Below are positions 1 to 64,000 of a stretch of DNA of 64,000 nucleotides, piece after piece. This DNA comes from Dendrobates tinctorius (taxonomy: Eukaryota), in assembly GCF_039654945.1 (NCBI RefSeq), contig NW_027361848.1:1-64000 (forward strand), read 5' to 3'. The notes below the pieces were generated by a model. That model was given only the letters and a program-made list of their open reading frames with translations, made no database searches and was not told the DNA's origin. Both the position numbers and the translations under genes were made by a program. How positions within the stretch are numbered: position 1 is the first letter of the stretch; every line of letters begins with the position of its first letter.

Positions 1-61
1 AAGAGAGAGAGATAGAAGAGAGAGAGATAGAAGAGAGAGAGATAGAAGAGAGAGAGATAGA

Positions 62-94
<33 letters not shown>

Positions 95-317
95 TAGAAG
101 AGAGNNNNNNNNNNNNNNNNNNNNNNNNNNNNNNNNNNNNNNNNNNNNNNNNNNNNNNNNNNNNNNNNNNNNNNNNNNNNNNNNNNNNNNNNNNNNNNNN
201 NNNNNNNNNNNNNNNNNNNNNNNNNNNNNNNNNNNNNNNNNNNNNNNNNNNNNNNNNNNNNNNNNNNNNNNATAGAAGAGAGAGAGAGAGATAGAAGAGA
301 GAGAGAGAGAGAGAGAT

Positions 318-353
<36 letters not shown>

Positions 354-790
354 AGAGAGAGAGAGAGATAGAAGAGAGAGAGAGATAGAAGGAAGAAGAG
401 AGATAGAGGAGAAGAGAGAGATAGAAGGAAGAAAGAGAGAGATAGAAGGAAGAAAGAGAGAGATAGAAGGAAGAAGAGAGAGATAGAAGGAAGAAAGAGA
501 GAGATAGAAGGAAGAAAGAGAGAGATAGATGGAAGAAAGAGAGATAGAGAAGAGGAGAGATAGAGAAGAGATAGATAGAGAAGAGAGAGATAGAGAAGAG
601 AGAGATAGAGAAGAGAGAGATAGAGAAGAGAGAGATAGAGAAGAGAGAGATAGAGAAGAGAGAGATAGAGAAGAGAGAGATAGAGAAGAGAGAGATAGAG
701 AAGAGAGAGATAGAGAAGAGAGAGATAGAGAAGAGAGAGATAGAGAATGAGAGAGATAGAGGAAGAGAAAGAGAGAAGAGAGAGAGAGAG
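1..790. repeat. Purine-rich (AG)n/GATA simple repeat, including a 15-bp unit array (AGAGAAGAGAGAGAT) at about 576-745
   Basis: Directly visible; interrupted by an N run. Confidence 0.95.
105..271. other. Assembly gap (N run)
   Basis: 167 N bases. Confidence 1.
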
Positions 791-792
791 AG

Positions 793-937
793 GGCCCATC
801 CGTCAAGATCCGCCGGTAATGCAACTCAATGGGGAAAAAAAAAAATAGATCCGCAAAACAAAATGGCGGATCCGTTTTTTTTGCAAAACTGCGGATTTTG
901 ACTGATGGTCACAAACGGAAGTGTGAAACAGGCCTTA
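793..937. mobile_element. Right-end fragment of a PIF/Harbinger-like MITE
   Basis: Ends in ggaagtgtgaaacaggcc-tta, with the same terminus and ggatccg/aaaaaa internal motifs as the complete copies at 40611 and 55324. Confidence 0.55.
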
Positions 938-1769
938 GTTACCAAATTGTAAAATTCACATACCAGCAAAACACTAGGTCAATTCCAATAATAAAGTCAC
1001 TCTGTGTGGGTTGGTTCTACTGTTTTGGCACTTCAAGGACATGGCGCCTGCAAACAACTCCATCAAATTATGCGCTCAAAAACGTCAGTCCTTCCTTTTG
1101 GAGCTCAGCAGTGAGCCTAAACAGTAGTTTTCCAGCACATATAGGGAACCTTGTACTCAGAAGGAATGGCACAGCAAATTTCGGGGTCCATTTTATCCTG
1201 TTACCCCTGTTAAAAATTTGGGGCTAAAAACAGTTTTGTGGGAAAATGTGATTTTCATGGCTCAACGTGAGAATTCCATCAAGCACCTGGGTGTTCAAGG
1301 TGCTCATAACACATCTAGATAATTTCTTGAGGGATCTAGTTTCCATTCGTCCATTTCCATTCTAGTTTCCAGAATTAGGTCATTTGTGGGGGGTTCCACT
1401 ATTTAGACACATCAGGGGCTCTGCAAACGCGACATGGCGTCCTTTATTTATTCCAGCCAATTTTGTGCTTCAAAAGTCAAACGTTGCTCCTTGCTTTCTA
1501 AGCCCTGACATGTACTTAAATATAAAATACTCCACCAACAAAACCACATGGTATTTAGTCAACTGACCACTATTAGATAATATATGGACCTCATGTGAAT
1601 TATTAGACAAATATGGACACTTCAAACATACCGCATAACCAGTTACCAAAGGAAACAATGATGTACTAGTCCACATAAAGATAGAAAGCAATGAATCTTT
1701 ATTATGGATAAATTATTAAAATTGACAGATTGATAATGGAAAAAGGGAATTGTATAAAATGACAAGCTA

Positions 1770-2097
1770 CTATATTTTTCAGATTATAAGACGCACCCCA
1801 AATTTTGAGGAGAAAGGTAGAAAACAAAAACACACTTTTTTTTAATAAAATGGCAGTGCTTCTTATACTCCATGCGTATCATTGCTTCCCAGGGGTGGTG
1901 GCTGTGGTTAAGTGGGGTCCCAGGGTCGTTGCTGGAAGAGGCAAGAGTAGTGTAGCGGCAGCCCAGGGGACAGAGTGCAGCGGCAGCACCGGACACCAAC
2001 AGCATCGATTAGGTATATCTGCATTATAAGATGCACCCCCATTATCCCCCCAAATTTTGGGGGGAAAAGTGCGTCTTTTAATCCAAAAAATACGGTA
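1770..2097. mobile_element. Short Tc1/pogo-like MITE
   Basis: Terminal inverted motifs tatttttcagattataagacgcac and gtgcgtcttttaatccaaaaaatacggta. Confidence 0.55.
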
Positions 2098-2224
2098 ACT
2101 GCATAAATGCTGAACCATAACACCAGCCTCTTATTTATAAATGCCTAAGCAGTCAATGATAGTTACCTAGATGTACTTGTGCAGAGTGGGCAGCTCCTGG
2201 TGAGGGTCAGGATGGGAGTGTGTG

Positions 2225-2269
2225 CCAGCCCCAACGAACGTTTCGGCCCTGCCTTCATCAGGGGGCTGG
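2225..2269 (-). ncRNA. Type I hammerhead ribozyme (minimal, PLE/retrozyme type)
   Basis: Minus-strand RNA reads CCAGCCCC-CUGAUGA-A-GGC-AGG-GCC-GAAA-C-GUUC-GU-U-GGGGCUGG. This gives an 8-bp stem I, an intact core, stem II, a short stem III and a GUU cleavage triplet. Confidence 0.8.
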
Positions 2270-4862
2270 TGTTATGGTCCACTATATGCCGGGGGATCTT
2301 GTTTAGCATTCGGATGTACTGTGCGCTTCTAAATTTTTGCATTATTGATGGTGCCTTTATTGATTAATAATTTGGTGATATTATACATATTGCTTACTGT
2401 CTAGGGTGGTCATGTGGGGTGTGTGCTCCCCATTTTTGTAACAGCATTTATGGACAATTAGCTTGTCATTTTATACAATTCCCTTTTCCCGTTATCTGTG
2501 TCAATTTTAATATTTATTACTAGAAAACATTGAATCTTTATCTTTATTTGAATTAGCACATCATTATTTCCTTTGATAACTGGTTATGCATGTACTTTAA
2601 TAGTAGTTTTCCACCACATACGGGGTATCTGCATACTCAGGAAAATTTGCTCAACAAATTGTATGGTCCATTTTCTCCAGTTACCTTTGTAAAAATGCTA
2701 AATTATGGGATAAAGCAACTATTTCGTGAGGAAAAGTAAAACGTTAATTTTTTTCCACATTGCTTTAATTCCTGTGTAGCACCTCAAAGGTTAATAATCC
2801 TCTTGAATGTGGTTTTGAGTGGGTGCAGTTTTTAGAATGGTGTCACTTTTGGGTATTTTCTGTCATAAAGGTCCCTCAAAGTCACTTAAAATGTGATGTG
2901 GTCCCTAAAAATATTGCTTTTGTAAATTTTGTTGGAAAAGTGAGAAATTGCTGATATTTTTTTTGTTAGGAAGTTAAAAGTTTGTTTAAAAAATTATGTA
3001 ATTATGTAAAGTAGACTTGTGGTAAATATTATTTATTAACTATTTTGTGTAACTTTATGACAAAAATTAGAGAATTGGAAAGTTGGAAAATTTACGGCAA
3101 ATTTCAGATATTTTCACAAACAAAAAATATCAACCTAAATTTACCACTAACAAAGTACGATGCGTCACAAAAAAAGCAAAAACTCAGAACCACTGGGATA
3201 CATTGAAGCCTTCTAGCATTATTACCACAAAGTGACGCTGATCAGAATTGTAAAACCTGGCCTAGTCAGGAAGGTGAAAACAGGCTGGGTGGTGAAGTGG
3301 TTAAACGTTTAATAGTTCTATCCATTGAGCAATGGCTGTAATGTAACAGCAATAATCATTCTGACTTACCTGTGATGAATCAATACTCCAGCATGACATG
3401 GCTGTTATCTCTGACTCATTTTATTGGGAAGGTGGGAGCGCTAGAAACTCAGTAAGCATAACTTAAAAGATTCACATCCGCTTAATGTTATCCAATCCCC
3501 TTTACCGCTAGTGACCTGGTAGTTTTCAGCACGGGTCATGATCACTTTAACATGAGATGCTGTCTGATCATAAATTTCCTACACGGTCTCCCAAGTGGTG
3601 CAGGACAGACCTGGTCTGGTATTATGACCAGGTCATGGCCTAGTAGGGGACAATTAGGGAAGACACTACATAGGTAAATTAAACTCTGTATATTAGGATT
3701 TAAGCCATTGGCTGAATTGTTGGCTTTTGCAGTCTCACACTAGATGCTTTTAAGCCAAACTGGTCAATAAAGGGGTTCTATCTAAAAGTAATGTCTAAGG
3801 GGGCCCCAGAGAAATGATTGGTCGAATGTATCAGCACTGCCAAAAGATTTGATGAGCTGCCATCAGAAAGGTTTGGCGAATGATCTCTCGGAGAACTCAG
3901 GAGTGGCTCGGCTGAATGAGTGCTCCTGTGTATAGAAGAATAGGCAATATAGTATTGCTTATAGCCAATCAGCTGCACGCCATCTAAGGACTATGGTGGG
4001 ATTGTTTATCTATCCACAGGATATCCAACACCTTCACCATCTGCAGTCAGCCTCAGGATCAAGCCCGATTTCCTCTGAAGAAGCCCCCTATATCATCCAT
4101 ACTGAGGTATTGTGCACCATCACTGAGAGCTAAAGCTCAGCACAAGTGCATTGAACAGTGAGTTAATCCCTGAACAGGGACAATAGAGGAGCTAGTCACA
4201 GGTTAAGCTTGTATAAACAAACGTTATCATTGATTACAGTCACTACATAATTCAGGAATAATCTATATTTTCTATAAAGTATGAGAGGCAAACACCCTGC
4301 AAATAGGATAAAAGCCAAACCAGACATTATGGGCTCATGCAGACGTCAGTTCATCTCTGTATGATCACGGACCACAATGAATACATGGACTGGCTGAGGG
4401 TCTCCCAGCCAGAACATAACAGCTTCATATATATCAATGAGGCTGTCATGCATTGTGGTCTGTGATCCTACAGAGATGCACCAAGTCTGCATAAACTCCA
4501 AGTCATGAGCAAGGCTCCTTAACCGCTCGATAATGACTTTTAGAATTGGTACTTCTAATAGTTAGCACTAAAGTTCAATGCCTCTTCTCTTCCGTACAGG
4601 CAATGTGTATATTTAATTTCCCAGAGTGGTATTGCATGGCCTAGAGATCTCTTTACCCCAGCATGTCCCGCTCTACACTGACAGAAGTTACCCCTTACAT
4701 CCTCATCAGAGGCCTCTCATCCAGTCAAATTCGACCTCTTGCTTTGCTCTGGTAAGGGGCAAACAAGACAAAACACCTGTCTGCAAATATGATCAAAAAA
4801 AGTCAAACCAGACACTCCAAGCCATGTGGAAAAGCTCACTAAATTGTCAGTACTGACCTTTA

Positions 4863-5129
<267 letters not shown>

Positions 5130-6104
5130 TCATTCATTTCTGTACAAGGCAATTGTTTTACTGACAGTGTTAACATTTCATCACAGGAAGGGAATCTGTC
5201 AGTTGGATCAATCCTCCTAAGCCATCCATATGAGCATGCAGGTCAGAGAAAGTGGATGGGTGACAGTACAGCTGAGTTGCACTTTGTCTCATTACAAACA
5301 CTTCCATCAGATCTCTCATAGTGATGGCAGCTGCCCCCACAATGGCTGCGGTGATGGTGTGTTAGTAATCACACTTCGCTCTACTCTGCTCCAGGCACTA
5401 TACGATAACACATAGTTCTACAATGAGACCAATCGTATTATAAACCTACAGAGAATGCAGTTCAGATGCACTTAAATGAGAAAATACATTTGTTATTAGA
5501 ACAACAACCTTATTAAAATGAAAAACACAGAATTTTAAAAGTAGAAACACAATGGGAAAAAAGACATGGCAGAGATGATAAATACAGGCAATACAGTACA
5601 ATGTGATAAACGGTGGCAATAATTTACAGGAATGGGACATAAATACACAATGATGTAATTGCAAAATGTGATTCAAAAGGAACCTGCGACCAGAAACAAT
5701 GCTATTAACCTGAAGATATGGTGTTAATCTGCAGGTTAATAGCGTTATTATGCCGTCCGGCGTCTGCACGCAGCTGAAGGCAGCGGGGAGAAAATGAACT
5801 TTATTCTCCCTGACAGCATTCAGTTTTCAAATATCAAAAAAAACTGACCATCATTTCCAAACAGAAATCAGGTGTGAACAGGTGCTTACTAACAGTAGTC
5901 ATCTCCATAAACAACTAAGAAATAAAGTAGCATTCTATAGTGCTATAGCACAAGGCAATTCTTGTTGCTGGAACCTGCCTAATGTCAATCATCTCTTTAG
6001 GCTGAAGCCTACATTTATATGGGAAGGCAAGATCCTGCATTTAAAAACTCCTGAGGCTAAAGGGTGGTGTGCTCAGTCATAGAGCCTATGTATACAAATA
6101 TTAA

Positions 6105-7322
6105 CCCATTCAAGACAGAACCCTTTTTCGGTTTTGCGTTTGTTTTTCACTCCCCTTCTTCCCAGAGCCATAACTTTTTTACTTTTCCATCAATATGGCC
6201 ATGTGAGGGCTTATTTTTTGCGTGACGAGTTGTACTTTTGAACGATACCATTGGTTTTACCATGTAGTGTACTCGAAAACGGGAAAAAAATTCCAAGTGC
6301 GGTGAAATTGCAAAAAAAGTGCAATCCCACACTTCTTGTTTGGCTTTTTTGCTAGGTTCACTAAATACTAAATCTGACCTGCCATTATGATTCTCCAGGA
6401 CATTACGAGTTCATAAACACCAAACATGTCTAGGTTCTCTTATCTAAGTGGTGAAAAAAAATTCCAAAGTTAGCTTAAATAAAAAAAAAAATTGCGCCAT
6501 TTTCCGAGACCCGTAGCGTCTCCATTTTTCGTGATCTCGGGTTGGGTGAGGGCTTATTTTTTGCGGGCCGAGCTGATTTAATGATACCAGTTTTGTGCAG
6601 ATTAGTTCTTTAGATCGCTCGTTATTGAATTTTAATGAAATTCGCAGCGACAAAAAAAAAAAAAAAAAAGACTCTGGCGGTTTCATTTTTTTTTCTCACT
6701 ACGCCATTTAGCGATCAGGTTAATCTTTTTTTATTGATGATCGGGCAATTCTGAATGCGGCGATACCAAATGTATATGTTTGATTTTTTTAATTGTTTTA
6801 TTTTAATTGGGGCGAAAAGGGGTGATTTGAACTTATGTTTTTATTTTTTTAAATTTCTAAATTTTTTTCTTTTTTTCACACTTTTGGCATGCTTCAATAG
6901 AAGCTGCCACACAACTGGATCACCTCTGCTACATAGAGGTGATGCATAGGTCACCTCTAGGTAGCAGAATGACAGCATTGCTATGAGCGCCGACCACAGG
7001 GTTCCGCTCATAGCAATCTGCCATCAACATCCATAGAGGTCTCGAGGAGACCTCTGGTTGTCATGGCAGCGCACTGATGACCCCCGATCACGTGACGGGG
7101 GTCAGTGGTGTGTGTACTTCCGGCTGCGCGCCCGGAGGCTCTAGTTAAAACCCGCTGTCAGAGTTTGACAGCGGGATTTAACTAGTTAATAGGTGCGGGT
7201 GGATGGTGATTCCGCTCTTGCCTATTGCGGGCACATATCAGCTGTTCAAAACAGCGCTGGAGCCTACATCAAAAGGGGGAGACACGACATGCACCGTACT
7301 AGTACGACATGTCATGAAGGGG
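6105..7322. mobile_element. piggyBac-like non-autonomous element
   Basis: TTAA-cccattca...tgaagggg-ctaa ends. The host repeat (tatacaaata...aagactgac) is split at this site. Confidence 0.65.
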
Positions 7323-7924
7323 CTAAAAGACTGACCGTTCCTTACAAACAAAAAACAGGTGTGTACAAATGCTTACTAAGAGTAGCGATCTCCATATATA
7401 ACCAACAAATAAATTAGCATTATGTAGCACTAGAGCGTGCAAACGTGAAATATATGAAATTTGAATTGCATTACCCGCAGCCATGATAAGGCGATTTTTG
7501 TTGCTGGGAACCTGCCTAATATGAATGCTCTCTTACGCTGAAGCCTACATTTATATGGGAAAGCAGGATCCTGCAATTAAAAACTCCTAACGCTGAGGGG
7601 TGGAGTGCTCAGTCAGAGTTAATGTATACAAATATCAAAAGACTGACTTTCACTTACAAGCAGAAAACAGGTGCTTACTAAGAGTAGTGATCTCCATACA
7701 GTGGGGAAAAAAAAAGTATTTAGTAAGCCACTAACTGTGCAAGTTCTCCCACTTAAAAAGATGAGAGAGGCCTGTAATTGACATCATAGGTACTGTAGAT
7801 CATAACTATGAGAGTCAAAATGAGAAAACAAGTCCAGAAAATCACCTTGTCTGATTTGGCAAGATTTCACAAATTATGGTGCAAAATAAGTATTTGGTCA
7901 TTAACAAAAGTTCATCTCAATATT

Positions 7925-8940
<1,016 letters not shown>

Positions 8941-9541
8941 TGGAGTTTGGAGTGTGACTGAGGTTGTGGACAGGTGTCTTTTATACTGATAGCATGTTCA
9001 AACATGCGTCATTACTACAGGTAATGAGGAGGACAGAGGAGCCTGTTAAGGAAATAGTTACAGGTCTGTGGATTTTTGTGATAAACTCACCGTAAAATCC
9101 TTTTCTCCGAGACGCTCATTGGGGGCACAGGTACTGTGGGTGTATGCTACTGCCGCCTGGAGGCTGACACTAAGTGAAAAAAGGTTAGCTCCTCCTCTGC
9201 CGTATACGCCCTCGCCCCGATTGCGGGCGGAAATCAGTTTAGTGCAAAAGCAGTAGGAGAACAACAAAATCAGCCTTAATGCAGGTAAGATGTCCAGAAA
9301 AAAACAACCTAATATCAAACGAAAATGCATATTAATTAAACAAACAAGATCCAACTGGCTAACAGGGTGGGTGCTGTGTCCCCTAATGAGCGTCTCGGAG
9401 AAAAGGATTTTACGGCAAGTTTATCACACAAATCCATGTTTCTCCTTCGCCTCATTGGGGGACACCGGTACTATGGGACGTCCTAAAGCAGTCCCTGGAT
9501 GGGAAGTTGACTCACCGAATCAAGCTACATGCACCTCCTGT

Positions 9542-10566
9542 CTAAAGGTGTGCCACCGCTGCTTGGAGAATCCTTCTACCCAGGCTAGCATATGCTGAAG
9601 CCAGAGTATGAATAGTGTAATGTTTGGCAAATGTGTGTAGGCTGGACAAGGTCGCTGCCTTGCAAACCTGTTCCGTCGAAACCTGGTGCCAAAGCGCCCA
9701 AGAGGCGCCCATTGCCCGAGTAGTGTGTGCTCTGATCCCTACTTGAATCGGCGCGCCTCTGGTGCGGAAGGACTCCTGAATAGTCAAATGAATCCATCTG
9801 GCTATGGTTGATTTTGAGGCAGCGAGTCCCTTCCTGCGACCCTCGGGGAGCACGAACAGCGTGACCATCTGACGAAAGGGTGCCGTCCGTACCTCCTGAG
9901 GGCTCTTACCAGGTCTAACGTGTTCAGAGCCTTTTCCACATGGTGTACCAGTGCTGGACAAAGAGAGGGCAAGACAATATCCTCATTAATGTGAAACGAG
10001 GAAACGACCTTAGGCAGAAAGGGGGGGAGCTGGTCTGAGCACCAACTAATCCTTACGGAAGGTGAGAAACGGCGCTCGGCAGGATAGGGCAGCCAGCTCC
10101 GAGACCCGCCTGATAGAAGTTATGGCTACCAGGAATACCACCTTCCAGGAAAGGTACAACAAAGGGACATCCTGTAGCGGTTCAAATGGAACTTCCTGCA
10201 GAATGCTTAGGACCAGGTTAAAGTCCCTATAGGGAAGTACCAAATGGGAGACTCCCTGGATGAAAGTCTTCACCTGCCAATTGGTAGCAATTCTGCGCTG
10301 GAACAGGACGGATAAGGCCGATATCTGTCTCCTGAGGGAGCTTGGGGCTAACCCTGAGTCTAGGCCAGACTGGAGAAAGGCCAAGATGTTGGGAATAAAG
10401 TAGAAAATCTCAGTGGACAACAACCGCGGCCTCGACACCAAGAAAAGAAAACCTTCCAGGTGTGATGGTAAATACGTGCTGAGGCAGGCTTCCGGGCCCT
10501 AATCATTGTAGCGACCACCTCATGCCCAAACCCCGCCTGGGCTAGAATCCAAGATTCAACGGCCAT
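9542..10566 (-). pseudogene. DIRS tyrosine recombinase (frameshifted)
   Basis: ORF pieces 10360-10827, 10046-10441 and 9542-9961 carry the R..HxxR..Y residues. Confidence 0.85.
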
Positions 10567-12400
10567 GCCGTTAAAACACAGGGCCCCTGAGCTCTGGTGG
10601 AAGATCGGGCCCTGGGATAGTAGATCCGGGCGCTCTGGCAGTCGCCAAGGAACGTCGGCGAGCAGCTGCACTAGATCTGTGTACCACACTTGACGGGGCC
10701 AGCAGAATCGCTGGAACCCCATCTGTTTTGATCTTTTTGATGACTCTCGGAAGTAGTGGCAGCAGGGGAAATGGCAGAACCAACGCATCCACAGCGATTG
10801 CCTGCGGGTCCCTGGACTGAGCGACAAACGTGGGCACCTTGGCGTTCACCCTGGAGGCCATCAGATCCACATCCGGTGTTCCCCACCGTTGGCAAATCTG
10901 CTGGAAGGTCTCGGGGTGTAGTGACCACTCCCTGGACGCAAGACCCTGCCGGCTGAGGATGTCTGCCGCCCAGTTCTCCACGGCCGGGATGTGGACTGCC
11001 GATATCACCGAGTGGTTCCTCTCGTCCCAGTGAAGAACGTGCCCTACCTCGCGCACGGCTGCTCTGGTGCGCGTGCCCACTTGATTTATGTAAGCCACCA
11101 CCGTGGTGTTGTCCGATTGAATCCGGACAGGGCAGCCTGCTAGAAGGTGATGAAAATGTTGCAGAGCCAGCCGGATCGCTCGTATCTCCAACAAGTTGAT
11201 CGGGAGGCGTGCTTCCTGCGGCAACCACCGTTCTTGGGTCGTGTGGTGGCAAAAAAACGCTCCCCAGCCGAGGAGGCTGGCATCGGTTGTGACCACCAAC
11301 CAATGGTCTGGGGGAAAGGGTTTCCCCTGAAACAGGGAGGAACCGGTTATCCACCACTCGAGTGACTGACCGGAGAGGACAACCGGCACCGGTGATCGAG
11401 CGTGAATGGGTTCTTGTCCCAGGATGACAAGAGGGCGTGCTGCAGGGGGCGAAAATGGAACTGGGCGAATGGTATCGCTTCCATTGCTGCCACCATTTTC
11501 CCTAGAATCCTCATCCCGAAATGGATGGTATGAGGGACTGGTTGGCGAAGTGTCCGGACTCCCTGCTGGAGAGCTAGGGTCTTGTCCTGAAGGAGAATTA
11601 CCAACCCTCGGAAGGTGTGGAAGATCATCCCTAAAAAGGAAATCCTCTGAGCTGGAACAAGGGATGATTTCTTCTCGTTGACCAGCCACCCTAAGCGGGA
11701 AAGAGTAGCGTGATGTTGACACTTTCCTCGCATGCCCGAATTGAAGGGCCCTTGACCAAGAGGTGGTCTAAGTAAGGCAAGATGACTATGTCGTGCAGGA
11801 TGGCCATGACGACTTCCATGACACCTTTGTGAACACTCTGGGGGCGGTGGCTAGCCGTAAGGGCAGCGCTGCAAACTGGAAATGTAGACCGTTGATGGCA
11901 AAGCGTAGAAATCTTTGATGCGGAGGGAAAATGGGGATATGTAGGTAGGCGTCCTGGATATCGATAGAGGCCAAGTATTCTCCCTGCCCCATGGCAGATA
12001 TAACTGAACGGAGAGACTCCATCCGGAAATGTCTGACCCTGATGAATTTGTTCAGGAGCTTCAGGTCCAAAACAGGTCTGACAGTCCCGTCCCTTTTAGG
12101 GACCGCAAATAGATTGGAATAGAAGCCCTGAGCCTTTTCGTGTTCTGGCACAGGAATAATGACTCCGTTGCACTGGAGCGATTCGATGGCTCCTAGTAAA
12201 GCCCTTGCCCGGGTATCCACCTTGAGAAGACGGGAAAGAAAAAACTGTCTCGGGGGTACCTGACAAATTCTGTCTTGTACCCCGAGAACACCAGCTCTCT
12301 TATCCATGTGTCGTGTGCGACAGTGAGCCAAACGTGGCAAAACCAGAGTAGGTGGCCGCCTACCTTGCTGATGTCGCCTGAAAAATGCCTCAAATCATTT
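10556..12400 (-). pseudogene. DIRS RT-RNase H-methyltransferase-like ORF (frameshifted)
   Basis: Motifs FYSNLFAVPKRDGTVRPVLDLK, SIDIQDAYLHIPI, TTDAS and PDVDLMAS...DAL. Confidence 0.85.
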
Positions 12401-13833
12401 GGCTGAGGATTCTTGGGACTTGAATCCCCTCAATCTGGGCTGGTGAGTACGCATTCTCCCCAACGGGTTGGCTCTATATGAGACCTGTCGATCTCTATCC
12501 TGGTTGGGGCGACCTGAAGTGGCGGAATTGGCCGCTGTAGTCCAACCGGGGTTGCAAAAGGCCCGAAAACATGCCTGAAACTGGTGACGAAACGGCGGTT
12601 TGACCTTTTGTTGAGGCAGAAAACCGCTCTTCCCTTCTGTGGAGTCAGAGATGAGCTGATCTAACTTCTCTCCGAACAGGCGGCCGCACTGATAAGGTAG
12701 ACAAGTCAAGGACTTCTTGGAGGTTGAATCGGCCCGCCATGTCCTTAGCCATAGAGCTCTCCTAATGGAAATTGCGTTTGCGGCAGCAAGTGCAGCGCAA
12801 TTGGCCGCATCCAAAGATGCATTGATTAAGTAGTCCCCAGCCATAGAGATCTGACTCGCGATCTCTGATACTTCTGCAGATAGATCCATATCCTGCAAGA
12901 CTTTGTTTAATGATTCTGACCAAGAAATCATGGCCTTGGACACCCATGTTGCTGCAAACGAGGGAGAGAGTGCTGACCCGGATGCTTCAAATGCTGAGCG
13001 AGCCAAGCTCTCTATGAGATGATCCGTGGGATCCTTAATAGAAGAACCATTAGGTACGGATAACAGGGTTTTAGAGGTCAAGCGTGACACGGGTGGATCT
13101 ACCGCTGGGGATTCCGTCCATTTTTTACAGAGATCAGGGGCAAACGGATACCTTGCTTCGAGCGCCTTCTGGCCCGAGAAGCGTCTGTCCGGCCGTTCCC
13201 TGTGTCGTTGCACTATGTCCTCGAACTCTGGGTGAGTGCAAAATACTCTATGCGGCCGCTTAACTGACACCTTATAGCCTGAAGTCAAGGTGGAATCATC
13301 CTCGATCCCCAAAGTCTGGTTGACGGCTTTCATGAGACTGTCCACTGTTTCACGACATCCCGGAGTATCTAGGTCAAGGGTTTCGTCCGAGATGTAATCT
13401 GAGCTTCGCTAGCTATCGACTACTGGTGAAGGACAGCGAGAAGCGGAACTCACGGATGCCGAGGCACCGGATGGACCGGGAGACGCCGTGTGGGTTAGTT
13501 TCCCCCGCGTCTGCCTGGAGTGAGAGCGGCCCTTGCAGGCCGGAGGCTCCTGTGAGGTAGAGGACTCCTAAGACAGGCGAGCCACTGTCCCTGCCCCTAT
13601 CTGCGGAGTGAAGGGACTCGATTGCTATCGTAAGCGACGCCAAAGACTGCAACAGTGATAGGGCCCACACCAGGGGACTTGGTACACTGGGCTCGGTCGC
13701 AGAGGAGGTCTCCTGGGCGCGTTCGGAATCGCAGGCTTCGCATAATCGTTTGCTCTGCGTGTGTGGGAAAAGCGGCCCGACAAGAGATGCATGCAGCGTA
13801 TAGAAACGTATGCGTTTTCGCTTTTCCGGACAT
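12395..13833 (-). pseudogene. DIRS gag-like ORF1 (N-terminal CxxC..CxxC finger), frameshifted
   Basis: Starts MSGKAKTHTFLYAACISC. The 316-aa ORF at 12395-13345 (AVDPPVSRL, IRRALWLRTW, LFGEKLD) is homologous to gag of copy B. Confidence 0.8.
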
Positions 13834-14576
13834 GCTGTAACTGCCAGGCATCAGCAATGCAGACCGCTGGGGGGGGGGGGGGGGGGAAGCACTCCACGTT
13901 TTCCTGTAGCGTGGCGTTTCGGGTTGGGGGGGGCAGCACTTACCCCAGTCCTGTGCCCCCACGTGACCTGGCAGTGCCGGGTGTTGCTCCAGCTCAAAGA
14001 AGCGCGTGCCTCAACTGTGGGCTGGCCGTCGGAAGAGGAATCCAGGGGGCGGTACTTCCGGTGTTCGGCCTAGCGCTGGTCCAAAGCCGGGGGCTCAATT
14101 TCTGGGCGGGCCGCCGGAAGTGACGCGAAGAAGGAGGCGGAACTTCCGCCAGCAGTCTAGCGCAGACCCAAGTCGTGGGCTAGATTTACAGCACCTGCCC
14201 GCGACGGGGAGGGGGCAGACCCACCTACACACAGACTCCCAGGTCGAGGATTCATGGCTGGACGTCAGGACCCGCCGCCGTGCGTGGTGGGGGGTGCTAT
14301 ATTCAGATGCTGCCACTCTGACCCCCGAGGAAAATGCTAAGGGCTCCAGCCCGGTGGACGCTGCTGCAGGAGCCCTCCCCGGCCACCCCCCTCCGTGATG
14401 ATGCTTCAGCTTTACAGCTCAGGTAGAGGGGGAGGGGGGCCACATATAGGACGGTGCAGGGATGCTAGCTCCATCTTTCCCTCCAGGGATGAGGAGAGGG
14501 ACTGCAGCACCGCAGTCTAGCATTGGTGGAGCAGTGGGGGCCGCACGGACTATGCTTGTGTCTCTGTACAGCCTAG

Positions 14577-15450
14577 TGTTATGAATGGGTCACCGAGGAG
14601 AAAAAAGTAAAACAAGCTAAGTCACAGAAAACCAGAGAGGTTGGTAACTATGCAGATTGCAGATCCCTGATCCTACCACACAACTAGCAGCAGCCGTGGA
14701 GCGTACCTACGATTTTCCTAGACGCTTCGTCACAGCCGGAGGACTAAATAAGCCTGAAGCATGAAAAGGGGAAAACTAACTGCCCCAGAGCAGACCCCAA
14801 AGGAATAGATAGCCCCCACACATGCATTAATGGTGAAACAAGATGAAGGCATAAACACAGGCAGGAAAATAGGCTGAGCAAACGATGGGGCCCAAACTAA
14901 CTAGACAGGAAAGGAAAGGAAAAACACTGTCTGCAACCTGCAAAAAACCCTACAAAAATGATGTCCAACACTTCTGATAGCAAAATTAACCCTGAAATTA
15001 CTAGACTTCTCCCACTATATCAGCACTCTGGTCTCTTTTTGCTCTGTCTCAGAATATTTCAAACTAGTAAGGGACAAAAAGCAAATTTGCAAAATACTGA
15101 TAAATAAGAGTGGAAATTCAGCACAGCCCCCAGCCGGGGCTGGCTGACCACACAAAAAAAACTGAATAGACCAACAAAATCAAGTGTGAACATTAGCAGA
15201 AAAACTTAGCTTTAGATGATTGGAACAGAGCTTTAAACCAAGAGCTGACAAGCCAGAAGGAATCACCAGCAACTGAATAGGGCGTCGGCTGTCTTAAATC
15301 AAATCTGAGACTCCTGAGGTCCAATCATCATCCTCATTTTCAGGTGGCAGATCTCCACCGATCAAATCAGCCTCACTACCTCCTGTTACCACCAGACGGA
15401 GTCTGGAAGGAGAACTCACAACTGGTGAACCAGAGAATGAACTCACAACA
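14577..15450. mobile_element. Solo LTR (874 bp) inserted in the 5' region of DIRS copy A
   Basis: TGTTATG...CACAACA termini with a 6-bp target duplication GCCTAG (14571-14576 and 15451-15456). It is absent from the homologous position in DIRS copy B. Confidence 0.8.
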
Positions 15451-16712
15451 GCCTAGGGCTTCAATACCTTAGGGTGGTCAGGGCTAAGTCCGGCATCATG
15501 TCCCACGGTGCGAAAGAGGATACGTGGAGGCGACACTCGCACGTGCTCGCCCGTTGTTGGTTTGGGGAGATCGGACCCTTTCAACAGGGTCCGTCACCCC
15601 TGTCTAATCATCATAGAAAAAAAAAAAAGTCTGGAGAAAAACAGACGTGTGCCTCCAACGGACACTAAGCATGAACTGATTTCCGCCCGCAATCGGGGCG
15701 AGGGTGTGTTCGGCTGAGGAGGAGCTAACCTCTTTTTTTCACTTAGTGCCAGCCTCCAGGAGGCAGTAGCATACACCCACAGTACCTGTGTCCCCCAATG
15801 AGGCGAAGGAGAAATCTTGCATGTTTTTAAGTGATCAAATACTTATTTTCCACCATAATTTGAAAAATAAATCTTGCCAAATCAGACAAGGTGATTTTCT
15901 GGATTTGTTTCCTCATTTTAACTCTCATAGTTGTGGTGTACATATGATGTCAATTACAGGCCTCGCTTATCTTTTTAAGTGGGACAACTTGCACAATTCG
16001 TGGCTGACTAAATACTTTTTTCCCACTGTATATAACCAACAAAGTAGTATTCTGTAGCGCTAAAGCGTGCAAACGTGAAATATATGAAATTTGAATAGCA
16101 TTACTGCTCTAGAAAATCAGAAAAACTGACTGCGCACTCCATCCCTCAGCCCCTGGTGTTTTTAATTACAGCAGAATCCTACCTTCCCATATAACTGTAG
16201 GCTTCAGCATAAAGAGAGAATTCACATTAGGCAGGTTACCAGCAACAAGAATTCCCTTATCATGGCTGCCGGGTACACAGGAATTTGCCAATTCAAGTAT
16301 TCTCAACTTTTCTAATTTTCTAGAGCAGTAATGCAATTCAAATTTCATATATTTCATGTATGCATGCTATAGCGCTACAGAGTGCTACTTTATTTGTTAG
16401 CATTCGGTTATCGGTCATGGGGGTGCCGCCGTTTCAGTCATTGCTCTGAGAATACAAAGTGGTCCCGTAACCGGAAGCCTGACTTACTGACAAGCTGAGT
16501 GACTGCTATGTAGATTCAGAGCGGTGACTGAACCAGCAGCGCCATGAACCCTTGACTGATAACCGAATGCTGGCGGGGAGAATAAAGTTATTATTCTCCC
16601 CCTGCATTTGTCTGAGTGCAGGTGCCGAACAGCATAATAATTTTAACCTGCTAATTAACCGTATATATGCAGGTTAATAGCGTTATTTCTGGTGACAGGT
16701 TCCCTTTAAGTA

Positions 16713-18285
16713 CAGTCATGGCCAAAAGTTTTGAGAATGACACAAATATTATATTTTCACATGATCTGATGATCTGCTGCCCTCTGGTTTTTATGTGTTT
16801 GTCAGATGTTATTATCACATACAGAAATATAATTTGAATCATATTATGAGTAACAAAAGGTTATATTGACAGTTAGAATGAGTTAATGCAGCAAGTCAAT
16901 ATTTGCAGTGTTGACCCTTCTTCTTCAGGACCTCAGCAATTCTCCCTGGCATGCTCTCAATCAACTTCTGGATCATATCCTGACTGATAGCAGTCCATTC
17001 TTGCAAAATCAATGCTTTTATTTTGTCTGAATTTGAAGGTTTTTGTTTGTCCACCCGTCTCTTGATGATTGACCACAAGTTCTCAATGGGATTAAGATCT
17101 GGGGAGTTTCCAGGCCATGGTCCCAAAATCTCTATGTTTTGTTCCCTGAGCCATTTAGTGATCACCTTTGCTTTATGGCAAGGTGCTCCATCATGTTGAA
17201 AAAGGCATTGTTGATCGCCAAACTGCTCTTGGACGGTTGGGAGAAGTTGCTCTTGGAGGACATTCTGGTACCATTCTTTATTCATGGCTGTGTTTTTAGG
17301 CAAGACTGAGAGAGAGCCCATTCCCTTGGCTGAGAAGCCACCCCACACATGAATGGTTTCAGGATGCTTGACAGTTGGCATGAGACAAGACTGGTGGTAG
17401 CGCTCACCTGGTCTTCTCCGAATAAGCCGTTTTCCAGATGTCCCAAACAATCGAAAAGGGGATTCATCAGAGAAAATGACTTTACCCCAGTCCTCAGCAG
17501 TCCACTCCCTGTACCTCTTGCAGAATATCAGTCTGTCCATGATGTTTTTCCTGGAGAGAAGTGGCTTCTTTGCTGCCCTCCTTGAGACCAGGCCTTGCTC
17601 CAAGAGTCTCCGCCTCACAGTGCGTGCAGATGCACTCACACCTGCCTGCTGTCATTCCTGAGCAAGCTCTGCACTGCTGGTAGCCCGATCCCGCAGCTGA
17701 AACACTTTTAAGAGACGGTCCTGGCGCTTGCTGGTCTTTCTTGGGCGCCCTGGAGCCTTTTTGGCAACAAGGGAACCTCTCTCCTTGAAGTTCTTGATGA
17801 TGCGATAGATTGTTGACTGAGGTGCAATCTTTCTAGCTGCGATACTCTTCCCTGTTAGGCCATTTTTGTGCAGCGCAATGATGACTGCACGTGTTTCTTT
17901 AGCGATAACCATGGTTAACAGAAGAGAAACAATGATGCCAAGCACCAGCCTCCTTTTAAAGTGTCCAGTGGTGTCATTCTTACTTAATCATGACAGATTG
18001 ATCTCCAGCCCTGTCCTCATCAACACCCACACCTGTGTTAATGGAGCAATCACTGAAACGATGTTAGCTGGTCTTTTTAAGGCAGGGCTGCAATGATGTT
18101 GAAATGTGTTTTGGGGGATAACGTTCATTTTCTAGGCAAATATTGACTTTGCAAGTAATTGCTGTTAAGCTGATCACTCTTTATAACATTCTGGAGTATA
18201 TGCAAATTGCCATTAGAAAAAATGAAGCAGTAGACTTTGTAAAAATTAATATTTGTGTCATTCTCAAAACTTTTGGCCATGACTG
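16713..18285 (-). mobile_element. Tc1/mariner DD35E (Traveler-like) transposon, near intact
   Basis: TA-cagtcatggccaaaagttttgagaatgacacaaatatt TIR at both ends with TA flanks; 1573 bp. Confidence 0.92.
16896..17912 (-). pseudogene. DD35E transposase, 338 codons with one in-frame TGA at 17652-17654
   Basis: ORFs 17652-17945 and 16896-17639 are in the same frame. Catalytic motif is FSDES...QHD-(35 aa)-E. Confidence 0.9.
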
Positions 18286-19151
18286 TACATGCATGTTCAT
18301 AAGGTACCAAGAAGATGTATAGAAACATGTGGATCAGGGTATAAAAGACAAAGTGTATAACTATAGTAATGATGCACATGGTATCAGAAGCAAATAATAA
18401 TAATAATAATAATAAAAATAATGTGATGCCGTATACAGTTGAGCTCAAAAGTTTACATACCAAGGCAGAATTTTTGCTTTATTGGCTTTTTTTCAGAGAA
18501 CATGAATGATAACACCAAACCTTTTTCTTCACTCATGGTTAGAAGTTGGGTGAAGCCATTTATTGTCAAACTACCGTGTTTTCACATTTTAAATCATAAT
18601 GACAACCCAAAACATCCAAATGACCCTGATCAAAAGTTCACATACCGCATTTCTTAACATCATGCATTGCCCCCTCTAACATCAATGACGGCTTGAAATC
18701 TTTTGTGGTAGTTGTAGATGAGGTTCTTTATTTTCTCAAATGGTAAAGCAGCCCACTCTTCTTGGAAAAAAGCCTCCAGTTCCTGTAAATTCCTGGGCTG
18801 TCTAGCATGAATTGCGAGCTTGAGATCTTCCCAGAGTGGCTCAATGATATTGTGGTCAGGAGACTGAGATAGCCACTCCAGAACCTTCACTTTGTTCTGC
18901 TGTAGCCAATGTCAGGTCGACTTGGCCTTGTGTTTTGGATCATTGTCATGTTGGAACGTCCAAGTACGTCCCATGTGCAGCTTCCGGGCTGATGATTGCA
19001 AATTTGCCTCTAGTATTTGCTGATAATGCGCTACATTCATCTTTCCTTCAACTTTGACCAAGTTTCCTGTGCCTTTGTAGCTCACACATATCCAAAACAT
19101 CAGCAATCCACCTCCGTGCTTTACAGTAGGAATAGTGTTCCTTTCATCATA

Positions 19152-20771
<1,620 letters not shown>

Positions 20772-20929
20772 TAGGCCTTGTTGACCTCTCTCCAAATGTA
20801 ACGTTTATGGTTGTGGCCAAAAAGTTCAATTTTGGTCTCATCACTCCAAATTACCTTGTTCCAGAAGTTTTGAGGCTTGTCTCTGTGCTCTTTTGCGTAT
20901 TATAGGCAAGATACTTTGTGACATTTGCG

Positions 20930-22013
20930 AAAAAACTTTTGTAGTTCCAGCACACGATATAGAAAAATTTAAAAAAGCCTTTATTTAGTCAATCATTAAA
21001 AATTACAATACCATGTAATAAAAGCATGTGTAGGCTTGCGCGTTTCGGATCAGATTTGACCCTTAATCATAGCTTAAAATACTGGATAAATGTTGCACTT
21101 ATCAAGGAAAACCAACCAAAGAAGGCTGCCTTTGGTAACACCCACCAGAATCAGCTGTAATACCAGCATCACTAATTCAAGGTTAGTAATAGTACCTCAC
21201 TGGATTAACCCTATGATACATCCATCTTATACAAACCTATTACAATCTGAATTCTCACTTAGTGATAATCTAATAGTTTAGTCACTTTTTAACCAAACTT
21301 TTATATATAAATTCATCAGGATGGGATAGGATTAAAGGCACACACCACCGCACAAAAAAAAAATAAAAAAAAATTTAAGAAAAAAAAAATGTTTTTCCTT
21401 TTTTGTCTTAATTCATTTCCCTTCCTCTTCCTTTCAATTTCTCTGTTTAAATTTTTTTTTTTTTTTTGTGCGGTGGTGTGTGCTGTAATCCTATCCCATC
21501 CTGATGAATTTATATATATAAAAATTTGGTTAAAAAGTGACTAAACTATTAGATTATCACTAAGTGAGAATTCAAATTGTAATAGGTTTGTATAAGATGG
21601 ATGTATCATAGGGTTAATCCAGTGAGGTACTATTATTAACCTTGAATTAGTGATGCTGGTATTACAGCTGATTCTGGTGGGTGTTACCCAAGGCAGCCTT
21701 CTTTGGTTGGTTTTCCTTGATAAGTGCAACATTTATCCAGTATTTTATGCTATGATTAAGGGTCAAATCTGATCCGAAACGCGCAAGCCTACACATGCTT
21801 TTATTACATGGTATTGTAATTTTTAATGATTGACTAAATAAAGGCTTTTTTTAATTTTTCTATATCATGTGCTGGAACTACAAAAGTTTTTTTCACTAAG
21901 AATTTTCTCCCAGATGGGGATGGATTTATTCCGTGCACCGAGTTCATGGAAAGGAGGACTGGGCAGGCTGGATCAGGTGAGCTGAAGACCAATTCTATAT
22001 TGCCTGATATTGT
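20930..22013. mobile_element. Non-coding Penelope-like insertion with ~440-bp inverted arms and an 18-bp target-site duplication
   Basis: TSD tactttgtgacatttgcg at 20912-20929 and 22014-22031. Arms span about 20930-21365 and 21452-21892, each with a hammerhead-like motif. Confidence 0.8.
21749..21788 (+). ncRNA. Variant hammerhead-like motif (mirror copy on the minus strand at 21034-21073)
   Basis: GCU-AUGAUUA-A-GGGUC-aaaucu-GAUCC-GAAA-CGCGCA-AGC. The core has A3/U8 in place of C3/G8, and C at the position that is normally U16.1. Confidence 0.5.
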
Positions 22014-23470
22014 TACTTTGTGACATTTGCGCAGTAATGGCTTTCTTCTGGTGACTCGATCATGCAGCCCATTTTTCAAGTGCCTCCTTATTGCGCATCT
22101 TAAAACAGCCACACCGCTAGTTTTCAGAGAGTCCAGTATTCAGCTGAAGTTATTTGTGGGTTTTTCTTTGCATCCTGAACAATTTTCCTGGCAGTTTTGG
22201 ACGAAATTTTTGTTGGTCTACCTGACCATAGTTTTGTTTTTGCAGAGCCCCTGATTTTCCATTTGTTAATCACAGTTTGAACGCTGCTGACTGCCATTAT
22301 CAATTCCTTGGATATCTTTGTATCCCTTTCCTGTTTTATACAGTTCAACTACCTTTTCCCGTTGATCCGTTGACAATTCTTTTGCTTTCCCCATGGCTCA
22401 CAATAAAGAACGTCAGTGGCTGGATGAAAGAAACAAGAGTCTGTCTGGATCCCAGAAACTCACTCAGCTTTTATGAACACAAACTGATTACAAGCAAAAA
22501 GGTCACAGGTGAAGATACTACCTTTAGTAGCCATTCAAACCCTTCTGCGCATGTTATCAGGCCAAAATCACCAGGGTATGTAAACTTTTGATCAGGGTCA
22601 TCTGGATGTTTTGGGTGGTCATTATGATTTAAAAAGAGAAAACACAGTAGTTTGACAATAAATGGCTTTACCCAACCACTAACGATGAGTGGAGAAAAAG
22701 TTTTGGTGTTATTGATATTCTCTGAAAAAAGGTCAATAAAGCAAAAATTCTGCCGGGGTATGCAAACTTTTGAGCACAACTGTAACATGAACAGGATTTT
22801 AAATATTAAACATGATTGTTTGAAGGGCAAAAATGGCCACCCATCCGAATGTGCTGGTATCACTGCAATGACACCATAATAGTGATACAGGCACATTCTA
22901 GTGTGGGTCAATGTTTGCACTTTATATTAAGTGGCAGACTTTTGGGAAGATTTCTGTCCCACCCATAGATCTTAACAGTTCATCTACATGTTAAGAAAAA
23001 AGTGGAATTTGGAATGAGACATCAGGACTCATGAAGTTATAATTTTATTCATCTTTCTATGACCTGCATGCCCATATAGACGGCTTAGAAGAGTTGACAC
23101 TTCTGAAATATTCCCTTAAACATGTCATCTTCTAACATTACTTTATAACACTTCCAGCCTTATGAACGTTTTTTGTCAGACAATCCTTATAACATTTCAC
23201 TAAGGCTTTTAAATAATAGTCTGACAATCTTATGCCAGGATCTATTTTAGATAAGCTGGGCTGGCCAAGTGTTATTTTCTTTTGTACAATCTGCCAAGTT
23301 TCAACAATTTAAAAAAAAAAAAAACAATAAAAAAAGGGTTACGTCCATGCTTGCAAGTAGATGTGATGGAGATATGCAGTCTATTCCATATATAGCTAAT
23401 GTAATTGAGAATTCTAAGTCTAAATTGACCCCCCGAACTCCCAAAAGTATTGGATAGTGTCTGATCATAC

Positions 23471-23536
23471 CTTCACGTCTGTCATTCCTAAGGATTCGAA
23501 CCTTCTCAATCTTCCCAAGCAAAGCCCCATCTTCAG
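23471..23536 (-). CDS. GALNT2: GALNT2 coding exon (66 bp; [23 protein letters not shown])
   Basis: Matches the GalNAc-T2 sequence [22 protein letters not shown]. Acceptor is cacaag, donor is aag|gtatga, phase 1-1. Confidence 0.95.
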
Positions 23537-23796
23537 CTTGTGAATAAGTCAGAAAAATAGAAATTAAATATTGCACAATACGTTTTCGTTTTAGATTCCA
23601 GCATAGAAATCTTTAAAATAAAGGCAATGTTTTTCTAAATAAATGTTCATATTTAGCTTTAGAAGACAGTGGTGTGGGTTGTGAACCAGAGATCTCTGAA
23701 AACCCAGTCTGTAGGAGACAATAGCCTATTTTCTAGCCATTGGTCATGGTCAGCCCTAACAGATGTCAGAAAAGACAGTTGCAAGTTCCATCTTTA

Positions 23797-24428
23797 AAAG
23801 GGAATCTGTCATCACATTTGACCCATCTAAATTATTAATATGGGCACACAGATTATAGAATGCTGAAAACAGTCACATGCCTTGTTGTTAAGAAATCATC
23901 TTTACCACTTTATATAAGTGACCTCTTCCAGGTTCTGGGGTGATGCTGCCTGGAGATAAATCTGTCCCCGGAGATTATTTTACATGGGGGGGGGGGGGGG
24001 TACCAGTGAGAGACAAGTAACTAGCACTGAAAAGGAGAAGTTGCATTTGTCTTCTTGCTAAACACATTTTTTGCAGTTTTCTGCATTCTGCTGTATTGCA
24101 AAATTATTGCAGCCCTGTCTGCCTGTGAGCTGGAAGCTGAGAGGAACCTGCAGATGTGTCAGTTATAACCACACACAGCTCTGCAGTCAGATCAGGAGAG
24201 CAGAGAGCGGCCACAACACACCACTCTGGTAACTCTCCCTTCATGTAAAAAATGCTCTGGAGGCAGAGTTATAATCCTGACAACATCCTCCCCAGAGAGG
24301 TTATTTACAAAAAGTGATAAATTATTTCTCAGCACCAAGGCATCTGATATAAGACACATAGGTAGGACTGTTTTCAGCTGTTTATAGCCTGCATGCCAAT
24401 ATTAACAGTTTAGTGACAGATTACTTTG
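23797..24428. mobile_element. Kolobok/T2-like MITE (degraded)
   Basis: Ends ttaaaagggaatctgtca and tgacagattactttgaa, with internal inverted segments. Confidence 0.5.
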
Positions 24429-24477
24429 AACATTACCTATGCAGCGTGAAAACAAAAATCCATCAATTTGCCTATAC

Positions 24478-24637
24478 CAGTTTTTCCAAAACTCCATCCT
24501 CAGGGCCTCCACACATCAGATTTTCAGGGTGAGAGAACCTGTGGCAGTTTCATAATTCCATCACCTGTGCAATACTAAGGACATCCTGAAAACATGACGT
24601 GTTGGGGGCCATGAGAACTGGAGTTTGGGAAACACGG
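24478..24637. mobile_element. hAT-type MITE
   Basis: TIRs cagtttttccaaaactcc and ggagtttgggaaacacgg, with an 8-bp TSD gcctatac/tcctatac. Confidence 0.65.
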
Positions 24638-25133
24638 TCCTATACCATCCATTAAATCTTGTACAGGATTATCCCTCGCTCTCAGTACTCAAGATAATAG
24701 GTCTCAGAATAGTCTGGCACTGCTATGTACAGATCAATCTTCACTAGTTCCTACTGGTAGGAGTAAACTGACCTCCCTTTGCCTAAAGACTGTGCTCTTA
24801 AGCAGACTAACACTGCACGGTTTCCTCTATTCTGTTTTTTGAAGGTTTGTGGATTGGTATCATACAATTGCTAATTTTATGTCTGCATGATGCTATAACT
24901 TGCCGTTCAACAACCACTGCAGATTTATCCACAATTCTACCCAAGGCTTAAAGGTTATCTGTAGAATGCAGATTCCAGCATTTATTGGTTTACAAGGCTT
25001 ACAGATCATTTGCTTCCTACATAACAAGCCAACTTGAAAGTTAAGAATTAAACTAAACTCTGGGCAAATAACTGGCATCAGCGCCTCTGTACGCAGAAAC
25101 AAGCAAGCGATCAAGTCAGCGCCAGCTATATTA

Positions 25134-26727
<1,594 letters not shown>

Positions 26728-26796
26728 TACATACGTTTTGGCGTACCACCTGGATGCTGAAAAAGGAGACCCCACTACAAGACCGGTTGTGCTTTT

Positions 26797-27070
26797 CTAG
26801 GAAGTGATGGGATAGTGGTTAAAACCCTTATTAATGTTGTCAAGGTGCTCCTTGATCCTGTCCATCAGGCGCCTTTTGGTTTGGCCAACATAAACCTTGT
26901 CGCAGGGACATTTGAGTATATAAATGACTCCCCTAGTCTGACACGTGATACTATCTTTAATGTAATAATTGTTAATTTTATTTGTGTCCGTGAAGTGGGT
27001 ATTAAGTTTCTTTTGGATTAGTGTTCTTTTGCAACATGAGCATTTTCCACATGGCAAAAAACCAGGAGCT
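26797..27070 (-). pseudogene. Penelope-like (Neptune-type) GIY-YIG endonuclease fragment
   Basis: PGFLPCGKCSCC zinc-finger linker followed by ITCQTRGVIYILKCPCDKVYVGQTKRRLMDRIKEH. Confidence 0.8.
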
Positions 27071-27686
27071 GATGAACACATGCTGCACTTCACTGGTTTC
27101 ATGAACACATCCCAGCACCTCTGTTAGCACAAGCGAGTATATTGGAAATAGTGGTGCCATCAGCAAACATTCTATCTTCACTTATACTATTATACTATTT
27201 TTTTCTACCCTCAGGGCAGTGATTCCTGTATAAACAATTTTTAGCTGTATAATCCAACAGGAGTTGACACAGAGCCTTTTTTTCCCCACCAGCTGCATCT
27301 GAGATTTTTTGCCCTACTTTCCCTGGGTGGTTAGCAACAGTGTTATCAGTCTGTTTAAATTTTCATTTTTTGTGTTTTTTTGTGTTCTCTCCCCTCTTTC
27401 CAAGAGCCGTAACTTTATTTTTCACCTGACTTGGCTTTTTGAGGGCTTGTTTTTGAGCAACGAGCTGTACTTTCGAACAACACCATTCATTTTACGAAAT
27501 AATTTACTGAAAAATGAGAAAAAATCCAAATGCAACAAAATAAAAAAAAAAATGTTGGAATTGTTTATTTTTACAGGGAAGATGTATATCTTTGTACCGT
27601 GTTAGCCAGTAGATAGAAAAATATTCAGGATTGAGAGTCCTCAGTAGTTGATACCTTTTAATGGCTAACTGAAAAGATGGTAACAC

Positions 27687-27730
27687 ATTGCAAGCTTTCG
27701 AGACTACTCAGGTCTCTTCATCAGGCTAGA
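27687..27730 (-). ncRNA. Mirror copy of the PLE hammerhead (host sense strand)
   Basis: Reverse complement of 28852-28895. Confidence 0.75.
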
Positions 27731-28313
27731 CTAATACAAAATCTGAAGAGTCACATATTTATGCACAATACAGCCTAGAAAAATGCAATAGATAAGCCAA
27801 GTGACGTGAAGCAGAACTATCAATATGGGAGAGGGAGAAACATAAATATAAACATTGGACCAGTTCATAGATAAGGAGTCCGGATGTTTTATGGTCCTCT
27901 GATTGGGGTCTAGTTCTATGTTGTGATGCCCCCACACGGTTTTAAAAGGAAATTCCTTAATTGATGTAAAAAGACATAAATCCATGCGACACATTCATTC
28001 CAGCACTGAGAGTGTCAAAGTTCGTCATAAATTTGTACTCCCAAACTCGTCTCTCTCTCTGAGAATTGAAGTTACCTTTCAATACCAGTAATTTCATATC
28101 CACGCTGCTGTGATCAGGGATACAGAAATGTTTTGCCACAGGTAGATCCATTCTTTTTTCTCTTATTGTGTGACGATGAGCATTCATCCTTGTTCTAAGC
28201 TTTTGCCCTGTCTCCCCCACATACATACCCCCAGTTGGACATTTAGTACAAATAATTAAGTACACCACATTAGATGTAATGCAGCTGAAAGTACCTGCTG
28301 CATTACATCTAAT

Positions 28314-28625
28314 GTGGTGTACTTAATTATTTGTACTAAATGTCCAACTGGGGGTATGTATGTGGGGGAGACAGGGCAAAAGCTTAGAACAAGGATGAAT
28401 GCTCATCGTCACACAATAAGAGAAAAAAGAATGGATCTACCTGTGGCAAAACATTTCTGTATCCCTGATCACAGCAGCGTGGATATGAAATTACTGGTAT
28501 TGAAAGGTAACTTCAATTCTCAGAGAGAGAGACGAGTTTGGGAGTACAAATTTATGACGAACTTTGACACTCTCAGTGCTGGAATGAATGTGTCGCATGG
28601 ATTTATGTCTTTTTACATCAATTAA
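28314..28625 (+). pseudogene. PLE GIY-YIG endonuclease C-terminal domain (mirror copy at 27957-28268, minus strand)
   Basis: VYLIICTKC..MYVGETGQKLRTRMNAH..PVAKHF..H..RERRVWE..GMN: GIY-YIG with a CCHH motif. No upstream RT is present. Confidence 0.88.
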
Positions 28626-28851
28626 GGAATTTCCTTTTAAAACCGTGTGGGGGCATCACAACATAGAACTAGACCCCAATCAGAGGACCATAAAACATCC
28701 GGACTCCTTATCTATGAACTGGTCCAATGTTTATATTTATGTTTCTCCCTCTCCCATATTGATAGTTCTGCTTCACGTCACTTGGCTTATCTATTGCATT
28801 TTTCTAGGCTGTATTGTGCATAAATATGTGACTCTTCAGATTTTGTATTAG

Positions 28852-28895
28852 TCTAGCCTGATGAAGAGACCTGAGTAGTCTCGAAAGCTTGCAAT
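28852..28895 (+). ncRNA. Minimal type I hammerhead ribozyme of the PLE terminal repeat
   Basis: GC-CUGAUGA-A-GAGAC-cugagua-GUCUC-GAAA-GCUU-GC. Intact core, 5-bp stem II and palindromic stem III (AAGCUU). Confidence 0.75.
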
Positions 28896-29759
28896 GTGTT
28901 ACCATCTTTTCAGTTAGCCATTAAAAGGTATCAACTACTGAGGACTCTCAATCCTGAATATTTTTTTATTTTTACAGTGTTCATTGTATGGTAAAAATAA
29001 CCTGGCGACAGCATTTTCCAGGTCAGGATGAATATGCAGATGCCAAACTTGCTTTTTTCTAAGTTGTGCTACAGAGAATAAAAAAAAAGTGGAAATTTTG
29101 AAAAAGAAAAATAAAGTTTGTCCTCATGTCTGAGATTCACGGACAGAGCTGGGTAATGACACATGTCTTACATGGTGAGAAGATGTTTTTATTAATACCA
29201 ATTTGTGATAAATACAATGTTTTGATCTAATTTTATTCTTCACAGAGTTTATAGTACGGATTTGATAAATCAAACTTTACAGGCAAGGCAAAAATGAAAT
29301 AAGCCCTTTTATTTTTTATAGGTCCATTATTTCTTGCAGGGATGGTAGGAGGGAGAAGCGATTCACATTTTTGCATTTATTTTTTTTAGTCTCAATAGAG
29401 AACTTGAACCTGCTGTTGTATTACATTATATAGAGAAGGATGACGGTTGGGCTTCATAGGAGGTCAAGCATGGCAGCCAATTGAGTCTTCACTATCCCTA
29501 TGGCAGAAATGACAACCCATCGCACCCTGCAATTACGTCATTTAAATACTGCTGACAGTGAAGTGTAAATGAATCAACTGCAGTGATCTGAGCAAGCTCC
29601 GGTCGCTGATGTTACAGGCAGACGCCGGCTGTGTAACGTAATCAGTATTTGCCTAGTATGATGTGGGCTCAGCTACTGAGCCAACTCTATACAGGACCTG
29701 AAGTAGGATATACTATTGAATCCAATAGCAGAAAGGGGTTAATAAACCTGGAGACTTAC

Positions 29760-29827
29760 CACTGTCACTGTAATCATCAACTAGTATAATTTCTTTAACG
29801 AGGTGAACAGGACTTTTTTTTAATACA
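29760..29827 (-). CDS. GALNT2: GALNT2 coding exon (68 bp; SVLKKSPVHLVKEIILVDDYSDS)
   Basis: Contains the EIILVDDYS motif of GalNAc-transferases. Acceptor is ttttttag and donor is g|gtaagt. Confidence 0.95.
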
Positions 29828-32166
29828 CTAAAAAAAGTAAACAAAAAAAAAAAAGAGAATTTCAGTGAACAAAACAAGGCATTAGAAAAATTATAGAAAC
29901 ACTGGCGGGTCAAAATCGGGTTACTCAGCCCTAGTCTGTCATACAGCATGCTCAAATTCCTATAGGCCTTTTGGTGTTCCTGTTTTGTCATAGGTGCAAA
30001 AGAAAAATACAAAATCTGAAAGGGAACTGATCTACCACACACCATGGATTAATTGTACCAAATAATTATTTTCCAGTTTGTATGCCAGACCTGGCATGTC
30101 ACTCTCCACAAGAACACTTACCCCTTAGATGCCAGATTCTGTGATTGAGGCATCTCACTCAATCTACTTGGAATAAATTGCACTAAATACTTTGTGAAAA
30201 TCACTGAGCTTCCCCGATTCTGACGCTTTTGTTAGTTTTGAGCTGCATCGCTCCATGGCAGAGATTTTTGCATTTGCTGCTTGTGGGTAGCAATATATGA
30301 AATCTCCGCTTGCGGCCAACTAGACATTTTCTTCAGTATTCCCTGGCGGTGTGTGGTCTCACCACCCCCTTCTAAACGCTGCCAATCACAGCTCAGCAGC
30401 TGATCTAACAGTTTAAGATGCTGCCAATCGCCAGTGTCTGGGAAGGAGGGCGGAAGCACGCACCTCCAGAGAAGACGCTGAAGATATCAAATGCCCAACT
30501 GGGCTACAAGCAGAGATTTCACATATTGCAATCCAAAACTAACACATATTGTACCGATATTGGTGCATTGTGTTCATGTTGCTAGGAAGCATCTGCAGCG
30601 TGGGAACAGATATTTCAATATGGCAGGAGTTTGGCTCTGTCCACTTTTCCCAACTAGGACAAAGGTAGCACAAAGTATTTTGAAACATAGTAAAAAGATA
30701 TTTAGCATTTTTAGGTTATGTTTAGGCGGGGCAGAAATGCAAAATGTAGAACCTAAGGATTTGAAGGCAGAAAGTTGCACCAAAGTGGATGACACCAAAA
30801 TTCTGAACTGAAATTCACTTGTGATGCGGAATTTAACCGCTTCCCCGACCGCTAACTGTAGATAAATGTCGGCGCTTGCTGGGCTTTGTGCAGCGCCGAC
30901 GTTTATCTACTGTCGGCGGTTTTGTGCCCCCCGGGACCCCCACATACTTTATAACGCGGGGATCCCGGTGCACAATGCATGCTGGGACCCCCGACGTCAT
31001 TGAGACCTGATTGGTTCAGGTCCTGATGACGTCAGCGTCACAGCAGCCAATGAGAGAGCTCGCTAGGAAACCTGCTAGTTTCCCGACGATCTCAATCATT
31101 GTAACGCGACTTCTCTTCTGATCTCACACGGACAGGAGATCAGAGGAGAAGCAGCGATACTGTGTGACTAGATCGCTGCCTGGCACAGCTGTGCCAGGCA
31201 GCGATCTTGTCACACTGTAATGCTGCTTCTCCTCTGATCTCCTGTCAGTGCGAGATCAGAGAAGTGGCGTTACTATGTGCCAGACAGCGATCTTGTCACA
31301 TAGCAATGCTGCTTCTCCTCTGATCTCCTGTCAGTGCGAGATCAGAGGAGAAGTGGCGTTACTATGAGTCAGATCGCAGGGCAGCAATCTTTTCACAAAA
31401 AAAAAAAAAAAAAAAAGCAGGTACGCAGGTTAGGGCTATGGGTGTGTTGGTGTTAGGTTTGTGGTTAGGGTTATGGTTAGGGTTGGGATTAGGGGTCTGT
31501 TAGGGTTGGAATTAGAATTGGGGGTTTCCACTGTTTAGGCACATCAGGGGCTCTGCAAACGCAACATGACGCCTGCAGACCATTCCATCAAAGTCTGCAT
31601 TCCAGAATGTCACTACTTCACTTCCGAGCCCCACCGTGCGCCCAAACAGTAGTTTTCTACCACATATGGGGTACCAGCGTACTCAGGACAAATTGGACAA
31701 CTTTTGGGGTCTAATTTCTCCTGTTACCCTTGTGAAAATAAAAAATTGGGGGCTAAAAGATCATTTTTGTGGAAAAAAAAATGATTTTTTTATTTTCATG
31801 GCTCTACATTATAAACTTTAGTGAAACACTTGGGGGTTCAAAGTGCTCACCACATATCTAGATAAGTTCCTTGGGGGGTCTAGTTTCCAAAATGGGGTCA
31901 CTTGTGGGGGGTTTCTACTGTTTAGGCACATCAGGGGCTCTGCAAACGCAACATGATGCTCGCAGACCATTCCATCAACATTCCAGAACGTCACTACTTC
32001 CCTTCCGAGCCCCATGGTGTGCCCAAATAGTAGTTTTCTCCCACATATTGGGTACTAGCGTACTCAGAACAAATTGGACAACAACTTCTGGGGTCCAATT
32101 TCTCCTGTTACCCTTGTAAAAATAAAAAAAAATGGGGGCTAAAAGTTCATTTTTGTGGAAAAAAAA

Positions 32167-35143
32167 CGGTAATTAGACCTACCGGTAATTGTGTTTCCAG
32201 GAATCCATCCTGACAGCACACTGGAGGACGTCCTTCTTATCCACAGTGGGACAGGAAACCACGAGAGCTTAAAAGGACTCTCCCCCTACAACCCTTCAGT
32301 GACTTCACAAAGTAACACATCTGGATGGATGCAAAAACATAGACTTTATTTAAACCAACATTCCTCATACACATGTTACGTCACAGTCGTATGGAAAGTG
32401 TCATAGGGAGGGAACTAATAGTGCTGTCAGGATGGATTCCTGGAAACACAATTACCGGTAGGTCTAATTACCGTTTTCCAGGTCACCACCTGACAGCACA
32501 CTGGAGTAGTACCAAAGGATATTGGTCCTAGGGTGGGACTACTGGGGAGTACTTTTCTCCCACATGCTAATTGTGTGGAGGCTACGTCTAGTTTATAGCG
32601 CTTAGAGAAAGTACTGAGACTGGCCCAAGATGCTGCTTTGCAGATCTGTTCTGCCGAGGCCCCCCCCCCTCTCTGCCCATGACGCGGCCATGGCCCACTG
32701 CTACGTGTTGTAGCGCTGGATGCCTTTGTCGCAGAGAAAGGCTACTGTCGTAGTATTGTCTGACAGTATTTTAACGTGCTTGTTCTTTACCAGAGACCGG
32801 GCGGCGAGTAGTACCTTCCAGACCACATGTAGTTCTCTGAAGTTGGAGGACCTGTTGCTGTCCTCTGGACTCCATCGTCCCTGGTAGTGTCTTCCTTTGA
32901 CGTGTCCACCCCAACCTTGTAGACTCGTGTCTGTTGTCACTACGATTTCCGGAGACTGGATCCACGAGACAACGGTTTTTAAGTTTCTCAGAGAGGTCCA
33001 CCACAGCAGCGACCTTCTGACTCGGGGAGTTAACTGTATTTTCTTGTCTAGTGAGTTCTGCCTCCTGTTCCAGGACGCTAGGACTGCCCGTTGTAATTCG
33101 TGGAAGTGGAACTGACTCCACCTGACGCAGGAAAAGCACGAGGTCATCAGCCCCAGGATTCTCGTTGCGTCCCTGATCGATACCTGGTTCTTTGAAAACT
33201 GACAAATCATCTTTGGCATGCTGCCATGCTTTTCCTCTGGCAGATAGGACATTCTTCTTTCTGAGTCTAGCATGACCCCCAAAAATTTTATTCTGGGCTT
33301 GGGTATGAGATCTGACATTGACCAATTTATGATCCAACCCAACCTCTGCAGCGTGGTGATTGAAGACTGACAGTCGACCCTGAGCTGGGCTACTGAATCG
33401 GCTACGATTAAGAAGTCGTCTAGGTAAGGGACCACCATGATGTTTCGAGCTCTTAGGTAGGCCACTACTTCTACCATTAATTTTGTGAAGACTCTTGGGG
33501 CTGATGCTAGGCCAAAGGGGAGGCAGTAAAACTGGTAGTGGTGTATTCTGCCATCCCTTTCGACCGCAAACCTGAGATACTTTTGATGGTCTGGGTAGAT
33601 GGGGACGTGGTAATATGCGCTCTTTAGATCTAGTGTGCACATTACCACTGCTTTTCTCAGAAGAGGAATTGTGGATCTTATCGATTCCATCTTGAAGCGT
33701 TTTTGTGTTACCCACTTGTTTAGCGGTTTGAGATTTATTATCGTTCTGGTCTCCCCCGATGGTTTTTTCATCGAGAAGAGGCTCGAGTAGTGTCCTCTTC
33801 CCTCTTCTTGGGCGGGTATTGGAACAATCGCCTCTATCTCCAGGAGATCCTGGATGTCCAACCACATGGGGGAAGCCGAACTGAGTCAAGAACTGGTCAC
33901 TAAGAATCTGTTCGGGGGGGAGGGAGTTGAATTCTATTCTGTACCCCTGAGAAAAGACCTGTAGTACCCAGGGACTGGTGGTAACCTCCTGCCATTCTCT
34001 CCCGAACTTGAGCTATCGCCTCTGATCTCTTCCTCTTCTGCGTCTGATTCGGACAGGATCTCCTCAGAAGAGGTGTCCGACTCCCTCTGCCTCTTTCTGG
34101 ATGCCTGGGGGTTCACCTGCGGGGTCTGGGGAGTGACCAGGCCTGACACCGAAGCCTTCACTTCTTCCCTAATCATCGCTCTCATGTTAGACATGAGTGT
34201 AGCTTGTTCGTCCCCCACTATGCGTTTTGTACATGCATCACAGAGGGTCTTTTGCCACGTGTCCTTTAGCTTCTTAGAGCAAACCGGACACTTCTTATCC
34301 TTCCTCTTGGGCTCCTTTCTTTCTGAGGTGGAGGTTCCCCCCTAGAACATATAAAATACGTGCCCTGTGGGGGTCTGCCTTACTGGGGCTTTGTAGTGAC
34401 CTACTCAGACGTTACTCACGTGACCCTGGCTCTCCGGTCCCGTCTCCATCTTTGCATGGTCCTCCAATCTTTGGATAGGGAGGACTGCTGCGGCTGCTTG
34501 CTGACCGCGCTGTTGCTGACCATTGCGCTGCCGATCCGCTCCACCAGAGAAGACGCCTGCCCCCTTCTCTGGTGGCCCTATACAGGCCGCGGCCTTTGAC
34601 GCCGGGCGGTCACAACCCGGAAGCCGCCCAGTGATGACGCGACCGGAAGGGACGCGCCCCGGCCATGTTGACGCGCCCGGAAACGACGCGGCCGCGTTCC
34701 CTGAAGCAATGTGCCGCGTCCAACTGGGGAGGAAAGGCTGCAGTGATCTGATGCCGGGGTCCGCTTGTGAGGCCAGTGGACTCCATAGAGGTGGCCCGGG
34801 CTCAGGGACATTGGCGGTGGTGACGGCGTCCCGGGGTTGAGAGCCCCCGGCAGGAGGAAGCCACCCTATCTCCAGGAGCAGCGCTACACTGGATGAGCTG
34901 AGGGACCCTCTGCCGGGTGTCAGCTGCAGATTTCTTGAGAAAGGAAGGGAAAGGCTGGGCCCCCCAATCCTAACCATCTGCGTGGAACGGTCGGATCTTC
35001 TCTCGCCGTTCCTATCCGCAGTGGGACAGGAAAAACACTGAAGGGTGGTAGGGGGAGGGCCCTTTTAAGCTCTCGTGGTTTCCTGTCCCACTGTGGATAA
35101 GAAGGACGTCCTCCAGTGTGCTGTCAGGTGGTAACCTGGAAAA
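32167..35143 (-). mobile_element. DIRS1-like retrotransposon (copy C, second family), internally deleted
   Basis: ITRs (about 32210-32300 vs 35035-35127) and ICR (about 32420-32505). A 388-aa RT/RNase H ORF is present; only the gag N-terminus and YR C-terminal tail remain. Confidence 0.9.
32701..33867 (-). pseudogene. DIRS RT and partial RNase H, uninterrupted for 388 codons but truncated by deletion
   Basis: Motifs LDLKSAYYHVPI, LPFGLASAPRVFTK, PYLDDFL, TTDTSLQGWG, SNFREL and ILSDNTT. Confidence 0.88.
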
Positions 35144-36309
35144 TGATTTTTTATTTTCATGGCTCTACATTAAACTTCTGTGAAGCCCTTGTGGGTTCAA
35201 AGTGCTCACGACACATCTAGATAAGTTCCTTAAGGGGTCTAGTTTCCCAAATGGGGTCACTTGTGGGGAGTTTCCACTGTTTAGGCACATCAGGGGCTCT
35301 CCAAACGTGACATGGCGTTCGATCCGAATTCCAGCCAATTCTGCATTGAAAAGGTCAAACGGCACTCCTTCCTTTCTGAGCTCTGGCGTGTGCCCAAACA
35401 GTGGTTTAGCCCCACATACGGGGTATCGGCGTATTCGGGAGAAATTGCACAAAAAAATTTTGTGGTTCATTTTCTCTTTTTACGCTTGTGAAAATAAAGA
35501 AAAAAATGCTTCTGAAGTTAAATGTTTGTGAAACAAGTTCAATGTTTATTTTTTCCTTTCACATTCCATTTATTCATGTGAAGCACCTGAAGGGTTAATA
35601 AACTTCTTGAATGTGGTTTTGAGTACATTGATGGGTGCAGTTTTTAGAATGGTGTCACTTTTGGATATTTTCTGTCATATTGACCCCCCAAACTCACTTC
35701 AAATGTGAGGTGGTCCCTAAAAAAATGATGTTGTAAATTTTGTTGTAAAAATGAGAAATCGCTGGTCAACTTTTAACCCCTTATAACTTCCTAAGAAAAT
35801 GTGTTTCCAAAATTGTGCAGATGTAAAGTAGACATGTGGGAAATGTTATTTAGTAACTATTTTGTGCGATATCACTCTCTGATTTAAGGGCATAAAAATT
35901 AAAAGTTTGAAAATTGCTAAATTTTCACCAATTTTCAATTTTTTTAACAAATAAGCGCAAGTCATATCTAAGAAATTTTACCACTATCATGAAATACAAT
36001 ATGTCACGAGAAAAAGTCAGAATCAGCAGGATCCATTGAAGCGTTCCAGAGTTATAACCTCATAAAGTGACACTGGTCAGAATTGAAAAAATTGGCCCGG
36101 TCACGAAAGCAAAAACAGGCTCTGGTGCGAAAGGGTTAAATATGCAGCATCATAGTTGGAAACAGACTAAAGGGAATGTGTCTCATTTTTAATATTCTAA
36201 TATGATTATATAATCAATTTAAAAAAAAACCAAAAAAAAAAAAAAACAGAATGAAATGTATTGTTTTCACACTTATTATTTTCTACAGCCACTAGTGCTG
36301 CTATTTTAA

Positions 36310-39300
36310 CCCCTTCACCCCCAAGGGTGGTTTGCACGTTCATGACCGGGCCAATTTTTACAATTCTGACCACTGTACCTTTAGGAGGTCATAACTCTGG
36401 AACGCTTCAATGGATCCTGGTGATTCTGACACTGTTTTCTCGTGACATATTGTGCTTCATGTTAGTGGTAAAATTTCATTCAAATAACTTGCGTTTATTA
36501 GTGAAAAAAACGGAAATTTGGCAAAAAATTTGAAAATTTTGTAATTTTCCAACTTTGAATTTTTATGCCCTTAAATCACAGAGATACGGCACACAAAAAA
36601 CTTGATAACTAACATTTCCCACATGTTTACTTTACATCAGCACAATTTTGGAACCAAAATTTTTTTTTGTTAGGAAGTTATAAAGGTTAAAAGTTGACCA
36701 GCGATTTCTCATTTTTACAACACCATTTTAGTTTTAGGACCACATCACATTTGAAGCCACTTTGAGGGGCCTATATGATAGAAAATACCCAAAAGTGACA
36801 CCATTCTAAAAACTGCACCCCTTAAGGTGCTCAAAACCACATTCAAGAAGTTTATTAACCCTTTAGGTGCGTCACAGGAATTTTTTGAATATTTAAAAAA
36901 AAATGAACATCTAACTTTTTTTCACAAAAAAAATACTTCAGGTTCAATTTTTTTTTATTTTACCAAGGGTAACAGGAGAAATTGGACTGCAAAAGTTATT
37001 GTGCAATTTGTCCTGAGTACGCTGATACCTGATTTGTGGGAGGGAACGACTGTTTCGGCGCATGGCAGAGCTCAGAATGGAAGGAGCGCCGTTTGACTTT
37101 TTCAATGCAAAATTGGCTGGAATTCAGATCGGACACCATGTCACGATTGGAAAACCCCTGATGTACCTAAACAGTGGAAACCCCCCACAAATGACACCAT
37201 TTTGTAAACTAGACCCCCCAAGGAACTTATCTAGATGTGTGGTGAGCACTTTGAACCCCCTAGTGCTTCACAGAAGTTTATAACGCCCGGGCGTGAAAAT
37301 AAAAAATTCGTATTTTTTCCACAAACATGATCAATTATTCCCCAATTTTTTTATTTTCCCAAGGGTAACAGGAGAAATTGAACCCCAATAGTTGCTGTCC
37401 AATTTGTCCTGAGTAAGCTGACACCCCATATGTGGGAGAAAACTACTGTATGGACACACGTCAGGGCTCGGAAGGGAAGTAGGGACGTTTTGGAATGCAG
37501 ACATTCATGGAATGGTCTGCGGGTGTCATGTTGCCTTCGGAGAGCCCCTAATGTACCTAAACAGTGGAAACCCCCACAAATGACCCCATTTTGGAAACGA
37601 GAACCCCTAAGGAACTTATCTAGATGTGTGGTGAGCACTTTGAACCCCCAAGGGCTTCACAGAAGTTTATAATGCCCGGGCATGAAAATAAAAAAATCGT
37701 ATTTTTTCCACAAACATGATCAATTAGTCCCCAATTTTTTCATTTTCCCAAGGGTAACAGGAGAAATTGGACCGCAAAAGTTGTTGTCCAATTTGTCATG
37801 AGTACGCTGACACCCCATATGTGGGAGAAAACTACTGTATGGACACACGTCGGGGCTCGGAAGGGAAGCAGTGCCATTTTGGAATGCAGACTTTGATGGA
37901 ATGGTCTGTGGGTGTCATGTGCGTTTGGAGAGCCCCTGATGTACCTAAACTATTGAAACTCCCAACAAGTGACCCCATTTTGGACACTAGACCCCCCCAC
38001 AGAACTTATCTAGATGTGTGGTGAGCACTTTGAACCCCCAAGTGCTTCACAGAAGTTTATAACGCTTGGACATGAAAATAAAAAAATCATTTTTTTCCAC
38101 AAAAATGATATTTTTGCCCCCAATTTTTTATTTTCCTAAGGGTAACAGGAGAAATTGGACCCCAAAAATTGTTTTGCAATTTGTCCTGAGTAGGCTGATA
38201 CCCTATATGTGGGGGTAAAACACTGTTTGGGCGCATGGCAGAGCTTGGAAGGGAAGGAGCACCATATGACTTTTTCAACTCAGAATTGGCTGGAATTGAG
38301 ATCAAACGCAATGTTGCATTTGGAGAGCCCCTGATGTGCCCAAACAGTGTAAACCCCCAATTCTAACTCCAACCCGAACCCCAACACACCCCTAACCCTA
38401 ATCTCAGCCCTAACCCAAGCCCTAACCCTAACCCTAGCCCTAACCCTAACCCTAGCCCTAACCCTAATGGAAAAATGGAAATAAATACATTTTTTTAATT
38501 TTATTATTTTTCCCTAACTAAGGGGGTGATAACGGGGGGTTTGATTTACTATTTATGGCGGTTTTTATGCTTGGCGGCTGTCGCACGCTAAAAGACGCTT
38601 TTTATTGTAAAAATAGTTTTTGCATCACCACATATTGAGAGCTATATTTTTTCCGTATTTTGACCCACCGAGTCATGTGAGGTCTTATTTTTTGCGGGAC
38701 GAGTTGACATTTTTATTGGTACCATTTTCGGGCACGTGACATTTTTTGATCGCTTTTTATTCCGATTTTTGGGACGCAGAATGAACAAAAACCAGCGTTT
38801 CATGAATTTCTTTTGGGGGAGTGCGTTTACACCGTTCCGCGTGCGGTAAAATTGATAAAGCGGTTTTATTCTTCGGGTCAGTACGGTTACAGCGATACCT
38901 CATTTAGGTCTTTTTTTAGGTTGTCGATTTTATGCAATGAAAACTATTTTATATAAAAAATAATTATTTTTGCATCGCTTTATTCTGCGAGCTATAACTT
39001 TTTTATTTTTTCGCTGATGATGCTGTGTGGCGGCTCGTTTTTTGCGGGACAAGATGACGTTTTCAGCGGTACCATGGATATTTATATGCGTCTTTTTGAT
39101 CGCGCGTTATTACACTTTTTGTTTGGCGGTATAATAAATCATTATTTTTTGCTTCGTTTTTTATTTTTATTTTTTAAGGGGTCCGCTAAAGGGGTTAACT
39201 AATGGGACAGTTTTATAGGGCAGGTCGTTACGGACGCAGCGATACCTAATATGTGTACTTTTATTGTTTTGGGTTTTTTTTTATTTTCAAAAAATGAATG

Positions 39301-39914
39301 GGGGAATATATTTTTTTTTTACTAATTTGACGATTTTTTTTAAAGTATTTTTACACTTTTTTTAATTTTTTTTTTTTTTACTTTATTACATAGTCCCAGG
39401 TGGGACTTCACTGTCCTGTGACAGATCGCAGATCACTGTGACAGATCAGCAATCTGTCACAGGCATTGAAGAAGACTTCCTCTTGCCTGCGCTTTGCAGG
39501 CACTGAGGAAGCCAGCTTCCTCCAGGCCCCCGAAGGCCCCCGTCACCATCTTGGATTCAGGGGGCCTGGAGGAAAGGAGCCCCCCGCAGCAGCACTGCAC
39601 ATTGCGCTGCCGTGGGGGGCTCAGGGAAGCACGGAGGGAGCCCCCTCCCTGCCGATGCTTCCCTTTAACTCCCGGTACACCGCGATCATGTTTGATCGCG
39701 GTGTGCAAGGGGTTAACGTGTCGGGGGCGGTCCGTGACCCCCCCCCCTGACACATTGTGTCGGGTATCAGCTGTGATAATCAGCTGACACCCGGCCGCGA
39801 TCAGCAGCGCTCACCACGTGGGCGCCGCTGATCGCGGTAGACGTACTATCCCGTCCATGGGCATAGGGGCCCGGGTCCCATGGACGGGATAGTACGTCTC
39901 ATGTCAGGAAGGGG
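36310..39914. mobile_element. Complete ~3.6-kb piggyBac-like non-autonomous element
   Basis: TTAA-ccccttc...gaagggg-TTAA ends. About four ~370-390-bp tandem units at 36950-38340 and a (CCCTAA)n-like tract. No transposase ORF. Confidence 0.75.
38385..38467 (+). repeat. Telomere-like (CCCTAA/CCCTAG)n tract inside a transposon
   Basis: cctaaccctaaccctagccctaaccctaaccctag... Confidence 0.85.
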
Positions 39915-40251
39915 TTAATTTGCTGACGTGTAGGACTGCAATCTGTGTCTGACCACCTCACCTGTGCTGGAAAAAACATATAATGATAGGTGCACTACAA
40001 ATGGGGTGCTGCGTAATGCATTGTATAGAGAGCAATGGGCAAAAAGAGAAAAGGAGACCAATGCATAAAAAAAGCGCACACATTAGTATAGAAAAGTATA
40101 TAACAAACAATGAAGCTGCGGCAGCAGCGATACACGTGGGGTCTCCCACACACCTTCGGTCCGGGACCTTGCCTTTCCTTATCATGCTTACTTCCTGACA
40201 ACCTGACCTGCCGACTCCTGTGGTAATAATTTTCCACGCCTCCTAGTCTAA

Positions 40252-41100
40252 AGGTACTGTCACACTTAGCGATGTACCAGCGATCCCGACCAGCGATATG
40301 ACGCGGTCAGGATCGCTGGTGCATCGCTAAGTGGTCGCTAGTGAGCTGCCACACAGGCAGATCTCACCAGCGACATCGCTGGGGACGGGGATCGCTACTT
40401 ACCTGTCAGACGAGGCGATCCTGCGTCCTCCCGCCCGGCTCCACGCTCGTCGCAGGAAGCTGACGACGAGAAACAGTCCTGAACGTTCTCGCGCGAACAG
40501 CGATAACCAGCGGGGGAGCGGGTCGTTGGTAAGTATCAGACACAGCGATATCGCTAGCAATATCGCTATAACGTCGCAAGTTATAGCGATATTGCTAGCG
40601 ATATCGCTTAGGCCTCTTTCACACTTCAGTTTTTTGCATCAGTTGAAATCCGCCAAAAAGGCAGACAAGCGGATCCGTTCTCAACTGATGTGAACGGATG
40701 GCACAGGATCCGTTTTCAGACGGATCCTGAAAATTAGGAAATTTAAGTGGAGGGGGGGGGAGGGGGAGGGGGAAAGGGAGAGGGAGAGATTTTTTTTCCG
40801 GCACGCAGAAAGAATTTCGGGTTAAATCAGTGTCTGGAGGATCCGCCAGAGAAAAAAACGTTGCAAGCTCCGTTTAGAAATCTTTGAGGATGGTGACGGA
40901 CAGCAACTTTTGGCGGATCTGCAAAAAAAACGGATGCAACGGACGGCAATCCGTCACAATCCGCCAATAATTGAAGTCAATGGGGAAAAAAAAACGGATC
41001 CTCAAAGGAAAATTGAGGATCCGTTTTTTTCAAAACCTGGCGGATTGTGACTGATTGTAAAAAACTGAAGTGTGAAAGAGGCCTTAGTGTGACAGGCCCT
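40252..41100. mobile_element. PIF/Harbinger-like MITE (outer)
   Basis: Ends aggtactgtcacacttagcga and tcgctta|gtgtgacaggccct; the right TIR is split by the inner MITE. Confidence 0.65.
40611..41083. mobile_element. PIF/Harbinger-like MITE (inner)
   Basis: Perfect TIR ggcctctttcacacttcagttttt with a 3-bp TTA TSD. Confidence 0.8.
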
Positions 41101-41538
41101 TAGCACCCATATTTAGTTAACAGCACTTTATACTACTCTCTGCAGCTCCTTTTGTATTTATCTGCTTTGGTGCTACCTCATATCTTGCCATTAGCATATT
41201 TTCTTTATTGTACCTCAGTGGCTTACCATTATATTGGTTTTGCTGCACAAATTTTCTTGAGGATATATCGTTACCAGGCCTTATAGGGTCATTTTTTAAC
41301 CCCTTCTGGCCATTTTCCAATCTTGGGGACGCCCAATTTTGGCGTGTTTCTTATATGCTAGTACAGACTATTTATTGGAGCATGTTTGTGTGTCCACATT
41401 GCTTGGTATACCATAGATTCTATATATTCTGGTATCATTCAAATTCAGGATTAGGTTTATTACATTATTCGCGATAAGTACGGTACCTTTGGTGTTGTGA
41501 CATTGTATTTGTGGTTTTTAATGGTGTTTTATTATGTA

Positions 41539-42809
41539 CAGTGCCTTGCGAAAGTATTCGGCCCCCTGGAACTTTTCAACCTTTTCCCACATATCATGCT
41601 TCAAACAAAGATACCAAATGTAAATTTTTGGTGAAGAATCAACAAGTGGTACACAATTGTGAAGTTGAATTAAATTTATTGGTTATTTTAAATTTTGGGG
41701 AAATTCAAAAACTGATAAGTGGGGCGTGCAATATTATTCAGTCCTTTTACTTTCAGTGCAGCAAACTCACTCCAGAAGTTCATTGTGGATCTCTGAATGA
41801 TCCAATGTTGTCCTAAATGACTAATGGTGATAAATATAATCCACCTGTGTGTAATCAAGTTTCCGTATAAATGCACCTGCTCTGTGATAGTCTCAGGGTT
41901 CTGTTTGATGCACAGAGAGCATCATGAAGGCCAAGGAACACAAGAGGCAGGTCCGTGATACTGTTGTGGATCTGGATACAAAATGATTTCCAAAACTTTA
42001 AACATCCCAAGGAGCACTGTGCAAGCGATCATATTGAAATGGGAGTATGATACCACTGCAAATCTACCAAGATCTGGCCGTCCCTCGAAACCTACATCTC
42101 AAACAAGGAGAAGACTGATCAGAGATGCAGCCAAGAGGCCCATAATCACTCTGGATGACCTGCAGAGATCTACAGCTGAGGTGGGACAGTCTGTCCATAG
42201 GACAACAATCAGTCATACACTGCACAAATCTGGCCTTTATGGAAGAGTGGCAAGAAGAAAGCCATTTCTCAAAGATATTCATAAAAAGTGTTGTTTACAG
42301 TTTGCAACAAGCCAAACATATGGAAGATGGTGCTCTGGCCAGATGAAACCAAAATCAAACTTTTTGGCAACAATGCCAAACGATATGTTAGGTGTAAAGG
42401 CAACATCGCTCATCACCCTGAACACACCATCCCCACTGTCAAATATGGTGGTGGCATCATGGTTTGGGCCTGATTTTCTGCAGCAGGGACAAGAAAGATG
42501 GTTAAAATTGATGGGAAGATGGACGGAGCCAAATACAGGACTATTCTTGAAGAAAACCTGTTGGAGTCTGCAAAAGACCTGAGACTGGGACGGAGATTTG
42601 TCTTCCAACAAGACAACGATCCCAAACATAAAAAAAAAAAAATCTACAATGGAATGGTTCACAAATAAACGTATCCAGGTGTTCGACTGTGTCCCACTTG
42701 TTTCTACTTCTTCACCAAAAATTTACATTTGGTATCTTTATGTTTGAAGCATGATATGTGGGAAAAGGTTGAAAAGTTCCAGGGGGCCAAATACTTTCGC
42801 AAGGCACTG
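41539..42809 (+). mobile_element. Internally deleted Tc1-like transposon
   Basis: TA-cagtgccttgcgaaagtatt TIRs (over 100 bp). Decayed transposase at about 41923-42685 lacks its C-terminus. Confidence 0.88.
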
Positions 42810-43841
42810 TATGTGTCCTGTTTTGGTCAATCAATTGAATAAAATTATTGTTTGTTATATATTTTTCTATACTAAGGTGTGCACTTTTTTTTATGCATTG
42901 GTCTCCTTTTCTCTTTTGGCCGACCACCACCTGTGAACTGGGCATGCTCCCTTGGCTGTCCATGTCACAGCTGTCAGCACAGCTGTCAGGTGGAGGGAAG
43001 GAGAAGCACCATGTTATTGTAGCCCAGAGCGAGGATCTGAGCTAATATTAATATTTTTTATTTATATAGCGCCAACATATTACGCAGCGCTACTCCATAA
43101 GCTACAAATTTCCAGTCATGGCTCACGCAGTGTTCAGCAGTGACAGGAAGCAGCGAGCACAGGCTGGCAGCATACTGATGTCAGGCTACCGCGTTTTTAT
43201 CACTGCTTGAAGTCACTGCCGTAGTCCTGCTCTCACTGTTCAGAGCTGGATTATAGAGAGGACTTCTTCCAGCGGTGAGGACAAGTCAGTAGCCTGACAT
43301 TAGCAGTACAATGTCAGTGTGCCAGACCCATGCTCACTGCTGTCACTGGAGTGTTCAAAGCACAGAAACATGGATTTTTTTTGAGTACTCACTGTAAAAT
43401 CCTTTTCTCCGAGACGCTCATTGGGGGACACAGACTGTGGATGTATGCTACTGCCGTCTGGAGGCTGACACTAGGTATACAAAAAACAAGTTAGCTCCTC
43501 CGCCGCATACACCCTCGCCCCGATAGCGGGCGGAAACCAGTTTAGTGCAAAAGCAGTAGGAGAACATAAATTAGCCTTAACGCAGAAAATCATATGTCTG
43601 AAAAAGGACCACCCTACATTAAACAAGGAATTATACTAATCAAATAAACAAGAGCCAACTGGCTATCAGGGTGGGTGCTGTGTCCCCCAATGAGCATCTC
43701 GGAGAAAAGGATTTTACGGTGAGTACTCACAAAAATCCATGTTTCTCCTTCGTCTCATTGGGGGACACAGACTGTGGGACGTCCTAAAGCAGTCCCTGGG
43801 TGGGAGGACAACTCACCGATCCAAGCCGCATGCCCTCCTGT

Positions 43842-44884
43842 CTAAAAGGTGTGCCACTGCTGCTTGGAGAATTTTTCTACCCAGGCTCGCATCCGACGAG
43901 GCCCGAGTATGCACATTGTAATGCTTACAAAAGGTGGGCAGGCTGGACTAGGTTGCTGCTTTGCATACCTGCTCTGCCGAAGCCTGGTGCCGAAGCGCCC
44001 AAGAGGCGCCCACTGCCCGAGTAGAGTGCGCCCCTATCCCTGTTGGAATGGGTGCGCCTCTAATACGGTAAGCCTCCTGAATAGTTAGGCGAATCCATCT
44101 GGCTATGGTCGACCGTGAGGCTGCGAGCCCCTTCCTGCGCCCTTTGGGAATCACAAATGAGTCCGTCTGGCGAAAAGGTGCTGTCCTTGACACGTACCTC
44201 CTGAGAGCTTTTACCAGATTTAAAAGAGTGGAGCGCCCTTTCCACTCTGTGTACTGGCGCTGGACAAAACGAAGGCAGAACAATGTCCTCATTAATATGG
44301 AAAGAGGACACGACCTTCGGCAGAAAAGGCGGCGGTGGTCTAAGGACTACTTTATCCTTAAAAAAAGTCAGAAAAGGAGCTCTGCAAGATAATGCTCCCA
44401 ACTCCGAGACCCGCCTAATGGAAGTTATGGCTACCAAGAATACAACCTTCCTGGAGATATATGACAATGAAATTTCCTGTAACGGTTCAAACGGGGCTTC
44501 CTGTAGGACACTCAGGACCAGGTTAAGGTCCCAGGCGTCTATGGGTGCTCTATAGGGGGGAATTAAATGAGAGACCCCTTGAATGAACGTCTTGACCTGC
44601 ATATTGGTAGCGATCTTTCGCTGAAAAAGGACCGACAAGGCCGATATCTGCCTCCTGAGGGAACTCGGTGCCAACCCTGCGTCTAGGCCAGACAGCAGAA
44701 AAGCCAGGATGTTGGGGACCGAAAAGGATAATGGCGCAACCCCATGTTCTCGACACCAATGAAAGAAAACTTTCCAAGTGTTATGATAAATACTCGCCGA
44801 GGCCGGCTTCCGGGCGCTAACCATTGTAGCAACCACTTCACGCCCAAACCCCGCCCGGGTCAGAACCCAAGATTCAACGGCCAT
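43842..44884 (-). pseudogene. DIRS tyrosine recombinase (disrupted)
   Basis: MAVESWVLTRAG..., ITSIRRVSELGAL, FLPKVVSSFHINEDIVLPSF, AHSTRAVGAS. Confidence 0.88.
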
Positions 44885-46770
44885 GCTGTCAAAGCCAGGG
44901 CCCCTAAGTTCGGGTGACAGATCGGCCCCTGAGACAGTAAGTCTGGCCGTTCCGGTAGATGCCAAGGCACGTCTGCGAGGAGCTGCACTAGATCCACGTA
45001 CCATACTCGACTGGGCCAGTCTGGGGCCAGCAGAATTGCCGGGACCCCCTCTGTCTTGATCTTTCTGATGACCCTCGAGAGAAGTGGCAGTGGGGGAAAC
45101 AGGTATGGGAGCCGAAACCGGTTCCACGGTAGGACCAGCGCATCCACTGCGATTGCTCGCGGGTCCTGAGACCGAGCGACAAACGTGCCCACTTTGGCGT
45201 TCTCCGTGGAAGCCATCAGATCCACGTCTGGAGTCACCCACCATTGGCAAATCTGCTGAAAGACCTCGGGGTGAAGGGACCATTCCCCGGCCGCGACGCC
45301 TTACCGGCTTAGGAAATCTGCTGCCCAATTTTCCACGCCTGGTATGTGCACTGCTGAGATTACCGAGTGGTGCCTCTCGGCCCAACGGAGTACATGCTCT
45401 AGCTCACGCATGGTTGCCCTGCTGCGCGTGCCTCCCTGGTGATTCACGTATGCCACTGCCGTGGCGTTGTCTGACTGAACCCGGACTGGGCGTCCTGCTA
45501 GCAAGTGCTGAAAATGCTGCAGTGCCAACCGCACCGCTCGAATCTCAAACAGGTTGATCGGGAGACGAGCCTCCTGAGGCGACCATTGCCCCTGAGCCGT
45601 GTGATGGCGGAAGATTGCCCCCCAACTGAAAAGACTTGCATCGGTCATGATCACCAACCACTGAGCTGGGGGAAAGGGCTTCCCCTGACGCAGAGAGGAG
45701 TCGCGCGTCCACCATTGAAGTGCCCGTTGAACCTGAGAGGACAACCTGCACTGATGATCGAGGGAGAACGGACTCCTGTCCCAAGCCGCTAAGAGAGCAT
45801 GCTGCAGGGGACGGAGATGAAATTGAGCAAACGGAATTTCTTCCATCGCCGCCACCATCCTACCTAGAACCCTCATCCCGAACCGGATAGTGTGAGGGCC
45901 CGGTTGAAGACTTCGAACTCCCTGCCGGAGCGCCCGAGCCTTGTTCTGAGGGAGAATTACCAACCCTCGGGAAGGTGTCGAAAATCATCCCTAGGAATGA
46001 GATTCTCTGAGCTGGGGTAAGGGATGACTTATTCCTGTTGACCAACCATCCTAGGCGAGATAGGGTGTCCAGTGTGATGTTGACATTCTCCTCGCATGCC
46101 CGAAAGGACGGCCCCTTTACTAAGAGGTCGTCTAAGTACGGCAAAACCACTATGCCCCGAGAATGTAGAATGGCCATGACGACAGCCATCACCTTCGTGA
46201 ATATCCTGGGGGCTGTGGCCAACCCGAAAGGTAGGGCCACAAATTGGAAATGCCGACCATCGATTGCAAACCGAAGGAACCTTTGATGCGGGGGAAAAAA
46301 AAAAAATCGGGATGTGCAGGTAGGCATCCTGGACATTGATCGAGGCCAAATATTCTCCGTGCTCCATGGACGATATGACCGACCGGAGAGATTCCATGCG
46401 AAAACGCTTGCAGGGTCAACCTGTTCAGGAGCTTTAGGTCCAGAACCGGCCTTACTGTTCCATCCTTCTTGGGGACTACGAACAGGTTAGAATAAAATCC
46501 TTGGGTTCTTTCGCACTCTGGTACAGGGACAATGACCCCGTTGCGCTGCAGCACCTCGATGGCCCCTAGCAATGCCTCTGCCCGGGATTCCGTTTTGGGA
46601 AGCCGGGAAAGAAAAAATCGTCTTGGCGGATCTTTGACAAATTCCAATTTTGTACCTGGAACACACTAATTCTGCCACCCATTCGTCGCGCGCCACTGCG
46701 ACCCAGACGCGGCAGAACCTGGGCAGACGTCCGCCTACTCTGCTGTCCTCGGGTACCGGATGCCTCGAGT
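44860..46770 (-). pseudogene. DIRS RT-RNase H-methyltransferase-like ORF (frameshifted)
   Basis: Motifs LPFGLATAPRIFTK, PYLDDLL, MTDASLFSWG, QSDNATAVAYVNHQGGTRS and PDVDLMAS..DALVLPW..YLFPP..LLAPDWP. Confidence 0.88.
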
Positions 46771-48379
46771 CATTTCGCTGAGGGCCTCTGGGACCTGGCC
46801 CCCCTTGACCTGGGCGGGCAGCCCCGCATCCTACCCAGCGGGTTGGTTTTATATGTGACCTGACGCTCTTTGTCTTGGCCATAGCGAGGTGGGGCGGAGG
46901 TACTGGCCGCTGCCATCCACCCGGGGGTGCGAAATGCTCGAAAGCGCGCCTGAGGTTGACAAAATGGCAGTCTAATCTTCTGTTGTGGAAGAAAGCTGCA
47001 TTTTCCCCCTGTAGCATCTGCAATGAGCTTGTCTAATTTCTCCCCAAATAGCCTATTACCCTGAAACGGCAGGGAAGTCAAAGACTTCTTAGAAATCGAA
47101 TCAGCCCGCCATAGCCTTAACCACAAGGCTCTCCTAATGGCGATTGCATTTGCTGCCGCTAGTGCCGCGCCATAAGCCGCATCCGAAGATGCATTAATTA
47201 AATAGTCACCCGCCATCGCGATCTCACTTGCTACCTCAGCCACTTCAGTCGGCAATTCTCTATCCTGTAGGACCTTATTCAAAGAATCTGACCATGACAT
47301 TATGGCTTTGGCTACCCACGTTGCCGCAAAAGAAGGAAAGAGCGCTAGCCATAAGCCACATCCAAAGATGCATTAATTAAATAGTCACCCGCCATCGCGA
47401 TCTCACTTGCTACCTCAGCCACTTCAGTCGGCAATTCTCTATCCTGTAGGACCTTATTCAAAGAATCTGATCATGACATCATGGCTTTGGCTACCCACGT
47501 TGCCGCAAAAGAAGGAAAGAGCGCTGATCCCGATGCCTCATACACCGAGCGAGCTAAACCTTCTATGAGTCGATCCGTGGGGTCCTTAATGGAAGAACCA
47601 TTAGGTACTGACAAGGATCTTGAGGCCAAGGCCAGGCGTGACACTGGGGGATCCACCACCGGAGATTCCGCCCATTTCTTACAGAGCTCTGATGCGAACG
47701 GATATCTCGTTTCTAGCGTTTTTTGTCCTGAAAAACGCTTGTCTGGACGTTCTCTGTGCCGCTGCACTATGTCCTCGAACTCAGGATGAGTGCTAAACAC
47801 TCTATGCGGTCTCCTGGCCTTCTTAAAGGATACCTTATGACCTGAGGTTAGGGAGACATCATCCTCAATACCCAGAGTCTGATTGTCTACCGTCTCCCGA
47901 TACCCCGGGGTATCTAGGTCCAAGGATTCCTCCCAGTCATCACCTGAACTCTGCTCGCTCCCAGAAAATGGTGACGGTGAGCGAGACGCCGCACTCGCGG
48001 ATGCTGAGGCACCAGAGGGGCCTGGAGACGCAGTATGGGCTCTTTTCCTATGCGTCTGCCTAGAGAGAGTGCGGCCCCTGCAGGCCGGAGGCTCTTGTGA
48101 GGTGGATGAACCCTCCCAAACAGGCGAGCCGTCGTCTCTACCCCTATTCGGGGCCTGAAGGGTCTCAATCGCCTTCGTGAGCGAAACCATGGACCGAGAG
48201 AGTGATGACGCCCATTCTAGGGGATCCAGACCCCTGGGCTCTGTCGCAGGGGAGGGCTCCTGGGCGCGTTCGGAGTCGCAGGCTTCACATAACTTAACAG
48301 TCTGCCCTCGTGGGAACATAACCCCACAGGAAACGCATGCGGCATAAAGGAACGTGTGCGTTTTTCCTTTTCCAGACAT
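46770..48379 (-). pseudogene. DIRS gag-like ORF1, broken by a 179-bp tandem duplication
   Basis: Starts MSGKGKTHTFLYAACVSCG..LCEAC; ORFs 47471-48487 and 46770-47300. Confidence 0.82.
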
Positions 48380-50239
48380 ACTGCTGGCGTAGGCCAAAAA
48401 GAAAAAAAAAAATCCTTTTAAGGTTCGAGGGGAGAGGAGGAGGGTAACCCTGTAATGCCTTAGTGTGGCTCCAGGATGGGGTCGCACTTACCTGCTCCTG
48501 CGTGTCTCTCCCCGTGCTCCTGCAGTCCGCCTGCTGCCTCACTCCTGGGTAAGCTGCGAGTCTATTATCGCAGCCTACCCTGCTTTGCAGCCGGGGCCTC
48601 AATTTTATCCGGCGCCCGCCCTGGTCATAGGGGGCAGCGCCGGATATGACGTCGCACCCAGGGCGGAACTTCCGCCCGCGGCCCAGGCCGAAGCCGCGGG
48701 CTAAATTAAGAGACGGTCCGCCCGCTTGGTATGCTGGCGGACCGCTACCCCGGCCATCCGACTACCCATGCCGCTCCGTCTGCTGGCGGCTCCCCGGGCC
48801 TGAGTCTCCCAGACCGCCCCGGTACCAGGAGGGAGGAGGGGAGTGACGGCGCGAGGAAGGTTAGAGGAGCGGAGGGAGGGAGGAAAAGAAGGGGTTAAAG
48901 GGGGGAAAGGGGGGGGGGATTAACCAACTGATTACCCGGGCTATTGTAAATACTGTCCCCCCCAAGCCGAATGGCCGCCTGACTCCAGCAGCGGCCTCTC
49001 CACCCGGGGGTAAGCCCACTACCCCCGGCTCCGAAAAACGCTGCCCATGGCCCTCTCCAGCTCATACCTGCGACCTCCAGCTCGATAGCCTAGGTATTTC
49101 CGTTTAGGACGGTGCAGGCACCCTAGCTCCGACCGCCTTGCAGAGGCGAGGGACCGTCCGCCGCCATGCAGCACCGCCGTCATGCGTTGGTGGAGCAGTG
49201 GGGGCCGCACAGACTAGTATTGTGCCTCTGTGCAAGCCCATGGTTTCAATACCTAGGGGTGGACAGGGCTGAGTCTGGCATAGTGTCCCACGTCGCGGGA
49301 AAGGAAACGTGGAGGGACACTCGCACGTGGTCGCTCGTTGCTGGTTTGGGGAAATCGGATCCTTTCAATAGGATGCGTTGCCCCTCTTATCTTCATAAAA
49401 TAAAAAACAAAGAAAAAATAGATGTCTGGGGAAAAGTCCCAGAGATGTCGCTGGAAAGGATACGCGGAGGCGATACTCAACGCGTGCTCGCCCGTTGTTG
49501 GTTTGGGGAGATCGGACCCTTTCTATAGGATCCGTCGCCCCTGTCTCATCTTCATGGTAAACTAGAAAAAAATAGTCTGGAGAGATCCAGATTGCGTGTG
49601 CCTCCATCAGACACTAAGCAAAAATCTGGTTTCCGCCCGCTATCGGGGCGAGGGTGTATGCGGCGGAGGAGGAGCTAACTTGTTTTTTTGTATACCTAGT
49701 GTCAGCCTCCAGACGGCAGTAGCATACACCCACAGTCTCTGTGTCCCCCAATGAGACGAAGGAGAAAAATCATGCTGCTGTTCTCTGATCACTGTAAAGT
49801 CTCATTCAGATGTCTATAAAGTAGAGATGTCTGAATAAAGCTTTACTGCTGCGTCTGCAAAGCGCATCAGAAGAGATATATCAGCAGTAAAGTCTCATTC
49901 AGACGTCCCTGCATTGCAGACATCTGAATCGGACCTTACACTGGCTGAGCCGAGCCATGTATCCAACCCTATGATGTGTACCACCGTCCACTGAGCAATG
50001 GTAGCAGAGGATCCAGCACACGACACCAGATAAAATCAATGTTTATTCCAAAATAGTTAGAAACAACTTCATTAGTGTATATTCCATAAAAAGGTTGGGC
50101 AAATGGGTCCGCTGCTGGGTGTGGAGGGTATTACATATTTTGAACCTTTGAACTCTCTGATTCTTATTTATCACTTTTGTTATAGTTCAAAGGCTTGAAA
50201 TATGTAATAAGTTCCATGTTTAAGAAACTTTTTGCTTAA

Positions 50240-51604
50240 AGGAGCTTTCCCATGAACAAAAGAGCATTTTAATCACTAGATCTTGGAATAAAAAGTTCCA
50301 TAACTGGATGTGATTAAATAAAATATTCCTGTGCTGAGATAATTCTATAAATGTGCCCCTGCTGTGTACTGTGTAATGGCTGTGTCTTACCGTGCAGGAA
50401 AATGGTCTGATCATACTACAGCACCTGGAAAGGGGAGGAAGTAACATAGTATACAGACATTACTGCATGGGTCACGGCTGATGATTTTTGTGAGGTAAAA
50501 CATTTCTCTGCCTGTTATTAAACAATGTTTTACCTCACAGAATTAGCTGTGATCCCGTTGTCCCCACTGTCTGTATCCTCTCTTTTGCTTCCTCCCAGGA
50601 GCTCTGGTATAATCAGACCATGTTCCTGTAATTCAGACACGGCCATTACACAGTACACAGCAGGAGCACATTTATAAGATTACCTCAGCAAAGACACAAT
50701 TTTTTTTAATCCCTTCCCAACATTGGGATTTTCCGCTTTTGTGTTTTCATTTTTTCTCCCCTTCTACCCAGAGCCACAACTTTTTTTTCTACTTTTCTGA
50801 TCAATATGGCCGTGTGAGGGCTTGTTTTTTGCAGGCGAGTTGTACTTTTGAACAACACCATTGATTTTACCATATAATGTACTGGAAACCAGGAAAAAAA
50901 AAAAAAATCAAAGTGCGGTGAAATTAAAAAAAAAGCGTGCAATTCCACAATTTTTTTTTTTTTTTTTTTTTATATCATGTAAATGCTAAAACTGACCTGC
51001 CATTACGATTCTCAAGATCATTAGGAGTTCACAGATACCAAAACATGTATAGGTTTTTTTTTTACTTAACTGGTGGAAAATGAAAAAAAAAAAAGTTGTG
51101 CTATTTTCCAAGACCCGTAGCGTCTCCATTAAGCCCTGCTATGAGTAGCAGAATTGATAATTTGCTATGAACGCCGGCCACTGGGTGGGGCTAACAGAGC
51201 GGCAACGACAACCACAGTGGTCTCCTGCAGACACTGGGCTGTCATGCCAACCCATCAGCACACCACGATCATGTGACAAGTGCGCTGATGGGTGGGATCA
51301 GTGACGCGCTTCTGGTGCAGCCAAGTTAAATGCTGCTGTCTGAGATTGACAGCGGCATTTAACACGTTAACAGTCTTGGGTGGATTGCAATTCCAACAGC
51401 GGCTGTTAGGGGCACATGTCAGCTGATGAAATCAGCTGTCATGTGCCGGAAAACATGCGGTCTCCGCGCCGGAGCCTGCACTGAATGCAAGGACACAACC
51501 TATGATGTATATACACGTCACAGGTTGTGAAGGAGATAAAACACATCCAAGGTCTATTGGCTAAAATGTTGACTAAAATTAACTTTGTTCGTGAGAAAAC
51601 CCCT
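50240..51604. mobile_element. Kolobok/T2-like MITE with a nested piggyBac-like element (about 50710-51533)
   Basis: TTAA-aggagctttcccatgaacaaa...tttgttcgtgagaaaacccct-TTAA ends, with internal inverted arms at 50330-50690. Confidence 0.65.
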
Positions 51605-53479
51605 TTAATCTTTTTATGGAATATACAATGAAGAACAAGTTTTAAATTATAGAACATTGATTTTATCTGCCCGTGTGTTGGAGACCCTTCTATTCCAAGT
51701 GCTCCGATGCACAGTGTTTGCTGGATAATAGGAGGGTGAGCTGAAAAATACATCTCTTCCTGTTTAGGATTTCTTATCTTCTGAGAAACGTATGTATTCC
51801 CATCCTGTGATACAATATGCTGAGAAGTGTATCTAACCTCATCATGTGTGACAGTCCATGTATTTATTCTAATCATATGTGATCGTGTCAGATAAGCTGT
51901 GTATCTAATCCTATCATGCGTGACAGTGTGTCTAACACTATCATGTGTAATAAATATAGTGAGCAGGAACTCCGCGCTGCCGGCCATCTACTTTGTCAGT
52001 ATCACTTTGCAGTCACCAATAAAAGGTCCCCTCACTTTGATCCTAAACTTCATCCTCCTTTATCCTTTTGCAAACACTCAGATTAGGAGAGGGGTGTCAC
52101 CACAGGTGAGCACATCTCACTCACATTTACTGCAGTCAAAAAGTGTGCTAGCAGTAAGCAGTACACTAGGATTTATGGCAAATTTTACTAAAAACAATTT
52201 TTGATGACTTGAGGAGCTGGCCACAGACTAAATATTATTGGACCTCTTGGCATAGAGCATAGTCCATGTTTCTAAGTGATACATACTTTTTTCAGCACAG
52301 AGCACCGATACATCGATATAATTGTTGTGCTTTATTAGAGATTTAATTGCTCGTCAGTTTAAGGTACACAAATCTCTCCTGAAGCCTCACGAATCAATGT
52401 TTCCATTTAGTGACACTAAGCAGAGGAAGACATGCAGGCTGGATCTCATATATACATAAGCCCTACATCAGTATTTCTGTCCTGCATCTGCTGGGGGCAC
52501 ATGTGTCTTTGTTCCTCTCAGCAGCGGGCATCCCTAATACATAACTCTGCAGACAGGCTGGAGACTGGGCTTCGTGAATATTTTTTAGCAAATGTTTAAA
52601 ACGGGAAGGTGTGAACACTTCTGCCCATCCAGGAGGCCGATTACAGGAGAGGGAGAACGATAAGCCACATATTTATGGAGTATGAGTAACTGGTGCAGTG
52701 CCACTGAAGAGCGAGGTCCTGGTGCCCATGTATAGATGTTCTATGGAGATTGGAGCTGCTTACACATGCTACGGTCGTGGGTTCTGCTATCTGGATTTGA
52801 GGAACTATTCTAAGGACTGTTGCTGCCAGCTGGAGCTAGATACACGTGGTACGGTTGTGGAATCAATCTTCTAGAGGAGCAAGGACTGTGACTACAGACT
52901 ATACTTGCAGGAGAAACTAAAGTAGTGGTCCAACCAAAAGTTGGAAGACCGTGGGTATCATCTGGTATAGGGACAGTGGAACTACTAGCCCGGGGTTGCG
53001 ATCTTGTGAACAGGGTGCATTGCATTGTGGCCATATACGCCGGCATTGTTGCATGACCATGGACGTAAGGAATAAAAAACTGTTGCATCGGTAACCTGCC
53101 AAGGTGATTATTACAACCCACATCCTCAGATCTTCACAACACATCCCTTTTAGCTCTGTACAGGACATAGCATATGGGCTCAATTAGCAGACCCTAGAGA
53201 GAGCCCTTTAAATGGATGTGTTAAAGCCTAAGCACTGATATGGAATGTCGTGGTGTATGGCTTAGACGAGCAGGCTTGCGTTTTGTAATTATTTTAGTTA
53301 GTGGTCAGACTGTCACTACTTTTGCGTGTGATGAGCGCGAGTTGTTGCTATAAACCTAATTCATGGTGTTGGGGTTTAAGTCCTTTGTGCACCAACAATG
53401 TAATCCAAAAGGTGGTGATCTAAAGAGCAAACTGATCTCCCAAATTGTCAAACATTTATACATATGCAAACACACTAAC

Positions 53480-53578
53480 CTGATTACTGTGCGGAGTAAT
53501 GCAGACCTGGCCTCATTATGAAAAGTTATGACAACGCTGGTTGATGGAAGCTCAGTCCTCCAATGTTTTCTACGACAT
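53480..53578 (-). CDS. GALNT2: GALNT2 coding exon (99 bp; [32 protein letters not shown])
   Basis: Translation matches the remembered GalNAc-T2 segment [17 protein letters not shown]. Acceptor is tttttttttctgtaag, donor is cag|gttagt, and the phase is compatible with the next exon. Confidence 0.95.
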
Positions 53579-54584
53579 CTTACAGAAAAAAAAAAAACCA
53601 CTGCATTATACCAGTTACATAGCTTCTCAAAGGCAGATTAAGAAAATGTCATTAAAAGGATCAGTCACAAGGTTTCACCATACAAACGGTATGCATTGTT
53701 AAATAGACATTAGAACTTACCAGGCTGGTATATTTACTTTTAAACGTCATGTCAAAATAGCTGTGTAATCCTGATATTAACCCTTTCCAAAGAACTGCCA
53801 TATTTGTGCTACAGATGTAAGGAGTGCATATATCCAGCAGGTTTAGGGGCGGAGCCAAAACACCAGACATGGCATATGAGGGTCATATAATGCAGCCGGC
53901 ACCTGCCACTAACAGCAACTAGTTCCAATCACTGCTGTGAACAATTTAATTGCTAAGTAATTGCCGATTAGAGCGGTGTGATTTACTAAGCTCCGTTTTG
54001 CCGTTTCAAAACAATCAATGGTTTAATCAGCAGGAGATTACTAAAGGACAACTGATCTCCTGCATGCTAGGCATACCACGCCCCAGCACGAATTAGCAGC
54101 TGCCTGTCATACAATGTACACAGAAAGCTGTGGTGTGGGGAAGTTATACACAGCTCCACAACTAAGCTCTGCCAGACCAGTAGCAGAGAAAACCGAGTAT
54201 CACAACTGCTGCACCCAGTAAACTAAGTGATACACTGCTAGAATCAAGGTCTCTGTCCCCAAATCATGCTGCTGTCAGATTACATAGCAAAACCTGCTGG
54301 CAGATTCCCTTTAAACGGAGTGATCTGGGGCACCCGTCACCTAGTACTGATGGGTTTGGCATCCAATGACGTGGTACTTTAAGTCACCTAACCGAGCAGC
54401 CATTCACAGGCCGCAGAGATATGGTGGCTGTTATAAAGGTGAAGCTTCTACTTCCCCTCATGAATCCAGGGGGTGTCGATAGGTACATATTACTTAGCAT
54501 GTTATTTTCTCCACATCTAGTTCTTTGATAAGGTTTTCTTTTGCCCCACGATCGGCTTTAATTGCACTTCATACTGCAATACAA

Positions 54585-57500
54585 GTACCACACCAGGATG
54601 GATGCAACGATATTTTATTGAATTTTCCCTCTACACGTTTACATCACCTATCAGATAGGAAATCCAAGGGAGACATAAGGGGTGCTGTCATGATGGACTC
54701 CTGGAAACATTACTGGTAGACTAATTCCTACTTTCCAGGACGTCCCTCCTGACAGCACAACCAGGAGAAAAAACAAATAACTCCTACTAGGGCGGGATTA
54801 CTGCTTGGAGGACTTCCCTCCCAAAGGCTGTCTGTTGGCTTGACAATGTCCCGTATAATGCGTGCAAAAGGTATCTACTCTAGACCAGGTTGTGGCCCTG
54901 CAGATTTGGTCCATGGAAGCCCCTGCACTCTGCCCACGAAGGCGATATTGCTCTCAGCGAGTGAGCCCTGAGGCTTTCCGGCAGAGTCTCCTCCGCCAAA
55001 ATATATGCAGCGGTATTAATTGACTTTATCCATCTGGCTAAGGTGGCTTTTGATGCTTTCTTTTCTTTGTTCTTTCCTGCCATCTGGACAAAGAGATTTG
55101 AGTCCACTCTGAAGCACTCAGTGAGCCTTAAGTACTGTTGGGACTGTCCTTTTAACATCCAAAGAGTGGAGAGAGCGTTCTCTCTCGCTGTTATGGTTTT
55201 GGTAGAAAGTGGGCAATATTATCTTCTGATTTCGGTGGAAGTCAGTCACCACCTTGGGAAGAAAAGCAGGATCCAATTTTAAGATGATATAGTCCTCCTG
55301 GATCTTTAGACACGGGTCTCTTAGGCCTTTTTCATATTTCCCTTTTTTGACGTCAGTCAAAATCCGCCAGTTTATGAAAAAAACGGATCCGCCCCTTTTT
55401 GGACGGATCCGCTTTTTCCCCCCCGTAGACTTGCATTTGTGGCAGATGTTGACTGACGGTCGTCCGTTGGATCCGTTTAACGGATCCGTGAAAATTTTAG
55501 TGGTTCCCAGGCGGACCAGATGGACCCTGAAACTTTTTTTGGATTGACGGTCCGCTATTTTTAACTGCGAATTCCCGGATGCTTTGCTCCGGGAAACATT
55601 TTAACCCTGAAATACCATCCTGGAAGCGGCAAAATCTCTCTCTCTCTCTTTAAATTACGTCACTTTGCATCTTCCGCGGATCCATCCTAAAAAGTGGTCG
55701 GCTGACATCCGTATGTCAGTAAACGGAGGCGGATCAGTTGTTTTTTTACCTTTGGCAGATTTCAGCTGACCGCCGACAACGGAAATGTGATACAGGCCTT
55801 ATAGAAAGAGCCTGGATCTCCCCTATACGCATTGCTGAGGTTATTGTTACAAGAAAAATCACTTTGAATGTTACCGACCTTAGGTCGGCTTGGTCTAGAG
55901 GTTCATATGGGTCCTTTCGTAGATCATTTAGGACTAAGTTGAGATCCCAGGGGGGGCACAGAGCTACGTATTGTGGGTCTAATACGTTTAGTGGTCTTAA
56001 TGAACCTTACCACGCAGGAATGATCGGCTAGTAGATAATCAAAAAAGGACCCCAGGTCTGAAATTTGTACTTTTAATGTACTAAACCTTAGACCCTTATC
56101 GAAGCCAACCTGAAAAAAGTATAGAACCTGAGGAATATTAGGATCCTGACTGAGGGATATTGGGCCTGCACAGTGTGAACAGAATTTTTTCCAGACTTTA
56201 AGGTATATAGCTGAAGTAACAGGCTTTCTATTCTTTTGCAAGGTAGATATGACTGACTCCGACAAGCCTCTCAAGATTCCATTGTGATGGTAGGAGAATT
56301 GGCTCTTCTAACGCCATCTGTTTCAATACCAGGAACCAGCTCTTTTTAAGCCAGTAAGGAACTATCCGAATAACTGACATCTGACTTTCCTGGATTTTCC
56401 GTAGAACCCTTGGTATTAAAGGTAGTGGAGGGAAATGTGTAAGCCAGCTCCATATCCCAGTTCTGTGCTAAGGCATCTGCTGCAGTCGGATTGTCTCCTG
56501 GATTTATCGAGAACGTTTTGGTTTTTTTTTTTCTCTTTGAGGCGAACAAGTCTATTTCTGGAGAACCCTAGGAGCTTGGTTAGTTGCACAAAGATCTCCT
56601 GGTTTAAGGCCCACTCCGAGGGTTGTATTTTCTTCCTGCTGAGAAAATTTGCTACCTGGTTCTTTTCGCCTTTCAGATGTACTGCCGTTATGGACTTTAC
56701 ATTGAGTTCTGCCCAGGAAAACATTGTCCCTGCTAAATCCTGCAAGTGACTGTGCCTCGGATCTCTCCGATGTAGCAGGAAGGATACTGTGGTTAAGTTG
56801 TCCGAGAACACTCTGACGTGAAGATTGTGTAGCTGTCTCTGGCATCTCCTCAGTGCCTCCCAAACTGCTCTGAGTTCCCTGAGGTTTGATGAACCGTTGC
56901 GCACCGATATGGGCCATGTTCCCTGGGAGGTAACTTCCTTCTTTGTGGGCTTTCCAACCACTGAGGCTTGAGTCTGTGGTAATGTTTATGCATGGAAACC
57001 TGCTTGATGTTTGTTATATTGGTCCACCATTACAGAGACTGTCTTACTTCTTTTGATGTCATTCTGCTGTCCAATGAAGTTTCCTTTCCATCCCATGCTG
57101 AAAGGATCTCTTGTTGTAATATCTTTGAGTGAAATTTGCCCCATTGGACGCTGGAAATACATGGTCATTAGGCCTAGAACTCTCATGGCCTTCCTGATGG
57201 AGATGTATTTTCGCTTTTGTAGCGCCTGAGCCTCCTGTTTGATCGCTTGTTGTTTGTGAGATGGAAGGAATGAGTGCTCCTGTTCTGAGTCTAGGAGTAC
57301 CCCCAAAAAATGTTTTCCTCCTTTCTGGCTTGAGACTTGATTTTTTTCAGGTTTATCACCCATGCCAGCCCTCTCCAGAAGTGGCATGGTTGCTGTCAGA
57401 TATTCTTCCATTTGTTGCAGTGAGTCTACCACTAGCAGTAGGTCGCCCAAGTATGGGACGATGAGAATGTCCTTTACCCTTAAGAAGGCCATCACTTCTG

Positions 57501-58860
57501 CCATGAGTTTTGTGAAGATTTGAGGTTCAGAAGAAAGACCAAATGGCAGGCACCGTAACTGGAAATTCTGTATCCTTCCTTGATCTTTTATTGCAAACCT
57601 GAGAGGTACTTCTGATGTGAGACATAGATGGGCACATAGTAATACGCGCTTTTGAGATCTAGCATGCACATTACCGAATTCTTATCAGCGGTATGACTGA
57701 TCTGAAGGTTTCTATTTTGAACGACCGTAGGACACCCATTGGTTTAATGGCTTTAGGTTTATTATAGTCCGGTATTCCCCTCCTGTTTTTTTTTTTATTT
57801 TTTTATGGAAAACAGACTGGAATACTGTCCGTGGAATTGATGGGAATGGGGTACCAGAACTATGACTTCTAATTCTAAAAGCTCTTGTTTGTCCTTTAGA
57901 AGTCTTTGATGGACCACTGGGGACTGGCTGCATGTTAGGCAATATCTTCTGGGGGGGTATCTGGGCGAGTTCCACCTTGTATCCCTGAGCAATTGTTTGC
58001 AGGATCCACCGATTCTAGGCAATTCCCTGCCAACTCTCTAGGAAGTACTGAAGTCTCTCCCCGATGCGTCTGGCGTCATTGTCTGCCGTCATTGTCTGCC
58101 GGACCAAAACCCTTGTCTCGAAAGAAGCTTCTAGCCTTTCCACCCTTGGGGTAGCTCCACCTTCCGGTTTTACACTTGCCTTTATAATCCTGCCTTAGGT
58201 GGGATTGAGTCCTCCAAAAGGACGGCATCTTCTTTGGCTTTTGTTCTGGGAAGCCCTTCTTATCTGATGCTTTCTCCAGTAACTCATCTAAAACTGGACT
58301 GAATACATGGAGGCCGGAAAATGATATAGAGCCAAGTTTATTTTTTTCTAGTATCATTGCCGTTATATGATTATTCACTGGGAATACCCTGTTCCTACGA
58401 GCCCTCAGGCAGCCGAACATCTCATCCTGAACGGTTAATGGTTACGTGGAGTCGTCCACTTTCATGGTACCCTCAACCGCCTGCAGGAGCGTGTCCGTGT
58501 TCTCGGATGAAAATAGATATCTTTTTCGTTCCTCCGAAAGCAACTTTGAGGAACTCTCACCTTTGCCCGAGTCTGGGTAAGAGAAGCCCGATACTTCCCC
58601 TTCCTCTGAGCTTGGATTCATGTCCCATTTGGGTCTCTTAGGAGAGGGAGATTGGGATAGTCATAGTGTGGAGACATTAGCCTGCACTTCTCCCGGCCTG
58701 AGAGGCTCTGCCCCCCGTAACACACCGCCGGCGTGTCTCCCGACCGGAGGTTCAGGCACCGCGAGCTGTCCGCCTTGAGGACGCAGCTACAGCAGCTGCT
58801 GCCCAGGGATGAAGCCGATGCCAGGAGCGCACAGTGCCCAACAAACAGGATTCTCCATAC
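54585..58860 (-). mobile_element. Highly decayed DIRS1-like retrotransposon (copy D, related to copy C)
   Basis: ICR-like segment at 54683-54760. YR (LRAHSLRA, FLPKVVTDFH), RNase H (SSNLRELRAV, FSDN), RT (LPFGLSS, PYLGD) and gag fragments. Termini were not found. Confidence 0.8.
55324..55798. mobile_element. PIF/Harbinger-like MITE inserted in the YR gene of DIRS copy D
   Basis: TTA-ggcctttttcatatttcc...ggaaatgtgatacaggcc-TTA. Confidence 0.7.
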
Positions 58861-59038
58861 ATGTGTTGTGACTCACACATCCGCAACATATGCACCTGTG
58901 GCGCCGATCAGCTGATCAGTCGGAGCGATCCAGATATCGGGGTTCCCTCTGCAGATTATTTGGTAAGCGCTATAGCTTGCCGAGTAAGAGGGAACCCGGA
59001 CAATTTTGCTCATTTCTATTAATAACAGTTTTTTTTAA

Positions 59039-59381
59039 AGGGAATCTGTCACCCCTTTTTTCAAATATGAGCTGCCGGCACCGCCATCCCGGCGCCTGCG
59101 CACTGCAGGACTCTGCTCTGCTCTCAACAGGGCAGAGCAGTGCGCCTGCGCAGGAGCCATGACAGGAAGGAAAGAAGAGGACGGCATCGTATAAAGATGG
59201 GAAGCACCAGACCGGACGGCAACACCCATCAGACCGGCCGCCACGGAGAGAATAAGGTAACTTTTTTCTTATCTTTCAGGTTACATCGGGGGCTTATCTA
59301 CAGCATTACAGAATGCTGTAGATAAGTCCCTGATAGCGGTGTCGGCAGCTCATATTCGAAAAAAGGGGTGAAAGATTCCCT
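59039..59381. mobile_element. Kolobok/T2-like MITE
   Basis: TTAA-agggaatctgtcacccctttttt..atatgagctgccg and cggcagctcatat..aaaaaaggggtgaaagattccct-TTAA. Confidence 0.75.
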
Positions 59382-60284
59382 TTAAACATGATACTGGGAG
59401 CTTTTCATTGGGAAAACCGTGTTAGTGATGCACAATGCATCACTAACACCACACAGGGACCAGTTTAATAGCTAAAAATGACAGGTTCCCTTTAATATGG
59501 GGGCTACTGGTATCTGTCTCATGGGTTGTTTTTTTTTTTTTTTTTTTTTACTTCCTCTGGATCAACATGCCAGTTTATAAGTTGAACTTGCCAGACTTGT
59601 GTCTTCCTTCTCTGTATGACTGCAAACTTATGAATTATTGGTATGGTGCAAGGCCACGCCTACTAGTCGGCCACACCCACTGTCCAACAGCTCAACACAA
59701 GCGTATGGAGCGAGGCCGCACCCACTGGTTGGGAGTATACATGACTCATACATACCCTCCATTCCCAGGTCTGAAACCAGTGGATTCCTGCAGGGCACAG
59801 TGCGTGCACTGGGGGGATTCATAAGTCTGCAGTCACACAAAGTGGCTGCAAACTTATCGGTTTTGACCAGACAACCTCTTTAAAAACTATGAAAAAGTTA
59901 CCACAGTGTCCTTATCAGGTCTACAAGCTGTAACGTAATTAGTTTGAATTGTGAAGTCGGATAACAAATCCACTTTGAGTAATAATTCACCGCTCACATG
60001 TAGATATGAAGAGAATTACCTTTCCTTATCTTGAATTTCAACACTCATCTCATAAAAGTTGATTTCCCAACATTTAGAAATCTTTTATAAGTAATACATG
60101 GGTACAAATAAACAAGCCGTGTAGCTTATAAAGTGCAATATATACAAAATTACAATATCTATCTATACACACACATATACATGCATACATACAGTATCTG
60201 TTTCCTTTTAATCTACTGTATTATTTCCAAACACTTTTTCAGTGATTCATTTGTGTGTGGGTGCAGTATGAACGGAGATACAAA

Positions 60285-61012
60285 GTATACACCATTTGAA
60301 AGGTAAAATTGTCCCCTTCAACAAGAAAATAGCCGAACAAACCACACATCCACGGTTTGATCACAAAATACAGTGTAAACAATCATTTTCATAAACCTGA
60401 CCTGCAGGTGGCACCACAGTGCTACAAAGCACACTACTACAAAACAAAGCTGCTTACAGACATCATAAACAAATCCAAACATTTGCCTTGGAGGCTTTCC
60501 AGCTTGCCAAACTGCTTGCCCAGCCTATTTTAACTATATTGGAGGATTGCACAGTTCACTGCGGATGAGGCACATATGCAAACACATTTGTAAACATGCA
60601 CTGCCCATTGAATTGCACACTTGCTCCGTTTATGCTACAACCACACAAACAAATGATACACCATTTGAAAGGTCAAATTACCCACAGGTGGCAGCACACT
60701 ACCCCAAAGCTGCTTACAGACATCACAAAAAATCCAAACATTTACCTTGGGGTCTCTCCAGCTTGCTCAAGTGGTTGCCCAGCCTATTTCAGGCACATTG
60801 GAGGATTGCACACTTCACTGCAGGTGAGTCACATATGCAAACATTTGTAAACATGCACTGCTTTTTCGCCGATTACTTCGCCCCACACACACAAATGATA
60901 CAGCATTTGAAAGGTAAACTTGTTCCCTTCAGCAAGAAAAGAGCCAAGCAAACCACACATTCATGATTTTATCACTAACTACAGTTTAAACATTCATTTT
61001 CATAAACCTGCA
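60285..61012. repeat. Diverged local duplication (60290-60400 ~ 60900-61010; 60405-60670 ~ 60685-60915)
   Basis: Repeated catttgaaaggt and aaagctgcttacagacatca segments. Confidence 0.65.
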
Positions 61013-62421
61013 GAAAGACACAATGACCTGCATTTGGCACCTCAACCGGAAAACATTTTTTGGCCTCCACTTATCAAAACAATTTATTGTATTACCAATC
61101 TACATATATAAATACCTGTCTGTGTTCATCATCTCGTGAAATACATTTACATTTGAACAGCTTGCTTTTTCTGAAATTGCCTGCGCTCCCGACGACCAAT
61201 GTGCGAAACTTTCGCAAGGGACAAGCTAGTTTAGCCTTAGTTTGAAGGTTCATGGGAAAAAAAAACCAAATGCCACATACGGTGATAACATCAAATAAAG
61301 AAAAAAAAGCAAAGAAAGATTCTTGCCCAGTAATAAGTCACAGCCACTTAAGAAGTATATATAGATCAAAGCAGCAGGTCACCCGCAGTTACGTCAAAGG
61401 ACAGCTTGGTCATGGCCTTAAATATTTGCAGGATACAGCAAACAAAAAAGAATCGGGATTCCAGCACCTAGTTTTAAAATAAATATTGAAAATGTATTGT
61501 CTGGACCCAGTTTATGGTTTTGTTTTTTATTTGCTGCAAGCATCAAATTATAATCAGTGTTTCTTTGTTCTATTTTTTGGTCTTAACCCACTAAGTCAAA
61601 ACAGATTTTGTTTTAGCGCAAAGATCATGTTTTACCAATTACAAAATTGTAAAGTTTTTATACCAATTGTCACTTTTATACTTGAGCAATAGAGGCAATC
61701 AATAGAAAGAAACAACCACCGGGTATTGCGGCACTTTATTAGCAACATAAACCATTTATGTATGTGGCACAGCATGATTTCCTTTACACTCCCACTCCCT
61801 CAGCTTATCCTCGGATATTTCTAGGGAAGGGTGAGTGATAGAACTGCCGACCCTTTATCTTTGCCAGGTTCACATTTTTGACTATTCTTGAACAACTATG
61901 CATATCCTACAGAGAACAATGTGGCGGAGCCATGACAGCAACACTAGCCTTCGTATCCTTGTCTGACACCTCGTGTATGATCAGTGCTGAAAATAAAAGG
62001 AACAGTTAAGTCAAAGAGACAATATTCACCCTCTGAAACAGATGACTAAACTGATGTAGGTCCCCAAGGAACCAAGCATTAACCTCTTCAATGCCCTAGA
62101 CCACCCTGATCTGCACAGAAAAAATACATTGACAATGCTGGCAGTAACCGCTGTAGTATACTGGCCAGAGACGTTGGCCATGTGATGTAAACAGTGTATT
62201 CCAATTGTAGCTCCTGTAGCATGATGCCAGAGATAAGCACAGGAAGATAAATTGCTACTAAAGCATACAGAGCAAAGATGCAACAAGAGGGTTTGCCACC
62301 ATGTGGCTGTCTAGCATTGCTCCAAGCTAAAACTACCTGATCCCAATCAGATGGCCATTTTCAGGCCCAGTCAATTACTGGACAAATACGATCATTATTT
62401 GCTCAACACTTACGTTCTAAA

Positions 62422-64000
62422 TAGTGATGAGCAAGCATGCTCGCCACTACTCAGTACTCGCCCGAGCATCTCACTGCTCGAGATGCTCAGAGCTCGCTGA
62501 GTATTTCCAGGATTATTCAGCAGGAGCTCGGCTTCCCGTTTGGCGCTCTTTAGTGAGGCAAGGAACATGCAGGGATTGTCTGCCACACACTGTAATGCCG
62601 CAGCCATGTTGGTTGTAGCATTGCCGTGACTGGCTGGCCGCACAGCGTCATCAGGTCTATATCAGACCTGGCGCCGCCATGCTCGTCACAGTCTACTACA
62701 GAATCAGGCAGTATAGGGAGAGTTGCTGCTGAGCTAGGGAGAGATTTGCTTGGTTCTTACTTAGTCTGGGTATACTTTATATAATACACATATCCATCTC
62801 AATTAACAGTCCTTCTGAGGACTAATAAAACTGCATAGATATCACTGCTAGGCAGGCAGGCAGTGTATGTGGCAGACTGCAGTGCATATAGCAAGAGGGT
62901 CCATTCCAATTCTGTCTGCTGCTATTACAGATATTTATAGACACAGCCCCAGATATCAGGGGCCAAGAATATTTTTTTTTTTTTCTTTACAGGCCAGCTA
63001 TTTAAAACTGTGGTTTATCCGTCACACAGACGGGATGGTGCATACAGAAGCCGATGCCGTGGGCAAGCTGAAATTATGCTACAACACCCACATCTTCTCG
63101 CCTGACTTTCCTGTCCCAAAAGCTAGGGTACCACAGCCCACCACTACTGAACTCAGAACAGTGTCAAAAGGTTGTTGGTTGGATAGCGGATAATGCTTCC
63201 AGTCACTTTGCCATCACCACCACCCTGTCTTCCACATGGTCAAGTCTCAGTAGCCATGAGTCTGGATCGCTTAATCCTCACCCTGATTGTCCTTCCTCCC
63301 ACCATGCCGAGTGCTTGGAGACAACTGATCCAACACTTGGACACGCCGAAGAGCTGTTCACTTTTCCGTTAATCTATTCAGGCCTCTCGCCCGGTCCACT
63401 TGTAGCGGGGCAAGAGGAGATCGCATGTAGCGATGCCCAAATATTTGAGCAGCCACAGTCACACAAAGGCGATGGTGGGAAAGTGTCACAAGAGGTGGAC
63501 GATGAGACACTATTGCCAGAAAATCTGGAGGAGGACCGGGGTGCGGAAGTGGAAGACGAGGTGTTGGTTGATATAGCAACTGACCCAAGCTGTCAGGAGA
63601 ACATGCAGAGCGAGGACAGCAGCACACAGGGGGAGGGAGACATAGCACCCCAACAGGCAGGAAGAAGCAGTGTGGTGGCTGCAGACAGAAGGCGGGCAAC
63701 TGATCCCCGTAACACCAACACGACGGAAGTTAGAAGTCCAACTGTTAGGTCTTCCAGAGACTGGTTGTTTTTTTAAAAACTCTGCCGATAACCCCAAAAA
63801 GGCCATTTTCACCACCTGCCAGGCCAGCATCAGCAGGGGTAGCAAAACTACCAGCCTGACCACCACCAGCATGACCAGGCACATGGCAGCAAAGCACCCG
63901 ACTTTGTGGGCCAAACCCCAGGGTACAGGAACAGTGTCTGTGGGTGACACCACTGCTTCTTCCGCAGTTGTGCTTGAAAGCCAATCCTCTGTCCATGGTG
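62422..64000 (+). mobile_element. 5' part of a decayed hAT transposon with a BED zinc finger
   Basis: Begins tagtgatgagc followed by gctcg/cgagc subterminal motifs. An acidic region precedes S..W.FF..KAI(F)TTC..ISRG..TTTSMTRHMAAKH..W at 63750-63910, frameshifted. Confidence 0.65.

What the first reader, a model, noticed from the sequence alone, without database searches (positions are those of the whole stretch)
2225..2269. Well-formed hammerhead ribozyme in the sense strand of a GALNT2 intron
Seen: the minus strand reads CCAGCCCC CUGAUGA A GGC agg GCC GAAA C guuc GU U GGGGCUGG, with every catalytic core base, a perfect 8-bp stem I and an NUH (GUU) site. The surrounding element is old, since its inverted arms are heavily diverged. 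Known: minimal type I hammerheads occur in Penelope-like elements and retrozymes, and some intronic hammerheads have been retained in vertebrates. Inference: this copy is transcribed in GALNT2 pre-mRNA about 2.7 kb downstream of the 122-bp exon. No antisense partner was seen, so it could cleave the intron co-transcriptionally.
Basis: partly seen in the sequence, partly recalled or inferred. Interest (0 to 1): 0.7.

Follow-up and report, generated by a model that had tools for sequence, protein, structure and literature searches.

The report
Worn solo hammerhead in frog intron
The hammerhead self-cutting RNA motif is really there, on the sense strand of a frog GALNT2 intron, but it is a single worn leftover of an old jumping element that is predicted to misfold, so it is most likely an ordinary passenger and not a working RNA cutter.

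Summary
Observation confirmed. The minus strand 2269->2225 holds a complete type I hammerhead: all core bases, an 8-bp helix I, a 3-bp helix II after one unpaired A, a 2-bp helix III with a tetraloop, and a GUU cut site between 2233 and 2232. It is the only complete motif in the window; 300 shuffles gave none. It lies 2.7 kb downstream of a 122-bp GALNT2 exon, on the gene's strand.

It is a relic.
- It sits in a 1,066-bp ORF-less insertion (1523-2588) with a 14-bp target duplication and an inverted 5' arm, the same form as a young Penelope-like insertion in this window.
- Two later insertions hit the element: a 94-nt piece that splits an ancestral 19-bp helix I, and a high-copy MITE.
- The hammerhead segment is near single-copy in genome contigs at >=80% likeness.
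- A sister taxon has it, about as diverged as the flanks (p=0.39).
- Rfam's Hammerhead_1 scores 20.4 bits against a threshold of 34.
- The ribozyme fold is 5.3 kcal/mol (local) to 14.2 kcal/mol (200-nt context) worse than competing folds.
- No partner copy for dimer action is seen.

Published amphibian hammerheads need dimers, and 8 of 9 Xenopus dimer elements did not cut. The scan has noted similar solo intronic hammerheads in this genome before (QDPR and IPP introns). Cleavage itself is untested.

The parts
2225..2269 (-). Complete type I hammerhead motif. Helix I 2269-2262/2232-2225; CUGAUGA 2261-2255; unpaired A 2254; helix II 2253-2251/2247-2245; GAAA 2244-2241; helix III with tetraloop 2241-2234; U17 at 2233. 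Predicted cut between 2233 and 2232.
   Evidence: Rfam RF00163 gives 20.4 bits over the full model at 2267->2227.
2262..2280 (-). 5' strand of an ancestral 19-bp helix I. Only its last 8 nt pair with the proximal partner today.
   Evidence: 19 of 20 positions pair with 2130->2111. The MFE fold of 2295->2100 uses this long-range helix.
2112..2130 (-). Displaced distal 3' strand of the ancestral helix I. It begins with GAGGCTGG, a copy of the proximal GGGGCTGG. It now competes with the proximal strand.
2131..2224 (-). 94-nt nested insertion ending in an A-rich tail. It is flanked by an 8-nt duplication (2232-2225 and 2130-2123, 7 of 8 identical) and splits helix I.
   Evidence: sequences of the duplication and the insert. 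In one search, 4-5 paralogous contigs differ at 2209, 2210 and 2213.
1771..2100 (.). Nested high-copy MITE with terminal inverted repeats of about 26-32 nt and an internal palindrome at 2020-2085.
   Evidence: arms 1765-1796 and 2069-2100. (summed contig depth 1e3-5e4, against 4.5 for single copy)..
2459..2588 (-). Inverted 5' arm of the carrier insertion, the reverse complement of 1633-1769.
   Evidence: Identity is 82.5%.
1523..1769 (-). Direct arm (1769->1633) plus 3' tail (1632->1523) of the carrier element. It is low-copy in the genome. A paralogous contig spans arm and tail together.
   Evidence: depth 20-160; record 25 covers 1520-1673..
1523..2588 (-). The whole composite, ORF-less insertion that carries the hammerhead. 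It sits inside an extremely abundant repeat.
   Evidence: joints 1477-1481 -> 2602 show that other copies of the host repeat lack this stretch; no ORF above 79 aa.
2589..2602 (.). Target-site duplication, right copy (14 nt).
   Evidence: 13 of 14 identical to 1509-1522. A 12-mer with at most 1 mismatch occurs in 2.9% of shuffles.
1509..1522 (.). Target-site duplication, left copy (14 nt).
4947..5068 (-). 122-bp GALNT2 exon upstream of the motif. It fixes the gene's strand.
   Evidence: 73 bits to human GalNAc-T2 residues 204-243..

Best explanation
This is a solo, decayed type I hammerhead inherited from an old non-coding retroelement of the Penelope-like / animal-retrozyme kind.

In the parent element (inferred from published families), the ribozyme cut multimeric transcripts into unit RNAs. 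It probably did so as a dimer through its short, nearly palindromic helix III.

What the sequence shows:
- The carrier was pasted into an abundant repeat in a GALNT2 intron by target-primed reverse transcription, leaving a 14-bp target duplication and an inverted 5' arm.
- A 94-nt insertion later split the original 19-bp helix I. Its 8-nt target duplication happens to keep 8 pairs next to the core.
- A MITE then landed 100 nt downstream.

What follows by inference:
- Today the motif is transcribed as part of GALNT2 pre-mRNA.
- It is predicted to fold into a rod that hides the core, and then into a long-range helix with the displaced strand.
- It has no tertiary contacts and no partner.
- It therefore cuts very slowly or not at all and is removed with the intron as a neutral passenger.
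For: Motif:
- It is complete and non-random.
- Its best Rfam family is Hammerhead_1 over the full model, though below threshold.

Carrier:
- 14-nt target duplication, 13 of 14 identical.
- Inverted 5' arm.
- No ORF.
- The confirmed young Penelope-like foldback in the same window has a 13-nt exact duplication and inverted arms.

Age:
- The arms are 82.5% identical.
- There are two nested insertions.
- The hammerhead segment is at about 1-3x single-copy depth at >=80% likeness.
- It is present in organism B at 97.7% identity, against 96-96.4% for the flanks (Fisher p=0.39).

Inactivity:
- The hammerhead fold is -16.0 kcal/mol against an MFE of -21.3.
- That is +5.3 kcal/mol locally and +14.2 kcal/mol in context.

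Literature:
- Amphibian hammerheads are weak as monomers (PMC7229834).
- Minimal Penelope-type hammerheads have low activity even as dimers.
- 8 of 9 Xenopus dimer elements gave no cleavage at 6 mM Mg, and 44% of Xenopus retrozyme copies overlap introns (preprint 10.64898/2026.07.22.740005).
Against: - No other copy of the parent family could be recovered, so descent from a Penelope-like or retrozyme family rests on architecture, not on homology.
- There is no similarity to the Penelope-like copy in the window.
- Helix II (3 bp) and helix I (8 bp, ancestrally 19 bp) differ from published minimal Penelope-type hammerheads, which have a long helix II and a short helix I.
- Nearest-neighbour folding ignores the tertiary energy of the ribozyme and co-transcriptional order. 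The proximal helix I strand is made about 100 nt before its competitor.
- No RNA data were available, so the lack of cleavage is inferred, not shown.
Confidence: 0.77

Rival explanations
1. One reading: a retained, active intronic ribozyme that cuts GALNT2 pre-mRNA co-transcriptionally, 2.7 kb after the 122-bp exon, and so affects processing of the transcript.
For: - All core bases, the sense orientation and the 8-bp helix I are intact.
- Helix III has 2 bp plus a tetraloop, so a monomer fold is conceivable. The published axolotl HHR_Amex2 has this form and cuts weakly as a monomer.
- The proximal helix I strand is transcribed before the competing distal strand.
- The motif is kept in a sister taxon.
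- Conserved intronic hammerheads exist in amniotes (PMC6155905).
Against: - The ribozyme fold is disfavoured by 5.3-14.2 kcal/mol.
- There are no loop-loop contacts, helix II has 3 bp with a triloop, and the Rfam score is 20.4 bits against a threshold of 34.
- Divergence from organism B is not lower than in the flanks (p=0.39).
- 8 of 9 intact Xenopus dimer elements do not cut.
- A slow intronic hammerhead does not disturb splicing.
- The 8-bp helix I is partly a by-product of a target-site duplication.
Confidence: 0.07
2. The hammerhead does not belong to the TSD-flanked carrier. The arms plus tail are one low-copy element, possibly a foldback DNA element. The 264-nt inner piece with the hammerhead is a separate, older or later fragment of a different ribozyme-bearing repeat.
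For: - Depth differs between the parts. The left arm is at 18-36x single copy, and the hammerhead segment at about 1-3x.
- A second, weaker possible duplication (7 nt, 6 of 7 identical) lies flush with the arms at 1619-1625 and 2594-2600 (read).
- The inverted arm lacks the 110-nt tail.
Against: - No target duplication is seen at the inner junctions (2458/2459 and about 2101/1770).
- The 14-nt duplication (13 of 14) is much stronger than the 7-nt one.
- Earlier notes on this genome describe hammerhead units with a Penelope-style inverted 5' end and 13-14-bp duplications. These notes are unchecked leads.
Confidence: 0.13
3. A chance match: unrelated sequence that happens to satisfy the hammerhead descriptor.
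For: - With a relaxed descriptor, 0.18-4.4 chance matches per Gb are expected, so a multi-Gb frog genome could hold a few.
- No family copies were found.
Against: - The per-window expectation is 1e-5 to 3e-4, and 300 shuffles gave no match.
- Features outside the descriptor also fit: the G10.1-C11.1 pair, the extra nucleotide after A9, the GAAAC-G..C-GU helix III of the Rfam type I consensus, and a 19-bp ancestral helix I.
- Frog genomes hold thousands of true hammerhead copies (about 9,000 minimal motifs in X. tropicalis), so true relics far outnumber chance matches.
Confidence: 0.03

Closest known systems
Minimal hammerheads of Penelope-like elements (Cervera & de la Pena 2014, PMC4209133)
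   Same: - Type I topology.
- An unpaired nucleotide between A9 and G10.1, and a G10.1-C11.1 pair.
- A very short helix III with a nearly palindromic sequence (ACGUUCGU; AACGUU in the other register).
- No loop-loop contacts.
- Mostly found as solo, diverged copies; abundant in frogs.
- The carrier has a long target duplication and an inverted 5' arm, like the Penelope-like insertion at 27.6-29.0 kb of this window.
   Different: - Helix II has 3 bp instead of 6-8.
- Helix I has 8 bp (ancestrally 19) instead of 4-5.
- No RT or GIY-YIG ORF lies nearby.
- There is no sequence similarity to the Penelope-like copy in this window.
- Rfam's type I model aligns to this motif but not to that copy.
Animal non-LTR retrozymes with classical type I hammerheads (PMC7229834; preprint 10.64898/2026.07.22.740005; Rfam RF00163)
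   Same: - A non-coding carrier a few hundred nt long, with a target duplication longer than 4 bp.
- A GAAAC-G..C-GU helix III of 2 bp plus a tetraloop, as in axolotl HHR_Amex2.
- Monomer copies are common in Xenopus introns.
- Best Rfam hit over the full model length.
   Different: - A single hammerhead, with no head-to-tail repeat.
- No internal loop in helix I and no loop 2 for tertiary contacts.
- 20.4 bits, below the gathering score of 34.
- No abundant family at >=80% likeness.
Conserved intronic hammerheads of amniotes (RECK / HH9, CTCL / HH10; de la Pena & Garcia-Robles 2010, as reviewed in PMC6155905)
   Same: A type I hammerhead on the sense strand of an intron of a protein-coding gene, thought to derive from retroelement hammerheads.
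   Different: - Those are conserved across birds and mammals and keep their tertiary contacts.
- This one shows no excess conservation, lacks the contacts, and sits in a decaying transposon nest.

Membership tests
Hammerhead ribozyme, type I (Rfam RF00163) | Conserved core: C3 U4 G5 A6 N7 G8 A9, G12 A13 A14, an A15.1-U16.1 pair, and H17 not G. | tested here: met
   every core base is present and U17 is at 2233.
Hammerhead ribozyme, type I (Rfam RF00163) | Three helices around the core, open at helix I. | tested here: met
   Helix I has 8 bp, helix II 3 bp (after one unpaired A), and helix III 2 bp plus a tetraloop.
Hammerhead ribozyme, type I (Rfam RF00163) | Score at or above Rfam's gathering threshold. 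| tested here: not met
   No hit at gathering. 20.4 bits against 34 when 66 nt are searched alone.
Hammerhead ribozyme, type I (Rfam RF00163) | Tertiary contacts between the loop or bulge of helix I and loop 2, needed for fast cleavage at physiological Mg2+. | tested here: not met
   Helix I is a continuous 8-bp (ancestrally 19-bp) duplex with no internal loop. Loop 2 is a 3-nt AGG.
Hammerhead ribozyme, type I (Rfam RF00163) | Self-cleavage at the predicted site. | not testable with these tools
   No RNA run was available. Predicted folding disfavours the active fold by 5.3-14.2 kcal/mol.
Penelope-like element minimal hammerhead | [quoted passage not shown] | tested here: met
   A2254, and G2253 paired with C2245. 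Criteria from PMC4209133.
Penelope-like element minimal hammerhead | Palindromic positions 15.2-16.2 / loop 3, allowing a dimeric helix III. | tested here: inconclusive
   ACGUUCGU would give 6 pairs with two U-U mismatches in a dimer. AACGUU is a perfect palindrome only in a register that breaks helix I. CGTT is tandemly repeated at 2240-2233.
Penelope-like element minimal hammerhead | Location in the terminal repeat of an element that encodes RT and GIY-YIG. | tested here: not met
   No ORF above 79 aa in 1523-2588. No similarity to the Penelope-like copy at 27.6-29.0 kb. Most published copies are solo too.
Animal non-LTR retrozyme | Head-to-tail repeats of a 150-970-bp unit, each with a type I hammerhead. 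| tested here: not met
   One hammerhead only, and no direct repeat of the unit.
Animal non-LTR retrozyme | Non-coding, inserted with a target duplication longer than 4 bp. | tested here: met
   14-nt duplication, 13 of 14 identical. No ORF.
Animal non-LTR retrozyme | Membership of a repeated family, shown by homologous copies elsewhere in the genome. | tested here: not met
   The segment 2108-2527 is at about 1-3x single-copy depth at >=80% likeness in contigs of three taxa. More diverged copies cannot be excluded.
Domesticated intronic hammerhead (HH9 / HH10 kind) | Conservation above that of the flanking intron across species. | tested here: inconclusive
   Organism B shows 5 differences in 213 nt, against 25 in 657 nt of flank (p=0.39). 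The positions of the differences are not visible. The more distant organism D is not resolved at the motif.

The most novel reading that the evidence does not exclude
The 4-nt repeat CGUU-CGUU (or a point change in a palindromic loop) gave this solo copy a self-contained 2-bp helix III with a tetraloop. The 8-nt target duplication preserved helix I. A once dimer-dependent retroelement ribozyme therefore became a weak monomeric cutter, kept in the GALNT2 intron of several frog species. It would act in the few seconds before the competing distal strand is transcribed.
Probability: 0.04. Interest if true: 0.55.

Novelty: new member of a known kind. Interest (0 to 1): 0.14.

Why it matters
As it stands, it matters little. 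Solo hammerhead relics of Penelope-like elements and retrozymes are already known to be numerous in frog genomes and common in introns. This copy shows no sign of selection or of a stable active fold.

Its modest value is as a worked example:
- It shows how such a motif decays. Helix I is split by a nested insertion whose target duplication still mimics a perfect stem.
- It shows why a perfect-looking core is not evidence of activity.
- It shows that Rfam's hammerhead models miss the minimal Penelope-type ribozymes altogether.

Had it been an active intronic cutter kept by selection, it would have been a non-amniote counterpart of the conserved RECK and CTCL intronic hammerheads.

Tried and rejected
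- Rfam at gathering and at E<=10 on 301 nt gave no hammerhead. Only the 66-nt search did. The filters, not the score, explain the earlier blanks.
- Self-BLAST of 1600-2620, and a more sensitive BLAST of the inner segment and the left part against the rest of the window, found no other copy and no link to the Penelope-like foldback.
- The search for extended similarity between the two halves of the element found only the roughly 137-nt arms. There is therefore no hidden antisense hammerhead.
- One metagenome pattern scan for the core plus helix II gave six unrelated contigs and no frog family member.
- Earlier-findings look-ups by sequence and by relatives were blank.
- Supplementary files of PMC4209133 are not held, so the published Xenopus minimal-hammerhead families could not be compared.
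- The look-up of sequencing runs found no RNA holder. All runs are contigs, so no RNA ends, strand or expression could be read. The positions of the five A-versus-B differences were not listed.
- A first simulation for the chance rate timed out and was replaced by a factorised one.
- I considered reading the motif in the minimal register (GAAA-CG-UU, then a 4-nt bulge). I rejected it as the active register because it breaks the 1.1-2.1 pair.
The N run 105-271 was left alone.

Full report
**1. The observation**

Read on the minus strand, window:2225-2269:- is a complete type I hammerhead.
- Helix I: 2269-2262 pairs with 2232-2225 through eight Watson-Crick pairs.
- The CUGAUGA box is 2261-2255, followed by one unpaired A at 2254.
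- Helix II is GGC/GCC (2253-2251 with 2247-2245) around a 3-nt loop.
- GAAA is 2244-2241.
- Helix III is A2241-U2234 plus C2240-G2235 around GUUC.

A loose core pattern occurs 3 times in the window against 0.29 expected. My full descriptor (core boxes, three stems, UH site) finds only this motif on either strand and none in 300 dinucleotide shuffles. A factorised estimate gives 1e-5 to 3e-4 chance matches per window. That corresponds to 0.18 per Gb with helix I of 8 or more Watson-Crick pairs, and 4.4 per Gb if G-U pairs are allowed. The motif is real and is not a chance match at the scale of this window.

**2. Gene context**

The 122-bp exon is 5068->4947 on the minus strand, with AG and GT at its borders. 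Its 40 residues match human GalNAc-T2 residues 204-243 at 73 bits, against 48 bits for the next paralogue. Two further GALNT2-like exon pieces lie upstream on the same strand, near 53.5 kb and 29.8 kb. No downstream exon motif was found in 1-4946. The hammerhead is therefore on the sense strand of the intron that follows this exon, 2,678 nt after it.

**3. Rfam**

- The whole window at gathering thresholds gives nothing.
- A 301-nt search at E<=10 also shows no hammerhead.
- A search of 66 nt alone gives Hammerhead_1 (RF00163) over the full model (1-45) at 2267->2227. The score is 20.4 bits against a gathering score of 34, with E=0.0036 for that small search.
- The alignment fits the type I consensus for the core and for the GAAAC-G..C-GU helix III. 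It loses score in helix II.
- As a control, the unquestionable young Penelope-like hammerhead at 28858 of this window gets no Rfam hammerhead hit at all.

Rfam blanks therefore say little about minimal hammerheads. The GALNT2 motif is in fact closer to the classical type I model than that copy is.

**4. The carrier**

The motif lies in a nest of transposons.

*Host repeat.* The stretches 1268-1519 and 2612-3283 belong to an extremely abundant repeat, with summed contig depth of 1e4-1e6 against 4.5 for single copy. Joints in other copies link about 1480 directly to 2602. Everything between is therefore an insertion.

*Target duplication.* The insertion is 1523-2588, bounded by a 14-nt direct repeat at 1509-1522 and 2589-2602, 13 of 14 identical. 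A 12-mer with at most one mismatch appears in 2.9% of shuffles of the flanks.

*Layout of the insertion on the minus strand:*
- an inverted arm (2588->2459), the reverse complement of 1633-1769 at 82.5% identity;
- an inner segment (2458->2101) with the hammerhead;
- a nested MITE (about 2100->1771), with terminal inverted repeats at 1765-1796 and 2069-2100 and depth 1e3-5e4;
- the direct arm (1769->1633);
- a 110-nt tail (1632->1523).

It has no ORF above 79 aa.

*Comparison with a confirmed Penelope-like insertion.* The young foldback at 27613-28969 of the same window has 673-nt arms that are 100% complementary. It carries the 3' end of a GIY-YIG-type coding region plus a minimal hammerhead. 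It is flanked by an exact 13-nt duplication at 27564-27576 and 28965-28977. A long target duplication plus a head-to-head 5' inversion is thus the local signature of Penelope-type insertion, and the old carrier shares it. Earlier, unchecked notes on this genome describe the same form for hammerhead units.

**5. A split helix I**

The 5' strand of helix I continues upstream. The stretch 2280-2262 pairs at 19 of 20 positions with 2130->2111. That distal strand starts with GAGGCTGG, a copy of the proximal GGGGCTGG (2232-2225). The 94 nt between them (2224->2131) end in an A-rich tail. The simplest reading is a small retro-insertion with an 8-nt target duplication into an ancestral 19-bp helix I. 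The 'perfect 8-bp stem I' is thus partly a by-product of that duplication. A few paralogous contigs match inside the 94 nt (variants at 2209, 2210 and 2213).

**6. Helix III**

The letters CGTT occur twice in tandem (2240-2233). There are two possible origins:
- A minimal GAAA-CG-UU ribozyme (ACGU palindrome, dimer-only) gained a 4-nt duplication.
- A classical GAAAC-GNNC-GU helix III lost its palindrome by a point change.

Without family copies I cannot tell which. As it is, a dimeric helix III would have six pairs and two U-U mismatches.

**7. Folding**

- The 45-nt hammerhead secondary structure is worth -16.0 kcal/mol.
- The MFE is -21.3 kcal/mol, with core bases GAUGAA paired to UUCGUU. 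The exact hammerhead structure has a Boltzmann weight of about 6e-5.
- In 100 nt of context the penalty for enforcing the ribozyme is +5.3 kcal/mol.
- In 200-460 nt it is +14.2 kcal/mol, because the long-range helix 2281-2264 with 2128-2111 wins.

These models ignore tertiary energy and transcription order. The proximal strand is made about 100 nt before the competitor. But the motif has no internal loop in helix I and only a triloop on a 3-bp helix II, so the contacts that make natural hammerheads fast at physiological Mg2+ are absent.

**8. Copy number and conservation**

All runs offered were contigs, and none is on record as RNA. Findings at >=80% likeness:

| Stretch | Depth relative to single copy |
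|---|---|
| 2108-2191 | 2x |
| 2192-2275 | 11x |
| 2276-2359 | 1x |
| 2360-2527 | 3x |

There is thus no abundant family at that level.
- Organism B has orthologous contigs. One covers 2111-2323 with 5 differences (97.7% identity). The flanks 2306-2628 and 3267-3600 show 13 and 12 differences (96-96.4%). Fisher p=0.39, so there is no excess conservation.
- Organism D is about 90% alike in the flank. It has single contigs over 2400-2453, so the insertion probably predates that split. The motif itself is not resolved there.

**9. Literature**

[quoted passage not shown] There are about 9,000 in X. tropicalis, mostly solo. They have low activity in vitro even as dimers (PMC4209133).
- Amphibian retrozyme hammerheads cut weakly as monomers and need dimers (PMC7229834).
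- In Xenopus, 44% of retrozyme copies overlap introns. Eight of nine dimer elements gave no cleavage at 6 mM Mg (preprint 10.64898/2026.07.22.740005).
- Introns cut by a hammerhead are still spliced. Only fast ribozymes abort splicing (PMC2995048, citing Dye 2006 and Bentley's group).
- Conserved intronic hammerheads are known in amniotes (PMC6155905).

**10. Verdict**

The functional inference does not.

The best explanation (0.77) is a solo, decayed hammerhead of an old Penelope-like / retrozyme-type insertion, transcribed within the intron but misfolded, partnerless and effectively inert.

Rivals:
- an active co-transcriptional cutter (0.07);
- a hammerhead fragment unrelated to the TSD-flanked carrier (0.13);
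- chance (0.03).

The scan has met the same situation on other DNA of this genome (solo hammerheads in QDPR and IPP introns). I did not check those notes.

This is a new member of a known kind, and interest is low.

Noticed in passing
window 27564-28977: A young Penelope-like foldback. Its arms, 27613-28285 and 28297-28969, are 100% complementary with 11 nt between them. Each arm carries the end of a GIY-YIG-type ORF and a minimal hammerhead (CUGAUGA, unpaired A, 5-bp helix II, GAAA-GC-UU with an AAGCUU palindrome). An exact 13-nt target duplication lies at 27564-27576 and 28965-28977, about 35 extra nt outside the left arm. Rfam gives no hammerhead hit for it. It lies in a GALNT2 intron too.
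   Followed up: partly
window 1771-2100: A high-copy MITE with terminal inverted repeats of about 26-32 nt (1765-1796 and 2069-2100) and an inner palindrome at 2020-2085. Summed contig depth is 1e3-5e4 in three frog taxa.
   Followed up: partly
window 1120-1519 and 2603-3300: Two direct copies (74-81% alike, 1,480 nt apart) of an extremely abundant repeat. Depth reaches about 1e6 in genome contigs, and it is present in all four runs laid. The second copy is the target of the hammerhead-bearing insertion.
   Followed up: partly
window 1-790: A long GA-rich microsatellite of 15-nt-type units (AGAGAGAGATAGAGA and the like), interrupted by the N run at 105-271.
   Followed up: no
window 4349-4481: An inverted repeat with 34-nt arms (88% complementary) 65 nt apart, about 470 nt downstream of the 122-bp exon in the same intron. 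It is probably a small MITE or hairpin.
   Followed up: no
window 5838-6104 and 7325-7638: A dispersed direct duplication of about 270-310 nt (79-90% identity, about 1,487-1,537 nt apart) in the intron upstream of the 122-bp exon. A third partial copy lies at 7637-7718.
   Followed up: no
L001:18-75: A metagenome contig found by the core pattern. It looks like a genuine type III hammerhead: a closed helix I hairpin, then CUGAUGA, a short helix II, and GAAAC-GUC. It is unrelated to the frog motif.
   Followed up: no
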